From Gemmatimonadales bacterium (GTDB lineage: Bacteria > Gemmatimonadota > Gemmatimonadetes > Gemmatimonadales > GWC2-71-9), in the NCBI GenBank assembly GCA_037189525.1, contig JBBCJC010000002.1, forward strand, positions 1,152,001 through 1,216,000: 64,000 bases of DNA, given 5' to 3'. Of this stretch, positions 1 through 64,000 are shown in pieces; positions within the stretch are counted from its first letter, which is position 1, and every line of letters begins with the position of its first letter. Under the pieces are notes generated by a model. The model was not told the DNA's origin, searched no databases, and saw nothing but the letters and a program-made list of their open reading frames with translations. The translations under genes and the position numbers were made by a program.

Positions 1-181
1 CGAAATCGTGCTCCAGCTCAAGGCCTCGGATCGGCACGCGGCCGCGCAGTCCATGGCCGAGTTCATGGCGGGTCAGGCCCAGCGCGGCAAGCAGGAAACC
101 GGGGTCGTGATTCCGGTCACCAGTGCCGAGGCATTCGTGCGCGGCGCGGCCGAAGCGGGTGTGCTCCGGATCGTCCACTGA
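1..181 (+). CDS. 3' end of a CDS truncated by the window edge (function unknown)
   Basis: Open frame from position 2 (EIVLQLKASDRHAAAQSMAEFMAGQ...GVLRIVH) to TGA at 179-181 with GC-rich third codon positions; absent from the ORF track. Confidence 0.7.
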   Translation, partial: EIVLQLKASDRHAAAQSMAEFMAGQAQRGKQETGVVIPVTSAEAFVRGAAEAGVLRIVH

Positions 182-214
182 GCGGCCCCAGGGGGCCGGC
201 CTGGTGGTGCCCCC

Positions 215-934
215 TCAGCGGCCCCAGATCAACACCACACCACAATCGGCATCGGCGCTGAACCCGTACTGAATCGGGATCCAGGCGACGGACGTGAACA
301 CCTCCACCGCCTCGATACTGACCACCGGATACATGTTCAGATTGGTGACCGACTGCGGCATGCCGTTGTAGAACACACCCATCGGGCACTCCTGACTGCG
401 CCGCCGCGAATACGCGGCGTATCCCTCCCACCCCCGCCGGATCTCGACGCCCCGCTCCTCGAGCAGTGAGGCCAGAGTGCGATGATGCGATTTGCGCAGC
501 AACTGTGGCGTGAGGAGCTTGGAATTGAGGGTGACGTGCCGCCGGTAGATCTCATCGAGGCGCGACTCGCCGCGGATCTTGCCGACTGCCAGAAGTGGCT
601 CGAGTTGGAGCACGGCGGCCTGCAGCGAGAGGTCCACCAGGACGCTGTCGATCGCGTCGATGGTGAGGCGAACGCCGCCGGGCTGGAAGCCGATGCGGCG
701 GACCCGGAGCGTGTACGCACCGAGCGGGAGCCGGTCGAGGCGAAATGCTCCGTCCGCATCGGTAACGGTCTTGCGGTCGAGTTCGGGGATCAGAACCTCG
801 GCGCCCTGGAGGGGCGCCCGTGTGGAATCGGCCAGGACGCGCCCCTTCACGACGGCTTGTCCGACGGCGGTGCTCAGGAGCCCGGCGGTCAGGGCGGCTG
901 AGCAGAGGAGGGTCTGGGAAACGCCCGTCCGCAT
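215..934 (-). CDS. Secreted carboxypeptidase-regulatory-like domain protein with TonB plug-like C-terminus
   Basis: Signal peptide, then VKGRVLADSTRAPLQGAEV...TDADGAFRLDRLPLGAYTLRVRRIGF; C-terminal IEAVEVF...CGVVLIW plug-like motif. Confidence 0.8.
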   Translation of the reverse strand: MRTGVSQTLLCSAALTAGLLSTAVGQAVVKGRVLADSTRAPLQGAEVLIPELDRKTVTDADGAFRLDRLPLGAYTLRVRRIGFQPGGVRLTIDAIDSVLVDLSLQAAVLQLEPLLAVGKIRGESRLDEIYRRHVTLNSKLLTPQLLRKSHHRTLASLLEERGVEIRRGWEGYAAYSRRRSQECPMGVFYNGMPQSVTNLNMYPVVSIEAVEVFTSVAWIPIQYGFSADADCGVVLIWGR

Positions 935-1008
935 GGAGGTAAGATCCGTTCGCCCCAGACTCGGCGCAAGGTTAATCCTCCCGGACCGAATCTCGTTATG
1001 TTCCCGGG

Positions 1009-3654
1009 GTGACGCTGACCGCTTTTTCTCCCGTGCTGCCCAGCGAGGGCCGCTGGACTGCCGGGGTTGTTCGCCGCCGCCTCGACAACGGCCTCACGGT
1101 CCTGGCCCAGCACGATCCCGATGCCGCCGCCGTGGCTGTCGTGATTCAGGTCAAGGCCGGCTTCTTCGACGAGCCCGATCACTGGCAAGGCATCAGCCAT
1201 GTGCTCGAGCACATGTTCTTCAAGGGTACCCCCACCCGCGGGGTCGGGCAGATTGCGGCCGAGACCAAGGGGCTGGGCGGTTATCTCAATGCCTATACCA
1301 GCTACGAGGCGACCACCTACTACGTGGTGCTGCCGGCCGACGGGTTTCGCGAGGCGCTCGCCATTCAGGCGGATGCGCTGCAGCGGGCCTCGATCGACGC
1401 CGGCGAACTCGGTCGCGAACTCCAGGTCATCATCGAAGAGGCCAAGCGGAAGCTCGACTCCCCCTCGGCGCTGACGAACGAGACGCTCAACGCGGTGCTG
1501 TTCGATCAGCACCGGATCCGGCGCTGGCGGATCGGGACCGAGGCGCAGCTGGCGGGATATGTCCGGGATGATGTCTACGGCTACTACCATGCCCGGTACG
1601 TCCCGGCCCGGACCGTCGTCTCGGTGGTGGGTGGCGTGCTGGTCGACCAGGCCATCGCGGCAGTAGCCGAGGCCTTTGGCGGGTGGGAGGCCCGACCCGG
1701 CGAGACCGAGCGGTCGCCGGGTGAAACCGAACGCGACGGGGTTCGTGTCCGCACCTTGCGCGGCGACGTCAAGCAGGCCGAGCTGGCGTTGGGCTGGCGC
1801 GGAGCGCCGGAACTGAGCGACGATGCACCGGCCCTCGACCTTGCCGCCATGGTGCTCACCTCCGGACGCGGGAGCTGGCTCTATCGGCGGCTCCGGCAAC
1901 CGGGCCTGGTAACGGCGGTGGGCGCATCGCATTACAGCGCCTCGGATATCGGCGTCTTCTCCATCGATGCCGAGCTGCCGGTCGACCGGATCGCCGAGGT
2001 GGTCGACCAGGTGGCGGCGCTGGTGCGCCGGCTCGCCGAAGCCGGTCCGACCGATGCGGACCTGGCGCGCGCCAAGACGCTGCTCGCCTCGCGGATGGCG
2101 CGCCGGCACGAGTCGGTCGATGGCCGCGCTACCGCCTTTGCCACGGCAGAATCGTTTGGCGGGCTCGAACAGCTGGACCGCGACTACGAGCGGCTGATGG
2201 CGGTCACGGCGGACCAGGTGCGGGACGTCGCGTCCCGCTACCTGCGCCCGTCCCGGGTCGCCGCGGTGGCGTACCTGCCGCACGGCGAGGGCGCCGACCT
2301 GGTTGCTGCGGACATCGAGGCGGCCTTTGCCGGCGTGTCCGCGGGCGACCCCGTTCTGGTCCCTCAACCGGCCGATCGCCCGCTGCCGGCGCCGCGACCG
2401 GTTCGGGGCCGGGAACGGCACGGCGTGCTGCATGTCGCGTTGCCCGGCGCCGATCTGTTGCTCCGTCGCAAGGCAACCGTGCCGCTGGTCACGGCAGGCA
2501 TCTATCGGCATCGGGTCGGCGAGGAAACGGCCGCTGATGCGGGTATGGCGGCGCTGGTACTCCGCTCGGCGGTGCGCGGGGCGGCCGGCTTCGACGCGGC
2601 GGACCTGGCCGCCATGTTCGAAGCCTGGGGCGGAACGTTGGGCCAGACGATCGGCGCCGATTGGCTCGGCGTCGGCGTCTCGGTCCTGCCCGATGCAACG
2701 GACCAGGCGGCCCGGTTGCTGCGCGATGTGTTCTGGCATCCGACCTTTGCCGCGGACGATGTGGAACGTGAACGCGACGCGCTGATCCGCGAGGCGGTCC
2801 AGGCTGGCGACGACATGTTCCGCCGGCCGATCGACCTGGCACTGGCCGCGGCGTTCGGCGATCGCGGCTATGGCCTGCCGCTCAAGGGGTCGGTCGAGTC
2901 GCTCGGCGCCATGGACGCGGCCTCCCTGCGCGGCTGGCACGACCGGGAATTTGCCGCGGGGCGCCCGCTGGTACTCGCTGTCGGCAGCCTCGACCCGGAG
3001 GCCGTGGCCGACCGTCTGGCGGGCGTCTTTCACGATCTCCCCGCGCGAGATACCGAGAGGGGGCGGCCGGCCGTCGCCCTGTCCGGAGCGAGCGGTCTTC
3101 GCCATCGGGTCGAGACGCGCAACAAAGCGCAGACCGCGCTGGCCATGGTCTTTCCCGGACCGAGTGCCACGGACCACGATCGCTACGCCGCCGAGGTCCT
3201 GGCGGCCGTGGCGAGCGGGCTCGGCGGCCGGCTCTTTCATCGGCTCCGGGAGGAGCGTTCGCTCGCCTACACGGTGATGATGTCCAGCTGGCAGCGCGCC
3301 CGGGCCGGCGCGCTGGTCACCTACATCGCCACCTCACCGTCGCGGGAAGAGGAAGCGCGCGACGCGATGCTGGCCGAGCTGGCGCGCTTCCGCGAGGAGC
3401 TGATCAGCGAGGCCGAGCACGCGCGGGCCGTCAACTATCTCGCGGGGCAGGCCCTGGTGCAGCGCCAGACGGCGGGTGCGCTGGCCGGGGAGATCGTCCA
3501 TGCCTGGCTGGTGGAGCGGAACCTCGATGCGCTCGACGATCCTGCCGCGCCCTACCGCGCCGTGACGCCCGAAGCGGTCCGGGCGCTGGCGGCTCGCTGC
3601 CTGGTCGTCGATGAGCGCGCCGAAGGGGTGGTGCGCGGAGGGCAGGGGGGATGA
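1009..3654 (+). CDS. M16 family zinc peptidase (pitrilysin/PqqL-like, fused halves)
   Basis: LDNGL start, inverted zincin HVLEH motif, NAYTS motif, C-terminal RLFHRLREERSLAY. Confidence 0.92.
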   Translation: MTLTAFSPVLPSEGRWTAGVVRRRLDNGLTVLAQHDPDAAAVAVVIQVKAGFFDEPDHWQGISHVLEHMFFKGTPTRGVGQIAAETKGLGGYLNAYTSYEATTYYVVLPADGFREALAIQADALQRASIDAGELGRELQVIIEEAKRKLDSPSALTNETLNAVLFDQHRIRRWRIGTEAQLAGYVRDDVYGYYHARYVPARTVVSVVGGVLVDQAIAAVAEAFGGWEARPGETERSPGETERDGVRVRTLRGDVKQAELALGWRGAPELSDDAPALDLAAMVLTSGRGSWLYRRLRQPGLVTAVGASHYSASDIGVFSIDAELPVDRIAEVVDQVAALVRRLAEAGPTDADLARAKTLLASRMARRHESVDGRATAFATAESFGGLEQLDRDYERLMAVTADQVRDVASRYLRPSRVAAVAYLPHGEGADLVAADIEAAFAGVSAGDPVLVPQPADRPLPAPRPVRGRERHGVLHVALPGADLLLRRKATVPLVTAGIYRHRVGEETAADAGMAALVLRSAVRGAAGFDAADLAAMFEAWGGTLGQTIGADWLGVGVSVLPDATDQAARLLRDVFWHPTFAADDVERERDALIREAVQAGDDMFRRPIDLALAAAFGDRGYGLPLKGSVESLGAMDAASLRGWHDREFAAGRPLVLAVGSLDPEAVADRLAGVFHDLPARDTERGRPAVALSGASGLRHRVETRNKAQTALAMVFPGPSATDHDRYAAEVLAAVASGLGGRLFHRLREERSLAYTVMMSSWQRARAGALVTYIATSPSREEEARDAMLAELARFREELISEAEHARAVNYLAGQALVQRQTAGALAGEIVHAWLVERNLDALDDPAAPYRAVTPEAVRALAARCLVVDERAEGVVRGGQGG

Positions 3655-4187
3655 GCGCCCCCAGCGAGGGGCCGGGGCTGTCCACCCGGTGGACCGTCGC
3701 GGATCTGCTCACCTTTTCGCGATTCCCCCTGGCGATCATGTTCCTGCTCGTGCCATCGGCGGGGTGGCGGATCGCCATTCTCTGCGTGGCTGGCATGACG
3801 GACCTGATCGACGGCTGGGCCGCCCGCCGCTGGGGCAGTTCCCGGCTCGGCGTGTTCCTCGATCCCGTGGCCGACAAGGTCTTCGCGGGGGTGGCGTTCG
3901 GGGTGGTGCTGTTTGCCGGCGCGCTCCGCCCCTGGGAAATCGCGGCGGTGCTGTTGCGTGACATCGTCGCGACGGTGGGGTTCCTGATCACCGTGGTGCG
4001 TCGCAAGCCGGTGTCCATTCCGGCCCGGATATCGGGCAAGATCGTCACGGGGTGTCAACTGGCCACGCTACTGGCCTTCCTGCTCGAGTCGTCGTGGCTC
4101 AGGCCGCTGGCGTGGCTCACCGGGCTCGCGGCGCTGTACGCGATTGCCGATTATACCTACGGGCGTCACGAAGCACGGGCGCTGTAG
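3651..4187 (+). CDS. CDP-alcohol phosphatidyltransferase (PgsA-like)
   Basis: Family motif DLIDGWAAR...G..LDPVADK; hydrophobic; ATGA overlap with the upstream gene. Confidence 0.9.
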   Translation: MSAPSEGPGLSTRWTVADLLTFSRFPLAIMFLLVPSAGWRIAILCVAGMTDLIDGWAARRWGSSRLGVFLDPVADKVFAGVAFGVVLFAGALRPWEIAAVLLRDIVATVGFLITVVRRKPVSIPARISGKIVTGCQLATLLAFLLESSWLRPLAWLTGLAALYAIADYTYGRHEARAL

Positions 4188-4222
4188 CGGTCCTCACTTC
4201 ATTCACACATTCGAGTTTTTCC

Positions 4223-4633
4223 ATGAGCAACAATATCCGGACGGTGACGGTCGATTGGGTCGGGGGCATGCGGTTTCAAGGCGGTCCGCCGGACGGCCCG
4301 CAAGCCATGGTCGATGCGGATACCGCCGTTGCGCCGGGCCCGATGCACCTGCTGCTCATCGCGGCGGTGGGCTGTGCCGGGGCCGACATCGTCTCGATCC
4401 TCGAAAAGATGCAGGTCAAGCTCACCAAGCTGCGAACGGAAGCGATTGGGACGCGGGCCGAGGATCATCCGCGGAAATACGTCGGCATCACGTTGCGCTT
4501 CACGATGGCGGGCGAAGGACTCGATCGGAACAAGGCGGAGCGGGCCGTCGCGCTTTCGGTGACCAAGTACTGCTCCGTGCTCCTGTCGCTCGATCCGGCC
4601 ACGCCCGTCACTACTGAGATCGTCATCGAGTGA
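4223..4633 (+). CDS. OsmC family protein
   Basis: GPMHLLL..AVGCAGAD and LSVTKYCSV two-Cys OsmC/YhfA motifs; start moved to ATG 4223. Confidence 0.9.
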   Translation: MSNNIRTVTVDWVGGMRFQGGPPDGPQAMVDADTAVAPGPMHLLLIAAVGCAGADIVSILEKMQVKLTKLRTEAIGTRAEDHPRKYVGITLRFTMAGEGLDRNKAERAVALSVTKYCSVLLSLDPATPVTTEIVIE

Positions 4634-5136
4634 TCCGGGTCGGGCCGCTAGTCGTGCTCCTGCTCGGGCTTGGGGTGATGGAGGCTCGGGCACAGGGTCG
4701 CTGGGTTGTCGGGGTCGATCTGGTCGGATTGGCCTCTGATCCGGTTTTCGGGGGTGCGGGAGCGGTGCTGGGGCGCGAGATCAGCCGGGACCTGACCCTG
4801 GTGGGGCGGGGGATGGCCGGCCGGCAGGATGGCGAAACCGTGGGCCGGGGGGAGCTGACCCTCGAGTTCCGGTTTCCCGAACCCAATCGCCGGCGGCCGG
4901 TTCCCTATCTGGGGGTCGGTGTGGCGGGGACTACCGGGCCGCGTTCGGGGCCGTACCTCGTCGCCACGGCGGGACTCGACATTCCGGGGTCCGGTCGAGG
5001 GCGCTGGGCTCTGGAGGCCGGGGTGGCGGGCGGAGTACGGGCCGCTGTGGGGTATCGGTATTTCCTCGGGGGCCGGAAACGACGAACGGCCGCTCGACGC
5101 GGCCGTTCGTTCCGATCGGGCGACCCGAACGGCTGA
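4630..5136 (+). CDS. Secreted hypothetical protein, probable small outer-membrane beta-barrel
   Basis: Signal peptide ending ARA|Q; alternating beta strands (PYLGVGVAG, AAVGYRYF); GTGA overlap. Confidence 0.6.
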   Translation: MIRVGPLVVLLLGLGVMEARAQGRWVVGVDLVGLASDPVFGGAGAVLGREISRDLTLVGRGMAGRQDGETVGRGELTLEFRFPEPNRRRPVPYLGVGVAGTTGPRSGPYLVATAGLDIPGSGRGRWALEAGVAGGVRAAVGYRYFLGGRKRRTAARRGRSFRSGDPNG

Positions 5137-5143
5137 TCGCGGA

Positions 5144-5422
5144 TTACTCCGCGCTCGAGCCGGCGACCTCGGGCTTGCGCGTCACCGGGCGGCAGAACCG
5201 CTCGCCGAGTGTCCGCACCTGCCCCAACTGGTCTTCCTCGAGGTCGGGATACCGCTCCGCGAGATACTGCATCGTGTCGTCCAGCCACTCTTTCTGCTGC
5301 TCAAACTCGGCCTCGATCACGCCGCATCGGAGGATGTGGCTGAAGAGCTCGTCACGTGCCTGGTCGAGAGTAGTGGGGACCGCAGCGGTTCTCGTGAAGG
5401 GTTTCTTTTGTTGTCTGGCCAT
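5144..5422 (-). CDS. Small hypothetical protein (92 aa)
   Basis: Good codon usage, GGGAAGG SD-like sequence, plausible helical protein (LDQARDELFSHILRCGV). Confidence 0.75.
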   Translation of the reverse strand: MARQQKKPFTRTAAVPTTLDQARDELFSHILRCGVIEAEFEQQKEWLDDTMQYLAERYPDLEEDQLGQVRTLGERFCRPVTRKPEVAGSSAE

Positions 5423-5654
5423 TGACCTTCCCTTGAAGAGCTAGGGATCCTCGGTGTCCGGGAACCGGACACGGGCTCCGTATCCCGAGAAATATAGCGC
5501 GGGGAGGGGTGTTGAGCCAAGGGACCGCCCTGTAACCGCCATCCCGACCTGTTAGCTTTGGGCGGCGCGAAATCGCCGGCTCGCAGGGCGCCGTTGGGCG
5601 GCGCCGGGCGGCGGGCCAGACCTCTCCGACTTTCCGAACGAGGACGACAGAGCC

Positions 5655-6365
5655 ATGGCAGCAGATTCCCGAACGGGTAAGAAGAAAGCCGCAGCGCCGG
5701 CGCCGACGCGATCCTACGCCTTGATCGGTGTACTCGCCCTGGCGGGCATTGCCGTGCTTGCGTACCTGGTGACGCGGCCGAAAAATGTCAGCATTCCGGC
5801 CAACGTCGAAGTGCTGGCTGCGGATACGGCCGGCTTCCGGGGCTATCTGCTCGGTTCGGAAACGGCGCCGGTCGAAATCAGCGAGTACGCCGACTTCCAG
5901 TGCCCGGCCTGCCAGACGTTCGAGTTGATCCAGTTCCATGCCGTCAAGCGGCAGCTGATCGACCAGGGCCTGGTGCGCTGGCGCTATCGCGACTTCCCGC
6001 TGGCGCAGCACCGGCATGCCCGGCTGGCGGCGCATGCGGCGGCCTGCGCCAACGACCAGGGCAAGTATTGGGAACTGCACAACACGATCTACCACAACCA
6101 GGCCAGCTGGGCCATGGTGGCCTCGGCAACCGGCATCTTCCGCGATTATGCGCGCCAGGCGGGAGTGGATGTCGCGGCGTACGACGAATGCATGGAGTCC
6201 GCCCGGTATGCCGGCCGGATCCAGGCCAGTCTCGATGAGGGCCTCGCGCTGGGCGTCGGCTCGACGCCGACCTTCCTGATCAACGGTCGCCTCTATCCCG
6301 GCGTGCTCTCGTCCGACAGCATCGCCTCGATCGTTCGCGGACTCGTCCCGGCGCCGACGCCATGA
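5655..6365 (+). CDS. DsbA/BdbD-like thioredoxin-fold protein, membrane anchored
   Basis: EYADFQCPAC, YRDFPL and GVGSTPTFLING motifs; N-terminal TM helix. Confidence 0.92.
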   Translation: MAADSRTGKKKAAAPAPTRSYALIGVLALAGIAVLAYLVTRPKNVSIPANVEVLAADTAGFRGYLLGSETAPVEISEYADFQCPACQTFELIQFHAVKRQLIDQGLVRWRYRDFPLAQHRHARLAAHAAACANDQGKYWELHNTIYHNQASWAMVASATGIFRDYARQAGVDVAAYDECMESARYAGRIQASLDEGLALGVGSTPTFLINGRLYPGVLSSDSIASIVRGLVPAPTP

Positions 6366-6802
6366 ATCGCCGGCTGGCCATCGCCCTCTTGGCGCTGGCC
6401 GGGGTCTTCATCGCGAGCTATCTCCATCTCTTCAAGCTGGGGATGATCGGGACGATTGCGTGCGGCACCGGCGGGTGTGATACGGTGCAGCTGTCGCCGC
6501 AGAGCTATTTTCTCGGGGTCGATGTGGCCCTGATCGGGGTACTGGGGTATGTCGCATTGCTGGGCCTCGCGCTGCTGGCGCTCTTGCCCAGGTTTGCCGG
6601 GGCGAGCTGGCCGGTGACGGCACTCGTGCTGCTGTCCACCGGAGCCGTCGGCTTCACGGCCTACCTCAAGTACCTCGAGTTTTTCGTGATCGGCGCGGTC
6701 TGCCGCTGGTGCGTCGGATCCGCCGTCATCATTGCGTTGCTGTTCATTCTCGCCGTGCTCGAATGGAGAGAGGGGCGACTGCAGCAGCATGAGCCAGTCT
6801 GA
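6362..6802 (+). CDS. Vitamin K epoxide reductase (VKOR) family protein
   Basis: CGTGGCDTV..S loop cysteines, CRWC redox motif, four TM helices. Confidence 0.92.
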   Translation: MNRRLAIALLALAGVFIASYLHLFKLGMIGTIACGTGGCDTVQLSPQSYFLGVDVALIGVLGYVALLGLALLALLPRFAGASWPVTALVLLSTGAVGFTAYLKYLEFFVIGAVCRWCVGSAVIIALLFILAVLEWREGRLQQHEPV

Positions 6803-8729
6803 GGGTAGCGTACCTCACATAGGTCACCACCACGAACCGCCCCGCGGAAAAGCGCTGTTTGTCCTGTCGTTTTCCGCGCTGGGCGTCGTGTTCGGCGACA
6901 TCGGCACCAGCCCGCTCTACGCACTCAAAGAATGCTTTCGCGGCCCCTACGGGGTGCCGCTCTCCCCGGAAAATGTGCTGGGTGTGCTCTCGCTCATTTT
7001 CTGGAGCCTGAACATCCTCATCTCGTTCAAGTATCTCGCGCACATGCTCCGCGCCGACAACCGCGGCGAGGGCGGCGTCATCGCGCTCCTCGCGCTGGTC
7101 AAGCCGGAGGGGAAGGAACGGTTCGGACGCTGGCTGCTGGTGGCGTTCGGCCTCTTCGGCGCCACCATGCTCTATGGCGACGGCGCCATTACGCCGGCCA
7201 TCTCGGTGCTGAGCGCCGTCGATGGCCTTGCCGTGGCGTCGGACAAGCTCGAGCCGTTCGTGCTCTGGATTTCCCTCGCGATCATCGTCGGTCTGTTCTC
7301 GGTCCAGCGGCGCGGGACCAGCTTCGTCGGATCGTTCTTCGGCGCGATCACCATCGTCTGGTTCTTCAGCATTGCCCTGCTGGGTATTCGCGGCATTCTG
7401 CTCGAGCCCGGCGTGCTGGTGGCCATGAGTCCGCATCACGCCGTCGCGTTTTTCCTCCGGGATCCCGGGGTGGCGTTCATGGTGCTCGCCGCCGTCGTGC
7501 TGGTCGTGACGGGCGGCGAAGCGCTCTACGCCGACATGGGGCACTTCGGCCGGCGCCCGATTCGGGTGGCGTGGCTCTGCGTCGTGCTGCCCGCGCTGGT
7601 GCTCAATTACTTCGGCCAGGGCGCGCTCCTGCTCAGCAACCCGAGCGCGATCATCAATCCGTTCTATGAGCTGGTGCCGGCGTGGGCGCTCTATCCCATG
7701 ACCGGTATCGCGACCGCTGCCGCCGTCAGCGCGTCGCAGGCGCTCATCTCGGGGTCGTTCTCCCTGACCCAGCAGGCCATGCAACTCGGCTATGTGCCGC
7801 GGCTCCAGATCCTCCACACGTCCCGGTCGCAGATCGGACAGATCTATATCCCGGCCGTCAACTGGACCCTGATGGTGGTCTGTGTTCTGTTGGTGCTGGG
7901 CTTCCGCGACGCCGACAGTCTGGCCGGCACTTATGGCGTGGCCGTGACCATGACCATGATGACGAGCACGCTGCTCTTCTGTGCCATTGCGGGCCATCGC
8001 TTCGGCTGGAATCGCCTGCAGGTTGCCGCGTTCGGCATAGGGCTCTTGCTGATCGAAGGGACCTTCCTGGCGGCCAACCTGACCAAGGTGCCGCACGGCG
8101 GTTGGGTTCCGCTCGGGATCGGTATCGGGGTTTTCACGATGATGACGACGTGGCGCCGCGGCCGAGCGTTGCTCAATGCCAAGCTGCGCGAAGGGGCGAT
8201 GCCGCTCGATCTGTTGATCTCGGATGTGGGTGACAAGCTGCCGCGCGTGAGCGGCACGGCCGTCTTCATGACTTCGGACCCGACCGGCGCGCCGCCGGTG
8301 CTGCTGCATCACCTCAAGCACAACAAGGTGCTCCACGAACGGGTCATCCTGATGTCGATCGTGAACCATCTGGTGCCGCAGATGGAGCCGGACGAGCGGG
8401 TCGAGATAACCAAGCTCGATCACGGATTCTTCGTGGTCCGGGTCCACTACGGGTTCATGGAAACACCCGACATGCCCGCCATCGTCGAGATGCTGGCTGC
8501 GCACGACATGAAACTGAAGATTCGTGATACCAGCTTCTACCTGGGCCGGGAAACCATCATTCCCGCCAAGCATCAGCCCGGCAGCAAGCCCGGCTGGTTC
8601 GACGGGCGGATGACGACCTGGCGGAAGCGTCTGTTCGTCGTGATGGCCAACAACGCGCGTCCCGCGACGGCCTTCTTCAATCTGCCGCCCAACCGGGTGG
8701 TGGAGATGGGCGCCCAGATTCAGATCTGA
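6789..8729 (+). CDS. kup: KUP/HAK/KT potassium transporter
   Basis: GVVFGDIGTSPLYA signature, GEALYADMGHFG, C-terminal NRVVEMGAQI. Confidence 0.96.
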   Translation: MSQSEGSVPHIGHHHEPPRGKALFVLSFSALGVVFGDIGTSPLYALKECFRGPYGVPLSPENVLGVLSLIFWSLNILISFKYLAHMLRADNRGEGGVIALLALVKPEGKERFGRWLLVAFGLFGATMLYGDGAITPAISVLSAVDGLAVASDKLEPFVLWISLAIIVGLFSVQRRGTSFVGSFFGAITIVWFFSIALLGIRGILLEPGVLVAMSPHHAVAFFLRDPGVAFMVLAAVVLVVTGGEALYADMGHFGRRPIRVAWLCVVLPALVLNYFGQGALLLSNPSAIINPFYELVPAWALYPMTGIATAAAVSASQALISGSFSLTQQAMQLGYVPRLQILHTSRSQIGQIYIPAVNWTLMVVCVLLVLGFRDADSLAGTYGVAVTMTMMTSTLLFCAIAGHRFGWNRLQVAAFGIGLLLIEGTFLAANLTKVPHGGWVPLGIGIGVFTMMTTWRRGRALLNAKLREGAMPLDLLISDVGDKLPRVSGTAVFMTSDPTGAPPVLLHHLKHNKVLHERVILMSIVNHLVPQMEPDERVEITKLDHGFFVVRVHYGFMETPDMPAIVEMLAAHDMKLKIRDTSFYLGRETIIPAKHQPGSKPGWFDGRMTTWRKRLFVVMANNARPATAFFNLPPNRVVEMGAQIQI

Positions 8730-8782
8730 GACGGCGGCCTGGAGACGTGTTAGCTTCGGAGTGACTTGCACTCGAGGTTGCC

Positions 8783-9565
8783 ATGCGCCGTCCGATTGCT
8801 TCGCTTCGCTGGCTGGCCGTATTCGCTCCACTCGCCACTGCCATGGCGCAAACCCCGCCGGGCTCAGCGCACCAACCGGCCGCGCATGCCGCCAATTGGG
8901 ACCAGGTCGAAGGGGTCTATTTTCGGTCTGCCTCGAGCTACGGTGTCGGGGGCATGGTCACCATCGATTACCGGCCGCTGGTCTTCTTTCGCGACGGCAG
9001 CTACTACGAGGTCGAAGGCGAGGCGCTGGAGGACGTGGACCTGGGCGAGAGCAAGCGCAAGAGTCCGAAGCGCTGGGGCCGCTGGTCCAAGGTGGCCGAG
9101 GGATTCACGCTCACCAACGCCGAAGGCCGCTCGTCGGAGATGAAGCTGCAGCGCGGCAACTTTTTCGTGGCGTTTCCGGGAAACGCCAACGAGGGCCGGC
9201 TGGACGGGAGGTTCCGACGCATCGCCGGCGTCGGCAACACCGCCACGGGGGGCGGCGTAATGATCTCCGCGCGCACCAATCTCGACTTCACGCCCGATGG
9301 GGGGTATTCCCGGGAGGCCAGCGCGGGGGCATCCAGTTCCGGCTCCGACGTGGGCGGCGACCGGAGCGGGGTCAGTACGACGGTGCGCAGCAAGAGCCAG
9401 AGCGGCCCCGGTCGCTACACCATCGATCACCACACCATCACGCTGATCGATGCCGAGGGCCGCACAGAGCGGCGGTTCTTTGCTTTCGGCTCGAAGCAGT
9501 CGCCGCCGCAGTTGGAGACCGGTCTGATTTTCGTCGGCAATCTGGTCTTCAGCCGTCGACGCTGA
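8783..9565 (+). CDS. Secreted hypothetical protein with an internal duplicated beta domain
   Basis: Signal peptide AMA|Q; repeats LVFFRDGSY/LDFTPDGGY and TLTNAEGR/TLIDAEGR. Confidence 0.75.
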   Translation: MRRPIASLRWLAVFAPLATAMAQTPPGSAHQPAAHAANWDQVEGVYFRSASSYGVGGMVTIDYRPLVFFRDGSYYEVEGEALEDVDLGESKRKSPKRWGRWSKVAEGFTLTNAEGRSSEMKLQRGNFFVAFPGNANEGRLDGRFRRIAGVGNTATGGGVMISARTNLDFTPDGGYSREASAGASSSGSDVGGDRSGVSTTVRSKSQSGPGRYTIDHHTITLIDAEGRTERRFFAFGSKQSPPQLETGLIFVGNLVFSRRR

Positions 9566-9655
9566 GCGCGAAGAAGCCGTCCCGGGGCACCGGAATGGTG
9601 TCGCTACTTAGGCACAGCTATCGACGGATTCGGGGCCGCCGCGTGCTACCGCGCC

Positions 9656-10210
9656 TCAGCGCGTGGTACCCGTGACGTCCGGTTTGAGGCGATGGGCGTA
9701 CTGCGAGCGCAGCTTGGCGACCTTGGGCTCGATCGAAAAGACGCAGTAGGGCTGTTCCTGATGCCGGCGGTAGTAGTTCTGGTGGTATTCCTCGGCGGGA
9801 TAAAACGTCCCGGCCGGTTCGATGGTGGTCACGATCGGATCGCCAAAGATGCCGCGCGCCGTCAGGTCCGCAATGACGGATTCGGCGACCGCCCGCTGCT
9901 CCGCTGAGGTCGGGAAGATGGCCGAGCGGTACTGGGTGCCGCGGTCGGCTCCCTGGCGATTCAGCGTGGTCGGGTCGTGGAAGGCAAAGAAGAGTTCGAG
10001 CAGCTCGCGGTAGCTGAGCATGGCCGGGTCGAAGGTGACCTCGACCGCTTCCGCATGCCCCGTGGTGCCGACGGAGACGCGATCGTAACTCGGATTGCGG
10101 ACTTTGCCGCCGATATACCCCGAGACGACCCGCTCGACACCATCCAATTCCTGGAACACCGCTTCCAGGCACCAGAAACATCCACCTGCCAGTATCGCAA
10201 CTTCGGGCAT
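9656..10210 (-). CDS. msrA: Peptide-methionine (S)-S-oxide reductase
   Basis: GGCFWC active site, [28 protein letters not shown]; start set to ATG 10210. Confidence 0.96.
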
Positions 10211-10333
10211 GACGATCCCTCGCTGACGCTCGAGGGAACCTAGTCGACTCGGGAGTGCACTTCCACCCGACACATCGAGTGCCGGGTGGGCGCATCGTTT
10301 TCGAGTCAAAGAGCGGCTGAGCCGCCCCGCCGG

Positions 10334-12289
<1,956 letters not shown>

Positions 12290-12605
12290 CGGAGGTCGTG
12301 GAAGAAGTGGGCGAAACGGCAGGGGTGCCGGTTCCTCCCAACATAACCCGAGGCCGGGCCGTTGCCAGGCTTTGCAGGTCGGGCGCGGAGCACCGAGAGG
12401 GCGAGGTGCATGTTTTTGCTCGCCGAGTGCAGTGATGTGCGGCTGCCCGCCGAGCCAAGCTGTGATCTGGTACAGAGTTGCGACGCCGCGCCCACGTTGC
12501 AATCCAAGAGAGTCCGAGCGGACTGCGGTGTGGCATCGATGCGATCGAGCCGATGGCGCGCGAGATAACTCATTGATTCGGGTTGGGTTACTACGCGCGC
12601 CGGTG

Positions 12606-12620
12606 TGGCATCGGACTGGC
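12606..12620 (+). promoter_or_regulatory. Possible sigma54 -24/-12 promoter for the STAS gene
   Basis: TGGCATC-GGAC-TGGC with correct GG-N10-GC spacing, about 55 nt before the ATG. Confidence 0.4.
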
Positions 12621-12674
12621 GATGACACTCGTTCGGGACCAGGCGGGATATCGGTCATAACATCGAAGGACTGC

Positions 12675-12983
12675 ATGCCGACGACGGAAACCAACACGCG
12701 TGTCATCAAAGCCCCGGAAATCTTTGGACTCGAAGTCCGAGGGAGTTTCCGTGATGCGGCGATTGCGTTGCTTGGCGAAATGACGACCAATGGCGGCGCG
12801 CTGGTGATCGATTTCGACGAGACGCGGCGGATCGACTCGGCGGGATTGGGTGCGCTCATGCTGGTGCAGCGGAAGGCTGCCGAGCGGGAACAGCGCGTGG
12901 TGCTGCGTAATCTCCGCGACGAATTCCGCTTCCTGCTCGTTCTCACCAAGCTCGACGATCTGTTCGAAATCGAAGCCAAATAG
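12675..12983 (+). CDS. STAS domain anti-sigma factor antagonist
   Basis: [17 protein letters not shown] phospho-Ser motif; [11 protein letters not shown]-terminus; AAGGA SD. Confidence 0.92.
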
Positions 12984-13048
12984 CGGGATTCAGCCTATAT
13001 TTTCGGGGTGCGCGGCTCCGCTCGTTCGCTCCGATTCCGGGACTGATC

Positions 13049-13756
13049 CTGACTGCATCGCCCTCCCTTCTGACCATCGACGACGTCACCCGCCGCTATG
13101 GTACGCGGGTAGTCGTCAACCGGGTCACGCTTGCGGTGAGCGCTGGCGAGATCCACCTGCTGGTCGGTCCCAACGGTTCCGGTAAGTCCACCCTGGCGCG
13201 GCTGGCCGTCGGCCTGCTCAGACCCCACGCCGGCACTGTCGCCATCGGAGGGTCCGATCCGAGAACGGTCGCATCCGTCCGGGCCGGAGTCGGGTTTGCC
13301 GGCCACGAGGCCCAGCTCTACGACGATCTCTCGGCCGAGGACAACCTGCGCTTTGCGGCGCGGCTGACCGGAAGCCGCGATCCGGCCGGCCTGGCGCGCG
13401 AGGCGCTCGAGCGTTTCGGCGCGAGCGGCGAGCGGCGCACTCCGGTTCGACGGCTGAGCCGCGGGTTCATGCAGCGGGTGGCGTTGGCCCGTTCTCTGGT
13501 CCATCGTCCGGGCCTGGTGGTCTGGGACGAGCCGATGACCGGACTCGATACCCCCAGCATTCGCCGGGTAGTCGACGTGCTGGCCGAGGAACAGCGCCGT
13601 GGCACCGCCGTGCTGCTGGTGTCCCACGATCTGCCGGATCTCTGGCCGCTTGCCACGCATGTGCATGTCGTGGTTGGCGGCGAAATCCGGCTCTCGACCG
13701 ACCGGGAGATGCCGCTCGACGCCTTCCGCACCGTGTACGCGGAGCTGGTGGCGTGA
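13049..13756 (+). CDS. ccmA: Heme exporter ABC ATP-binding subunit (start uncertain, probably CTG)
   Basis: Walker A GPNGSGKST, signature LSRGFMQR, WDEP Walker B; directly upstream of ccmB/ccmC. Confidence 0.85.
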   Translation: MTASPSLLTIDDVTRRYGTRVVVNRVTLAVSAGEIHLLVGPNGSGKSTLARLAVGLLRPHAGTVAIGGSDPRTVASVRAGVGFAGHEAQLYDDLSAEDNLRFAARLTGSRDPAGLAREALERFGASGERRTPVRRLSRGFMQRVALARSLVHRPGLVVWDEPMTGLDTPSIRRVVDVLAEEQRRGTAVLLVSHDLPDLWPLATHVHVVVGGEIRLSTDREMPLDAFRTVYAELVA

Positions 13757-14430
13757 CCTTCTGGCGCGCGGTGCTGGTGATTGCCGGCAAGGATGTACAG
13801 GTCGAGCTGGCGGGGAAAACCGCGCTGGCCACGGCGGTGACCTTTGCGGCGCTGGTGCTGGTCATCTTCAACTTCGCGCGCGACCCGGCCGAAGTGACGC
13901 TGGCCACGCTGGCGCCGAGTGTGTTGTGGGTGACCTCGGCCTTTGCGGGCGTGGTCGCGCTCAACCGATCGTTTGCGATGGAACGCCATCGGGGCGCCAT
14001 CGACGGCCTGCTGCTGGCGCCGGTCAGCCGGAGCGCCATCTTCGGCGGGAAGTACCTGGCCAATCTGGCGTTCGTGCTGGTGGTCAACGCCGTCATTCTG
14101 CCGCTCTTCATCCTGTTCTTCAACGTCGACCTGACGCCCGCGCTCGGCTGGGTCGCCCTGGCGTTGGGGCTGGCCGCCGCGGGCTACGTGGCGATCGGGA
14201 CGGTGCTGGCGGCGATGACGGTCCGGACCCGTTTTGCCGAGCTGATGCTGCCCGTGCTGTTGCTCGGGTTCCTGGTACCCCCGGTGCTGGTCGGCGTCCA
14301 GGCGACCACGCGGTTGCTCGCGGGGCGTCCTCCGGGCGAAATTGTGGGCTGGTTCCGATTCCTGGCGCTCTACGATGTGGTGTTCATCACCCTCGGCTTT
14401 CTGCTCTTCCCGGCAACGATGGACGAATGA
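13753..14430 (+). CDS. ccmB: Heme exporter permease
   Basis: KDVQVEL, LNRSFAME..RGAIDGLLLAP, ELMLPVLL motifs. Confidence 0.9.
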   Translation: MTFWRAVLVIAGKDVQVELAGKTALATAVTFAALVLVIFNFARDPAEVTLATLAPSVLWVTSAFAGVVALNRSFAMERHRGAIDGLLLAPVSRSAIFGGKYLANLAFVLVVNAVILPLFILFFNVDLTPALGWVALALGLAAAGYVAIGTVLAAMTVRTRFAELMLPVLLLGFLVPPVLVGVQATTRLLAGRPPGEIVGWFRFLALYDVVFITLGFLLFPATMDE

Positions 14431-15110
14431 CGACTCCGGCTGCGCATGATTCCCTGATCCGTCGGGGTACCGTCCTCACCGTCATCGGGTTGCTGCTGCT
14501 GGCGCTCGTCTACGTGCAGGCCATCTGGTTTACCCCGCTCGAGCGCTGGCAGGGCCAGGCCCACAAGATCCTCTACATCCATGCGCCGGTGGCCTACATG
14601 ACGCTCTCCGCGTTCATGCTGGCAGGCCTGGCGAGCGCGGCCTATCTCTTCTTGCGCGACCGGCGGCTCGACACCTTTGCCGAGGCGTCGTCGGAACTGG
14701 GGCTGGTGTTCGGAGCGGCGATGCTGACGACCGGGCCGCTCTGGGCCAAGCCGATCTGGGGCGCGTGGTGGCAGTGGGAACCGCGGCTGACGCTGACCCT
14801 GCTCCTGGTCCTGCTCTTCGTCGGCTATCGCGCACTGCGCAACGCCATCGATGACCCGGACGAGCGAGCCCGCTACAGCGCCGTCGTCGGGATCATGGCG
14901 CTGGCCATGGTGCCGTTCGTCCACCTGAGCGTCTATCTGTTCCGAACCATCCATCCGCAGCCGGTGCTGCTCAAGCCGAGCCGGCCGGAGATGCCGATCG
15001 AGATGTTGCGCACCCTCCTGTTCTCGATTGCCGTCTTCACCTTCCTCTACATCGGACTGGTGACCCTGCGGTACGCGATTGGCCGGCGTCGGATCGCGGC
15101 GTCGTCATGA
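14427..15110 (+). CDS. ccmC: Heme exporter / cytochrome c biogenesis protein
   Basis: ILYIHAP, Trp-rich WAKPIWGAWWQWEPR, RTIHPQ conserved His; ATGA overlap with ccmB. Confidence 0.92.
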   Translation: MTTPAAHDSLIRRGTVLTVIGLLLLALVYVQAIWFTPLERWQGQAHKILYIHAPVAYMTLSAFMLAGLASAAYLFLRDRRLDTFAEASSELGLVFGAAMLTTGPLWAKPIWGAWWQWEPRLTLTLLLVLLFVGYRALRNAIDDPDERARYSAVVGIMALAMVPFVHLSVYLFRTIHPQPVLLKPSRPEMPIEMLRTLLFSIAVFTFLYIGLVTLRYAIGRRRIAASS

Positions 15111-15229
15111 ACGGCCCTCCCGAGAACGCGCCGTACATGATTGCGGCGTACATCGTCGCGGCGGTGATCGTGGTGGGATATGCGCTCGCACTGATCCGTC
15201 GCGGGCGGCGCGGCGATACCGACGGCTGA
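15107..15229 (+). CDS. ccmD: Small single-TM CcmD-like protein (40 aa; below ORF-track cutoff)
   Basis: MNGPPENAPYMIAAYIVAAVIVVGYALALIRRGRRGDTDG: YxxAAY + TM helix + basic tail, ATGA-coupled to ccmC. Confidence 0.75.
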   Translation: MNGPPENAPYMIAAYIVAAVIVVGYALALIRRGRRGDTDG

Positions 15230-15260
15230 CCTGCCTTCCCGGGAAGGGTGACTTCCCGGC

Positions 15261-15743
15261 CTATCCTTCCAGCGCCCGATAGCCCCCTCGAAAGTAGAGC
15301 AGGGGGCGGCCATCCCGAGCCGTCCCGCCGACCACCCGGCCGATCACGATGGTGTGGTCGCCGACTGCGTAGCGGTCGAAGACCTCGCATTCGATCGTGG
15401 CAATGGTTCCATCGAGCGCAATGCGGCCTGCTTCCGTGGTCTGATAGCCGACGCCTTCGAGCCGGTCCGGTGCCGGCGTACCGGCAAACCGCCGGGAGAG
15501 CGCCTCCTGCTCGTGACTCAGTACATTGACCGTGAACCGATCGGTTGCGGCAATGGTGGCGTGGAATTCGGCGCGATGCTCCACATTGAGGCTGATCAGC
15601 GGCGGGTCGAGCGAAACCGAAGCGAAGCTGTTGGCGGTCATTCCGATCGGCCGGCCGGCCGGGTCGATGGCCGTGACGACGACTACGCCGGTGGCAAAGC
15701 GGCCGCAGAGCGCGCGAAAGTGGGCAGAATCGACATCGGACAT
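15261..15743 (-). CDS. Flavin reductase family protein (RutF/HpaC-like)
   Basis: FATGVVVVT, GMTANSFASVSLDPPL, GDHTIVIG, PLLYFRG; GGAGG SD. Confidence 0.93.
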   Translation of the reverse strand: MSDVDSAHFRALCGRFATGVVVVTAIDPAGRPIGMTANSFASVSLDPPLISLNVEHRAEFHATIAATDRFTVNVLSHEQEALSRRFAGTPAPDRLEGVGYQTTEAGRIALDGTIATIECEVFDRYAVGDHTIVIGRVVGGTARDGRPLLYFRGGYRALEG

Positions 15744-15805
15744 GGTTGGGTACCTCCAGTCGCAAACGGTCCCGGCCGTCCGGCGCGGGAATCTGGCTCT
15801 GGACG

Positions 15806-15821
15806 AGCAGGGCGCGTGCCA
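15806..15821 (-). promoter_or_regulatory. Sigma54 promoter
   Basis: Minus strand TGGCACG-CGCC-CTGCT, one mismatch from TGGCACG-N4-TTGCW, in the intergenic gap upstream of the flavin reductase. Confidence 0.65.
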
Positions 15822-15840
15822 GGCAGCTCGAGGCTCGTCG

Positions 15841-16620
15841 TCAGCCGCCGATGATGAACCAAAGCAGCGCTCCGCCCGCCACGGCAAAAGCGGTGGACGT
15901 GGCGTTCACACCATCGTTGTCGAGCCAGCGCCGGCCGCGCACGGGAGCCGGCACGGTACCGCAGCGATGCGGGGTCGATTCGGTCATTTCGTCGCAGGTC
16001 GCGCAATGATATCGCTTCTGGAAGCGCGACCCCAGCGCCGAATCCAATAGCATCGACACGGTGCCGAGTCCGGTGGCGGCCAGCATCAGGCTGCCTCGTC
16101 CCGTCACACTGGTACCCAGGAGCCCGATCAGGCCCGCGCCCAGGATTCCGGCGGAGATTCCGAGACCGGTCACGCCACCGCTGGTGCCTCGAGGTACCGG
16201 ACGGCGGGTCAGTAGATCTCGCGGAGTGCGGGGGCTCAGGCTCCCCAGCGCGGTGGCCCAGGTGTCTGCGCACGCGGCGGCCAATCCGATGGTCAGGAGC
16301 CAGAGGCCCAGCCCGGGTACCAGCGGTTCGGCCAGAGCGCCCAGCGCCGCGAAGCCGCCGTTGGCCAGCACCTGGCGGTGATTGCGGATCTCCGCCTTCG
16401 CTTCCTCCGCATCGCGCCGGGCCTGGACCGAGAGCCGCGAGGCGACCGATGCGGCGACGAAGTAGGCGCCGAGCACTGCCGCGCCGAGCCAGCCGGTGGC
16501 CCAGAGAATCAGGGAGCCGATGGCCGTGGCAGCGACGGCGCCGCTGGCGCTCAGAGACCGGAGCAGGAAGGCCAGCAGGGCCGCGCCGGCGGACGCCCCG
16601 ATCGCATAGAGGACGGGCAT
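15841..16620 (-). CDS. DUF92 / TMEM19 family membrane protein
   Basis: RNHRQVLANGG, AAACADTWAT, GTSGGVT, DSALGS, DNDGVN motifs; CxxC..HxCG insert. Confidence 0.88.
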   Translation of the reverse strand: MPVLYAIGASAGAALLAFLLRSLSASGAVAATAIGSLILWATGWLGAAVLGAYFVAASVASRLSVQARRDAEEAKAEIRNHRQVLANGGFAALGALAEPLVPGLGLWLLTIGLAAACADTWATALGSLSPRTPRDLLTRRPVPRGTSGGVTGLGISAGILGAGLIGLLGTSVTGRGSLMLAATGLGTVSMLLDSALGSRFQKRYHCATCDEMTESTPHRCGTVPAPVRGRRWLDNDGVNATSTAFAVAGGALLWFIIGG

Positions 16621-16674
16621 TGGGGAAAGTAAACGATTATTTTCTTCGGCCAGCATGCTCCGCGCTCCAATCCG

Positions 16675-17307
16675 GTGAGTGTTCCCACGACCGTCCACGC
16701 GATCGTTCCGCTGTCGCTGCTCGAAGCGATCCGGAACCTCGACACGCCGCCCAACGACGGCCTGCCGGCGGAATTGTCCGAAGAAGCCTTCACCAAGCGG
16801 TTGGGCCTGAGCCCGACGGTGGCGGCTCAGATCGAGCGCTATCGGGAAGCGCTCGAGCACGGGACGCTGATCTCGGACGCGGAAGGGGTCCAGGTGTTTC
16901 GGCTGGCGGGCCGGCGGACCGATGCGGACCTGGTCTATGCCGATGCCGGACGCCGCGCGGCTCGGCATGCGGTGCGGCTTCGCGTCGCTCGCCCCGCCGT
17001 GTTGACCTCGGTGCTGCCCTCGGCCGCGAAGCGACGGGCCGGTCAGCGGCGCGCCGCCCGGGCGCTCCAGCAGGTCTTCGGGGTGCGGCTCGACCTCGAT
17101 GGCGGTACGCTGGTGATGCGGGTCGATCGCAGCCTGGCGGTGCGCGCGGGCTTTGCCGGCTCGGGCTGTGAGTTCTATCGGTCCCTCGCGATGGAGTTGC
17201 TGCGGCTCACCAGCGGCTTCGAAGGGGCCCTGTTTCATCCCGAATGTGAACAGAGCGGCGCGCTCGAGTGCCGCTGGACCGTCGCCGATGCCGACGGATC
17301 CTGGTGA
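16675..17307 (+). CDS. Hypothetical protein with V4R-like C-terminal domain
   Basis: CEFY...ELLRL...HPECEQSGALECRW three-Cys V4R-like pattern. Confidence 0.65.
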   Translation: MSVPTTVHAIVPLSLLEAIRNLDTPPNDGLPAELSEEAFTKRLGLSPTVAAQIERYREALEHGTLISDAEGVQVFRLAGRRTDADLVYADAGRRAARHAVRLRVARPAVLTSVLPSAAKRRAGQRRAARALQQVFGVRLDLDGGTLVMRVDRSLAVRAGFAGSGCEFYRSLAMELLRLTSGFEGALFHPECEQSGALECRWTVADADGSW

Positions 17308-17321
17308 ACGGATCCTGGTGA
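17294..17321 (+). repeat. Perfect 14-bp tandem duplication ACGGATCCTGGTGA x2
   Basis: 17294-17307 and 17308-17321 are identical; the first copy contains the upstream stop codon. Confidence 0.9.
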
Positions 17322-17335
17322 AAGGACGAAATGCG

Positions 17336-18520
17336 ATGCACCATCTGACGGAACTCGACACGGACGCGCTTCGGGCCGGACTCGAAACGGCAGGTGCGGA
17401 CGGATGGTTGCTCTTCGATTTCAAAGGTCTCAATCCGATTGCGCTTCGAATGCTGCGCATCAAGCCGGGCACCCGGCGGATCTTCGTCTATCTGCCTCGT
17501 CAGGGTGCGCCCATTGCCATTGCGCACAAAATCGAGCTGCACGCCGTCGAGGGCTTTCCCGGTGAGATCATTGCGTACGCTCGCTGGGAAGAACTCGGCG
17601 CAGCTATCGAGCGGGTAGTCCGCGGCCGAACCGTCGCAATGGAAGTGTCGATTCGCGATGCGGTGCCCTATCTCGATCGGGTCCCGCTGGGCGTAGTGCA
17701 GCTGATCGAAGCAGCGGGTGGGCAGGTGGTGTCGAGCGCGCCGCTGGTGACCCAGTTCACCGCGCGATGGAGCGCGGCGGAAACCGAGGATCACCGCTAT
17801 GCGGCGGAAATCCTGGCCCGCGTGGCCAAACGGGTCATGGCCGACACCATCGCGGCCGCCGGGACGGGGATCACCGAATCGGCGGTGCAGGCGCAGGTCG
17901 TGGCTCTGCTCGAAGCGGATGGTCTGCGGGTCGATCCCGGTCACCTGCCAATCATCGGCTTCGGACCCAATTCCGCCAATCCGCACTATGAGCCGATTGC
18001 GGGTCGCGATCGGGCGCTCGAACGGAACGAGGTCGTGCTGATCGACCTCTTTGCCGGCCGGACGCTCGAGACCGTCTTTGCCGACCAGACCTGGATGGGG
18101 TTCAGCGGTCCGGCGGCGCCCGACGACGTGCTCGCAGTCTGGAACGTCGTGCGGGATGCTCGCGATGCCGCGATTGCGACCGTGTGGCAGGCTACCCGGG
18201 AGAAACGTCCCCTCAAAGGATTCGAGATCGATCGGGCGGCGCGTGGGGTCATCGAGGCAGCCGGGTACGGTGCGTATTTCGTGCACCGGACCGGCCATTC
18301 GATCGACCGCGACCTCCACGGTTCAGGCCCGCATTGCGACGACTATGAAACGCATGACGACCGGGCATTGGTGCCGGGGGTCGGTTTCTCGGTCGAGCCC
18401 GGCGTGTATCTGACGGGCCGCTTCGGCGTCCGAAGCGAAGTGAACATGTACTGGGGCGCCGACGGGGCGGTGGTGACCCCCGAGGACATTCAGCACACGC
18501 TGATTCTGTCATCCGCGTAG
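17336..18520 (+). CDS. M24 family Xaa-Pro peptidase
   Basis: NSANPHY, LIDL, ADQTW, FVHRTGHSI, FSVEPGVY, GVRSE metal ligands. Confidence 0.92.
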   Translation: MHHLTELDTDALRAGLETAGADGWLLFDFKGLNPIALRMLRIKPGTRRIFVYLPRQGAPIAIAHKIELHAVEGFPGEIIAYARWEELGAAIERVVRGRTVAMEVSIRDAVPYLDRVPLGVVQLIEAAGGQVVSSAPLVTQFTARWSAAETEDHRYAAEILARVAKRVMADTIAAAGTGITESAVQAQVVALLEADGLRVDPGHLPIIGFGPNSANPHYEPIAGRDRALERNEVVLIDLFAGRTLETVFADQTWMGFSGPAAPDDVLAVWNVVRDARDAAIATVWQATREKRPLKGFEIDRAARGVIEAAGYGAYFVHRTGHSIDRDLHGSGPHCDDYETHDDRALVPGVGFSVEPGVYLTGRFGVRSEVNMYWGADGAVVTPEDIQHTLILSSA

Positions 18521-18527
18521 GAGATTC

Positions 18528-19910
18528 ATGAGTAGCTGGTTGGGCCTCCTTGCCGTACTGGCCGCCTGGGCGCCGCAACCGGATACGAGCCTGGTTGTCC
18601 GGCCGGTCCGGTTCTATCGGGCCGATCCAGGGCAGTCGCCGGGCATTACCCAGGTCACGACGCTGCTCCGCATTCCTGCGCAGCTGCCGCAGCCCGGCCC
18701 CGATGGCCAGGTCAGTCTGACATTCTCGATTCTGATTCGCGACTCGACCGGCACCGTCCTCCATCAGCAGAGCTGGCGTCGCCGGACGGCCGTCCCCTTT
18801 CCGCGCGGCGATGCAGAGCGACTCGACCTGATCCGGTTTTCACTCGGCGCGGGCACCTTTGTGCTCGAAGGCACGGTCACCGACTCCGTTTCGGGTGTCC
18901 GGGCGTCTGCTTCGATTCCGATTCAGGGATATCCTGCGCAGCCGTCAGCGTCGGACCTGCTGGTCAGTCCCTGGGTGCGTCCCGTGGCTTCGGTCGATAC
19001 CGTTCCGCAGCCGGGCGAGTTCCGGCGCGGTAATCTGATCGTGGCGATTGCTCCGGAAGTCGTGGTTGGAGGAGCGGACGCGTCGATTGCGTACCTGCTG
19101 GAAACCTATGAGGGAACCAGCCGGGACGGGACGCTGACGGTGGTCGTCACGGATCAGGACGGGGTCGATCGCCGCCGCATCGGTCCGACCCCGATCCGCG
19201 TGGCCGCCGGGATCGGTCAGATTACCGGACAGGTGGAGTTGGGCGACTTGCCCGAAGGGCGCTATCGGCTCCGCACCGACATCGATGTCGGGGGACGTGT
19301 CACCGCGCGCGAGGCCCCATTCGTCTTCGATGCGGCGGTGGCAAACGAGCCCTCGGCGCTGTCCGACGAAGCCTACTTCGGCGCGCTGTCCGGGCCCCTC
19401 CTGGATCAAGCCTTTGCTCCGCTTGCTGCGCTGGCGGCTCCGCGGGAATTGGCGGCCTGGCCGGCACGGGGCTCCGACGCCGACAAGCGCGAGTTCCTCA
19501 CCGCATTCTGGCGTCCGCGCGACCCCACCCCGCGCACAGTGGGCAACGAACGGCGCGCACAGTTCTACGACGGCGTGACCTATGCCAATGCTTTCTACGG
19601 CGATCCGCGTCGCCGTCTGCCCGGCTGGCAGTCGGATCGCGGCCGGGTCTTCCTCCGGGAAGGGCTGCCGACCCAGGTGCTCCGCCGGCAGCAGCGCGGT
19701 TCGGTACCTGCGTATGAAGTGTGGCGCTACTTCGAGCCGGTCGGTCGTTACTACCTGTTCGTCGATCGCGGCGCCGCGGGCGGGTTCCTCCTGACCCGAT
19801 CCAACGACGATCGGGAAGCGCAAGTCGGTCGCTGGCGCGAATGGTTGACTCCCACCGGCGTCCAGGAAGTGGTCGACTTCCTGGGCCGGATGGTGCTCTC
19901 GCCCGACTGA
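18528..19910 (+). CDS. GWxTD domain-containing secreted protein
   Basis: FW..RDPTP.T..NE, YANAFY, GWQSDRGRVFLREGLP, EVWRY. Confidence 0.85.
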   Translation: MSSWLGLLAVLAAWAPQPDTSLVVRPVRFYRADPGQSPGITQVTTLLRIPAQLPQPGPDGQVSLTFSILIRDSTGTVLHQQSWRRRTAVPFPRGDAERLDLIRFSLGAGTFVLEGTVTDSVSGVRASASIPIQGYPAQPSASDLLVSPWVRPVASVDTVPQPGEFRRGNLIVAIAPEVVVGGADASIAYLLETYEGTSRDGTLTVVVTDQDGVDRRRIGPTPIRVAAGIGQITGQVELGDLPEGRYRLRTDIDVGGRVTAREAPFVFDAAVANEPSALSDEAYFGALSGPLLDQAFAPLAALAAPRELAAWPARGSDADKREFLTAFWRPRDPTPRTVGNERRAQFYDGVTYANAFYGDPRRRLPGWQSDRGRVFLREGLPTQVLRRQQRGSVPAYEVWRYFEPVGRYYLFVDRGAAGGFLLTRSNDDREAQVGRWREWLTPTGVQEVVDFLGRMVLSPD

Positions 19911-19920
19911 TTCGCACCGA

Positions 19921-22053
19921 TTAGTGACGGTCGGTGCGTCGTTCCAATTGCCCTTCGATCAGTCGTTCGAGCAATTGCGCAACCAGCCGACCCGTTCGTC
20001 CCCGCAAACGATCCCGCCATTCTTCGACGCCACGGTTCCAGTCGGGCAGTGGGATCGGTGCATCGACGCACTCGCTGGCCGGAGCGGTCCCTTCCAGAAA
20101 CACTTCTTCGCCGGTGCAGTTCCAACTCCAGTCGCCGGCGATCCGCGCCACCTCGATCCCATCCGGTACCTGGAATCGGCCGGGAGCCGTGTTGGCGCGC
20201 TCCAGGAAGCGTGACACGATCGGCAGCGCGGCATCGGCGCCGGTGAGACGGAGACTCCGGCCGTCGTCATATCCCATCCAGGCTCCCACGACGAGCGTCG
20301 GCGAATAGGCGACGAACCAGGCATCCCGCCAATTGTTCGAGGTGCCCGTTTTGCCCGCCATACGTCCGTACCGATCGCTGGCGCCGAGGGCTCGCGCCGT
20401 GCCCCGTTCGACCGCGCCGGTCAAGGCAGAGGTGATCAGATACGCCTCGGCCGGGGCGACCACGCTCGCGATCTCCGGCGGGCCGCCATCGGGATGCTCC
20501 GCGCCGAGCCGGGCCGCACCCAGCAGCGTCCGGCTGGAAGCAAGCTGGCCGCCGGTGGCAAAGACGCCGTAGGCGCGGACCAGTTCGAGCAGGCTGATCT
20601 CCGAGGAACCGAGGGCCAGGCTCGGCACCGGCGCCAGCGGGCTGGTAATGCCCAGCTGGCGCGCGGTCGCCGCGATCCGCTCGGGACCGACCGCCAGTCC
20701 GATCCGGACGAAGGGGATGTTGAGCGATTGCTCGAGCGCCTGCCGCATCGTGACCGCGCCGCGAAAAGTGCCGTCGTAGTTGGCCGGCTCCCAGGGGCCC
20801 GATCCGGTGGTGACGCGGATCGGCTCGTCGTCGATGCGCGATGCCAGGGTAAAGGCGGGTTGTTCCGCGCCGGAGCGCCTGAGCGCAGCGAGCGCCACGA
20901 TCGGTTTGAAAGTGCTGCCCGGCTGCCGCCGCGCATCGACCGCGCGGTTGAATTGCGAGGTGCCGTAGTCGCGCCCGCCCACCATGGCGAGGATGTCGCC
21001 GCTTCGGGGGTCGATGGCAATCAACGCGGCCTGGACGTCCGGCGCGCGGAAACGGGTCAGGCCGTCGCGCACGGCGCCGAGCGCGGCGCGTTGGAGATCG
21101 GGGTCGAGAGTGGTATAAACCGCCACGCCACGGGGCGCGACCTTGCCCGGCAAGCTGCGAACGGTGTGGTCCCGGAAGTGGCGGGCATCGATGCGGGTGG
21201 CCGGATAGGCCCGCGTAGCCACCCGGCTCCGCCGCGCCGTCGCGGCGCGCTCGCTGCTGATCCGATCCTGTTCGACCATCAGACCGAGAACCAGATTGCG
21301 CCGGCGCCGCGCCAGCTCCGCATTCCGGGTCGGCGCCAGCCGATTCGGCGCATGGATCATGGCCGCGAGCAAAGCGCTCTCGGCCAGCGAGAGTTTCCGG
21401 ACGTCCTTGCCGAAGTAGTAGCGCGCCGCGGCGCCGACCCCGTGCATGGCGCGGCCGCGGTCCTGGCCGAGATAGATCTCGTTCAGGTAGGCGCCGAGGA
21501 TGGTGGCTTTGTCGTAGCGCAGCTCGAGCGCGATGGCCATCGCGGCTTCGCGCGCTTTGCGGAGCGGGGTCCGTTCCGCCGACAGGAACAGGTTCTTGGC
21601 CAGCTGCTGGGTGATGGTGCTGCCGCCCTGCGCGATCTGTCCGGCCTTGACGTTGGCGACCAGCGCGCCGCCGATCCGGCGGAAGTCGAGCCCGTGATGG
21701 CCGTGGAATCGCTGGTCTTCGATGGCGAGCACCGCGTCGACCAGATGGCGGGGCAGTTGGTCGAGTGCGACCGGCTGCCGAATCTCGTCGGGGGCGTTGC
21801 CGACGGGGGCTATCAGCGTTGGGTTCGGCCGGCCCTCGGAACCGCGCCACGCATGTGGGCGGCTGTAGAGCCCCGAAGGGAGCCGGGCCGACGGAGGCTC
21901 CAGCCGGGCCCGGATGGCGGCCTCGACGGCAATCAGTGTGGTGGCTACGACCGTGGTCGCTATCGCGACCCGTACCAACAACTTGCGGCTGATGCGGGCG
22001 CGGACCCAGGTGAGTCCCGCGCGCAGCCGAGTCCGGATTTCCTGCCAGGACAT
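19921..22053 (-). CDS. Class A penicillin-binding protein (transglycosylase/transpeptidase)
   Basis: EDQRF..HHG, GGSTITQQLAKN, RKARE, then STFK (SxxK), SLN and KTGT motifs. Confidence 0.95.
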   Translation of the reverse strand: MSWQEIRTRLRAGLTWVRARISRKLLVRVAIATTVVATTLIAVEAAIRARLEPPSARLPSGLYSRPHAWRGSEGRPNPTLIAPVGNAPDEIRQPVALDQLPRHLVDAVLAIEDQRFHGHHGLDFRRIGGALVANVKAGQIAQGGSTITQQLAKNLFLSAERTPLRKAREAAMAIALELRYDKATILGAYLNEIYLGQDRGRAMHGVGAAARYYFGKDVRKLSLAESALLAAMIHAPNRLAPTRNAELARRRRNLVLGLMVEQDRISSERAATARRSRVATRAYPATRIDARHFRDHTVRSLPGKVAPRGVAVYTTLDPDLQRAALGAVRDGLTRFRAPDVQAALIAIDPRSGDILAMVGGRDYGTSQFNRAVDARRQPGSTFKPIVALAALRRSGAEQPAFTLASRIDDEPIRVTTGSGPWEPANYDGTFRGAVTMRQALEQSLNIPFVRIGLAVGPERIAATARQLGITSPLAPVPSLALGSSEISLLELVRAYGVFATGGQLASSRTLLGAARLGAEHPDGGPPEIASVVAPAEAYLITSALTGAVERGTARALGASDRYGRMAGKTGTSNNWRDAWFVAYSPTLVVGAWMGYDDGRSLRLTGADAALPIVSRFLERANTAPGRFQVPDGIEVARIAGDWSWNCTGEEVFLEGTAPASECVDAPIPLPDWNRGVEEWRDRLRGRTGRLVAQLLERLIEGQLERRTDRH

Positions 22054-22084
22054 GGGCGGCCCTCCAATGGTCGTAGATCCATTG

Positions 22085-22111
22085 GACGCACGAAACGCTC
22101 AAATGGTTTCA
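22085..22111 (-). promoter_or_regulatory. ECF sigma-type promoter upstream of the PBP gene
   Basis: Minus strand TGAAAC-N17-CGTC, about 30 nt before the ATG. Confidence 0.55.
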
Positions 22112-22158
22112 TGCTGGAACGATTTGCCGGTGCAGGGGGCTTGTCGTGGCCCGGCTGA

Positions 22159-23109
22159 TCAGTGGTTCTGGTGGTCCTGGTGTGCGCCGGGGGCCTCGGC
22201 TCGGCTCAGCTCGAGTTCCGTGGCCGGTCCTTCGGCATGGCCGAAGGGGAGCAGGTGATCCACCCCCATGGCGACGAAGAGCAGGGCTAGGTACAGCAGC
22301 GAATAGCGGTACATCTTCCAGGCGGTCGGGGTGACCCCCTGTTCACGCAGCAGCTGGACGCAGTACCAGACCAGTCGGCCGCCCAGCGCCAGCGCAATCA
22401 CGCCGTAGACGGCGCCCTGGGTGCCGGCCAGGGTCGGCAGGATGGTCAGCGGGAGCAGCAGCAGGGTGTAGCCCAGCATCTGCCGCTTGGTATGCCGCTC
22501 TCCCCGGACCACGGGCAGCATCGGAACCCCGACGGTCGCGTAGTCCTTGCTCTTAACCAGGGCCAGCGCCCAGAAGTGGGGCGGGGTCCAGTAGAACACG
22601 ATCGCAAAGAGGATGATGGCGCCGAGATCGATCGAGCCGGTCATGGCGGCCCACCCGACCAGGGGCGGAAAGGCGCCGGCCGCGCCGCCGATCACGATGT
22701 TCTGCGGGGTATTCCGCTTGAGCCAGACGGTGTAGATGAAGACGTAGAACAGGAAACCGGCCAGCGCCAGCCAGGCCGACATCGGGTTCACCAGATTCCA
22801 GAACAGCACAAAAGCCACGACGCCCAGCGCGATCCCGAAGAAGAGGGCCGCCCCGGCCGGGATCCGCCCCGAGGGGATCGGTCGCGCCTTGGTGCGGGTC
22901 ATTTTGACGTCGATGTCCCGGTCGAACCACATGTTCACCGCGTTGGCCCCGCCAGCCATCAGATAACCGGCCAGGCTGACCCAGAGGACCAGTTCCAATG
23001 ACGGTAAGCCATTGGGGGTGATGAACATCGGAGCGATAGTGGTGACCAGGAGCAACGAAATGATGCGCGGCTTGGTCAGCGCCACCAGGTCCCGGAGGAG
23101 GCTCGTCAA
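22159..23109 (-). CDS. cyoE: Protoheme IX farnesyltransferase (heme o synthase)
   Basis: LTKPRI, DRDID.KM.RT..RPIPSG, LKRNTPQNIVIGG, WTPPHFWAL; probable TTG start at 23109. Confidence 0.95.
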   Translation of the reverse strand: MTSLLRDLVALTKPRIISLLLVTTIAPMFITPNGLPSLELVLWVSLAGYLMAGGANAVNMWFDRDIDVKMTRTKARPIPSGRIPAGAALFFGIALGVVAFVLFWNLVNPMSAWLALAGFLFYVFIYTVWLKRNTPQNIVIGGAAGAFPPLVGWAAMTGSIDLGAIILFAIVFYWTPPHFWALALVKSKDYATVGVPMLPVVRGERHTKRQMLGYTLLLLPLTILPTLAGTQGAVYGVIALALGGRLVWYCVQLLREQGVTPTAWKMYRYSLLYLALLFVAMGVDHLLPFGHAEGPATELELSRAEAPGAHQDHQNH

Positions 23110-23228
23110 GGCGTGGGTCGTTCCAGATTGAAAGCAAAGACTGTCATCTATTCCAACCTCGAAATATACTCTATCCGGCCCTCCGAGACATCGTCTCGTC
23201 TGATTCCCCCAAAACATGACGATCCCCT

Positions 23229-24557
23229 ATGGCTACCGTGGTTTCCGAACGCCTGCCTCGTACCATCGGTTTGTTCTCGGCCGTTGCCATCATCGTTGGC
23301 ACGACCATCGGTTCCGGGATCTTTCGGGTTCCGGCGTCCGTCGCGGCGCAGTTGGGTGAACCGGGGCCGGTGCTGCTGGCCTGGGTCCTGGGCGGGGTGC
23401 TGGCGCTGTTCGGCGCGCTGACCCTGGCAGAGCTGGCGGCCATGTTCCCCCGATCGGGCGGCGTCTTTGCCTATATCGAAGAGGGACTCGGCCGGATGCC
23501 GGCGTTTCTGTTCGGATGGTCGCAGCTGGCGGTGATCCGCGCGTCTGCACTCGGGGGAATCTCCACCATCTTTGCCGAGTATCTCGGGTACTTCCTCAAG
23601 TTCACGCCGAGCCAGGTTCGCTACGTCGCGGCGGGGACCATCCTGTTCGTGGCGCTGGTCAACTATCTGAGCACCACGGCTGCGGCCAAGGTCGTCAGCA
23701 ATTTCATGGTGGCCAAGTACGTGGCGATGGTGGCGTTGATCATACTGGCGTTCACGGCGGGCGACGGCAGCTTCAGTCACTTCAGCGGAACCGGATCGAC
23801 CGCGTTCAGCATGTCGATGGTGGCTTCTGCGCTGGTCTCGATCATGTGGGCCTATGACGGATGGGCCGACCTGTCGTACATCGGCGGCGAGATCAAAAAT
23901 CCCGGACGCAACATTCCGCTCGCGCTCGTCATCGGCACGGTGATGATCATCGTGATGTACCTGTTGATGAACGCGGCGTACATCTATCTCGTGCCGGTGC
24001 CGGAGATGGCTGGTGAGCGGCTGATTGCCTCGACGGCGGCATCGCGTATCCCGCTCCTTGGCGGCGCAGGGGCCGGCATCATCGCCGCAGTCGTGATGAT
24101 TTCCTGCTTCGGCAGTCTCAACGGTTCGATGCTCACCAACCCGCGCGTTTTCTTCGCGATGGCCGATCGCGGGCTCTTCTTCAAAGGCGTGGCGCGGGTG
24201 TCGCCCACGCGACAGACGCCCTCGGTGGCGATCTGGCTGGCTGCGATCCTCGGATGCATCTACGTCCTGCTCAACGACTTTCAGCAGCTGGCGGATCGCT
24301 TCGTGCTGGGGATCTGGCCGTTCTATATCATGGCGATCCTCTCCGTCTTCATCCTCAGGAAGCGGTCGCCGGACGCCGAGCGGCCGTACAAGACGTTCGG
24401 CTATCCGGTGGTGCCGATCATCTTTTTGCTGGCGGCAACGGGCATGGTCATTAACGCGTTCGTGACCGATCCGTTCAACACCGGGGTGACCTTTGCCATC
24501 ATCGGTGCGGGGTTGCCGGTGTACTACTTCGGTTTCCGGAACCGCTCCGCTTCCTGA
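23229..24557 (+). CDS. APC family amino acid permease (LAT/SteT-like)
   Basis: IGSGIF, AELAAMFPRSGG, WAYDGW, EIKNPGRN, RPYKTFGYP. Confidence 0.93.
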   Translation: MATVVSERLPRTIGLFSAVAIIVGTTIGSGIFRVPASVAAQLGEPGPVLLAWVLGGVLALFGALTLAELAAMFPRSGGVFAYIEEGLGRMPAFLFGWSQLAVIRASALGGISTIFAEYLGYFLKFTPSQVRYVAAGTILFVALVNYLSTTAAAKVVSNFMVAKYVAMVALIILAFTAGDGSFSHFSGTGSTAFSMSMVASALVSIMWAYDGWADLSYIGGEIKNPGRNIPLALVIGTVMIIVMYLLMNAAYIYLVPVPEMAGERLIASTAASRIPLLGGAGAGIIAAVVMISCFGSLNGSMLTNPRVFFAMADRGLFFKGVARVSPTRQTPSVAIWLAAILGCIYVLLNDFQQLADRFVLGIWPFYIMAILSVFILRKRSPDAERPYKTFGYPVVPIIFLLAATGMVINAFVTDPFNTGVTFAIIGAGLPVYYFGFRNRSAS

Positions 24558-24598
24558 GCAGGATCGGTCGGGAGAAATCCCGTCGTCCGTTCGATCCG

Positions 24599-24632
24599 TA
24601 CGCCGGGCGTCGCTGATGCGATGCCCGGCGTA
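24599..24632. terminator. Strong hairpin after the permease (terminator-like)
   Basis: TACGCCGGGCGTCGC-TGAT-GCGATGCCCGGCGTA, 15-bp stem with one G-U pair, followed by TTGTT. Confidence 0.55.
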
Positions 24633-24750
24633 TTGTTGCCGAACCGATACTGGCCTCGCTTGACCGCATCCGGGCTGATCGCGATGTTTGTCCGCGCCTG
24701 GGCACCGTCCTGGTCCCTAGTCCATCGATACCTTGTATGCGGAGTAACTG

Positions 24751-27700
24751 ATGCGGTCGTTGCGGAGGCTTAGCAGCTATCTCGTTGTAACCATTCTAGT
24801 TAGCATATTTCCAACGGGCGCTGCCTGGGCGCAGGGTCCGACCAGCGCCGCGCTCACCGGGGTGATCACCCGGGAGGGAGGGCAGCCGGTCGAGGCCGCC
24901 AATGTCTCTCTCACCAACACCAGCACCGGGGCCCGGTTGGCGACGACCACGCGCGCCAACGGGCGGTACAACTTCGAGAACGTGCCGCCGGGCGGACCGT
25001 ATACCATTGACGTCCGTGGTATCGGGTTCCAGCCGGCCACCAAGACCGGGATCCGGCTGACTCTCGGTCAGCGCCAGGTCGAAGACTTCGAACTGCAGCA
25101 GCAGGTCGTAGTCCTCGAGGAACTGGCCGTGACGGCGGCGACGAACCCGCTCATCAATACCGGACGTACCGGCGCCGCGCAGACGGTTTCGGGCGAAACG
25201 ATCCGGCGGATGCCGAGTTTGGGTCGGAACTTCACCGATCTGATCCGGACCAGCCCGCAAGTGCTGCTCGGTTCGTCGGTTGGTGGGCAGAATGGCCGCT
25301 TCAATGCGATCCAGATCGACGGCGGCGTCAACAACGACATCTTTGGTCTGGCGTCGAGCGGCACCCCGGGTGGTTCGGCGGGCGCCAAGCCGATCTCGCT
25401 CGAGGCGATTCAGGAGTACCAGGTGCTGGTGGCGCCGTTCGACGTGCGCCAGGGCAGCTTCTCCGGCGGTCTGGTCAACGGCATTACCCGCTCGGGCACC
25501 AACGAGTTCCACGGTTCGGTCTTCGGCTACCTTCAGCGCCCCGACCTAGTCGGTAAGGACACCGCCGGCGTCAAGATTTCCGAGTTCGATATCAAACAGT
25601 ACGGTGCCACGTTCGGCGGACCGATCATTCGCGACCGGCTCCACTTCTTCCTGAGTGCCGATCTCCAGACCTCGACCACGCCGTTCGTCGGCCTGGAGGC
25701 CGATGATCCGGAGACGGGTATCACCTCCACGGTGGCCAACCGAGTCCGCCAGATTCTCCAGGATCGCTACGGCTTCGACCCGGGTGGGATCGAAGCGCCG
25801 CAGAACCTGAACCAGCCGGACAAGAATTTCTTCGGCAAGCTGAACGCGCAGCTCGGCGGCGGCTCGCAGCTCGAACTGTCGTACAACTACACCCAGGCCA
25901 GCCGCGACAACTTCATCCGCGGCACCCGTAACCTGGCGGATCGGGACGGCTGGCAGTTGTCCAACAGCGGCTACCAGATCGCCAACAAGACCCACTCGGT
26001 TCGATCCAAGTTCTCGACGGTCATCGGTCGCGCCAGCCTCGAGCTGCTTGCCGGGTACCAGCGGGTCCGGGATGCGCGCGAAATCGCGAACCAGACGCCG
26101 CTCATCATGGTGCAGGATGCCGTCGGGTCCTATCTGGCCGCGGGCGGCGAGCGGTTCTCGCACGGTAACGAACTCGATCAGGACATTTTCGAACTTACGG
26201 GCAACCTGACCTTCGATGTCGGGAGCAATCACCAGATCACGATCGGTACGCATAACGAGTTCTTCAGCTTCCGGAACCTGTTTGCGAACAACCGCTTCGG
26301 TACCTGGACCTTCGGTAGCGTCGACTCGCTCGACCAGGGCCTGGCCCGGCGGTACGAGATTGCGCTCGAAACCCGGCCCGGCGGCTTTACCGCCGACTTC
26401 GGCGTCCGTCAGCTGGGCGGCTATGTGCAGGACACCTGGCGCCCGACCCGTGACCTGACGCTCACCACCGGCATTCGCTTCGATGTGCCGTTCAGCGACA
26501 AGCCGTTCCAGAACGACAACCCGGCCCTGCTGGCGCTCGGCGTCAACACCGGCCAGTTCCCGTCGGGCAACGTGCTGCTGTCCCCGCGTTTCGGTTTCAA
26601 CTGGGATATCGGCGGCGAAGCGAACACGGTGGTTCGCGGCGGCGTCGGCCTCTTCTCGGGTCGTCCGCCGTACGTCTGGATGGCCAACGCGTTCACCAAT
26701 ACCGGTCTGGAGCAGGGCACGCTGCGGTGCGACCTGACGCCGACGAGCGGCAACGGCCTGACGCCGCCGACGTTTACCGTCGACGTCAACAACATGCCGT
26801 CGGCGTGCGCGACGGGTGGCAGCGCGGCGGCGTCGACGCCGACGATCAATTACTTCGAAGAGAATTTCAAGTTCCAGCAGGCGCTCAAGTTCGCCGTGGG
26901 TGTCGACAAGCAGCTGGGTAACGGGTTCGTCGCCACCGTCGACCTCATCCACACCCGGGCCCGGAACCAGATGTACCAGACGGACGACAACGTCACGCTT
27001 GGTGAGGTGAACGGTGAAGGCCGTCAGCTCTATGCCGCGCCGAACCCGGCGGGCACGGCGCTGGTCCGGCTCCGGCCGACCACCGCGCTGGCGCAGGTGG
27101 TCCGGCACACCAACCGGAATGCCGACAAGTCGACCATGGCCACCGTCCAGCTCCAGAAGTCGTTTGCCAACGGGATCGGCTTCTCGGCGGCGTATACCCG
27201 CGCCAAGACGGAAGACCTGATGAGCCTGGGCTCGAGCGTCGCCACCTCGAACCTGCGGAACACCGCGCTCGACGGTACGCTCGAAAACCGGAACCTGCGG
27301 CTCGCGGCCTATGACGTGCCGCACAAGATTACGTTGAGCGGCACGGCCATTCTTCCGCTCGAAATCGAGCTGTCGGCGATTTACACCGCGCGTGCCGGCA
27401 CGCCGTACGCCTATGTCTACAGCAACGACGCCAACGGTGACGGCAACTCGTCCAACGACCTGTTCTACGTCCCGCGCGACGCCAACGATATCTCGCTCAG
27501 CAACCCGACGGCGTGGACTCGGCTCGACGACTTCATCAGCAGTGAAAAGTGTCTGGATGAGCAGCGGGGCCAGATCATGGAGCGGAACTCCTGCCGTAAT
27601 CCGTGGGTCAAGTTCCTCGACATTCGCCTGGCCAAGCCGTTCCGGACGCTGAGCGGCCAGTCCCTCGTCCTCGGAGTCGACTTCTTCAATTTCCTCAACC

Positions 27701-27915
27701 TGGTCAATAAGAACTGGGGCATCAATCGCGAAACCTCCCAGTTCGAACAGATCAGCAGCTTCCTGACGATGTCGGGCTACGACACCCGCGGCACGGCCTC
27801 GCAGAGCGATGACCGGGGCGTGTACACGGTGCCGAACGCGATGCCGTCGCTCGAGCGCGCGCAGATCAACAGCTCGCGCTGGCGGATTCAGGTGGGAGCG
27901 AAGTACCTCTTCTAG
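24751..27915 (+). CDS. TonB-dependent receptor, Oar-like, with N-terminal carboxypeptidase-regulatory domain
   Basis: Signal peptide AWA|Q; plug GRNFTDL, ISLEAIQEYQV, ITRSGTNEFHGS; C-terminal IQVGAKYLF. Confidence 0.92.
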   Translation: MRSLRRLSSYLVVTILVSIFPTGAAWAQGPTSAALTGVITREGGQPVEAANVSLTNTSTGARLATTTRANGRYNFENVPPGGPYTIDVRGIGFQPATKTGIRLTLGQRQVEDFELQQQVVVLEELAVTAATNPLINTGRTGAAQTVSGETIRRMPSLGRNFTDLIRTSPQVLLGSSVGGQNGRFNAIQIDGGVNNDIFGLASSGTPGGSAGAKPISLEAIQEYQVLVAPFDVRQGSFSGGLVNGITRSGTNEFHGSVFGYLQRPDLVGKDTAGVKISEFDIKQYGATFGGPIIRDRLHFFLSADLQTSTTPFVGLEADDPETGITSTVANRVRQILQDRYGFDPGGIEAPQNLNQPDKNFFGKLNAQLGGGSQLELSYNYTQASRDNFIRGTRNLADRDGWQLSNSGYQIANKTHSVRSKFSTVIGRASLELLAGYQRVRDAREIANQTPLIMVQDAVGSYLAAGGERFSHGNELDQDIFELTGNLTFDVGSNHQITIGTHNEFFSFRNLFANNRFGTWTFGSVDSLDQGLARRYEIALETRPGGFTADFGVRQLGGYVQDTWRPTRDLTLTTGIRFDVPFSDKPFQNDNPALLALGVNTGQFPSGNVLLSPRFGFNWDIGGEANTVVRGGVGLFSGRPPYVWMANAFTNTGLEQGTLRCDLTPTSGNGLTPPTFTVDVNNMPSACATGGSAAASTPTINYFEENFKFQQALKFAVGVDKQLGNGFVATVDLIHTRARNQMYQTDDNVTLGEVNGEGRQLYAAPNPAGTALVRLRPTTALAQVVRHTNRNADKSTMATVQLQKSFANGIGFSAAYTRAKTEDLMSLGSSVATSNLRNTALDGTLENRNLRLAAYDVPHKITLSGTAILPLEIELSAIYTARAGTPYAYVYSNDANGDGNSSNDLFYVPRDANDISLSNPTAWTRLDDFISSEKCLDEQRGQIMERNSCRNPWVKFLDIRLAKPFRTLSGQSLVLGVDFFNFLNLVNKNWGINRETSQFEQISSFLTMSGYDTRGTASQSDDRGVYTVPNAMPSLERAQINSSRWRIQVGAKYLF

Positions 27916-27935
27916 TCTGAAGCCAGGCTGGGCTC

Positions 27936-27980
27936 AACGAAGACGGGGGTGGGACATCATGTCCCACCCCCGTCTTCGTT
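27936..27980. terminator. Bidirectional intrinsic terminator
   Basis: Perfect 21-bp inverted repeat with 3-nt loop between convergent genes. Confidence 0.85.
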
Positions 27981-28088
27981 TGCTGCAGGGACCGAGGCCA
28001 TCGAGAGGCGATCGACCGTCAAGGCGGCACTCTTCTGTCGCTGCTCTCTGCGCAGGACGCCCCTCTCTCGCCTCGGAGTTCCTCCTGG

Positions 28089-29174
28089 TCAGGTCCGCAC
28101 ACGAGAAAAGAGCCAGAGGCCGAGCACCAGGAAGAACGCGTTAGGCAGCCAGGCCGACAGGGTGGGAGAGATCACCCCGGTGGCGCCGACCGCCTTGGCG
28201 AGGTTGATCAGCAGGAGATAGACGACCGTGGTGCCCAGGCTCGCCGCGATGCCCCACGCCGCGCCGGCGCGCGGGTTACTCATGGCGAGCGGCGCGCCGA
28301 ACAACGCGATCACCAGGCACGCCGCCGGAAGGGCCAGCTTCACGGCGAGGTCGACCTCGAGCTTCTTGGTGTCGTTGCCGGAGCGGGCCAGTGTGGTGAT
28401 GAAGCCGGCCAGCTCCCGGTACGTCATCTCTTCCGGCCGCTTGGGCTCACTCAGGAGCGAGGTCGGATGCTCGTTGAGCGTGGACATTTCCAGCGTGGCA
28501 AACTGCGCGGTCAGCCGGGCGCTGGAGTCGCCCAGGATGTGGAGCATGCCATTTTCGAGGCGCCACCGGCTGGTCGAATCGGACCATTTTGCGCTGTCGG
28601 CCGTGATGGACATGTTGGGATAATCTTCTGCGCGGCCGGCGTGCTCGAGCAGCAGCGTCTGCATCCCATTGTTCTGGGTGTCCAGATAGCGGATCGAGTA
28701 GGTCCAGCCGTTGTCGGCCAGGTAGACGAAGTCGTAGCGCGTGGTCTGGTTGCGGTTGGTGCGCTCCCGTTCCAGCTCGAGCTGCCGCGCCGTCGTTTGC
28801 GGCGCAATCTCCGTGACCCAGAAACAGAAAAGCCCCGCGAGCGCCGAGGCCACCAGGATCGGGAAGACCAGACGATAGAAGCTGATGCCGCCGGCTTTGG
28901 CGGCGGTAATCTCCGAATTGCGCGCCAGCGGTCCGACCGTGAAGACGGTGGCGAACAGAGTCGCGGCCGGAATCATGTTGGCGGTGTTGCCCGGAATCGC
29001 AAACAGGCCGATCTGCGCAATCACGGCGGCGCTCAGGTCGCGATCGAGCAGCCGGTTGAGCCGCTCGGTCAGGTAGACCAGGACCGAAACCACCGGGAGG
29101 CCAAGCCCCGCCAGAAAAAAGATCTTGAGCCACTGGCCCAAGACATACCGGCTCAGACGTCGGATGATGACCAC
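28089..29174 (-). CDS. lptG: LPS export ABC permease LptG-like
   Basis: LARNSEITAAKAGGISFYRL; 3+3 TM with periplasmic domain; AWLPN; tandem with lptF. Confidence 0.85.
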   Translation of the reverse strand: MVIIRRLSRYVLGQWLKIFFLAGLGLPVVSVLVYLTERLNRLLDRDLSAAVIAQIGLFAIPGNTANMIPAATLFATVFTVGPLARNSEITAAKAGGISFYRLVFPILVASALAGLFCFWVTEIAPQTTARQLELERERTNRNQTTRYDFVYLADNGWTYSIRYLDTQNNGMQTLLLEHAGRAEDYPNMSITADSAKWSDSTSRWRLENGMLHILGDSSARLTAQFATLEMSTLNEHPTSLLSEPKRPEEMTYRELAGFITTLARSGNDTKKLEVDLAVKLALPAACLVIALFGAPLAMSNPRAGAAWGIAASLGTTVVYLLLINLAKAVGATGVISPTLSAWLPNAFFLVLGLWLFSRVRT

Positions 29175-29176
29175 GG

Positions 29177-30718
29177 TCAGGCCGCCTTCGGCTTGCGGCG
29201 GAACGGCCGCGTCAGCGTATCGATCAGATCGGCGAAGTCGCCGCCGCGGGTCGATCCGAACTCGCGGTTGACCCGGAAGAGGCCGATCACGCCGATCAGC
29301 AGGACGACGGCATTCGGGGCCCACATGACGAGCGCGGGTTTGACGAAGCCGCGATCGGCCAGCGCCTCGCCGCCGACCAGGCCGACATAGAAGATGGCAA
29401 AGATGGACAGGCCGCCGCCGATGACCAGGCCCATGCCGCCGCGCGGGAAGCGCAGGGCCAGCGCCACGCCGATCAGCACGAAGGTGAGACAGGCTACGCT
29501 GATCGCGTATTTCTTGTGGATCTCGACCTGGAACTTGGCGGAGGAGGTGCGCGCCTGGCGACCATCGTAGATCGCCGACGTCACCTCACCAAGGGTACTG
29601 ACGGCCGGCGGCGCCATCTGATCGGGCACCGGCGGCGCCACCACGCCGGGGCCGGTCGAATCGAATGCCACCGCCGACGTATCCTGGCCCGCCGGAGCGG
29701 TCGAGGGCAGGGGAGGCGGTTGCTGTGCAGTGGCCGTCTGCGGCAGGATGATCCGTCCGATCGCGCGTTCGATCACCCGCCACTGCCCGCAGTGCCGCAC
29801 GGCATCCGGTACCGGTGTCGGGGGCACCAGGGGAAGCTTGAGGCGCATCAGATTGCGAAGGTCCTGGACCCCCAGCATGTACCGCTGATCGTCGGCTACC
29901 AGGGCGCGCCGGTTCGAGAAGCTGACCTGGTCCATCATCTCACAGGTCGTCATCTCGCGGTCGCCGCGATGGAAATTGGAGGTGTCGCGGTCGAACATGT
30001 TCTGGACGTTCTTGACCCGGATCAGATTCCGATCGAAGTAGGTGATCCGGATCTTGGACGGCTCTGCGGTGATGTACTCGTGGACCTTCCCGGTAAAGAG
30101 CGTCAGTGCGAGGTCGACGCCGCGTTCGTCGAAGGCCATCACGCCGCTGTCGGCATAGACCACGCGCCGACCCGCCGTCAGGCTCAAATCGAAGATCTCG
30201 ACGTCGGTGAGCCGTCCGGAGCCGGGATAGACTCGGCTGGCGCGCACGAAGTACGGGGGCAACTGATTGATGGCCTGCTCCCGCATCTGGAAGGCGGGCT
30301 TCTTCTGGCCGATGTCGGTCTGCAGGTTACCGAGTCGCGCGTTGGTCCGGGGCAGGATCTGGTCGACGAAAATGAAACTGATCAGCATCAGCAGCACGCC
30401 GGCAATCAGCGCCGGCCGAAGCATCTGCATCACGCTGAGTCCGCTCGCCCGCATGGCGGTGATTTCGTTGTCGGCGCCGAGTTGGCTGTAGCCGTAGAGC
30501 ACGGCCACCAGGACCGCCATCGGCAGCGTCAGGGCGACGATGAACGGAATGCTCAGGCTCAGTACTTCGACGATGACCTGCCAGGGCAGATCCTTCCCGA
30601 CCAGGTTCCCGAACTGCTTGGCAAGCTGGTTGACCAGGAGGAGGCCGGTGCAGGCCCCGAGCGAAAAAACGAACGGGCCGGCGATCGAACGGAGGATGTG
30701 ACCGCGGAGCAGGCGCAT
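29177..30718 (-). CDS. lptF: LPS export ABC permease LptF-like
   Basis: LGADNEITAMRASGLS, VEIHKKYAIS, MWAPN; enlarged periplasmic insert. Confidence 0.85.
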   Translation of the reverse strand: MRLLRGHILRSIAGPFVFSLGACTGLLLVNQLAKQFGNLVGKDLPWQVIVEVLSLSIPFIVALTLPMAVLVAVLYGYSQLGADNEITAMRASGLSVMQMLRPALIAGVLLMLISFIFVDQILPRTNARLGNLQTDIGQKKPAFQMREQAINQLPPYFVRASRVYPGSGRLTDVEIFDLSLTAGRRVVYADSGVMAFDERGVDLALTLFTGKVHEYITAEPSKIRITYFDRNLIRVKNVQNMFDRDTSNFHRGDREMTTCEMMDQVSFSNRRALVADDQRYMLGVQDLRNLMRLKLPLVPPTPVPDAVRHCGQWRVIERAIGRIILPQTATAQQPPPLPSTAPAGQDTSAVAFDSTGPGVVAPPVPDQMAPPAVSTLGEVTSAIYDGRQARTSSAKFQVEIHKKYAISVACLTFVLIGVALALRFPRGGMGLVIGGGLSIFAIFYVGLVGGEALADRGFVKPALVMWAPNAVVLLIGVIGLFRVNREFGSTRGGDFADLIDTLTRPFRRKPKAA

Positions 30719-30841
30719 AACCCTGAAAACTAATCGGACCGGACGGTTTGCCGCCCTCTTTCGTGGCTGAAATCCAACCACGGCCCCTTCCGAATGGGGG
30801 ACACCGCCCGTATCGTCCTGCCCTCACACCGCACGCGAGAA

Positions 30842-31768
30842 ATGATGGGACGTTCAGCACTGCTGGTGCTCGCTCTGGGAATGGTCGGCTGCAAGGCGTC
30901 GTCTCCGGCGCCGGTGCCCGAAATCGACGGCCAGGCGGCGCTCGCCTATGCCACGGCGCAGGTCGACATGGGGCCGCGCATTCCCGGATCCGAGGGCCAT
31001 CGTCGCGCCGCAGCGTGGCTCGACAGTCTCCTCCGGGTCCGCGCCGACACCGTGGTGACGCAGGCATGGACTCACGTGACGCTTCGCGGTGACTCCCTCC
31101 CGATGCGTAATCTGGTGGCTCGCTTCCGGCCGGATGCCGCGCATCGGCTGCTCTTCCTGGCGCACTGGGACACCAGGCCGATGGCCGACGCCGATACCGG
31201 GAGCCGTGCCAAGCAACCGGTGCCGGGCGCCAACGACGGCGCGTCCGGCGTGGCCGTCCTGCTGGCTATGGCCGATGCGCTGGCGGCGCGACCGCCCGAG
31301 GTCGGTGTCGATCTGCTGCTGGTCGACGGTGAGGACTACGGCGACTTCAGCGAGGACGCCGATGTGCTGATCGGCTCCCGGTACTACGCCCGCAATCAGA
31401 TCGGTCCCAAGCCGGAGTATGCCATCCTGCTCGATATGGTCGGCGGGGCCAACTCGCACTTTCGGAAAGAAGGGTATTCCGTGATTGCGGCCCCGGCCTT
31501 GGTCGATGCGGTCTGGGCCATGGCGAAGCGGATGGGATACGATGCCCTGTTCGTCGACCGGACGGGGCCTGCCATCACCGATGATCACATTCCGCTCCAG
31601 CAGGTGGGCATCCGCGCCATCGACGTGATTGCCGACTTCGGCTCGGGGACCGGCTTTCCCTACTGGCATACCGTCGACGACACAATCGACAAGCTGAGCG
31701 CCGCCACCCTCGAGGCGGTCGGCAACGTGATGATGGCGATGATTCGGGACGCGCAGCCTCAACGGTAG
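30842..31768 (+). CDS. M28 family lipoprotein, probable glutaminyl-peptide cyclotransferase
   Basis: Lipobox MVGC; AHWDTRP, GANDGASG, DGEDYG, LLDMVG, TDDHIP, WHTVDD. Confidence 0.85.
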   Translation: MMGRSALLVLALGMVGCKASSPAPVPEIDGQAALAYATAQVDMGPRIPGSEGHRRAAAWLDSLLRVRADTVVTQAWTHVTLRGDSLPMRNLVARFRPDAAHRLLFLAHWDTRPMADADTGSRAKQPVPGANDGASGVAVLLAMADALAARPPEVGVDLLLVDGEDYGDFSEDADVLIGSRYYARNQIGPKPEYAILLDMVGGANSHFRKEGYSVIAAPALVDAVWAMAKRMGYDALFVDRTGPAITDDHIPLQQVGIRAIDVIADFGSGTGFPYWHTVDDTIDKLSAATLEAVGNVMMAMIRDAQPQR

Positions 31769-31778
31769 GTGGGCAGCT

Positions 31779-31812
31779 GGGGTGGGAGGCGCTCGCGAAT
31801 GCCTCCCACCCC
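31779..31812. terminator. Hairpin terminator between convergent genes
   Basis: GGGGTGGGAGGC...GCCTCCCACCCC 12-bp perfect stem. Confidence 0.7.
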
Positions 31813-31819
31813 CGCTTGG

Positions 31820-33721
31820 TCAGAAGGTGCCGAGTTCGGTTGCTTGAATGATGAATGCCCCTTCCTGGCACACCGATGATCCTGTCAGGTTGTTGCCGTT
31901 GACCATCACGGCCCAGGTGCCGGTGGCATCCGTCGGCGGGACCCACGCCGGGTTCCAGCCGGCGAGCGCGCTCAGGTCCGGCATGGTCAGCGTAAAGGTG
32001 CCGCCGGCGGTCCACCCGGTCGTCGCGTTGACGGCGACGGTGCGGGCGCTGCCCGTCTGGTTGTACGACAAGCTCACCAGCCGCTGGTAGGGCTCCGGAA
32101 CCGTGAAGGTTGCCTCCAACCGCCGATAGGGCGCCGCGAGGGTAGTGACTATCGGGCGCGCGAGCGCCGGCGGGAGCGCCACAGTGCGGTCGGCCAAGAC
32201 CCGGAACGACTGCTGAATCAACCGGCTACCCGTGTAGCCCGTCGGTACGGTGCCCGCGCCGGCGAGTTCGCTGACGGTGAGCTGGTGGAAGTCGCTTGCC
32301 CGCTGGAGCGACGCCGGGAACCCTCGCGCGGTCATGGTGGTGGTCGTCGGCGCGGCAGACTGGTACAGTGCCCCGATGTGGCAAGCGGCGCCGGTGTAGT
32401 ACGACATGGTATGGCTGAGGCCCGTTTCCGACTGTTGGCCGGTGACGGTGATCGCGGCAGTCGCCGGCGTGAACGAATCCGGTCCCTCGAAGTCGACTAC
32501 ACCCACCGAGCCGTTGTTCGGGATGTCCTGGTCCCGTTTGATGAAGCCGCGGTCAGGATTCCCGGGCGTACCCAGGATCTCCGCGAGCGAGTTGTGCCGC
32601 CAGCCGGTGAGATCGGCGCTCCCCTCTTTGACCTGTGTGATCGAGAACGTGGTGTTGGGATGGGAGGCGTTGCCCGCGCCCCCGCCGAGCCAGATCTGGG
32701 CGAAGTCGTTGGTACCCATCCCGGCCACCGTGCCCAATACGACCTTGGTCTGCCCGAGCGTGCCGCAGAAAAAGCTATCGGCATGTGTCAGCTCGGTCCG
32801 CGACATGTACTGCACGATGAACGTCGTCCCCAGCGGGAACGCGATGCCGCCCCGATCGGCCGAGACGGTGAAGCGGTAGACGTTGTTGGTCGGCGTCACC
32901 ACGCTCCACGGTCCGGTGCCGTTCTGGACCGCAAACCAGGTGGGACGGAGCGGGCAGGTGGACAGATCGAGGACGACCTCGTTGCTGCCGCTCCCGCCGG
33001 CCGTGATGGACACCTGGACGGTGGTGGTCCGCTCCGGTAGCCCCGCAGCGGTGCCGCGGATGGTGAGCGTGTGGGTCCCGACAGCCAGGCCGGCCGCGGC
33101 GGTCAGCGTGAGTGTGCTGCTGGCGCCCGTGGTGCTGGCCGGCGCGAACGCCGTCGTGAGCCCGCTTGGTGCGCCGGTTACCGCGAGCGCCACGGATCCG
33201 CTGAAGCCGCCGGTCCGCGTGATGGAGACACTGGTGGTCCCGGCCGCGCCCTGCGCAACGGTGACCTGAGCCGGCGCCGCCGCGAGGGTGTAGCTCCCGG
33301 TGACGGCGGCCTGCACCGTCAACGCGAACGAGGCCGTCGCGGTGCTGACCCCGCTGCCGGCTGCGCGAACGGTCAGGTTGTACGTACCTGGCGTCGTCGT
33401 ATTCGCCACGCTGATCGTCACGGTGGCGGTCGTGCTGGTGCCGGACGTCGACGGGGTGCCGACCGTGCCGCTGACGCCAGCCGGCGCGCCGTCGACGGTA
33501 AACGTGACGGCGCCGGTGTATCCGCCGCTCCGCGCCAATGTGGCGGTCACGTCATGGGTGCCGCCCGCCGTGACGGTGGCGCTGGTCCCGCTCAAGGTGA
33601 GGGCGATGGCCGGATTGGGGCCGGGGCCGGTGCCTCCGTCGTCGCCCGAACTGCATGCGGCCAACCCGGCCAAGGCGATCAGGCTCGCAGCTCGACCGAG
33701 CCGGTTCGTGATGAGATGCAT
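31820..33721 (-). CDS. Thr/Gly-rich surface lipoprotein with two tandem Ig-like repeats
   Basis: Lipobox LAAC; two about 100-aa repeats (RSGGYTGAVTFTVDGAPAG / RTGGFSGSVALAVTGAPSG); GGAG SD. Confidence 0.8.
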   Translation of the reverse strand: MHLITNRLGRAASLIALAGLAACSSGDDGGTGPGPNPAIALTLSGTSATVTAGGTHDVTATLARSGGYTGAVTFTVDGAPAGVSGTVGTPSTSGTSTTATVTISVANTTTPGTYNLTVRAAGSGVSTATASFALTVQAAVTGSYTLAAAPAQVTVAQGAAGTTSVSITRTGGFSGSVALAVTGAPSGLTTAFAPASTTGASSTLTLTAAAGLAVGTHTLTIRGTAAGLPERTTTVQVSITAGGSGSNEVVLDLSTCPLRPTWFAVQNGTGPWSVVTPTNNVYRFTVSADRGGIAFPLGTTFIVQYMSRTELTHADSFFCGTLGQTKVVLGTVAGMGTNDFAQIWLGGGAGNASHPNTTFSITQVKEGSADLTGWRHNSLAEILGTPGNPDRGFIKRDQDIPNNGSVGVVDFEGPDSFTPATAAITVTGQQSETGLSHTMSYYTGAACHIGALYQSAAPTTTTMTARGFPASLQRASDFHQLTVSELAGAGTVPTGYTGSRLIQQSFRVLADRTVALPPALARPIVTTLAAPYRRLEATFTVPEPYQRLVSLSYNQTGSARTVAVNATTGWTAGGTFTLTMPDLSALAGWNPAWVPPTDATGTWAVMVNGNNLTGSSVCQEGAFIIQATELGTF

Positions 33722-33936
33722 TGGAGTTCTCCCTGCGAAAATGAAGAGCTGTACCGGAGCGGGGCCGAGGCCCACGTCCGGTCTTGCCGGTCGTTACGGA
33801 AAAGGGAGGCGATAACCGTCAGATTGGGTCGAGGCTCGGGGTGGGTCGGCTGCCAGAACGGCGAATCGCAATACGAGGCACCTCATTGCGTAAAACCGGT
33901 TATGGAGGGGCTCCGATCGGGGATATCCTGGGGGGC

Positions 33937-34647
33937 ATGTCACCCAAAGAACGTCTTGCGATTGCCTCGCTGCTGGTGGTTGCCGTACTGGGCCATGCTT
34001 TACGGGCCGTGGCCCTTGGTCCGGCCGAGGCTCCGGGCGGGCTCGAGCTCCTGGCCGGGGGCGCCCCCGCCGATCCGGCTGGGCATCGGGCGGCCTCGGC
34101 CCGTCTGGGCCGGCCTCTCGCGGCGGACGAACGGATCGACCTCAACCAGGCCCCGGTGGCCGAACTGACCCGGTTGCCCAAGGTCGGACCCGGACTGGCC
34201 CGGCGGATCGTCAGGGAACGGGACAGCCTGGGAGGGTTTGGGTCGCTAGCCGAGGTGGATGCGGTCTCGGGGGTGGGACCCGCTCTGCTCCAGGCAATCG
34301 GCCCCCATGTTACCCTGGGCGACACCCTCCGGGTGCAGGCGCGGCGGCCGCGATCGCGCGGGGTCTCGGTTCCGCCTCCGGCGCCACTTCCGCCGTTGAT
34401 CGTGGCCAGCCCGGAAGGTCCGTCCCGGAGCGGACCCAAGTCCGCATCGGGGCCGCCGGTCCGGCTCAACTCGGCGAGCCAGGCGGAGTTGGAGCGTCTG
34501 CCTGGAATCGGCCCGAGTCGTGCAAAAGCCATTGTGGCATATCGCCAAAGGCACGGGCCATTCGCGTCGGTTGCGGACCTGGCCCGGGTACCAGGAATTA
34601 CCCGGCGGCTGGTAACTCTATTGGCGCCTCAAGTTGCGGTCCCGTGA
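33937..34647 (+). CDS. comEA: ComEA family DNA-binding protein with two HhH domains
   Basis: IDLNQAPVAELTRLPKVGPGLARRIV and VRLNSASQAELERLPGIGPSRAKAIV; N-terminal TM. Confidence 0.88.
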   Translation: MSPKERLAIASLLVVAVLGHALRAVALGPAEAPGGLELLAGGAPADPAGHRAASARLGRPLAADERIDLNQAPVAELTRLPKVGPGLARRIVRERDSLGGFGSLAEVDAVSGVGPALLQAIGPHVTLGDTLRVQARRPRSRGVSVPPPAPLPPLIVASPEGPSRSGPKSASGPPVRLNSASQAELERLPGIGPSRAKAIVAYRQRHGPFASVADLARVPGITRRLVTLLAPQVAVP

Positions 34648-34766
34648 TCCGATAGCTCGACTGGCACCAGATTCGTAGTAGGTAGCTGCCTGACCCCTGG
34701 TCGGTCGATGCAAAATCTTGCACTTTGAACGAATCCCTGGGCGGGAAAGAGGTTCACGAAGGCACG

Positions 34767-36499
<1,733 letters not shown>

Positions 36500-36503
<4 letters not shown>

Positions 36504-37690
36504 GCGAGAACGATCTACGGGTGCACGAAGGCGCGGCGGGGGCTCCGGCTGGGCAGAACCGTCTCAATCTCCGGTCGCTGCTCCAGGAGATGATCGACAA
36601 GGACGCCTCCGACCTCCACATCACCGCCGGCGAGCGGCCCAAGCTGCGGATCGACGGCGACATCGGCGACTGTTCGGTCGATCATGTCCTGACCCCGAAG
36701 GACACCATTCAGCTGGCCTACTCGGTTCTGACCGAGTCGCAGAAGAAGCGGTTCGAACTCGACGACGAGCTCGATTTCTCGTTCGGGATCCAGAATCTGG
36801 CGCGGTTCCGCGGCAACGTCTTCAAGCAGCGCGGGTGCGTGGCCATGGTGCTCCGGATGATTCCCTTCAGCGTCCGGACCTTCGACGAACTCGGCCTGCC
36901 CCCGGTCATGGCCCGTCTCTCCGAGCGGCCGCGCGGGTTGATCCTGGTGACCGGCCCGACCGGCTCCGGTAAATCGACCACGCTTGCCGCGATGGTCGAC
37001 AAGATCAACAAGGATCGGAAAGGCCACATCATCACGGTCGAAGATCCGATCGAGTTCATCCATCGCCATCAGAGCTGCATCGTCAACCAGCGCGAGGTGG
37101 GCACCGATACCAAGTCCTTCTCGGCGGCCCTCAAATACGCCTTGCGAGAGGACCCGGACGTGATTCTGGTCGGCGAAATGCGCGACCTGGAAACGGTCGC
37201 GGCCGCGCTGACGATTGCGGAAACTGGCCACCTCGTGCTGGCCACTTTGCACACCAACTCGGCGGCGGAGTCGATCAACCGTATCATCGACGTCTTCCCG
37301 CACAACCAGCAGTCGCAGATCCGGGCCCAGCTGGCGTTCGTGCTGGAGGGGGTCGTGACCCAGACGCTGCTGCAGCGGGCTCGGGGACGCGGACGCGTCA
37401 TGGCGTGCGAGATCATGGTGGCCACGCCGGCGATCCGGGCGCTGATCCGCGACGACAAAATCCATCAGATCTATTCGGCGCTGCAGTCCGGCAAGAAGCA
37501 CGGAATGCAGACCATGACCGATTCTCTGTATCAGCTGTACATGACGCGAGAAGTCATCAAGGAAGAGTGCCTTCGGGTCGCGCAGGAGCCCAACGAGTTC
37601 CTGCGCATGATCGGCGAGAAGCCCATGGACGAACAGGCCATTGCCGAACTGCCCAAGGAAAAGAGCGACCGCGTGCTGGCTCGGCGATAG
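36500..37690 (+). CDS. pilT: Type IV pilus retraction ATPase
   Basis: ASDLHIT, GPTGSGKSTT, ALREDPD, AIRALIRD (AIRNLIRE-like), GMQT. Confidence 0.96.
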
Positions 37691-37708
37691 CGAGGCAAGG
37701 ACCAAGAT

Positions 37709-38917
37709 ATGGCCGTATTCGAGTATACCGCGAAGAACACGACGAGCGGGCAGATCATGAAGGGTACCCTCGACGTCCCGTCCAAGGACGACGTCATGGC
37801 GTACCTCAAGAAGAATCGACTGCTGCTGGTGACGGTTCGCGAACAGCCCAAACAGTATTCCTTCAAGATGCCGGGTGCCAATCGGGTCACCACCCGCGAC
37901 CTCGTCATCTTCACGCGTCAGTTTGCCACCATGATCAACGCGGGTCTGCCCCTGGTGCAGTCCCTCAACATCCTGGCGCAGCAAACGGAGAACAAGACGC
38001 TCAAGGACATCGTCAAGCAGGTCGTCTTCGACGTCGAGGCCGGTAATACGCTGGCCGATGCCTTCCGGAAGCATCCCAAGGCATTCCCCGATCTCTACGT
38101 CAACATGGTGGCCGCGGGCGAGGCGGGCGGTATTCTCGATACCATCCTGCTCCGGCTGGCGACCTTCCTCGAGAAGAACGACGCCCTGATCCGCAAGGTC
38201 AAAGGCGCGATGGTCTATCCGGCCGTAATCATTTCGGTGGCCGTGATTGCCATCGCAGTCTTGCTGATCTTCGTGATCCCGACCTTCGAGTCCATGTTCG
38301 CGTCGGTGGCGATGGAACTGCCGTTGCCCACCCGGATCGTGATCGGGCTCTCGAACGGCTTGATCCAATGGTGGTGGCTCATGCTAGGCGGTATTGCGGC
38401 GGCTGTCTTCCTCTTCCGGCAGTACTATTTGACATCGAACGGGCGGCGTACCGTCGATGGCGCATTGCTGCGCGCCCCGGTCGTCGGCGACCTGCTCCGC
38501 AAGTCGGCGGTGTCCCGGTTCACCCGCACGCTCGGCACCCTGATCTCCTCCGGTGTCTCGATTCTCGATGGTCTCGAAATCACGGCCAAGACGGCGGGCA
38601 ACCGCGTCATTCACGATGCCGTGATGCAGTCCCGCGCCTCGATCGCCGGCGGTGATACCATTGCCGGGCCGCTCCAGGCGTCCAACGTCTTCCCGCCGAT
38701 GGTGATCTCGATGATCGCGGTCGGTGAGCAGACGGGTGGCCTCGACGACATGTTGTCCAAGATCGCCGACTTCTATGACGCCGAGGTGGACGTGGCGGTG
38801 AGCGCGCTGCTCTCGCTCATGGAGCCGATCATGATCGTGGTGCTCGGCGTGATCGTCGGCGGCATGGTGGTGGCGATGTACCTGCCGATCTTCGACATGG
38901 TCAACGCCGTCCAGTAA
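37709..38917 (+). CDS. pilC: Type IV pilus inner-membrane platform protein
   Basis: FTRQFATMINAGLPL, AGEAGGILD, VGEQTGGLD, AMYLPIF. Confidence 0.96.
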   Translation: MAVFEYTAKNTTSGQIMKGTLDVPSKDDVMAYLKKNRLLLVTVREQPKQYSFKMPGANRVTTRDLVIFTRQFATMINAGLPLVQSLNILAQQTENKTLKDIVKQVVFDVEAGNTLADAFRKHPKAFPDLYVNMVAAGEAGGILDTILLRLATFLEKNDALIRKVKGAMVYPAVIISVAVIAIAVLLIFVIPTFESMFASVAMELPLPTRIVIGLSNGLIQWWWLMLGGIAAAVFLFRQYYLTSNGRRTVDGALLRAPVVGDLLRKSAVSRFTRTLGTLISSGVSILDGLEITAKTAGNRVIHDAVMQSRASIAGGDTIAGPLQASNVFPPMVISMIAVGEQTGGLDDMLSKIADFYDAEVDVAVSALLSLMEPIMIVVLGVIVGGMVVAMYLPIFDMVNAVQ

Positions 38918-38940
38918 CCCCATCGGAGCAGGGCAAGGAG

Positions 38941-38980
38941 AGCGCGGCGGTCCGTTTCGGCGGGCCGCCGCGCTTGGTTT
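38941..38980 (+). terminator. Intrinsic terminator after pilC
   Basis: 14-bp GC stem AGCGCGGCGGTCCG/CGGGCCGCCGCGCT followed by TGGTTT. Confidence 0.65.
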
Positions 38981-39032
38981 GGGGGGGGGCGGCGCTACCC
39001 CTTGTGCTTTTATGGGAGCGTGTCATCTTCCT

Positions 39033-39049
39033 CCCTAAGGCAATTAGGG
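39033..39049. promoter_or_regulatory. Palindromic operator, probable PadR autoregulatory site
   Basis: CCCTAA-GGCAA-TTAGGG immediately upstream of padR, overlapping its SD. Confidence 0.6.
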
Positions 39050-39055
39050 GAAAGC

Positions 39056-39400
39056 ATGGCCGGTCTCGATCTGCTGCAAGGCACCCTGGATATCCTGATC
39101 CTGCGTACGTTGTCGTGGGGACGTCCGCTCCACGGGTATGCGATTTCCACCTGGATCAAGGAGCAGACCGACGAGGCCCTCCTCGTCGAAGAGGGCGCGC
39201 TGTATCCGGCGCTCCACCGCCTCGAGAAGCGAGGCTTGCTCGATTCGGAATGGGGCCTCTCGGAAAACAACCGGCGCGCCAAATACTATCGGCTGACGGC
39301 CAAGGGCCGCCGTGAGCTGCGATCGGCCACCGCGGAATGGGACCGCTACGTCGAGGCCGTCGCCAAAGTGTTGCGGCCCGCCGAGCGGCCGGCCCGCTGA
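39056..39400 (+). CDS. PadR family transcriptional regulator (acidobacterial type)
   Basis: LLQGTLDILIL, HGYAI, EEGALYPALHRLE, SENNRRAKYYRLT. Confidence 0.95.
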   Translation: MAGLDLLQGTLDILILRTLSWGRPLHGYAISTWIKEQTDEALLVEEGALYPALHRLEKRGLLDSEWGLSENNRRAKYYRLTAKGRRELRSATAEWDRYVEAVAKVLRPAERPAR

Positions 39401-42117
39401 TGCGCAAGATCTTCCGCCTGGCGGGCCGGGAACCGCAGGTCGACGACGAGATCCGGGACGAACTCGAAAGCCATCTCGCTTTCAAGATCGATGCGCTGAT
39501 ACAGTCGGGGATGTCGCGCGAAGATGCCGAGTCCGAAGCGCGGCGCCAGCTCGGATCGATGACCGATGCAATGCGGCAAACCAAGGCCCAAGCCGTTGCG
39601 CATCGTCGGCGCCGGCGGGTCGGGGAGTGGTGGGCCTCGTGGGTCCTCGATCTTCGGCTCGTGCTTCGCTCGCTCCGGCGGGCGCCGGGCTATACCGCAG
39701 CGGCGTCGGCCATCCTGGCGCTCGGGATCGGGGCCACCTTGGCCGTCGTCGCCATTGCCGATCGGCTGCTGTTCACCCCGCTACCGTTTTCCGCTGCCGA
39801 TCGCGTCGTGGTGATGTTCGAGGGGCATCAGACGGGTGGCGGACTTCGTTTGCCGTCCTACCCCACCGTGCAGGACTGGGAGGCGCAGGCCACCGATTTC
39901 GAACGGATTGCCTACGTCCCCGGCACCCAGATGATCTGGCGGCGCCCCGAGGCGGCGGAGGCGATCCTGGTCGCCTTTCCGACTGCGGGATTCTTCGAGG
40001 CGTTGGGCACGCCGCCGCTGCTCGGCCGGGTCCTGACACGGGAAGATGACACCGGCGGGTCACGCGTTGCGGTGATCGGGTACGACTTCTGGCGTCGCTA
40101 CTTCGGGAGCGACCGGAGCGTCATCGGAACCACCCTCACGCTGGCCGAGGGCCCTGTCACCGTGGTCGGCGTGATGCCGCCGGGATTTCAGCTGCCGTAC
40201 TGGGCGCAGATATATCTGCCGTTCCGGACCCTCCCGGCTGCGGACCAGGCGGTGGTGGCGTACCGGGACAATCACGCCGACGGGTTGGTGGTAGGCCGGA
40301 TGGCCCCGGGCGCCACGCTTCCCCAGGCGCAGGCATCGCTGGGGATCGTTGCGCAGCGTCTGGCGGAAGCGTATCCGGTCGAACAGGAGGGCTGGACTCG
40401 GGCAACCCTCATTCCGATTCGGGATTTCCTCTACGATCCGGTGTCCTACACCAGACGCGGCGTGCCCAATCCGGTGCGAACCGTGCTGCTGTTCGGGAGT
40501 GGCGTTGCGCTGGTTCTGTTGATTGCCTGTGCCAACGTCGCGGGGCTCGCGATGGTACGGGCGCAGGCGGTCGAACGGGAACTGGCGGTACGGGCCGCGC
40601 TCGGCGCCAGGCGGGGCTCGCTGATCCGGCTCCGTCTGCTCGAAAGCGGGGTCGTGGCGCTATTCGGTGCGGTACTTGGGCTTCTGCTGGCCGGCGTCCT
40701 GCTGCGTGTGCTCCAGCGGGCGGCGCCCGATCTGCTGCCTCGGCTGGAGGAAGTGCAGATCGAGCCGAGGCTCGCATTGGCGGCGGTGGCGCTGGCGGCG
40801 GCTGCGGCGCTGCTCAGCGGTCTCATTCCCGCCCTCCGTGCCACCCGCGGACCGGTTGCGGATCTGGTCAAGGTCGGTCGCAGCAGCTCGGCGGGCCGGC
40901 AGACTCGTGCGCAGCAGGCGTTGGTCGTGGCGCAGGTCGGGCTCGCGGTGACGCTGCTGGTGGGCGCGGCGGTCCTGACCCGAAGCCTGATTCGCGTGGC
41001 CAACGCGCCGATCGGCTTCGAACCGGACGGACTGATTGGACTCAACGTCCAGCCGGACCTGGCCCGTTATCGGACCCCCGAAGCGACGCTCGAACTGTAC
41101 CGGCGGGTGCTGGATGAGGTGCAGCGGACGCCGGGAGTCGCCGCAGCGGCGCTGGTGAATCATGCGCCGATCTCGCGAGCCGGCATCGCGACGCGGCTGG
41201 TGGTCGAGGGTCATGCGGAGCAACCGGGTGCGCCGGCCCCGCAGGCGGCGTTTCGCCTGGTCTCGCCCGAGTACTTCGAGACCATGAGGATTCCGATCCT
41301 CCGCGGGCGCGGCTTTACGGAGGCCGACCTCGCCGGGCCCAACGACGGCCTGATCATCAACGCCGCGCTGGCTCGACGGCATTTCCAGGGCGCGGACCCG
41401 TTGGGGCGGCGGATCACGGTCTTCCGCGCGGCGCGCTGGCTGCCTGACGTGGGTACCCCGATCAGCGGTGTCGTCGTCGGCGTGGTGGGAGACGTTCGCC
41501 ACTTCGGTGCCGAGGCCGATCCGTCGGAGGAGGTCTATCTCCCGTATACCTGGAACCCCTGGGCGTTTACCGGGGTTGTAGTGCGCACGACCGGCGCGCC
41601 GGATGCCCTGGTCGAGCCGCTCTGGCGCGCGGTGGCGGCCATCGACCCCGATCTGCCTCGAGCGAGCGGGGGTCAGCCCAACGTGGCGACGTTCGCGCAA
41701 CGGCTGGTGACCGATCGGGCTCCGCGGAATGCGATGACGGTCGCGGCCATCGGGGTGGCCGCGACGGCGTTCGTGCTGGCGATCGTCGGGTTGTACGGAG
41801 TCGTGGCCTACGCGGTCGGGCTCCGGCGCCGTGAAATCGGGGTGCGGAGTGCCCTCGGCGCCGATACCGGAATGGTACTCGGCCTGATCATGCGTGAAGG
41901 GATCGGGCTTGCCCTGGTCGGAGCCGGGCTCGGCGTGGTCGGCGGGTGGTTCGCTGCCACGCTCCTCGAGAATCTGGTCTATGGTGTCGGCGTCCGGGAC
42001 CCGGTGGCGTTCGTGCTCGCGCCGCTCATCCTCCTCGTCGTGGCCGCGTTTGCAACCTATGGCCCCGCGCGACGGGCCGCTCGCCTCGATCCGGTCGAAG
42101 TGCTCAAAGGCGACTAG
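39400..42117 (+). CDS. Duplicated MacB/FtsX-type ABC permease (ADOP family)
   Basis: EIRDELESHL, DLRLVLRSLRRAPG, LIACANVA, RELAVRAALGA, REIGVRSALGA, PARRAARLDP; TGATG-coupled to padR. Confidence 0.93.
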   Translation: MRKIFRLAGREPQVDDEIRDELESHLAFKIDALIQSGMSREDAESEARRQLGSMTDAMRQTKAQAVAHRRRRRVGEWWASWVLDLRLVLRSLRRAPGYTAAASAILALGIGATLAVVAIADRLLFTPLPFSAADRVVVMFEGHQTGGGLRLPSYPTVQDWEAQATDFERIAYVPGTQMIWRRPEAAEAILVAFPTAGFFEALGTPPLLGRVLTREDDTGGSRVAVIGYDFWRRYFGSDRSVIGTTLTLAEGPVTVVGVMPPGFQLPYWAQIYLPFRTLPAADQAVVAYRDNHADGLVVGRMAPGATLPQAQASLGIVAQRLAEAYPVEQEGWTRATLIPIRDFLYDPVSYTRRGVPNPVRTVLLFGSGVALVLLIACANVAGLAMVRAQAVERELAVRAALGARRGSLIRLRLLESGVVALFGAVLGLLLAGVLLRVLQRAAPDLLPRLEEVQIEPRLALAAVALAAAAALLSGLIPALRATRGPVADLVKVGRSSSAGRQTRAQQALVVAQVGLAVTLLVGAAVLTRSLIRVANAPIGFEPDGLIGLNVQPDLARYRTPEATLELYRRVLDEVQRTPGVAAAALVNHAPISRAGIATRLVVEGHAEQPGAPAPQAAFRLVSPEYFETMRIPILRGRGFTEADLAGPNDGLIINAALARRHFQGADPLGRRITVFRAARWLPDVGTPISGVVVGVVGDVRHFGAEADPSEEVYLPYTWNPWAFTGVVVRTTGAPDALVEPLWRAVAAIDPDLPRASGGQPNVATFAQRLVTDRAPRNAMTVAAIGVAATAFVLAIVGLYGVVAYAVGLRRREIGVRSALGADTGMVLGLIMREGIGLALVGAGLGVVGGWFAATLLENLVYGVGVRDPVAFVLAPLILLVVAAFATYGPARRAARLDPVEVLKGD

Positions 42118-42196
42118 CCGCCCAACTCGCCGTCGAGCTTTCCGGACCGGTGGAGCAACGACTGCGGCATCTCAATCGTAGTATTTAGATGGGGTC

Positions 42197-42237
42197 AAAA
42201 ACGGCCCGTTCGGAAGTTCGAACGGGCCGATCGTTTG
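42197..42237. terminator. Hairpin whose U-tract lies on the minus strand
   Basis: CGGCCCGTTCG-GAAGTT-CGAACGGGCCG preceded by AAAAA. Confidence 0.55.
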
Positions 42238-42402
42238 ATCAGCGGGTAATTTGGTCACAATCCTGGCGACAAATCTGTATCCCTTGCGGTCCTTTCTCCG
42301 TAGGGGTTCGAGGTTTCATATCCCGCCGTCCTGTCGAAGGTGGTAGGATTCCACCACTCTCGATCAACCAAGCAGGCGGCGTCCACTCCACGAGGCGGCG
42401 GC

Positions 42403-43701
42403 ATGACCGGATTTCTGCAGCGGTTTTTCAACGTCCGTCGGGGCGAAGTCGCGCCCATTCTGGCGGCAGCCTTCTATTTCTTCTGCGTGCTGACGGCGCT
42501 GATGCTGTTGCGCCCGGCGCGCGATGCACTCGGCATGCAGCGCGGCATGGACGCGATCCGCTGGCTCTTCATCGGGACGGCGGTGGTCACCTTCTTTGTG
42601 ACGCCGGCGTTCGGCTTCTTGGTCAGCCGGTTCCGCCGCCTGGTCTTCGTCGGACTCACCTACGGCTTCTTTGCGTTGAGCCTGGTGGCGTTCTATCTGC
42701 TCATCACGCTGACCCCGCAAGCCGTCGGCGAGCGCTCGGGCCAGGTCTTCTACGTCTGGTTCAGCGTCTTCAATCTGTTTGCGACGATGGTGTTCTGGGC
42801 GCTGATGGCCGATCGCTTCTCGCTCGAGCAGAGCAAGCGAATCTTCGGTGTAATCGCGGTCGGCGGTACGCTCGGGGCCATCTTCGGTCCCTGGCTCGCG
42901 AGCGTGCTGGCCAAGCCGCTCGGCACGCCGGCATTGTTGCTCGTTTCGGCCGGGTTCCTGATTCTGGCGATCGTGGCCGCGGGCATCGTGGCGCGTCTCA
43001 AGCCTGAGGCGGCGCCGGGTGAACGCTCGGCGCCGGCGGTGGAAGAGCAGGCGGTCATCGGCGGCAAGGCGTGGGAGGGCGTGCGGGCCGTCTTCCGCTC
43101 GAAGTATCTGCTCGGTATTTCCGCGTTCGTCCTGCTGATGACGATCCTGGGCACCTTCATCTATGTGACCCGGCTCCAGATGGTCGCGGCAATGGGGACG
43201 GATCTGGATACCCGGACGGGGTTGTTCGCGCAGCTCGACCTGCTCACCCAGGTGACCACGCTGGTGCTTCAGGCGGTCGTCGCTGGCCATCTGATGAAGC
43301 GGCTGGGCGTGGCCGCGGCGCTCGCGCTTCTCCCGTTTGTCGTTGCGTTAGGCTTCATCGGGCTGGCCATCGTGGGCTCGCTCGCGGCCATCGCGATCTT
43401 CGACGCCATCTTCAAGGCGCTCCAGCGGGCCGTTGCCCGTCCCGGCCGTGAGACCCTGTTCACGGTGGTGACGCGCGAGGAGAAGTACAAGTCGAAGGCC
43501 TTCACCGACACCTTCGTCTACCGCGGCGGCGACGTGATCGGCGCCTGGACCGAGAGCTTCCTCGGCAAGCTGGGCATGGGGCTGGCCGGTCTGGCGTCGG
43601 TGGCGGTGCCGCTGGCGCTGGTGTGGGGCGGTCTGGCGCTCTGGCTCGGGCGTCGGCAGGGTCAGCTGGCCGGCGAGCGGTCCGACTCGGTCGGAGTGTA
43701 G
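42403..43701 (+). CDS. NTP/NDP exchange (NTT/TLC-like) MFS transporter
   Basis: LLRPARDALG, FYVWFSVFNLF..FWALMAD.F..EQSKRIFG, RPGRETLFTVV.REEKYKSK.F.DT.VYRGGD. Confidence 0.85.
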   Translation: MTGFLQRFFNVRRGEVAPILAAAFYFFCVLTALMLLRPARDALGMQRGMDAIRWLFIGTAVVTFFVTPAFGFLVSRFRRLVFVGLTYGFFALSLVAFYLLITLTPQAVGERSGQVFYVWFSVFNLFATMVFWALMADRFSLEQSKRIFGVIAVGGTLGAIFGPWLASVLAKPLGTPALLLVSAGFLILAIVAAGIVARLKPEAAPGERSAPAVEEQAVIGGKAWEGVRAVFRSKYLLGISAFVLLMTILGTFIYVTRLQMVAAMGTDLDTRTGLFAQLDLLTQVTTLVLQAVVAGHLMKRLGVAAALALLPFVVALGFIGLAIVGSLAAIAIFDAIFKALQRAVARPGRETLFTVVTREEKYKSKAFTDTFVYRGGDVIGAWTESFLGKLGMGLAGLASVAVPLALVWGGLALWLGRRQGQLAGERSDSVGV

Positions 43702-43740
43702 GTCCTTTCCGGGCTTCTGGGGTTCGGGTACAATGATGGG

Positions 43741-44289
43741 ATGGCCACCTCATCCGATCCTGTCCCGAACCCCGCGTTCGGTCCGATTGCCGCCGGGGCC
43801 GACATCGGCCACGTCCATCTCAAAGTTGCCGATCTGGACCGGGCACTCGGCTTCTATGTCGAGGTGCTCGGCTTCGAGCTGACCCAGCGCTACGGCAGCC
43901 AGGCAGCCTTCGTTTCCGCGGGCGGTTACCATCATCATATCGGTCTCAATACCTGGGAAAGCCGAGGCGGGTCGCCGCCGGCTGCGGGTACGACCGGGTT
44001 GTTTCATGTCGCGATTCGGTACCCGACGCGCGCGGCGCTGGCCGATGCGCTGCGGCGTCTCGTCGCGGCGCACATCCCGCTTGACGGCGCGAGTGATCAC
44101 GGCGTGAGTGAGGCGCTCTACCTCAGGGATCCCGATCAGAACGGGATCGAGTTGTACTGGGACCGGCCGCGGGAGGCATGGCCGCGCGGTCCGGACGGGG
44201 CGTTAGGCATGGTGACGCTGCCGCTCGACCTGGGCGACCTCCTGGCGGAACCAGCGCCGGCCGTTCCCGACGCGTCAAGGAAAGGGTAA
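43741..44289 (+). CDS. VOC/glyoxalase family protein (CatE-like)
   Basis: IGHVHLKVADL, GGYHHHIGLNTW, DHGVSEALYLRDPDQNGIELY. Confidence 0.92.
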   Translation: MATSSDPVPNPAFGPIAAGADIGHVHLKVADLDRALGFYVEVLGFELTQRYGSQAAFVSAGGYHHHIGLNTWESRGGSPPAAGTTGLFHVAIRYPTRAALADALRRLVAAHIPLDGASDHGVSEALYLRDPDQNGIELYWDRPREAWPRGPDGALGMVTLPLDLGDLLAEPAPAVPDASRKG

Positions 44290-44296
44290 TCACCCC

Positions 44297-44749
44297 ATGG
44301 TGCTGCTCGGGATCGTGTTTGCGCTGTTGCTCGGCATCGGTCTCTCGATACAGACCGGGGTCAACACGTCGCTCCGGACCGCGCTGGGCAGTCCGCTCCA
44401 TGCGACGGTGGTCAACTTCCTGGTGGGTACGGCGCTGGTCCTCGTGGTGGCCGGGGTCGCGGTGCTGACCGGCACCAGGGCGCCGGCGCTTGCCACGCTG
44501 GGCCGGACGCCCGGCTGGATGTTTGCCGGCGGCATCATCGGCGCGGTGTACGTGCTCGGCATGATCGTGCTCGCGCCCAAACTGGGTGCGGCCACGCTGA
44601 TGGCGCTGGTAATCACCGGCCAGCTGCTGGCCGCGCTGGTGCTCGATCACTACGGCTGGCTCGGCTTCTCGGTGCAGACGATCACGCCGACGCGGATCAT
44701 GGGCGCCGTTCTGCTGGTGCTGGGCGTGATCCTGGTCCGGCGAGGCTGA
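44297..44749 (+). CDS. DMT family transporter (YdcZ/DUF606-like)
   Basis: QTGVNTSL, WMFAGGIIGA, PKLGAA, GQLLAALVLDHYGW. Confidence 0.9.
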   Translation: MVLLGIVFALLLGIGLSIQTGVNTSLRTALGSPLHATVVNFLVGTALVLVVAGVAVLTGTRAPALATLGRTPGWMFAGGIIGAVYVLGMIVLAPKLGAATLMALVITGQLLAALVLDHYGWLGFSVQTITPTRIMGAVLLVLGVILVRRG

Positions 44750-44757
44750 CGAAAGCA

Positions 44758-44794
44758 CAATCGCCACGGATGCGTTCTCCGTGGCGATTGGTTT
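44758..44794. terminator. Bidirectional terminator between the DMT gene and rtcB
   Basis: CAATCGCCACGGA-N7-TCCGTGGCGATTG 13-bp perfect stem. Confidence 0.8.
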
Positions 44795-44816
44795 GTGTTG
44801 ACTGATCCTGTGAGGG

Positions 44817-46034
44817 TCAGTCCTTGTAGGGGTCGAACTCGTCCGCGCCGGCCATCACGACGATCAACGGCCGGAGTGTATGCAGCACCTCGATGGTCTC
44901 ACCCTGCGCAGCGAGCACTTCGGGCAGGCGCCGGTAGGCGTGCGGGCTCTCGTCCAGCCCACCCCCTCGCAGGATCACCCCTTTCTCGCGCACCCAGCCG
45001 TGCATCATCGACGGCGTTACCAGTCCGGGGCGGAGCACCTTGCCGCTCCGATTGCGCTTCCCGGCCGCCTGGGTCCGTGACATCACGCGACCGGCACCAT
45101 GGACGGTCGAGAAGAGCGCCGCGGCCTGCACCGCCTGCACCTGCTCGTCGTCGGTGGTCCGTCCGCGCACGATCACGGCGTCGTCGCCCATCGAGCCGCC
45201 GATGAAGCCGGTCTGGTCCGGAAACGCCGGGGTTGCGCCCTTCCGGATCACCACCAGCGACCGGCCGCCATGCTCCTCGCGCCAGGCGAAGTTGTGGTGG
45301 TTGTGGACCAACTCCACTTCCTGCCCACCGAGCAAGGACATCACCTTGCGCGCCACCCATTCCCGTCCGGCATAGGCGTACCGGCCTGCCAGGGTCATCA
45401 GGGTCCAGTAGTCGTGGCCGATCGGGCTCGACAGGTCGAGCAGGACCTCCCGTTCGGGAACGCGTGCGCCCCAGGCCTCGTTCTGCCCCAGCGCCAGGAA
45501 CCCCGACGCCACGGTATGACCGAAGCCTCGGCTGCCGAAGTGGACTCCGACCCAGAGGACACCGCTTTCATCGGCAAAGACGTCGACGTAGTGGTTCCCG
45601 CTGCCCACCGTGCCGAGCTGGCGACGGGCCTTGGCGCGCAGAGCGTCACGATGGGCGGCGGGGACGGCCTCCCATCCTTCGTCCTCGAAGAGCGGATGGT
45701 CGACCGGCGCATCGTCCGCCTGGTTTTTGCGGCCGACTCCGAAGCTCACCGCATTCGCGATGGCGTCGGCCAGCGCAGCAAGCGCTGCCGGCCGGCGCGC
45801 CGGGTCCGGTTCGAAATCCTCGAGACGGCGATCGGTCCGGATTGCGGCGTTGCCGCAGGCGATGTCGAACCCGACGCCGACCACGGACACCTGGTCGTCG
45901 TAGGCCGCGACCCCGCCGATCGGCATCACGTAGCCGACGTGCCCGTCGGCCATCAGCGCCACGCGCTCCGCGCGGGAGGCGACATCCGCGATCTGCGCCA
46001 GCGTCTTGTCGTCGTGCGCACCGAAAATCTGCAT
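44817..46034 (-). CDS. rtcB: RNA 2',3'-cyclic phosphate/5'-OH ligase
   Basis: MADGHVGY..PIGG, DIACG, GSGNHY, HFGSRG, HNHHNF, RKGATPA, HGAGRVMSR, DESPHAY; GGAGG SD 7 nt before ATG 46034. Confidence 0.96.
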   Translation of the reverse strand: MQIFGAHDDKTLAQIADVASRAERVALMADGHVGYVMPIGGVAAYDDQVSVVGVGFDIACGNAAIRTDRRLEDFEPDPARRPAALAALADAIANAVSFGVGRKNQADDAPVDHPLFEDEGWEAVPAAHRDALRAKARRQLGTVGSGNHYVDVFADESGVLWVGVHFGSRGFGHTVASGFLALGQNEAWGARVPEREVLLDLSSPIGHDYWTLMTLAGRYAYAGREWVARKVMSLLGGQEVELVHNHHNFAWREEHGGRSLVVIRKGATPAFPDQTGFIGGSMGDDAVIVRGRTTDDEQVQAVQAAALFSTVHGAGRVMSRTQAAGKRNRSGKVLRPGLVTPSMMHGWVREKGVILRGGGLDESPHAYRRLPEVLAAQGETIEVLHTLRPLIVVMAGADEFDPYKD

Positions 46035-46036
46035 CG

Positions 46037-46201
46037 TCAGACCTCCGCCAATGCGGTGGCGGCGGGGGAGGTGGGCTCCCCCGCGGTCCGGTTGTCGCCA
46101 TCGCCGGATTCCCGTACCGGTGCCGGTGCGGAATTCCCAACCGTCGGGGCCGGGCTCGGGATCAGCCGGCGGGACGGGAGATAGATGGTTGGCTTCAACA
46201 T
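46037..46201 (-). CDS. Possible 54-aa ORF coupled to rtcB
   Basis: MLKPTIYLPSRRLIPSPAP...ATALAEV; stop 2 nt before the rtcB ATG; low complexity, weak SD. Confidence 0.3.
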   Translation of the reverse strand: MLKPTIYLPSRRLIPSPAPTVGNSAPAPVRESGDGDNRTAGEPTSPAATALAEV

Positions 46202-46274
46202 GATGCACTCACTTCCTGGTTCATTCGGGCGTCGGTGCGCAGCAGGCGCTTCGTGCTTCCGACGTTTCGGTCGA

Positions 46275-46607
46275 TCAGAGATCGAGCCGCTCGTCGCCGT
46301 CGCCGTCGTCGCCCCGCGCCCGTTGTTCATCTCGCAAACGCTTCCAGCGGGCGTGGCTGTCGGCGCGTTGTGCTTCCGTGCTCTGGCTGATCGACCAGAT
46401 GGCCCGTGCTCGGACCCGGATCCGGGCGCCCGAGAGATCGACGAAGGTGATCCAGTCGACCGGCGGGGTGGCATCGAGCTGCGCCTCGATGTGCCGCGCC
46501 ATGGCCGTGCTCACCAACCAGCTCGGTCCCCGGGTTTCCACTTCGAAGTGGTCCAGGTCGGACGATTCGGATACTTCGTGGTCGATCTTCTCGTTGGACT
46601 CGCTCAT
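46275..46607 (-). CDS. Hypothetical 110-aa protein, first gene of the rtcB operon
   Basis: AGGAGG SD 7 nt upstream of the ATG; good codon usage; charged C-terminal helix. Confidence 0.8.
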   Translation of the reverse strand: MSESNEKIDHEVSESSDLDHFEVETRGPSWLVSTAMARHIEAQLDATPPVDWITFVDLSGARIRVRARAIWSISQSTEAQRADSHARWKRLRDEQRARGDDGDGDERLDL

Positions 46608-46624
46608 CGAGTCTCCTCCTCCGC

Positions 46625-46666
46625 AAAAACGAAACGCCCCACCTCGATCGGGATGCGAGGTGGGGC
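46625..46666 (-). terminator. Leader (attenuator) intrinsic terminator
   Basis: Minus strand GCCCCACCTCG-N9-CGAGGTGGGGC-GTTTCGTTTTT, ending 4 nt before the SD of the downstream gene. Confidence 0.85.
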
Positions 46667-46694
46667 ATCGAACACAGCGTCGCGTATCGCAATG

Positions 46695-46790
46695 CTAACT
46701 GTGACGAAGCCTCCACCGGGATTCCAAACGCGCCAAGCTGCCCGATGTCCGGGTCTGGCGAGCGCCTGGGTTGAAGTCGTATCTCGGCAT
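46695..46790 (-). CDS. Putative attenuator leader peptide (31 aa; in-frame alternative starts GTG 46805 and ATG 46847)
   Basis: MPRYDFNPGARQTRTSGSLARLESRWRLRHS; lies between promoter and terminator, with its last codons forming the antiterminator strand. Confidence 0.55.
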   Translation of the reverse strand: MPRYDFNPGARQTRTSGSLARLESRWRLRHS

Positions 46791-46863
46791 GGTGATCTGC
46801 GTCACAAAAGTCAGTCCCGTCGATCCGCGCGCCCGACCGTCGGGCATGTGTTACGGGAGGCAC

Positions 46864-46892
46864 ACGATACGAACGGACTCCGGTTTTGTCAA
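46864..46892 (-). promoter_or_regulatory. Sigma70 promoter for the rtcB leader
   Basis: Minus strand TTGACA-17 nt-TATCGT. Confidence 0.8.
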
Positions 46893-47026
46893 CGGGCGCC
46901 ACCGGGGCATCTGGCCGCCTTCTTGCCGGTGGAAGGGTGCGCTGCAGGTGCGCGCCGGACGGGGTGGGCCTTTATCTTCCGGCGGGGGGAATGGCGGGTC
47001 ATCGAAACAGTCAGAGGGGAGAGTCC

Positions 47027-47629
47027 ATGGGGGCGAGCAAGAACCGATCGGTGCGGGCCAGTCTCGCGGTCGTGATCGGACTGGTCATGGCGGCGCCGGC
47101 CGCCGCGCAGAACAAGGGAATCGAGCTGAATGGATTTGCCGGGCTTTATGCGCCGATGGACGAAAACGGCCTCGAAGGCACCCGTGAAGCGGTGCGGCGT
47201 GGCTCGCTCGCCTTTGGCGGACGTCTCGGCTACTGGTCCGGCGGTCTCCTCGGTGTCGAGGCCGTCGGCGCCTTCTCCCAGGCGCGGATGCGGGTGACCC
47301 TCAATTCCGGGTCGCAGTTTGCGCGGGGGACGTATTTCGGCGCGGGTGGCGGCAAGCTCATGCTCAATCTGACGCCGAAGAGCACGCTCCTGGGTCTGGC
47401 CATCGGGGGTGGCCCGGCGTTGGTGATGTTCGGCAAGTCGGTGAGGGATTCCGACGAAAAGGACTCGTTCATGGGCGGTGTGGCTGGCGCGACGCTGCGT
47501 CTCAATGTCGGCCAGAATGTGGCGCTCCGCGGCGACGTGGAGGATTTCCTGTACAGCGCCGATTTCGGGCTGGGCAAGAAGCTGCGCCATGATCTCCTGC
47601 TGAGCGGCGGTATTTCGATTCAGTTCTAG
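47027..47629 (+). CDS. Outer-membrane beta-barrel protein (8-strand type)
   Basis: Signal peptide AAA|Q, amphipathic strands, C-terminal GISIQF. Confidence 0.8.
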   Translation: MGASKNRSVRASLAVVIGLVMAAPAAAQNKGIELNGFAGLYAPMDENGLEGTREAVRRGSLAFGGRLGYWSGGLLGVEAVGAFSQARMRVTLNSGSQFARGTYFGAGGGKLMLNLTPKSTLLGLAIGGGPALVMFGKSVRDSDEKDSFMGGVAGATLRLNVGQNVALRGDVEDFLYSADFGLGKKLRHDLLLSGGISIQF

Positions 47630-47638
47630 GCTGGTACG

Positions 47639-47666
47639 GGGCGGGTTCCTTGTGAGCCCGCCCTTT
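47639..47666 (+). terminator. Intrinsic terminator
   Basis: GGGCGGGTTC-CTTGT-GAGCCCGCCC-TTT. Confidence 0.7.
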
Positions 47667-47786
47667 CATTGTGTCTGATCATCATATTGGTCTCGGTTTA
47701 GGGTGGGGGATATTGCCCTCCCGCCTGGTGTCAGAGGCTGTCGCGCCGTAGTTGTGTGCTTCGAAGTCAATCCGTAGCTTGAACGG

Positions 47787-48653
47787 ATGCGACGGATCAC
47801 GCTTTTTCTCTCCGCGGCGGTCCTGGCGGCATGTGGGCCGGCACCGGACGCAGCACCCCCCGTCGTCGAGACGCCCGCCTACCGGATTCCGACCGACGCC
47901 GAGATTCCCGATGGTCCGGTCGGCGTATCGATCCGGCGGGGCCGAGCCCTCCTGGCGGCGACCCGTGACAGCCTGCCCGACAACGTCGGGAACCGTCTCA
48001 ACTGCACCAGTTGTCATCTCGAGAACGGGACGCTGGCCCACGCGGCGCCGTGGATCGGGATCTACAGCCGGTTTCCCCAGTATCGATCCCGGAATGCCAA
48101 GGTCAACCTGATCGAAGACCGGATCAACGACTGTTTCGAACGCAGCATGGTGGGTAAGGGGCTGGCGCGTGACAGTCGGGATATGACCGACATCATCGCC
48201 TACATGGCCTTTCTGTCGCGCGGGGTGGCTCCGCCTGGCGACGTGCCGGGGCAAGGCTTCCGGCAACTGGAGCCGCTGGCGCCGGATACCGTTCGGGGCC
48301 GGTTGCTGTATGTCCAGCAGTGCGTCCGCTGTCACGGGGCCAACGGTGAGGGCATGACCAATCCGCATCCCGACAGCTTCCCGGCGTACTATCCGCCGGT
48401 CTGGGGAGACGAGTCCTATTCGATCGGCGCGGGCATGGCGCGGCTTCGGACTGCCGCCGCGTTCATTCGGGCCAACATGCCGTTCGATGCCAAGGGAACG
48501 CTGACCGATCAGCAGGCATTCGACATCGCCGGGTACATCGTATCCCGGTCGCGGCCGGATTTCGCCCGAAAGGCCGAGGACTGGCCCAAAGGAGACCCGC
48601 CGCCGGATGTGGCATATTCGACCAAGGCCGGCAGGGCGCCGACCGGTCGTTGA
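47787..48653 (+). CDS. tsdA: Diheme c-type cytochrome lipoprotein, thiosulfate dehydrogenase-like
   Basis: Lipobox LAAC; CTSCH and CVRCH; EDRINDCFERSM catalytic-Cys motif; PPVWG.ESYSIGAGMARL..AAAFI.ANMP. Confidence 0.8.
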   Translation: MRRITLFLSAAVLAACGPAPDAAPPVVETPAYRIPTDAEIPDGPVGVSIRRGRALLAATRDSLPDNVGNRLNCTSCHLENGTLAHAAPWIGIYSRFPQYRSRNAKVNLIEDRINDCFERSMVGKGLARDSRDMTDIIAYMAFLSRGVAPPGDVPGQGFRQLEPLAPDTVRGRLLYVQQCVRCHGANGEGMTNPHPDSFPAYYPPVWGDESYSIGAGMARLRTAAAFIRANMPFDAKGTLTDQQAFDIAGYIVSRSRPDFARKAEDWPKGDPPPDVAYSTKAGRAPTGR

Positions 48654-48681
48654 GACGCGCCAAGGCGCGAAGGAGGAGCGG

Positions 48682-49341
48682 ATGCTGTTCGAACGGATCA
48701 AGCGGCGAGGGTTTTTGGCGGGTCTGGGCACACTCGCGGCGGGAGCGGTCGCGGCCGACCCGATCGCTGCCCAGCAGCCCAAGGTGCACGAGGCGGATCG
48801 CTGGGTGCTTGGCGTCAAAGGCAGCCATCGGCAGCTCTTCGATTTCAATGCGCATGGCGGTGGGCTGCCGCTGATCCACATGCACAATTTCATCGAGACC
48901 CTCAAGTCGGCGTATCAGGTGCCGGGGTCCGACATCAACGTCGTCGGCACCTTCTACGGAGGGTCGACGCCGCTGGCTTGGAACGATGCGATGTGGGCCA
49001 AGTACAACGTCGGAAGCGCCCTCGGGATCGAAGACCCGGCAACCAAGCAGCCGTTGACCCGGAACTGGTTCAGTCGCCCGGCGGAGGGAGATCCGGTCTT
49101 CATGAACGGGGCGTTCAAGGATGCTTCGATTGTGAGCCTGCAGAGTCGCGGGGCCATCTTCCTGCTCTGCAACAACGCGTTGCGCACCTGGGTCAACCGA
49201 TTGGCGGGCAGCGGCGGGAATGCCGCCGCGATCGATCAGGAGTTGCGCGCCAACCTGCTGCCCGGTGTGATCGTGGTGCCGGCGATGGTCGTTGCCGTCG
49301 AGGTGGCGCACCGGCACGGGTTGGCCTACTCGCGGACCTGA
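48682..49341 (+). CDS. Tat-exported DsrE-like protein
   Basis: KRRGFL twin-arginine signal; GAIFLLCNNAL single Cys; C-terminal GVIVVPAMV...GLAY; AGGAGG SD. Confidence 0.7.
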   Translation: MLFERIKRRGFLAGLGTLAAGAVAADPIAAQQPKVHEADRWVLGVKGSHRQLFDFNAHGGGLPLIHMHNFIETLKSAYQVPGSDINVVGTFYGGSTPLAWNDAMWAKYNVGSALGIEDPATKQPLTRNWFSRPAEGDPVFMNGAFKDASIVSLQSRGAIFLLCNNALRTWVNRLAGSGGNAAAIDQELRANLLPGVIVVPAMVVAVEVAHRHGLAYSRT

Positions 49342-49354
49342 CGCGCGTTCGGGG

Positions 49355-49786
49355 TCAGTCTCGGCCCTTCCAGCGCTCGATGGCGCGCCGCTGTTTCTTG
49401 GTTGGCCGACCGGCTCCGTCGTAGTAGATGGGATTCTGCAGGCGGAGCCGGTCCGCCGTCGCTTGGCGCGCGGCCAGGCTCTCCGGGGTTTCGAGGTACA
49501 GGGTCGCCGCTACGCTGGCCGATCCGCGCCGTTCGGCGAGACCGGTGACCTGGAGTTCATGGCGATAGGGGCCGTTCCGGAGACTGATCCGGTCGCCGAC
49601 GCGCACCAGCTTGCTGCGCTTGGCCGCGGAGTCGTTGAGGTCGACCTTGCCCCCGTCGATGGCTTCGGCGGCCAGGCTCCTGGTTTTGTAGAACCGGGCG
49701 GCCCAGAGCCAGAGGTCGAGCCGAACGCCACCGGGTGACGCTGGTTCTCCCCGGTCCGGTGTGTCGATCCTCGGTCGTTTCGTCAC
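49355..49786 (-). CDS. hslR: Ribosome-associated heat shock protein Hsp15 (S4 domain)
   Basis: VRLDLWLWAARFYKTRSLA, RRGSASVAATLY.ET.ES, GRPTKKQRR; start uncertain. Confidence 0.92.
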   Translation of the reverse strand: MTKRPRIDTPDRGEPASPGGVRLDLWLWAARFYKTRSLAAEAIDGGKVDLNDSAAKRSKLVRVGDRISLRNGPYRHELQVTGLAERRGSASVAATLYLETPESLAARQATADRLRLQNPIYYDGAGRPTKKQRRAIERWKGRD

Positions 49787-49855
49787 CTTGCTACCTCGTG
49801 CCCGCCCTGGCGTTCCTATTAACTTAGCGGGTTGCCACTCAATCCGAACGCGGAT

Positions 49856-51595
49856 ATGACCCAGCGGGTACCGTCGGAACCAGCGTCGCGCACGCACCTG
49901 TCTGACCGGGCCGACGAGGTCCTGATCGATACGCGTGTCAGCCTACCCGGTTTCCCGGTGCTGATGCGCTGGTTGCTGGTCGGGCGTACGCTGCTTGCCG
50001 TGCTGACGCTGGTACAGGCGGCGCTGGCCTTTACCCGCGCTCCGGAATCCGTCGCGGGCGATGCGGCCCGATACGTCGCGTTCGTCGCGGTCATCACGGT
50101 CGTGCTGGCGTTGGCGGTGACGGGGTATGCCGCCTACGTGGTTTTCGTTAGGCGGGAGCGTCCCGGACTCGGCTTCCTGCAGACGCAGGCGGCGATGGAC
50201 CTGCTCCTGGTCACGGCGCTGGTGCACTTTGCCGGTGCGGAGCAGAGCGGCTGGGCAGCACTGTACGTGCTCGTGATCGCGATGTACGGCCTGATGATGC
50301 CGCTCCGGTCCGGGATCGTGATGGCGGTTTTCGGGTCGGTGCTGTTCCTGGCCAACGCGAGCCTGGCCTATCCCGAGCGCGCAACGGCGCCCGGCCTCTG
50401 GGGCCAGGTGGTGGTTTTCACCCTGGTTTTCGTCTTCGTCACGTTCCTGGGGCAGCGGCTCCGGCGGGTGGCCGAGGAGCAGACCCAGCTCGAGAGCGAG
50501 CTGGAGCAGGTCCGGTTCCAGGCCGATGAGATCCTCCGGAACATCCGGTCCGGGGTGCTGACCGTCAACGGCCGGGGGGAACTGGCCTTCATCAACCCGA
50601 CGGCGGAGCAGATCCTCGATCTCTCAGAAGAATGGCTCGGGCGGCCGATACTGGAAACGCTGGAGGAGCGCGCCCCGGAGCTCCATCAGGCGGTGACGGG
50701 GGGGATCGAAACCGGCCGCCGGGTGGCGCGGGCGGAGGGGCAGGTGCGGCGGCGGAGCGGGCGGACGTTCCCGATCGGGCTCAGCACCACCACGTTCCGG
50801 CGGGAGGCCGAGACGGTCCCGTCCGTGACGGCGATCTTTACGGATATTTCGGATGCGCAGCATCTCCGCGAGCTGCATCTGCGGGCCGAGCGGCTGGAGG
50901 CGGTGGCGGCGCTGTCGGCTTCGCTGGCGCACGAGATCCGGAATCCGCTGGCCTCGATTCGGAGCGCGGTCGAGCAGCTGGTCCGGACCAGGAGCGACGA
51001 TCCGGATGAGCGCGTCCTGGGCGATCTGGTGCTTCGCGAGAGCGATCGTCTGAGCCGGTTGCTGGGCGAATTTCTGGACTTTTCCCGAGTGCGGGCCAGC
51101 CATTTTCGGATGGTCAACCTCCATTCGGTCGCGACGGATGCCGCACGGTTGGTGCGCGAGCATCCGGACTACGGGGCCGGAGTGGAGTTGGTCGTGTCGG
51201 GCGCGCCGGTGCTGGTGCAGGCGGATGAGGATCTGGTGCATCGGATCGTCTGGAATCTGATGCTCAACGCGGCCCAGGCGCTGCGTGGCACCGGCCGGAT
51301 CGAAGTGACGATCGATATGCCGCCGCCGAGCGAGCTGCCGAGTGGCGTGGCGTTCGAGCAGGTCGTGCGGCTTCGGGTCTCGGACAACGGGCCCGGGATC
51401 GATCCGGAAATTCGGGATCGTCTGTTTGAACCGTTTGCATCGGGCCGGCCCGGTGGCAGCGGGCTGGGGCTCGCGATCGTTCAGCGCGCGGTCGAGTCGC
51501 ACCGCGGTCTGGTGCTGGTCGATTCGGAGCCGGGGCAGGGCACCACCTTTACCATTTTGCTGCACGTGAAGATGACGATGGAGGACGCGGCATGA
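49856..51595 (+). CDS. PilS-like membrane sensor histidine kinase with PAS domain
   Basis: Six TM helices, PAS (FINPTAEQIL), LAHEIRNPL H-box, NLMLNA, DNGPG, GSGLGL. Confidence 0.9.
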   Translation: MTQRVPSEPASRTHLSDRADEVLIDTRVSLPGFPVLMRWLLVGRTLLAVLTLVQAALAFTRAPESVAGDAARYVAFVAVITVVLALAVTGYAAYVVFVRRERPGLGFLQTQAAMDLLLVTALVHFAGAEQSGWAALYVLVIAMYGLMMPLRSGIVMAVFGSVLFLANASLAYPERATAPGLWGQVVVFTLVFVFVTFLGQRLRRVAEEQTQLESELEQVRFQADEILRNIRSGVLTVNGRGELAFINPTAEQILDLSEEWLGRPILETLEERAPELHQAVTGGIETGRRVARAEGQVRRRSGRTFPIGLSTTTFRREAETVPSVTAIFTDISDAQHLRELHLRAERLEAVAALSASLAHEIRNPLASIRSAVEQLVRTRSDDPDERVLGDLVLRESDRLSRLLGEFLDFSRVRASHFRMVNLHSVATDAARLVREHPDYGAGVELVVSGAPVLVQADEDLVHRIVWNLMLNAAQALRGTGRIEVTIDMPPPSELPSGVAFEQVVRLRVSDNGPGIDPEIRDRLFEPFASGRPGGSGLGLAIVQRAVESHRGLVLVDSEPGQGTTFTILLHVKMTMEDAA

Positions 51596-52974
51596 GTCAG
51601 CAACCCTCGATCCTGATTGTCGACGACGAATCCGGAATCCTCGACACCCTTCGGATTCTGCTTCGCAAAGAGGGATTCGAGATCACGACGGCGCAGGGCG
51701 GTAAGGCTGGCCTGGAGCAGATCCGGGCCGGCAATCACGATATCGTCTTGACGGACGTCCGGATGCCGCAGGTGAGCGGGCTCGACATCCTGCAGGCGGC
51801 CAAGGATCAGGACGCCATGACGCCGGTCATTCTGATGACGGCGCAGGCATCGCTGCAAACCGCGGTGGCGGCCGTCAATGCCGGTGCCTTCTACTACATC
51901 CAGAAGCCGTTTTCGAACGACGAACTGCTCGCGATTCTGCGCCGGGCCTGCGAGTTCCGCCAGGTGCGCGTCGAGAATCGCTTGCTTCGGCAGGACATCC
52001 GGCGTCGCGGCAACGATCGTCCGTCGGTGTCCCGTCCCATCGGCAAGTCACGCCGCTTCCTCGATGTGCTGCGGTTGGCCGAGGTGGTGGCGCCGACCGA
52101 TTCGACGGTGCTGATCCAGGGTGAGAGCGGCACCGGTAAAGAGGTGCTGGCCCGTTACATCCACAATCTGTCGTCCCGGGCGGACGGTCCGTTCCTCTCG
52201 ATCAACTGCGGCGCCTTGCCGGAAAACCTGCTCGAGAGCGAACTCTTCGGTCACGTGAAGGGATCGTTTACGGGCGCGGTGCGCGACAAGCAGGGACTCT
52301 TCGCGGCGGCGCGCGGCGGCACCTTCTTCATGGACGAAGTGGGCGAAATGCCGCCCTCGCTCCAGATCAAGCTGTTGCGCGTGCTGCAGGAGCGCGAGGT
52401 CATTCCGGTCGGCGCCACGGAGGCCATTCCCGTCGACGTCCGGATCGTGGCCGCGACCAATCGGGATTTGGAGGAGGAGGTCCGGCGGGGGCATTTCCGA
52501 TCCGACCTGTTCTATCGCCTCAACGTGATTGCGCTCGACCTGCCCGCCTTGCGGGAGCGTCGCGACGATCTGATCCTCCTGATCGACGCCTTCCTGCAGG
52601 ATCTGAGCGTCGAGCGGAGCGACAACCCGCGGGCGCTGTCGTCCGAGGCGCTCGATGCGGTGATGGTGTACGACTGGCCGGGCAACGTCCGGGAGCTGCA
52701 GAACGCGCTCGAGCATGCCGTAGTGCTGTCGAAGGGCGACGTGATCGAGCCGACGGCGTTGCCGGAGCGGATCACCCGTCGGCGGCGGGAGCCGTTGATT
52801 GCGGAGCGATCGTCGCCCAACCCGTCGCTCGAAATCGTGGAGCGCGCCTACATCATGTGGGTGCTGCAGTCGGAGGGCGGCAACAAGACGCGGGCGGCCG
52901 AAGTGCTCGGCATCGATCCGTCGACGCTCTATCGCAAGCTGTCGCGGTACGAGGAGCAGAGCGCCAGTGCCTGA
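51592..52974 (+). CDS. PilR-like sigma54-dependent response regulator
   Basis: REC domain, GESGTGKE, ESELFGH..GSFTGA, WPGNVREL, Fis-type HTH. Confidence 0.93.
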   Translation: MSQQPSILIVDDESGILDTLRILLRKEGFEITTAQGGKAGLEQIRAGNHDIVLTDVRMPQVSGLDILQAAKDQDAMTPVILMTAQASLQTAVAAVNAGAFYYIQKPFSNDELLAILRRACEFRQVRVENRLLRQDIRRRGNDRPSVSRPIGKSRRFLDVLRLAEVVAPTDSTVLIQGESGTGKEVLARYIHNLSSRADGPFLSINCGALPENLLESELFGHVKGSFTGAVRDKQGLFAAARGGTFFMDEVGEMPPSLQIKLLRVLQEREVIPVGATEAIPVDVRIVAATNRDLEEEVRRGHFRSDLFYRLNVIALDLPALRERRDDLILLIDAFLQDLSVERSDNPRALSSEALDAVMVYDWPGNVRELQNALEHAVVLSKGDVIEPTALPERITRRRREPLIAERSSPNPSLEIVERAYIMWVLQSEGGNKTRAAEVLGIDPSTLYRKLSRYEEQSASA

Positions 52975-53692
52975 GCGGCTCGCGCCCGGTGACCAGGCCG
53001 GTGCGGAGACGCTCGAGATCATGGCGGCGGCTCCGAACTACAACACCTGGATGTACGACGCGATCGCGCCGTATCTGGGCCGGAGCGTGCTGGAGGTCGG
53101 GTCGGGAATCGGCAACATGTCGGAGCAGATGCTCAAGCGCGGCGTCGATCGTCTGGTCTTGACCGACATGGATGCGTGGTACCGGGAGCGCCTGGCCGAG
53201 CGATTTGCGGAGCGACCGGAGGTTCGGGTGGATACGCTGATGCTGCCCGATCCGACGGCGGCATCGCGCTTTCGCGAGGATCGGCTCGACACCATCGTTG
53301 CGCTCAACGTGGTCGAGCACATCGAAGATGATGTCGGCGCGCTCCAGACCATGCGCGGCATGCTGGTGCCCGGCGGTCGGATCGTGATCCTGGTCCCTGC
53401 CTTGCAGGCCATCTACGGCGAGATGGATCGGGAGCTCGGGCACTTCCGGCGCTACGGCAAGCGTGCGCTGGCCGAGGTGTTCCGGCGGGCGGGATTCCAG
53501 GTCGATCACATAGCATGGTGGAACCGGGTTGGCGTGGCAGGCTGGTGGTTCAACGGCAAGGTTCGCAAGGTGAGCCGCATTCCGCTCGGCCAGCTGGAAC
53601 GATTCGATCGATTGGTCCCATTGCTTCGGTTGGAGCGATACCTGCCTCTTCCGTTCGGTCAGTCACTGATTGCAGTCGGGAGTCCGGCATGA
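52967..53692 (+). CDS. Class I SAM-dependent methyltransferase
   Basis: [21 protein letters not shown]...D...GHFRRY; GTG start overlapping the regulator stop. Confidence 0.9.
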
Positions 53693-54414
53693 ACGAGCTG
53701 CCCAAGCTCAGCGTGATCGTTCCGGTCTACAACGAGAAGGCGACTCTCCGCATCATCATCGATCGGTTGCACGCCATTCCGCTGCCGATGGAAATCATTG
53801 CCGTCAACGACCGGTCGACCGACGGCAGCACCGAGATCCTCGACGAGCTCAAGGCGCAGGGACAGATTGATGTGCTGGTGCATCAGCCCGTCAACCGTGG
53901 TAAGGGCTATGCGATCCGCACCGGTATCGCGCACGCCACCGGTGATGTGATCGTGATTCAGGACGCCGACCTCGAGTATGATCCGATCGAGTTCGGTCGG
54001 CTGCTGAGCCCGATTCTGGAGGGGAAAGCGGACGCGGTGTTCGGGTCGCGCTTCCTGGGCGGTGAGCGACGGGTGCTCTACTTTTGGCACTCGGTCGGCA
54101 ACCAGCTGCTGACGCTGGTCTCCAACATGTTCACGAATCTCAATCTGACGGACATGGAGACCTGTTATAAAATGGTGCGTGCACCGATCATGAAGTCGTT
54201 GATCCTGACGACCGATCGGTTCGGCTTCGAGCCGGAGCTGACGGCGCGGCTGGCGCAGGCCAAAGCGCGAATCTGGGAGATTCAGATTTCCTATTCCGGT
54301 CGCACCTACGAAGAAGGGAAGAAGATCGGCTGGAAAGACGGCGTCGCTGCGTTTTTCCATATCGTTCGCTTCAACCTGTTCCCACCCAGAAAAAGGCCGG
54401 CGGACACGCCGTGA
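53689..54414 (+). CDS. GT2 polyprenol-phosphate glycosyltransferase (DPM1-like)
   Basis: [44 protein letters not shown]. Confidence 0.93.
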
Positions 54415-56405
54415 TGTCGACCACCTCGATCCGGCGCGCCATCGCCGTGCTGATCGGGGTGGCGAGCCTGCTCCCGATTGCCGACTTCATATCCGGCGGA
54501 CCGGCCCATGCCGGGTACGCCGAGACCGTGGTTGGATGGCTGTCCGGAGCGGCGATCGTGGCGGGCGGCGGCTTCCTGCTGGCAATGCTGTCCGAGCGTC
54601 TGCCGCTGCTCTGGCGCGCGGGTGCGCTCGGTCGCCTGCTGCGAATCATCGATCCGGTTGCGACGCGGAGCCTGGTCGGGGTCGCCGTCGTGGCGACGGT
54701 GGTATACGCAGCAATCGCGCTCCTCGTATTCGACGGCCTGCCGCTTCACATCGACGAGATCGTTCAGGCCTATCAGGCGCGCATGTACGTCTCGGCACGT
54801 ACCTGGCTGCCCGTGCCGCCCGATCCTGCTCTCACGAGTATCATGCATCTCGTCGAGTACGAGGGCCGTCGGTTCGGCCACTTCCCGCCCGGCGGTCCGC
54901 TCTGGCTCGGGCTGGGTGAACTGGTGCGGGCGCCGTGGCTGGCGGTGCCTGTTGCCGGCGGGCTGGCAGTCGTAGCCTGGGGGCTCTTGCTCCGCCACCT
55001 TGAGACGCGGCCGTCTGTCCGTGCCGGCGCGCTCCTCCTCTTTGCGTTTGCGCCGATGACGGCCTTTCTGGCCGGGTCCCATATGAACCACACCACCGCA
55101 CTGATGGCGGTGTTGTTTGGTGCTGTCGGCCTTTTCAGGATGCTCGCATCGCCGGGCAGGGTGGGGCCGGGGATCCTCGCGGGCGCTGCATTTGGCTTTG
55201 CGGCGATCGTGCGTCCCGCCGATGCGCTGGCTTGGGGTGCGCCGGCTGGTCTCTGGCTCCTGATGAAGGCGCGATCCGATCGACGTTTGATTCAGGGCAT
55301 CGGTGCGGCGGTCGTTGCCGGTGTGGTCCCGTTGATCGTAGCCGGGTGGATTCAGCTCGAGACGACCGGGTCGCCGTTTCGATCGGCGTATGCGCTCATG
55401 TGGGGCCCGAATGTCGGGTTGGGCTTTCATCCGGCGCCGTGGGGGCCGGATCACACCGTGCTGCGGGGGCTCGAACTCGTTACCCTCTACCTATACCGCC
55501 TCAACATCTATCTCTTTGAATTCCCGATTCCATCGCTGCTGCCGGCTCTGATTGCGTTAGTGCTGGCGGCTCGGCTCGCGGCGCCGGATCGATATCTGTT
55601 GGCAGCTGCGAGCGGGGTTCTCGTACTCTACTTCGCCTATTGGTTCGATGGTTTCTATCTGGGTCCACGTTTCGTGGCGACCCTGGCGCCGATTGCCGCG
55701 TTGTGGACGGCACGATTGACTGCGCTGGTGGAGGCGCGAATCGGGCGGGGACGTGCGATGCGGAGTGTGGTGTTCGGCCTGGGGCTGGCCGTCGGGTTGG
55801 CGCTGGCGACCGGGGTGCCGGTCCGACTGACACAACACAGTCACGCCATGCAATCGACTCGATGGAGCCCGGATGCGCTGGCAAGGCACGCCGGGATCTC
55901 GAATGCGACGATCCTCGTTCGGGAGAGTTGGGGCGCCCAGACGCTGGCGCGGCTCTGGGCGTTGGGGATCTCGCGTCCGGACGCGGAGCGCCTCTATCGC
56001 AATGTCGATACCTGCGTACTCGACGGCGCGATTCGGCAACTCGAGGCCGCGCATGTCGACTCGGCGGCCGCGCTCGCGCGGCTAGTACCGTTGCAGGCCG
56101 ATTCGAGTCGGCTGATCGCCTCACCGCTTTCTCCGGATTCCACGGAGCGCGCGTTGCCGGGGGCCAGGTACGAGGCGCGGTGTGTTGCCCGGTTCGTCGA
56201 GGATCGGGCAGGCTTTACGGTCTTTCCGCCGGCGCTGCTTTCCCGCCGAGATGATCTCGTGTTCGTGCGAGACCTGCAGGAACGCAGTGCGGCTGTGGTA
56301 CGAGCGGGGCAATCGGATGCGGTCTATCTGCTCCGCCGGGACCTCGACTCGGGCCGGCTGATGCTCGAACCCGTCTCGCGCGATTCCGTCCAGTCCCTTC
56401 AGTGA
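54411..56405 (+). CDS. GT-C fold multi-TM glycosyltransferase (PMT/ArnT-like)
   Basis: HIDE..Y.YQA periplasmic DE motif, FPPG, SHMNH, many TMs, GPRF; follows the GT2. Confidence 0.72.
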
Positions 56406-56429
56406 TTTTATGCCCGGGCACCTGATCTA

Positions 56430-56482
56430 TTGACAGCGGTCCATTTCTTCAGTATCAATAACGCAATATCAATTTCATCTTA
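56430..56482 (+). promoter_or_regulatory. Sigma70-like promoter with AT-rich operator
   Basis: TTGACA-17 nt-TATCAA; direct repeat TATCAAT at 56453 and 56467 in a strongly AT-rich patch. Confidence 0.6.
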
Positions 56483-56492
56483 ATTGGTTCTC

Positions 56493-56813
56493 ATGGTTCC
56501 ACCGCGCCGCCATTGGATGTCACGATCCGGTCGGGATCGAATCGCCCTGGTGATTCGGCTCGTCCTGATCATGGCGTTCGGCTGGTCGGCGACGGCTGGA
56601 TCTGTCCATCGTGTTCACGAACTGACGAACGGTCCTCATCACTGTGCCGTGTGCATCGTCGGTCACACGGTGGGCGCCCCTTTGCCGGTCTCGTCGTTCG
56701 ACTTTGCGCCGGGCGGAGTTGAGCGTGCCCAGGATGAGCTGACCGGTCCGTTCTCGGTCCGCTCGTGTCGCATCGTTCCTTCGCCGGCGCGCAGCCCACC
56801 GACCATCCTGTAG
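56493..56813 (+). CDS. DUF2946/CruR-like leader protein with CxxC, His cluster and C-terminal RSPP
   Basis: N-terminal hydrophobic segment, HRVH...HHCAVC, ends PARSPPTIL; first ORF of the operon. Confidence 0.7.
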   Translation: MVPPRRHWMSRSGRDRIALVIRLVLIMAFGWSATAGSVHRVHELTNGPHHCAVCIVGHTVGAPLPVSSFDFAPGGVERAQDELTGPFSVRSCRIVPSPARSPPTIL

Positions 56814-56918
56814 CACCCCGTCACATCAGCAGGTCGCGGCCACGTGCCGCAACGCCACGTCTTTCGAGATCTGGCGTGTCCTCCGCTATCCACCGGTTCG
56901 TCCGGGGGGAACGACAGC

Positions 56919-57623
56919 ATGCTCGAAGCGATCAATCTGACCAAGTCGTATAACGGTACCGTCGCGCTGCACCCGTTGACGTTGACGGTGCGTCCCGGGG
57001 AGATCTTCTGCCTGCTAGGCGCCAACGGGGCCGGCAAAACGACCACCATCAATCTCTTCCTCAATTTCGTCGAGCCCTCGGGCGGCGTGGCCCGGATCGA
57101 CGGGATCGTCGCATCGGAACGCCCGCTCGAGACGAAACGCCTGCTGGCGTATATCCCGGAGCAGGTCACCCTGTATCGCCATCTGAGCGGGCTCGAGAAC
57201 CTCGAGTACTTCTCGGTGCTCGGTGGGCAGTCGCGATATTCAGAGGCAGAGTTGCTCGGGTTTCTCGACCACGTCGGTCTGGATGCGGCGGCGGCTCGGC
57301 GGCGGGTCGGATCGTACTCGAAAGGCATGCGCCAGAAGGTCGGGATTGCAATCGCGATTGCCAAGAAAGCCAAGGCTCTGCTGTTGGACGAGCCGACCAG
57401 CGGCCTCGATCCCAAGGCGTCCAACGAATTCTCGACCCTGCTCGGCCTGCTGAGCGATCAGGGTGTCGCGGTCCTGATGGCGACACATGACCTCTTCCGC
57501 GCCAAGGAGTCCGGCCACCGGCTCGGCATCATGAAGCAGGGACGCTTGGTTAGTACGGTCGCGGCCAACGAGATCGGACACGCCGATCTCGAGCAACTGT
57601 ACCTCCAGCACATGAGGGACTAG
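56919..57623 (+). CDS. ABC transporter ATP-binding protein
   Basis: GANGAGKTT, YSKGMRQK, LLDEPTSGLD, ATHD. Confidence 0.95.
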   Translation: MLEAINLTKSYNGTVALHPLTLTVRPGEIFCLLGANGAGKTTTINLFLNFVEPSGGVARIDGIVASERPLETKRLLAYIPEQVTLYRHLSGLENLEYFSVLGGQSRYSEAELLGFLDHVGLDAAAARRRVGSYSKGMRQKVGIAIAIAKKAKALLLDEPTSGLDPKASNEFSTLLGLLSDQGVAVLMATHDLFRAKESGHRLGIMKQGRLVSTVAANEIGHADLEQLYLQHMRD

Positions 57624-57625
57624 CC

Positions 57626-59032
57626 ATGATCGGCGCAATCGTCAGAAAAGAAATCCGGGAGATAGCGCGCGACGGTCGCTTTCGCGTCGCGGCAATCACC
57701 GTGCTGGTGCTCCTGGTCGCTGCGCTCGCGGTGGGATGGCGGGCGGCGGCGTCTGCCCACGCCGAACGGGATGCGGCGGCCAATCTGGCCCGCTCCCATT
57801 GGGTCAATCAGCCGGCCAAGAATCCGCACTCCGCTGCGCACTATGGGGTCTATGCGTTCAAGCCCAAGACGCCGCTCTCGTTCGTCGATGACGGGGTCGA
57901 TCCCTATACCGGTGTGCTGGCGTATCTGGAGGCCCATGTCCAGAACGATTTCACGCATCGGCCTGCCGCTGACGGCACCGCGCTGTCCCGATTCGGGGCG
58001 TTGACGGCTGCGGGCGTGCTCCAGGTGCTCGTTCCGCTCCTGATCGTGGTGCTCGCGGCTGGTACGATCGCCGGCGAGCGGGAGCAGGGGACGTTGCGGC
58101 AGCTCCTGAGTGTCGGCGTGCGGAGCCGCGATCTGGCGATCGGCAAGATGCTGGGCCTGGGAGGCGCTCTGATGCTGTTGCTGATCCCGGCCACGATCAT
58201 CGGTGTGGCGGCGCTGTTGGTGGGGACCGATGGCAGCGGCAGTGGCAGCCGTTTTCTGCTCCTGGCCGCCGTCTACCTCGGCTACTTCATCGTTTGGATC
58301 GCCTTGTCGTTCGCGGTGTCGGCCTGGGCGCCATCGACTCGTGCCGCGCTGATCTGTCTGCTCGGGCTCTGGATGGTCAACAGTCTGCTGGCTCCCAGGG
58401 CGGCGACCGATTTGGTGCGACGGCTCCACCCGACCCCGACGGCGCTCGAGTTCCAGCGGGTCATGGCGGCGGAGCAGCAGGCGGACTCCACTGGCCGGAC
58501 GTACGCCCAGTATCAGGAGGCGTTTCAGCGCGAGGTGCTGTCGCGATATCGGGTCGATAGTGTTGCGGACCTGCCGGTCAATTTTGCTGGTTTGAGTCTC
58601 GATGCCAGCGAGCGATGGAGCGACGCGGTCTTCGACCGCAACTATGGCCGCTTGTGGGCCACCTACGTCCGGCAGGATCAGGCCCGCAGTCTGTTCGGGT
58701 TTGCCTTTCCGTTCGTGGCGGTTCGGGCATTGTCACAGGGATTGGCGGGCACCGACTTCTATCATCATCGCGAGTTTGCGACGGCCGCCGAGCAGTATCG
58801 CCGCCATCTGGTGCGCGTCATGAACGACGACCTGGCGGAACATGGCAAGACGGCGGGATTTCAGTACATGGGAGACCACGCCCTCTGGTCGTCGGTCGAG
58901 CCGTTCGAGTATCAGACGCCTGAGGTCGGTTTCGTCATGGCCCATCATGGCCGTGATCTCGCAGCGTTGGGTGGGTGGCTCGTGCTCGGTCTCGGGCTCG
59001 CGCTGGTCGGCGCGCGGAGGGTCCGGGTATGA
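57626..59032 (+). CDS. ABC-2 type permease, DUF3526-like
   Basis: KNPHSAAHYG.YAFKP, LEAHVQN, EREQGTL, LAGTD..HH..F..AAEQYR. Confidence 0.85.
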   Translation: MIGAIVRKEIREIARDGRFRVAAITVLVLLVAALAVGWRAAASAHAERDAAANLARSHWVNQPAKNPHSAAHYGVYAFKPKTPLSFVDDGVDPYTGVLAYLEAHVQNDFTHRPAADGTALSRFGALTAAGVLQVLVPLLIVVLAAGTIAGEREQGTLRQLLSVGVRSRDLAIGKMLGLGGALMLLLIPATIIGVAALLVGTDGSGSGSRFLLLAAVYLGYFIVWIALSFAVSAWAPSTRAALICLLGLWMVNSLLAPRAATDLVRRLHPTPTALEFQRVMAAEQQADSTGRTYAQYQEAFQREVLSRYRVDSVADLPVNFAGLSLDASERWSDAVFDRNYGRLWATYVRQDQARSLFGFAFPFVAVRALSQGLAGTDFYHHREFATAAEQYRRHLVRVMNDDLAEHGKTAGFQYMGDHALWSSVEPFEYQTPEVGFVMAHHGRDLAALGGWLVLGLGLALVGARRVRV

Positions 59033-60471
59033 GCAGCGTCTTTGGTCGGATGCTTCGTCATGAATGGCGGATGCTCACGGCCGATCGGACCGTCTGGTTG
59101 GTGTCGATCATTTTCGGCCTGCTGATCCTGTACGCGGTCGGCAACGGGGTCAGCTGGGTCCGGTCACAGGAGGTGGTCCTCGATTCGGTGGAAGCGGACG
59201 GCAGCCGTCGCCTGGCGCAGCTGACTCGTGCGCTCGACTCGATCCCCGCGGACGCGCCGCCGCCTGCCGCGTTCGGGCGCGATCCCCGCAGTCCCGGCAG
59301 CGTCGGGAACTTCGACGGGGCGCAGTTCGCGACGCTGCGTCCGCAAGCGCTGGCTCCGCTGGCAGTCGGCCAGACCGACCTGCTGCCGCAATATCTCCGG
59401 GTCACGATGCGGAGCAAGCTGACGCTGGCAGCGGCTCAGGAGCTCGAAAACCCCTCTAATCTGCTGGAGGGGCGTTTCGATCTCGCCTTCGTCGTCGTGT
59501 ATCTCTTCCCGCTGTTCATCCTTGCTCTGGGCTTCAATCTCCTTGCGGCCGAGCGGGAGGGAGGCACGCTGGGAATGGTTGCGGCGCAGCCGGTGTCGCT
59601 CGCGGCACATCTCGGCGCCAAGGTGGTGGTGCGGGGCGGCTTCATGCTCGGCCTGGCCATGGTCGCCACCCTGGTCGGTCTGCTACTGAATGGTGCTTTG
59701 CCCGGCATGCCTCCGGGGAAGCTGGCGCTCTGGTTTCTGGTGCTCGCGGCGTACGGCGCATTCTGGTTTGCGGTGGCCGTCGTCGTCAACGCCGTTCCGC
59801 GATCGTCGGCGGCCAACGCGACGATCCTGGCGGGTGTCTGGCTCCTGCTCGTCGTGGTCGTTCCGGCCGTGGCCGGCACGCTGGTCAACACGTTGCACCC
59901 GATGCCATCCCGGGTCGAGCTGATCGGCGCGATGCGGACGGCATCGAACGATGCCAGTGCCCGCGGCGCGCAACTGCTGGCCAAGGTCTATGGAGACCAT
60001 CTCGACCTGGCGCCGTCCGGCGCCATGACGTCGGCCGACTTCATGTCGCGCACCTATGCGGTCCAGGAGGAAGTCGATCGGCAGCTGGCGCCGCTGGCCG
60101 ACCGTTTCGATGCACAGCTCGATCGGCAACACGTTTTGGCGGCGCGGTATCAGCTCGCCAGCCCGGCGCTGGTGGCATCATTTGCCTTTGCCGACCTTGC
60201 GGGCACCGGACCGACCCGGTATCGGCACTGGCGCGAGAAGGTAGCCAGCTATCACGAGGCGTGGCAGCAGTTCTTCATTCCACGAGCCTTCCGGCACGAG
60301 TGGCTGGATGCTTCGGCATATCCGGCGATTCCCCGTTTTTCCTACGGCGACGAGTCTCGGAGTGAGGTGCTTCGCCGGGTCGGGATCGCGCTGGTCGTGC
60401 TGCTCCTTCCGACCGTGTTGTTGGCGGGCTATTCGGTGCGTCGCCTCAAGCGCTATCAAGTTGCCGTATGA
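59029..60471 (+). CDS. Second ABC-2 type permease, DUF3526-like
   Basis: LAVGQTDLLP, ENP.NLL.GRFDLAFV..YLFPL, EREGGTL, LAGTG. Confidence 0.85.
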   Translation: MSSVFGRMLRHEWRMLTADRTVWLVSIIFGLLILYAVGNGVSWVRSQEVVLDSVEADGSRRLAQLTRALDSIPADAPPPAAFGRDPRSPGSVGNFDGAQFATLRPQALAPLAVGQTDLLPQYLRVTMRSKLTLAAAQELENPSNLLEGRFDLAFVVVYLFPLFILALGFNLLAAEREGGTLGMVAAQPVSLAAHLGAKVVVRGGFMLGLAMVATLVGLLLNGALPGMPPGKLALWFLVLAAYGAFWFAVAVVVNAVPRSSAANATILAGVWLLLVVVVPAVAGTLVNTLHPMPSRVELIGAMRTASNDASARGAQLLAKVYGDHLDLAPSGAMTSADFMSRTYAVQEEVDRQLAPLADRFDAQLDRQHVLAARYQLASPALVASFAFADLAGTGPTRYRHWREKVASYHEAWQQFFIPRAFRHEWLDASAYPAIPRFSYGDESRSEVLRRVGIALVVLLLPTVLLAGYSVRRLKRYQVAV

Positions 60472-62675
60472 TTGGCCCGCTTCGGCAAGTGGCGGGCGGT
60501 ACGATCATCGCGCTGGTGGCTGGTGGAGGGGTTCTGGCTGCCCAGCAGCCGGATTCGATAGGGGCGCCGGCGATTCGCGCGGAGCGGGCGACGACACCGG
60601 TGCGCATCGATGGTCGTCTCGACGACCCGGCCTGGCAGATTGCCAGGCCGGTGTCCGGCTTCCGGCAGGTCGATCCCATGCACAACGCGGCGGCCACGCT
60701 CGACACCGAAGTGCGGATTCTGTTCGACGACCGGTTTCTCTACGTAGGCGCGGTTGCCCGGGACCCGGCGGGACGCGCGGGCGTGCGGGTGGTGAACCTC
60801 GACCGCGATTTCGATTTTTTCGCCAACGATCTGTTTGGTATCACGCTCGACCCCTTCTGGGACCGGCGCAACGCGGTCGGCTTTCAGACCAATCCCTACG
60901 GGGTCCAGCGCGACCTGCTCGCGTTCGATGACAACCTCTTCGATCGCGATTGGTCGGCATCGTGGCGGGTCAAAGCGACAGTCGGCGATTCGGGGTGGAC
61001 CGCAGAGTTCGCGATTCCCTGGTCGACGCTCCGATACCGACCGCAGGCGGATACCTGGGGCGTCAACTTCGTGCGAATCGCGCGGCGGATCAACGAGCAG
61101 TCTGGATGGTCGCCCTGGCCCCGTGCGGCAACCAACATGCGGATGCAGTACGCTGGCCGCCTGGAGGGGCTCGAGCCACCGCCGCCATCGCGAAATATCC
61201 GACTGCAACCGTATGCGACCGGCCGGTTCCGCCGTACGCAGCTGCCGAGTGGCGCGGTCGATGCAACCGATCCGGAACTGGGCGGTGACCTCAAGTGGGC
61301 GGTCACACCCAACACGGTGGTCGATCTCACGGTCAATACGGATTTCGCCGAGGCCGATGTCGACCGCCAGGTCGTCAATCTGAGCCGGTTCTCCACGCTG
61401 TTTCCCGAACGGCGCCAGTTCTTTCTCGAAGGGGCCAGCCTGTTCGAGACCGGCCGGGAGTCCGGCAATCTCCGGCCGTTCTATTCGCGCCGGATCGGTC
61501 TCGATGAGGCGGGGCTGCCGATTCCGATCGACGGTGGTGTCCGACTGGTACACCGCTCGGCGCAACGCGGCGTTGGCGGGCTGTTGATGCGGCAGCGCGG
61601 AACCGACCGGACCGGTCCGTCACATTTCGCGATGGCCCGATTCAGTCAGAACGTCGGCGCCGGTCATCGAGTTGGTACGCAGGTCATCCATCGGCACGAT
61701 GCTGGAGTCCGTGGTGCGTCCGCTGGCACCAATACCGTGGGCGTGGTGGACGGATTGTGGCGTCCGGATCCGACCGGGACGGTCCGTGCCATGGTCTCGG
61801 CCTCGCAGACGACGGGGGCGGGCGGCGACGACGTCGCCGGGTTTTTCCATGCCTATTCGGACAAGCCGTTCGGTTACTTCGGCTGGATTCAGGAGTATGT
61901 CGGTCCGGAGTACACCGCCGGAACGGGCTTCATCGGCCGACAGAACTACGTCTGGACCAGTCCAGCGGCCACGTTCGATTGGCGCCCGTCGTGGCGACCG
62001 CGCCAGATTCGGAAGTTCTTCCCCGGGTTCACGACCAGCTTCTACCACGATGCCGATAACCTGGCATTTCGTGAAGGGTCGATTCAGTTCCGCCTGCTGG
62101 CCGCGCAGTTCAACGATGGATCGGAACTCCGCTTCTGGGTCCGGCCCGAGTGGCAGCGGCTCGACCGGCCCTTCACACCGATTCCCGGGATGACGCTGCC
62201 AGTCGGAAACTATGACTTCGGCCAGTATGCGGTAACCTATGCGCCCGATCTGTCGCGGCCGTACTTCGCCTATGTGACGCTCGCCAACGGCAGCTTCTAT
62301 GACGGACGGCGACAGCAGCTGATCTATCGCGCCAGTCCGCTGCCGGGACCTCGGCTCCGACTCACGCTCGACTATGAAGGCAATCGGTTTCGCGATGTGG
62401 GTCCCGACCGGGTCGATCAGACGACCCATCTGGTGAGCGGGCTGTTGCGCTACACGCCGACGCCGCAACTCGGCGTCTCCGCCTACTACGAGTACAGCTC
62501 GACCAGTAAGCTCGGCGTCTGGAATGCGCGGCTTTCGTGGGAGTTCCGGCCGCTGTCGTATCTCTATCTCGTCTACAACGATCGCCGTCCCCAGGGAGAA
62601 CTCAGTCCGGGTGTGGTGCGTCCGGCTGAGGAGCGGCAGCTCCTGGTCAAGGTCACGTACATGGGGCAGCTCTGA
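60468..62675 (+). CDS. Outer-membrane protein with N-terminal CBM9-like domain and DUF5916-like barrel
   Basis: IDGRLDDPAW, GWTAEFAIPWSTLRY, DLTVNTDFAEADVD, LFPERRQFFLEG, FYSRRIG, LLVKVTY. Confidence 0.85.
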   Translation: MIGPLRQVAGGTIIALVAGGGVLAAQQPDSIGAPAIRAERATTPVRIDGRLDDPAWQIARPVSGFRQVDPMHNAAATLDTEVRILFDDRFLYVGAVARDPAGRAGVRVVNLDRDFDFFANDLFGITLDPFWDRRNAVGFQTNPYGVQRDLLAFDDNLFDRDWSASWRVKATVGDSGWTAEFAIPWSTLRYRPQADTWGVNFVRIARRINEQSGWSPWPRAATNMRMQYAGRLEGLEPPPPSRNIRLQPYATGRFRRTQLPSGAVDATDPELGGDLKWAVTPNTVVDLTVNTDFAEADVDRQVVNLSRFSTLFPERRQFFLEGASLFETGRESGNLRPFYSRRIGLDEAGLPIPIDGGVRLVHRSAQRGVGGLLMRQRGTDRTGPSHFAMARFSQNVGAGHRVGTQVIHRHDAGVRGASAGTNTVGVVDGLWRPDPTGTVRAMVSASQTTGAGGDDVAGFFHAYSDKPFGYFGWIQEYVGPEYTAGTGFIGRQNYVWTSPAATFDWRPSWRPRQIRKFFPGFTTSFYHDADNLAFREGSIQFRLLAAQFNDGSELRFWVRPEWQRLDRPFTPIPGMTLPVGNYDFGQYAVTYAPDLSRPYFAYVTLANGSFYDGRRQQLIYRASPLPGPRLRLTLDYEGNRFRDVGPDRVDQTTHLVSGLLRYTPTPQLGVSAYYEYSSTSKLGVWNARLSWEFRPLSYLYLVYNDRRPQGELSPGVVRPAEERQLLVKVTYMGQL

Positions 62676-62721
62676 GACGGATTGGCGCGGGCAATCGGTC
62701 TTCAAGGAGGAGGTGGGAGAC

Positions 62722-62781
62722 GTGGCAAACCCATTGACGGACCTCCGCTGGGCGATACGGTCGTTGCAGGGAGGATGCTAG
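62722..62781 (+). pseudogene. 19-codon relic of an ADOP permease N-terminus
   Basis: AAGGAGG/GGGAGA SD, GTG, then ANPLTDLRWAIRSLQGGC-stop; matches the DLRxALRSL start motif of ADOP permeases. Confidence 0.55.
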
Positions 62782-62786
62782 TGGTC

Positions 62787-64000
62787 ATGACATCGCTCCT
62801 GCTCGACTTGCGCGCTACACTCCGCTCGCTAGGCAGGAGCGCGGGTTTTACTGCGGCGGCCGTCGCCACGCTCGCGCTGGCCGTGGCGGCCAATGCGACC
62901 ATCTTCAGCCATGTCCGCGGCATGTTGCTCCGACCGTTGCCGTATCCCGAGCCGGACCGCCTGGTCCTCGTGGAAACCGTGCGCGGTGGCGAGCGCGGCA
63001 AACTCTCCGCCCTCGAAGTGCGCGACCTTGACCGCGAAGCGAGCACGCTGGCCGGTATCGCCTCCTTCCGGCCAACGCAGTACACGGCGACCAGCGATGG
63101 CCAACCGGCGGTCTACATCGCGTCGATGAGTACCTATCGGCTCTTCGAGGTGCTGGGGCGTTCGCCTGCGCTCGGCACGGGCTGGCCCGCTTCGGACGAT
63201 GGGACGACGCAGTACAAGGTCGTGATCAGCGACCGGCTCTGGCGCGATCGCTACGGCGCTGACCCGGCGATCATCGGCAAATCCGTGATGCTCGACGTCT
63301 ATCCCTATGAGGTCATCGGCGTTGCTCCACCGGGGTTCGATTTCCCCGCGGGTATGGACCTCTGGCGCCGCGCCGGCGCCGCGGACTTTGAAAGCCGTGC
63401 GATCCGAAGCACGGGAGCAGTTGCGCGGCTGGCGAAAGGCGCCACGCTGCGCGACGCCCAGGCGGAGCTCGATGCGCTCGCCGCACGTTACGCCGAGATC
63501 GATCCCGAGACCAATCGTGGGGTCCGCTATCTCGCGACGCCGCTCCATGAGTACTGGGTCGGCGAAATTCGCCCGTATCTCATCGGGCTCGCGGCAGCCG
63601 TTGGGCTGGTGCTTCTGCTCGCCGCCGTCAACGTGGCGCATCTGGCGCTGGTGCGTGCTTCCGCCCGACAACGTGAACTGGCTGTTCGGGCGGCGCTTGG
63701 TGGCTCGCACGCCGCCGTGCTGCGTGGCGTGGTGCTCGAGGGTATGGTGATCGGTCTGGCCGCGGCCGCGCTCGGTCTCCTGCTCGTGCCGCCGGCCATG
63801 GCGTCGCTCGACCGGCTGGTGCCGTTCGACCGCCCCGGCTGGATGACGGTTGCCTTCGACGGGACGGTCTTCGGCTTCGGTGTGATCGTAGCGCTCGGCG
63901 CGGCGCTGATCGCGATGACGTGGCCGGCGTGGCGGATCGTGCGCCGCGACCCGTTTGGTACCCTTCGTTCGTCGGGCAAAGGTGGGCACGAAGCCGATCC
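62787..64000 (+). CDS. ADOP/MacB-like ABC permease, truncated by the window end
   Basis: MTSLLLDLRATLRSLGRSAGFTAAAVATLAL..AANATIFS, LRPLPYPEPDRLV, RELAVRAALG; open to the window edge; absent from the ORF track. Confidence 0.9.
   Translation, partial: MTSLLLDLRATLRSLGRSAGFTAAAVATLALAVAANATIFSHVRGMLLRPLPYPEPDRLVLVETVRGGERGKLSALEVRDLDREASTLAGIASFRPTQYTATSDGQPAVYIASMSTYRLFEVLGRSPALGTGWPASDDGTTQYKVVISDRLWRDRYGADPAIIGKSVMLDVYPYEVIGVAPPGFDFPAGMDLWRRAGAADFESRAIRSTGAVARLAKGATLRDAQAELDALAARYAEIDPETNRGVRYLATPLHEYWVGEIRPYLIGLAAAVGLVLLLAAVNVAHLALVRASARQRELAVRAALGGSHAAVLRGVVLEGMVIGLAAAALGLLLVPPAMASLDRLVPFDRPGWMTVAFDGTVFGFGVIVALGAALIAMTWPAWRIVRRDPFGTLRSSGKGGHEAD

What the first reader, a model, noticed from the sequence alone, without database searches (positions are those of the whole stretch)
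44817..46892. Ribosome-sensing transcription attenuator controlling an RtcB RNA-repair operon (top candidate system)
Seen on the minus strand, in order: TTGACA-17-TATCGT promoter (46892-46864); uORF 46790-46695; 11-bp terminator with U-tract (46666-46625); AGGAGG; 110-aa orphan; rtcB. Three exclusive helices are present. 1:2 is CUGAC-uuu-UGUGACG (46814-46800) with CGUCACA-GUUAG (46706-46695), extended by UCACC/GGUGG. 2:3 is GGUGGAGGCUUCGUCACAG (46717-46699) with CUGUGUUCGAUGCCCCACC (46677-46659), about 16 pairs that consume the terminator 5' arm. 3:4 is the terminator. Segment 1 abuts the uORF AUG and segment 2 is the uORF 3' end, so no translation or complete translation should terminate, while a ribosome stuck at or near the start should give read-through. 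Established: E. coli rtcBA uses sigma54/RtcR; leader-peptide attenuation by ribosome-targeting drugs is known for Pseudomonas PA5471 (armZ, RtcB-like) and mycobacterial whiB7. Inference: an RtcR-independent circuit inducing RNA ligase when ribosomes stall or RNA is damaged. No rtcR, rtcA, prfH or Ro60 gene is present in the window.
Basis: partly seen in the sequence, partly recalled or inferred. Interest (0 to 1): 0.88.

Follow-up and report, generated by a model that had tools for sequence, protein, structure and literature searches.

The report
Leader-peptide attenuator before RNA-repair genes
In front of this soil bacterium's RNA-ligase operon lies a promoter, a small upstream reading frame, competing RNA hairpins and a terminator, a layout repeated before RNA-repair genes across its phylum, which probably switches those genes on when ribosomes lag or stall.

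Summary
Stepwise folding reproduces the three mutually exclusive helices. What decides the case is comparison with relatives. The "110-aa orphan" belongs to a conserved, unnamed small-protein family of Gemmatimonadota (37 of 401 genomes sampled). It sits beside RtcB, Hen1/Pnkp, RlaP, Ro60, HNH and tRNA arrays. In 37 non-redundant leaders upstream of such operons, a stop codon (TGA, TAG or TAA) closes a long open frame 24-44 nt before a GC-rich hairpin. Thirty of 36 carry a sigma-70-type promoter 151-322 nt upstream. Twenty of 37 have a Shine-Dalgarno plus start codon. In 25 of 35, the terminator's 5' arm pairs with the last codons of the small frame in the nascent RNA. That is rare in shuffles and in other hairpins of the same genome. 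The genome has no RtcR, RtcA, Ro60 or PrfH. The best reading is a translation-coupled transcription attenuator that works like PA5471.1/armZ of Pseudomonas. The inducing signal is inferred, not shown. The window's own small frame lacks a Shine-Dalgarno, and the peptide sequence is not conserved. Verdict: a new variant of a known kind.

The parts
46864..46892 (-). sigma-70-type promoter TTGACA-17-TATCGT; transcription start inferred near 46857
   Evidence: the only promoter-like site in 4 kb. A similar promoter was found 151-322 nt upstream of the hairpin in 30 of 36 related leaders.
46831..46845 (-). 5' hairpin GCCCG-ACGG-UCGGGC of the leader
   Evidence: Present in the MFE folds; kept in L005 and L014 with changes in the loop.
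46800..46814 (-). segment 1 (anti-antiterminator strand); overlaps the conserved TGTGA-N6-TCAC motif (46805-46791)
   Evidence: Pairs with 46706-46695 in the MFE. The motif is invariant in 7 of 7 leaders of four subfamilies.
46695..46790 (-). uORF, 31 codons plus TAG (MPRYDFNPGARQTRTSGSLARLESRWRLRHS); alternative in-frame starts at GTG 46805 and ATG 46847
   Evidence: Length, ATG and TAG are kept in L005 and L014 although 8-15 codons differ.
46699..46717 (-). segment 2: the last 6 codons of the uORF, 5' strand of the antiterminator
   Evidence: 2:3 is the MFE for transcripts ending at 46650-46640; 11 of 18 arm nucleotides pair here, against 1.3 in shuffles.
46659..46677 (-). segment 3: spacer plus the 5' arm of the terminator
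46624..46666 (-). intrinsic terminator: 11-bp GC-rich stem, 9-nt loop, tail GUUUCGUUUUUG
   Evidence: -22.1 kcal/mol. Inner stem pairs covary among 37 leaders. An RNA-library contig covers 46829-46625 with no differences.
46613..46622 (-). Shine-Dalgarno GGAGGAGGAG of the first structural gene
46275..46607 (-). 110-aa protein of a conserved, unnamed family (small beta-barrel plus C-terminal helix) linked to RNA-repair genes
   Evidence: No Pfam or NCBIfam match. Alignments A1 and A3. AF2 model, pLDDT 79.7. Weak SH3/Sm/Hfq/WYL-like fold matches, Z up to 5.3. Found in 37 of 401 genomes of the phylum.
46037..46201 (-). 54-codon ORF (MLKPTIYLPS...); N-terminus conserved; its last codons carry the SD of rtcB
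   Evidence: no family match.
44817..46034 (-). rtcB, RNA 3'-phosphate ligase, signature motifs intact
   Evidence: Pfam RtcB, E = 7e-64. Alignment to solved Pyrococcus RtcB keeps the DGHxGY, DIxCG, GSGNH, GSRGxGH, HN and HGAGR motifs. It is the only RtcB in the genome.
44758..44790 (.). 13-bp hairpin between rtcB and the convergent YdcZ-type gene; marks the end of the operon
   Evidence: (DMT_YdcZ at 44297-44749, plus strand).

Best explanation
This is a translation-coupled (leader-peptide) transcription attenuator at the head of a three-gene RNA-repair operon: small beta-barrel protein, 54-aa protein, RtcB. Transcription starts about 7 nt after the -10 box. As the roughly 235-nt leader emerges, segment 1 pairs with segment 2, which is the last six codons of the uORF. 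If no ribosome opens this helix, or if a ribosome runs through to the TAG and covers segment 2, segment 3 stays free. The GC-rich hairpin with its U-tract then forms and transcription stops before the first gene. If a ribosome has entered the uORF but lags or stalls in its first two thirds, helix 1:2 is melted while segment 2 is still exposed. Segment 2 then pairs with segment 3 as soon as it is made, the terminator cannot form, and RNA polymerase reads into the operon. The switch would therefore report slow or stalled translation, for example from damaged tRNA or rRNA or from ribosome inhibitors, without RtcR. Shown by computation: the parts, the three alternative helices, and the conservation of their layout. 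Inferred: that the uORF is translated, that the hairpin terminates transcription, and what the physiological signal is.
For: Window: all parts are present. The leader is unusually stable (z = -3.3). In stepwise MFE folds, 1:2 forms first, 2:3 replaces it once the 5' arm is out, and 3:4 forms at full length. No other promoter-like site lies between the terminator and rtcB. Close relatives: the leader is 88% and 82% identical in 2 of 60 related genomes, with the uORF start, length and stop kept. Wider family: there are 126 loci with the small-protein gene; 73 of them have a GCCCC..GGGGC hairpin upstream, giving 56 distinct leaders and 37 clusters at 88% identity. In all 37 an in-frame stop lies 24-44 nt before the hairpin (25 TGA, 9 TAG, 3 TAA). 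Thirty-three stops that close a frame open for at least 25 codons fall at -36..-25, against 0-6 per 6-nt bin from -120 to -37. Twenty of 37 have ATG/GTG with a strict SD 4-11 nt upstream, against 28 of 218 (13%) for other ATG/GTG triplets in the same leaders. In the largest subfamily the uORF length is a multiple of three in 22 of 23 (123, 120 or 114 nt), and the one exception runs on to the next TGA. A promoter was found in 30 of 36. Antiterminator: in the MFE of the nascent RNA cut before the 3' arm, at least 8 arm nucleotides pair with the last 12 codons plus stop in 25 of 35 leaders (14 of 14 L010-type, 11 of 21 others). The mean is 9.5, against 1.8 in dinucleotide shuffles and 1.9 for 91 other GCCCC..GGGGC hairpins of this genome, of which 12 of 91 reach 8 and 0 of the 15 with T-rich tails do. 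Before segment 3 exists, 215 of 315 segment-2 nucleotides are paired upstream. Inner terminator pairs covary (A-U 19 / G-C 15; C-G 20 / U-A 11). Context: RtcR, RtcA and TROVE were not found in the 98%-complete genome. The same leader type precedes Hen1/Pnkp, RlaP and tRNA-array-rtcB operons. These gene sets are induced by translational stress in Anabaena (PMC8421152, passages). A leader-peptide attenuator of RtcB-like armZ is described (PMC12057347, passages). RNA-library contigs cover 46829-46625 and 46762-46599.
Against: No experiment bears on it. The window's conserved ATG has no Shine-Dalgarno, and 17 of 37 leaders lack a strict one. The peptide is not under visible selection. Codon differences in the window's group are 8 of 8, 11 of 15 and 10 of 14 non-synonymous. 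In the large subfamily there is no third-position excess (entropy 0.70/0.64/0.65), and the synonymous share is 0.24 against 0.20 and 0.19 in the other frames. Much of the 'uORF' conservation could therefore be RNA-level. No run of regulatory codons is evident. At equilibrium the terminator stays formed (about 0.9) whatever ribosome footprint is masked, so the model needs kinetics. Without a ribosome, the truncated RNA still pairs its 5' arm (0.81). Unrestricted duplex energies between arm and upstream region barely beat shuffles (mean z = -0.84; 3 of 37 below -2). Ten of 35 leaders, including the nearest other subfamilies (L007 with 5 nt, L009 with 0, L012 with 0), do not show 2:3 in the MFE. 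U-tracts are weak in many relatives. The leaders were collected by a pattern that fixes the five outer GCCCC/GGGGC pairs, and many are related, so the counts are not independent.
Confidence: 0.6

Rival explanations
1. Factor-mediated attenuation. The leader is read by an RNA-binding protein rather than by ribosomes; the conserved small beta-barrel protein encoded right behind it is the obvious candidate, giving autoregulation or sensing of damaged RNA. This protein stabilises either the terminator or the antiterminator. The open frame is then a by-product of GC-rich RNA under structural constraint.
For: The peptide sequence is not conserved and shows no coding-type substitution pattern. The hairpin base and its flanks (UC-GCCCC...GGGGC-GAU) are unusually constant across divergent leaders. 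The small protein follows the hairpin directly in most loci. It has an alternating-Arg strand (G-A-R-x-R-x-R) in a small barrel that weakly resembles Hfq/Sm/WYL domains (Z 3-5). The window's uORF has no SD.
Against: It does not explain stop codons of all three kinds at a fixed distance, the SD plus ATG in 20 of 37 leaders, or indels in multiples of three. In the tRNA-array layouts the hairpin is more than 2 kb from the small-protein gene. The fold matches are too weak to name a function. This rival is compatible with the main model as a second layer of control.
Confidence: 0.15
2. Independent small transcript. Promoter to terminator is a gene in its own right, a roughly 235-nt sRNA or a small-protein mRNA. 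The operon downstream is expressed by constitutive leak or from an unrecognised promoter, with no conditional switch.
For: A contig from an RNA library spans 46829-46625 and stops at the end of the U-tract (contigs cannot prove ends). The terminator is strong, and in the equilibrium model it forms in every condition. The leader is highly structured.
Against: The antiterminator pairing is conserved and is specific to these hairpins. The peptide is not conserved. The leader always sits at the head of RNA-repair operons, with the first gene's SD 2-80 nt behind the hairpin. No further promoter-like site was found. There is no Rfam family match.
Confidence: 0.1
3. DNA-level control. The invariant TGTGA-N6-TCAC about 50 nt after the -10 box is the operator of a CRP/FNR-type regulator that blocks or activates transcription. 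The RNA helices that involve it are secondary.
For: The half-sites are invariant with a variable 6-nt spacer in 7 of 7 leaders of four subfamilies. The genome holds 6 perfect TGTGA-N6-TCACA sites on one-strand scanning, against roughly 1-2 expected by my estimate from composition.
Against: The motif is absent from most other leader subfamilies, which keep the uORF and hairpin layout. It also forms a 4-bp hairpin and half of helix 1:2. No regulator was identified. It can coexist with attenuation.
Confidence: 0.07

Closest known systems
PA5471.1 leader peptide / armZ (PA5471)-PA5470 attenuator of Pseudomonas aeruginosa
   Same: A short upstream reading frame and terminators precede an RtcB-like gene. 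Expression rises when ribosomes are impaired or stalled, and no RtcR is involved. This is as described in the review PMC12057347 (passages seen); the primary paper was not seen.
   Different: Different phylum, and no sequence relation was tested. Here the uORF is 28-62 codons (31 in the window) rather than a very short peptide (the length is recalled). The first gene is a small beta-barrel protein, not rtcB. No prfH-like partner scored above cut-off. The RtcB keeps its ligase motifs and is not known to act as an anti-repressor. The same leader type also heads Hen1/Pnkp, RlaP and tRNA-array operons.
Classical leader-peptide attenuators (trp, his, leu, pheA operons of enterobacteria)
   Same: Four segments with 1:2, 2:3 and 3:4 alternatives. 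The leader-peptide stop codon lies just before or inside segment 2, and an intrinsic terminator precedes the first gene (established knowledge; Yanofsky model as summarised in PMC4007540, passage seen).
   Different: There is no run of codons for one regulatory amino acid, so the signal would be general ribosome progress rather than one charged tRNA. The leader peptide is longer. The controlled genes repair RNA rather than make amino acids.
Ribosome-mediated attenuators of antibiotic-resistance genes found by Term-seq (e.g. vmlR, lmo0919, erm/cat leaders)
   Same: A stalled ribosome on a uORF frees an antiterminator and allows read-through (recalled from Dar et al. 2016 and the erm literature; not looked up here).
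   Different: Those uORFs are very short and respond to specific drugs through the nascent peptide. Here the peptide is not conserved, and the target genes are RNA-repair genes.
RtcR / sigma-54 control of rtcBA (E. coli, Salmonella)
   Same: It induces RtcB in response to damage to the translation apparatus (abstracts of PMC7790460 and PMC10159003, seen in the listing).
   Different: That control works at initiation, through a CARF-domain enhancer-binding protein that senses tRNA fragments. RtcR and RtcA were not found in this genome, and the promoter here is of sigma-70 type.
Translational-stress regulon of cyanobacterial tRNA L-arrays (trn operon, HNH all8564, rtcB, dpsA; hen1-pnkP) in Anabaena
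   Same: The same gene company: tRNA array, HNH endonuclease, RtcB, Dps-like ferritin, Hen1/Pnkp. In Anabaena it is silent until translation is impaired (PMC8421152, passages). The Gemmatimonadota loci combine these genes.
   Different: In Anabaena, control is through 9-nt direct repeats over the -10 box and the start site. Here a uORF-hairpin leader precedes the array (L015, L019, L136).
rsr-yrlBA-rtcBA type operons (Ro60, Y RNAs, RtcB)
   Same: Relatives of the small-protein gene lie beside Ro60 (TROVE + vWA_Ro60) and beside 119-136-nt tRNA-like hits that may be YrlA-type Y RNAs.
   Different: The window's genome has no TROVE gene, and no Y-RNA family matched the leader.

Membership tests
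Leader-peptide (ribosome-dependent) transcription attenuator | Promoter-proximal short ORF with a start codon and ribosome-binding site | tested here: inconclusive
   Window: the ATG at 46790 is conserved in 3 of 3 close leaders, but no SD precedes it. Family: 20 of 37 leaders have SD plus ATG/GTG, against a 13% background.
Leader-peptide (ribosome-dependent) transcription attenuator | Intrinsic terminator between the uORF and the first structural gene | tested here: met
   11-bp GC stem, 9-nt loop, 8 U in the next 12 nt. The hairpin is present in 73 of 126 loci, with covarying inner pairs.
Leader-peptide (ribosome-dependent) transcription attenuator | Antiterminator that excludes the terminator and lies within reach of a ribosome finishing the uORF | tested here: met
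   Window: 2:3 is the MFE for transcripts ending at 46650-46640. Family: 25 of 35 leaders; controls 1.8 and 1.9 against 9.5 nt. Segment 2 lies 1-34 nt before the stop.
Leader-peptide (ribosome-dependent) transcription attenuator | Anti-antiterminator (1:2) that forms without translation | tested here: inconclusive
   Window: 1:2 is the MFE at 46700-46660 and at full length. Family: 215 of 315 segment-2 nucleotides are paired upstream, but the position of the partner varies. The truncated window RNA without a ribosome still pairs the 5' arm.
Leader-peptide (ribosome-dependent) transcription attenuator | Fixed register between the uORF stop and the terminator | tested here: met
   The stop lies at -24..-44 in 37 of 37 leaders, all three stop codons occur, and there is a sharp peak at -36..-25.
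Leader-peptide (ribosome-dependent) transcription attenuator | Read-through depends on ribosome position or translation stress | not testable with these tools
   Needs Term-seq, reporters or Ribo-seq. The only RNA data are contigs of four metatranscriptome runs.
Amino-acid-type attenuator (trp/his class) | Cluster of codons for the regulatory amino acid in the leader peptide | tested here: not met
   The peptides of 37 leaders were inspected. They show no shared codon run and are only Arg-rich, as expected for GC-rich DNA.
PA5471.1-armZ attenuator | Sequence or structural homology of the leader; RtcB-like gene of the ArmZ/PrfH-linked type | not tested
The NCBIfam 'release_rtcB' model scores 65 bits against a cut-off of 272, and no PrfH scored above cut-off. 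The resemblance is therefore functional only.
RtcR/sigma-54 regulated rtcBA operon | rtcR and rtcA present | tested here: not met
   PF06956 and PF01137 gave no match in the 98.1%-complete genome, and the control genomes did match.
Any Rfam cis-regulatory RNA (riboswitch, T-box, r-protein leader, Y RNA) | Match to a curated covariance model | tested here: not met
   E-value scan of 44000-48000: nothing on the leader. Gathering-threshold scan of 15 related loci: only tRNA hits.
RtcB RNA ligase (PF01139) | Full-length domain with metal-binding and His-GMP motifs | tested here: met
   Pfam positions 2-424 of 426 are covered. DGHxGY, DIxCG, GSGNH, GSRGxGH, HN and HGAGR align with Pyrococcus RtcB; the residue roles are recalled.
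Sm/Hfq or WYL small beta-barrel RNA-binding proteins (for the 110-aa protein) | Fold match well above background and family motifs | tested here: inconclusive
   Best Foldseek E = 0.012. VIA-align best Z = 5.3 (Rv3208A, SPO1 capsid protein); Hfq/Lsm/WYL rows at Z 2.7-3.9. No Pfam or NCBIfam hit.

The most novel reading that the evidence does not exclude
The uORF-hairpin leader and the small beta-barrel protein together form a portable 'translation-damage sensor' cassette of Gemmatimonadota. It gates a whole back-up translation kit: spare tRNA arrays, RtcB, Hen1/Pnkp, RlaP and Ro60 with Y-like RNA. The ribosome on the uORF reads tRNA or ribosome damage directly. The small protein, an undescribed RNA-binding fold, adds a second input by binding damaged RNA or the invariant base of the hairpin. 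This would be the first attenuator known to control tRNA gene arrays, and a general RtcR-independent logic for bacterial RNA repair.
Probability: 0.2. Interest if true: 0.85.

Novelty: new variant of a known kind. Interest (0 to 1): 0.66.

Why it matters
How bacteria without RtcR decide when to make RNA-repair enzymes is largely unknown. The only described precedent for ribosome-sensing control of an RtcB-like gene is armZ of Pseudomonas, where the protein acts as an anti-repressor of an efflux pump. Here the same logic appears in another phylum, with an unrelated leader, in front of catalytically intact RtcB. In relatives it also stands in front of Hen1/Pnkp, RlaP and long tRNA arrays. This suggests that 'ask the ribosome' is a recurrent way to switch on RNA repair and spare tRNAs. 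It makes the idea testable in cultivable Gemmatimonas strains. It also gives a first functional context to a conserved protein family of about 100 aa that has no name in Pfam or NCBIfam.

Tried and rejected
1. Equilibrium ribosome-masking scan: terminator probability stayed at about 0.9 for the window and most leaders at every footprint position. It is uninformative, because attenuation is kinetic.
2. 5'-arm pairing probability in truncated RNA: it falls from 0.7-0.9 to 0.4 when the footprint reaches codon 22 or later in the window. It is 0.81 without a ribosome, and the trend appears in only some leaders. Weak.
3. Unrestricted RNAduplex between the arm and 117 nt upstream: mean z = -0.84. GC-rich RNA offers many partners. 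Replaced by the position-specific test.
4. RNAalifold on 23 L010-type leaders and on 7 window-type leaders: few covarying pairs and the terminator misaligned. No covariance model was built.
5. Codon-level selection on the uORF: none detectable.
6. Rfam: nothing on the leader.
7. Fold of the 110-aa protein: Foldseek on PDB, VIA-align wide and the ESM Atlas gave only generic small-barrel or own-cluster hits.
8. Public RNA runs: only four metatranscriptome runs with small shares, kept as contigs. Most of rtcB and of the 110-aa gene has no cover, which says nothing either way. DNA carry-over cannot be excluded.
9. Hen1_L search of the own genome: no match, but the control rang nowhere, so it is inconclusive.
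10. Literature: 'Gemmatimonas' + 'RtcB' gave 0 papers. 'RNA repair' / 'leader peptide' / 'attenuation' / 'RtcB' gave no paper describing such a leader; of its listing, only passages of PMC4007540 and PMC12057347 were read. Burroughs & Aravind 2016 (recalled) is not held, so whether it names the small protein stayed unchecked.
12. T-box or tRNA-sensing reading: considered from the T-arm-like GCGACUCCCGG element in relatives. That element is absent from the window.


Full report
OBSERVATION. TTGACA-17-TATCGT lies at 46892-46864. The 31-codon frame runs from ATG 46790 to TAG 46695. The hairpin GCCCCACCUCG-CAUCCCGAU-CGAGGUGGGGC lies at 46666-46636 and is followed by GUUUCGUUUUUG. GGAGGAGGAG precedes the ATG at 46607 of a 110-aa ORF, and rtcB occupies 46034-44817. 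The promoter is the only sigma-70-like site in 44000-48000, against 0.2 expected. RtcB is a full-length Pfam match (E = 7e-64) and keeps the ligase motifs when aligned to solved Pyrococcus RtcB (the roles of the residues are recalled).

THE THREE HELICES. The leader folds to -109.9 kcal/mol (z = -3.3; 0 of 200 shuffles as stable), with helix 1:2 and the terminator in the MFE. I folded transcripts of growing length from the inferred start (46857). Helix 1:2 (46814-46800 with 46706-46695, extended) is the MFE for ends at 46700-46660. Helix 2:3 (46717-46699 with 46677-46659) takes over for ends at 46650-46640. 1:2 plus the terminator return at 46630. The structural claim is therefore confirmed for this sequence.

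RELATIVES OF THE LEADER. The 301-nt leader is found at 88% and 82% identity in 2 of 60 related genomes. There the uORF keeps its ATG, its 31 codons and its TAG, although 8-15 codons differ. One of these genomes has lost all but the last ~20 codons of rtcB, yet it keeps the leader, the 110-aa gene and the 54-codon ORF.

THE 'ORPHAN' IS A FAMILY. The 110-aa protein has no Pfam or NCBIfam name. It has relatives in 10 of 61 related genomes, in 37 loci of a species-level genome collection, all titled Gemmatimonadota/Gemmatimonadales/Longimicrobium, and in 107 metagenome stretches, of which 80 were kept. It was found in 37 of 401 sampled genomes of the phylum, in 21 of 147 genera. The invariant or near-invariant residues include W30, F55-V-D-L58, G60, R62, R64, Q75, Q80 and R81. 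An AlphaFold model built from 50 sequences (pLDDT 79.7) shows a five-stranded small barrel plus a long C-terminal helix. Structure searches give only generic small-barrel matches: Rv3208A and DUF903 at Foldseek E = 0.01-0.2, and VIA-align Z up to 5.3, with Hfq/Lsm/WYL rows at Z about 3-4. RNA binding is thus a guess, not a result.

GENE COMPANY. Of the 37 genome loci, 19 have rtcB downstream on the same strand, 1 has a remnant, 6 have rtcB upstream, and 11 have none within 3 kb. Pfam on the neighbours (25 proteins) shows:
- Hen1 (Hen1_L plus methyltransferase) and Pnkp-like kinase/phosphatase directly behind the small gene (L058, L084, L123);
- RlaP (L065);
- HNH endonuclease (L021, L023);
- Ro60 with TROVE and vWA_Ro60 domains (L021, L023, L041, L044, L095);
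- a Dps-like ferritin (L019).

Rfam and ARAGORN show 10-13 tRNA genes immediately upstream of rtcB in the 'rtcB-tRNA-HNH-small protein-Ro60' layout. They also show 119-136-nt tRNA-like hits next to Ro60. The small protein is therefore a marker of RNA-repair neighbourhoods, not an orphan.

A SHARED LEADER DESIGN. I scanned up to 750 nt upstream of the small gene in 126 loci. A strong GCCCC..GGGGC hairpin was found in 73 of them, giving 56 distinct leaders. Many of the rest have almost no upstream sequence or belong to the tRNA-array or Ro60 layouts. After clustering at 88% identity, and adding one leader found before a tRNA array, 37 leaders remain.
1. Every one of the 37 has a stop codon 24-44 nt before the hairpin that closes a long open frame (25 TGA, 9 TAG, 3 TAA). 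Thirty-three stops closing frames of at least 25 codons fall at -36..-25, against 0-6 per 6-nt bin further upstream.
2. Thirty of 36 leaders have one TTGAnn-17-TAnnnT promoter 151-322 nt before the hairpin.
3. Twenty of 37 have an in-frame ATG/GTG with a strict Shine-Dalgarno 4-11 nt upstream, against 28 of 218 for other ATG/GTG triplets. The uORFs are mostly 28-62 codons long.
4. In the largest subfamily the uORF is 123, 120 or 114 nt in 22 of 23 sequences. The single +1 insertion runs on to a second in-frame TGA.
5. In the MFE of the nascent RNA cut just before the terminator's 3' arm, at least 8 nucleotides of the 5' arm pair with the last 12 codons plus stop in 25 of 35 leaders (14 of 14 of the large subfamily, 11 of 21 others). 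The mean is 9.5 nt, against 1.8 in dinucleotide shuffles. For 91 other GCCCC..GGGGC hairpins of the window's own genome the mean is 1.9; 12 of 91 reach 8, and none of the 15 with T-rich tails do.
6. Segment 2 sits 1-34 nt before the stop. About two thirds of its nucleotides are paired upstream before segment 3 exists, though with varying partners.
7. Inner pairs of the hairpin covary. The outer five pairs were fixed by my search pattern and say nothing.

The same uORF-hairpin leader stands upstream of tRNA arrays in L015, L019 and L136.

WHAT SPEAKS AGAINST IT.
- The window's own uORF has no Shine-Dalgarno.
- The peptides are not conserved. Substitutions are mostly non-synonymous in the window's group (8 of 8, 11 of 15, 10 of 14). 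The large subfamily shows no third-position excess and a synonymous share of 0.24, against 0.20 and 0.19 in the other frames. The recurrent C-terminal 'TG' residues are explained by the nucleotides that pair with CCCCGU. Translation, not the peptide, would be what matters, and an RNA-only reading cannot be excluded.
- At equilibrium the terminator wins whatever ribosome footprint is masked, so the switch must be kinetic, as in the trp leader.
- Unrestricted duplex energies are hardly better than shuffles.
- Ten of 35 leaders, including the three subfamilies nearest to the window (L007, L009, L012), do not show 2:3 in the MFE.
- Many relatives have weak U-tracts.
- The leaders are related to one another, so the counts overstate independence.

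EXPRESSION. Only four metatranscriptome runs hold parts of the stretch, and only as contigs. One 209-nt contig covers 46829-46625 without a difference, stopping where the U-tract ends. Another covers 46762-46599, across the terminator into the first codons of the 110-aa gene. A third joins 44848 to 45947, the rtcB-deleted form. Contigs cannot show true ends, and DNA may be present in these libraries. This is a hint, no more.

GENOME CONTEXT. The 4.65-Mb, 98.1%-complete genome has a single RtcB. It has no match to RtcR, RtcA or TROVE, and the control genomes did match. The only PrfH-model hits are two below cut-off, presumably the ordinary release factors. The Hen1_L search was inconclusive.

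MECHANISM. The best-supported reading is a translation-coupled attenuator. Helix 1:2 forms first. A ribosome that has entered the uORF but lags leaves segment 2 free to trap segment 3, giving read-through. No ribosome, or one that reaches the stop about 30 nt before the hairpin and covers segment 2, lets the terminator form. Because no regulatory codon run is present, the signal would be general ribosome progress. That fits operons that mend tRNA and rRNA and supply spare tRNAs. The parts and their conserved geometry are computed results. Translation of the uORF, termination at the hairpin and the inducing stress are inferred.

COMPARISON WITH WHAT IS KNOWN. The nearest described system is PA5471.1/armZ of Pseudomonas aeruginosa. 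There a leader peptide and terminators control an RtcB-like protein when ribosomes are impaired (PMC12057347, passages). E. coli and Salmonella use RtcR/sigma-54 (abstracts in the listing). In Anabaena, tRNA L-arrays, an HNH gene, rtcB, dpsA and hen1-pnkP are induced by translational stress through promoter repeats (PMC8421152, passages). That is the same gene company as here, but with a different switch. My searches found no paper on such a leader in Gemmatimonadota. Burroughs & Aravind 2016 (recalled) could not be read. Earlier notes of this scan report uORF-terminator leaders before rtcB in several other genomes, and one 'shared leader gating RNA-repair operons' in a soil bacterium. These are unchecked AI notes that point the same way; they are not independent evidence.

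VERDICT. It is a new variant of a known kind of switch. Two points add value: it is modular across several RNA-repair systems and tRNA arrays, and it gives a context to an unnamed protein family.

Noticed in passing
window 46791-46805 (minus strand): TGTGA-N6-TCAC with invariant half-sites and a variable spacer in 7 of 7 leaders of four subfamilies. It looks like a CRP-type operator, but it is also a 4-bp hairpin and half of helix 1:2. The genome has 6 perfect TGTGA-N6-TCACA sites on one-strand scanning.
   Followed up: partly
window 46037-46201 (minus strand): A 54-codon ORF, MLKPTIYLPS..., with a conserved N-terminus (ML[KR]PT[IV]Y[LI]PS) and a Pro/Ala-rich tail. It is present between the small-protein gene and rtcB in L005, L007, L008 and L012. 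Its last codons hold the SD of rtcB. No family match.
   Followed up: partly
L006/L014 (relative of the same genus); window 44848/45947: A natural deletion of nearly all of rtcB, with the leader, the small-protein gene and the 54-codon ORF kept. A contig from an RNA library carries a joint of the same kind.
   Followed up: partly
L135, L136, L137 (1-1500); L019, L021, L023: Arrays of 10-13 tRNA genes directly upstream of rtcB, followed by a tRNA-Arg, an HNH endonuclease, the small-protein gene, a 119-nt tRNA-like element and Ro60. The gene set resembles the cyanobacterial L-array regulon.
   Followed up: partly
L019 372-382; L136 446-456; L035-L042 after the hairpin: A conserved GCGACTCCCGG (T-arm-like) element 90-200 nt downstream of the leader hairpin, inside a conserved ~150-nt stretch before the tRNA array or before a small ORF MLDIRLL.... 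It may be a tRNA mimic. It is absent from the window.
   Followed up: no
L020/L026-type leaders, about 25 nt before the main uORF: A 6-codon mini-ORF (ATG-N15-TAG/TAA, e.g. MFLGLR*). Its stop overlaps the GAG[AG]UAG Shine-Dalgarno of the main uORF. The ATG is conserved in 21 of 23 sequences.
   Followed up: no
L016/L018, L027, L032 leaders, at the uORF stop: The uORF stop codon sits in the tetraloop of a small hairpin (CCGC-UGAG-GCGG, CCGC-UAAC-GCGG), with covarying stem pairs.
   Followed up: no
L019 241-330: Tandem GACGTGAT-type repeats between the leader hairpin and the tRNA array.
   Followed up: no
window 44758-44790: A 13-bp hairpin with T-rich flanks between the convergent rtcB and a YdcZ-type DMT exporter gene (44297-44749, plus strand). 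It is likely a bidirectional terminator.
   Followed up: no
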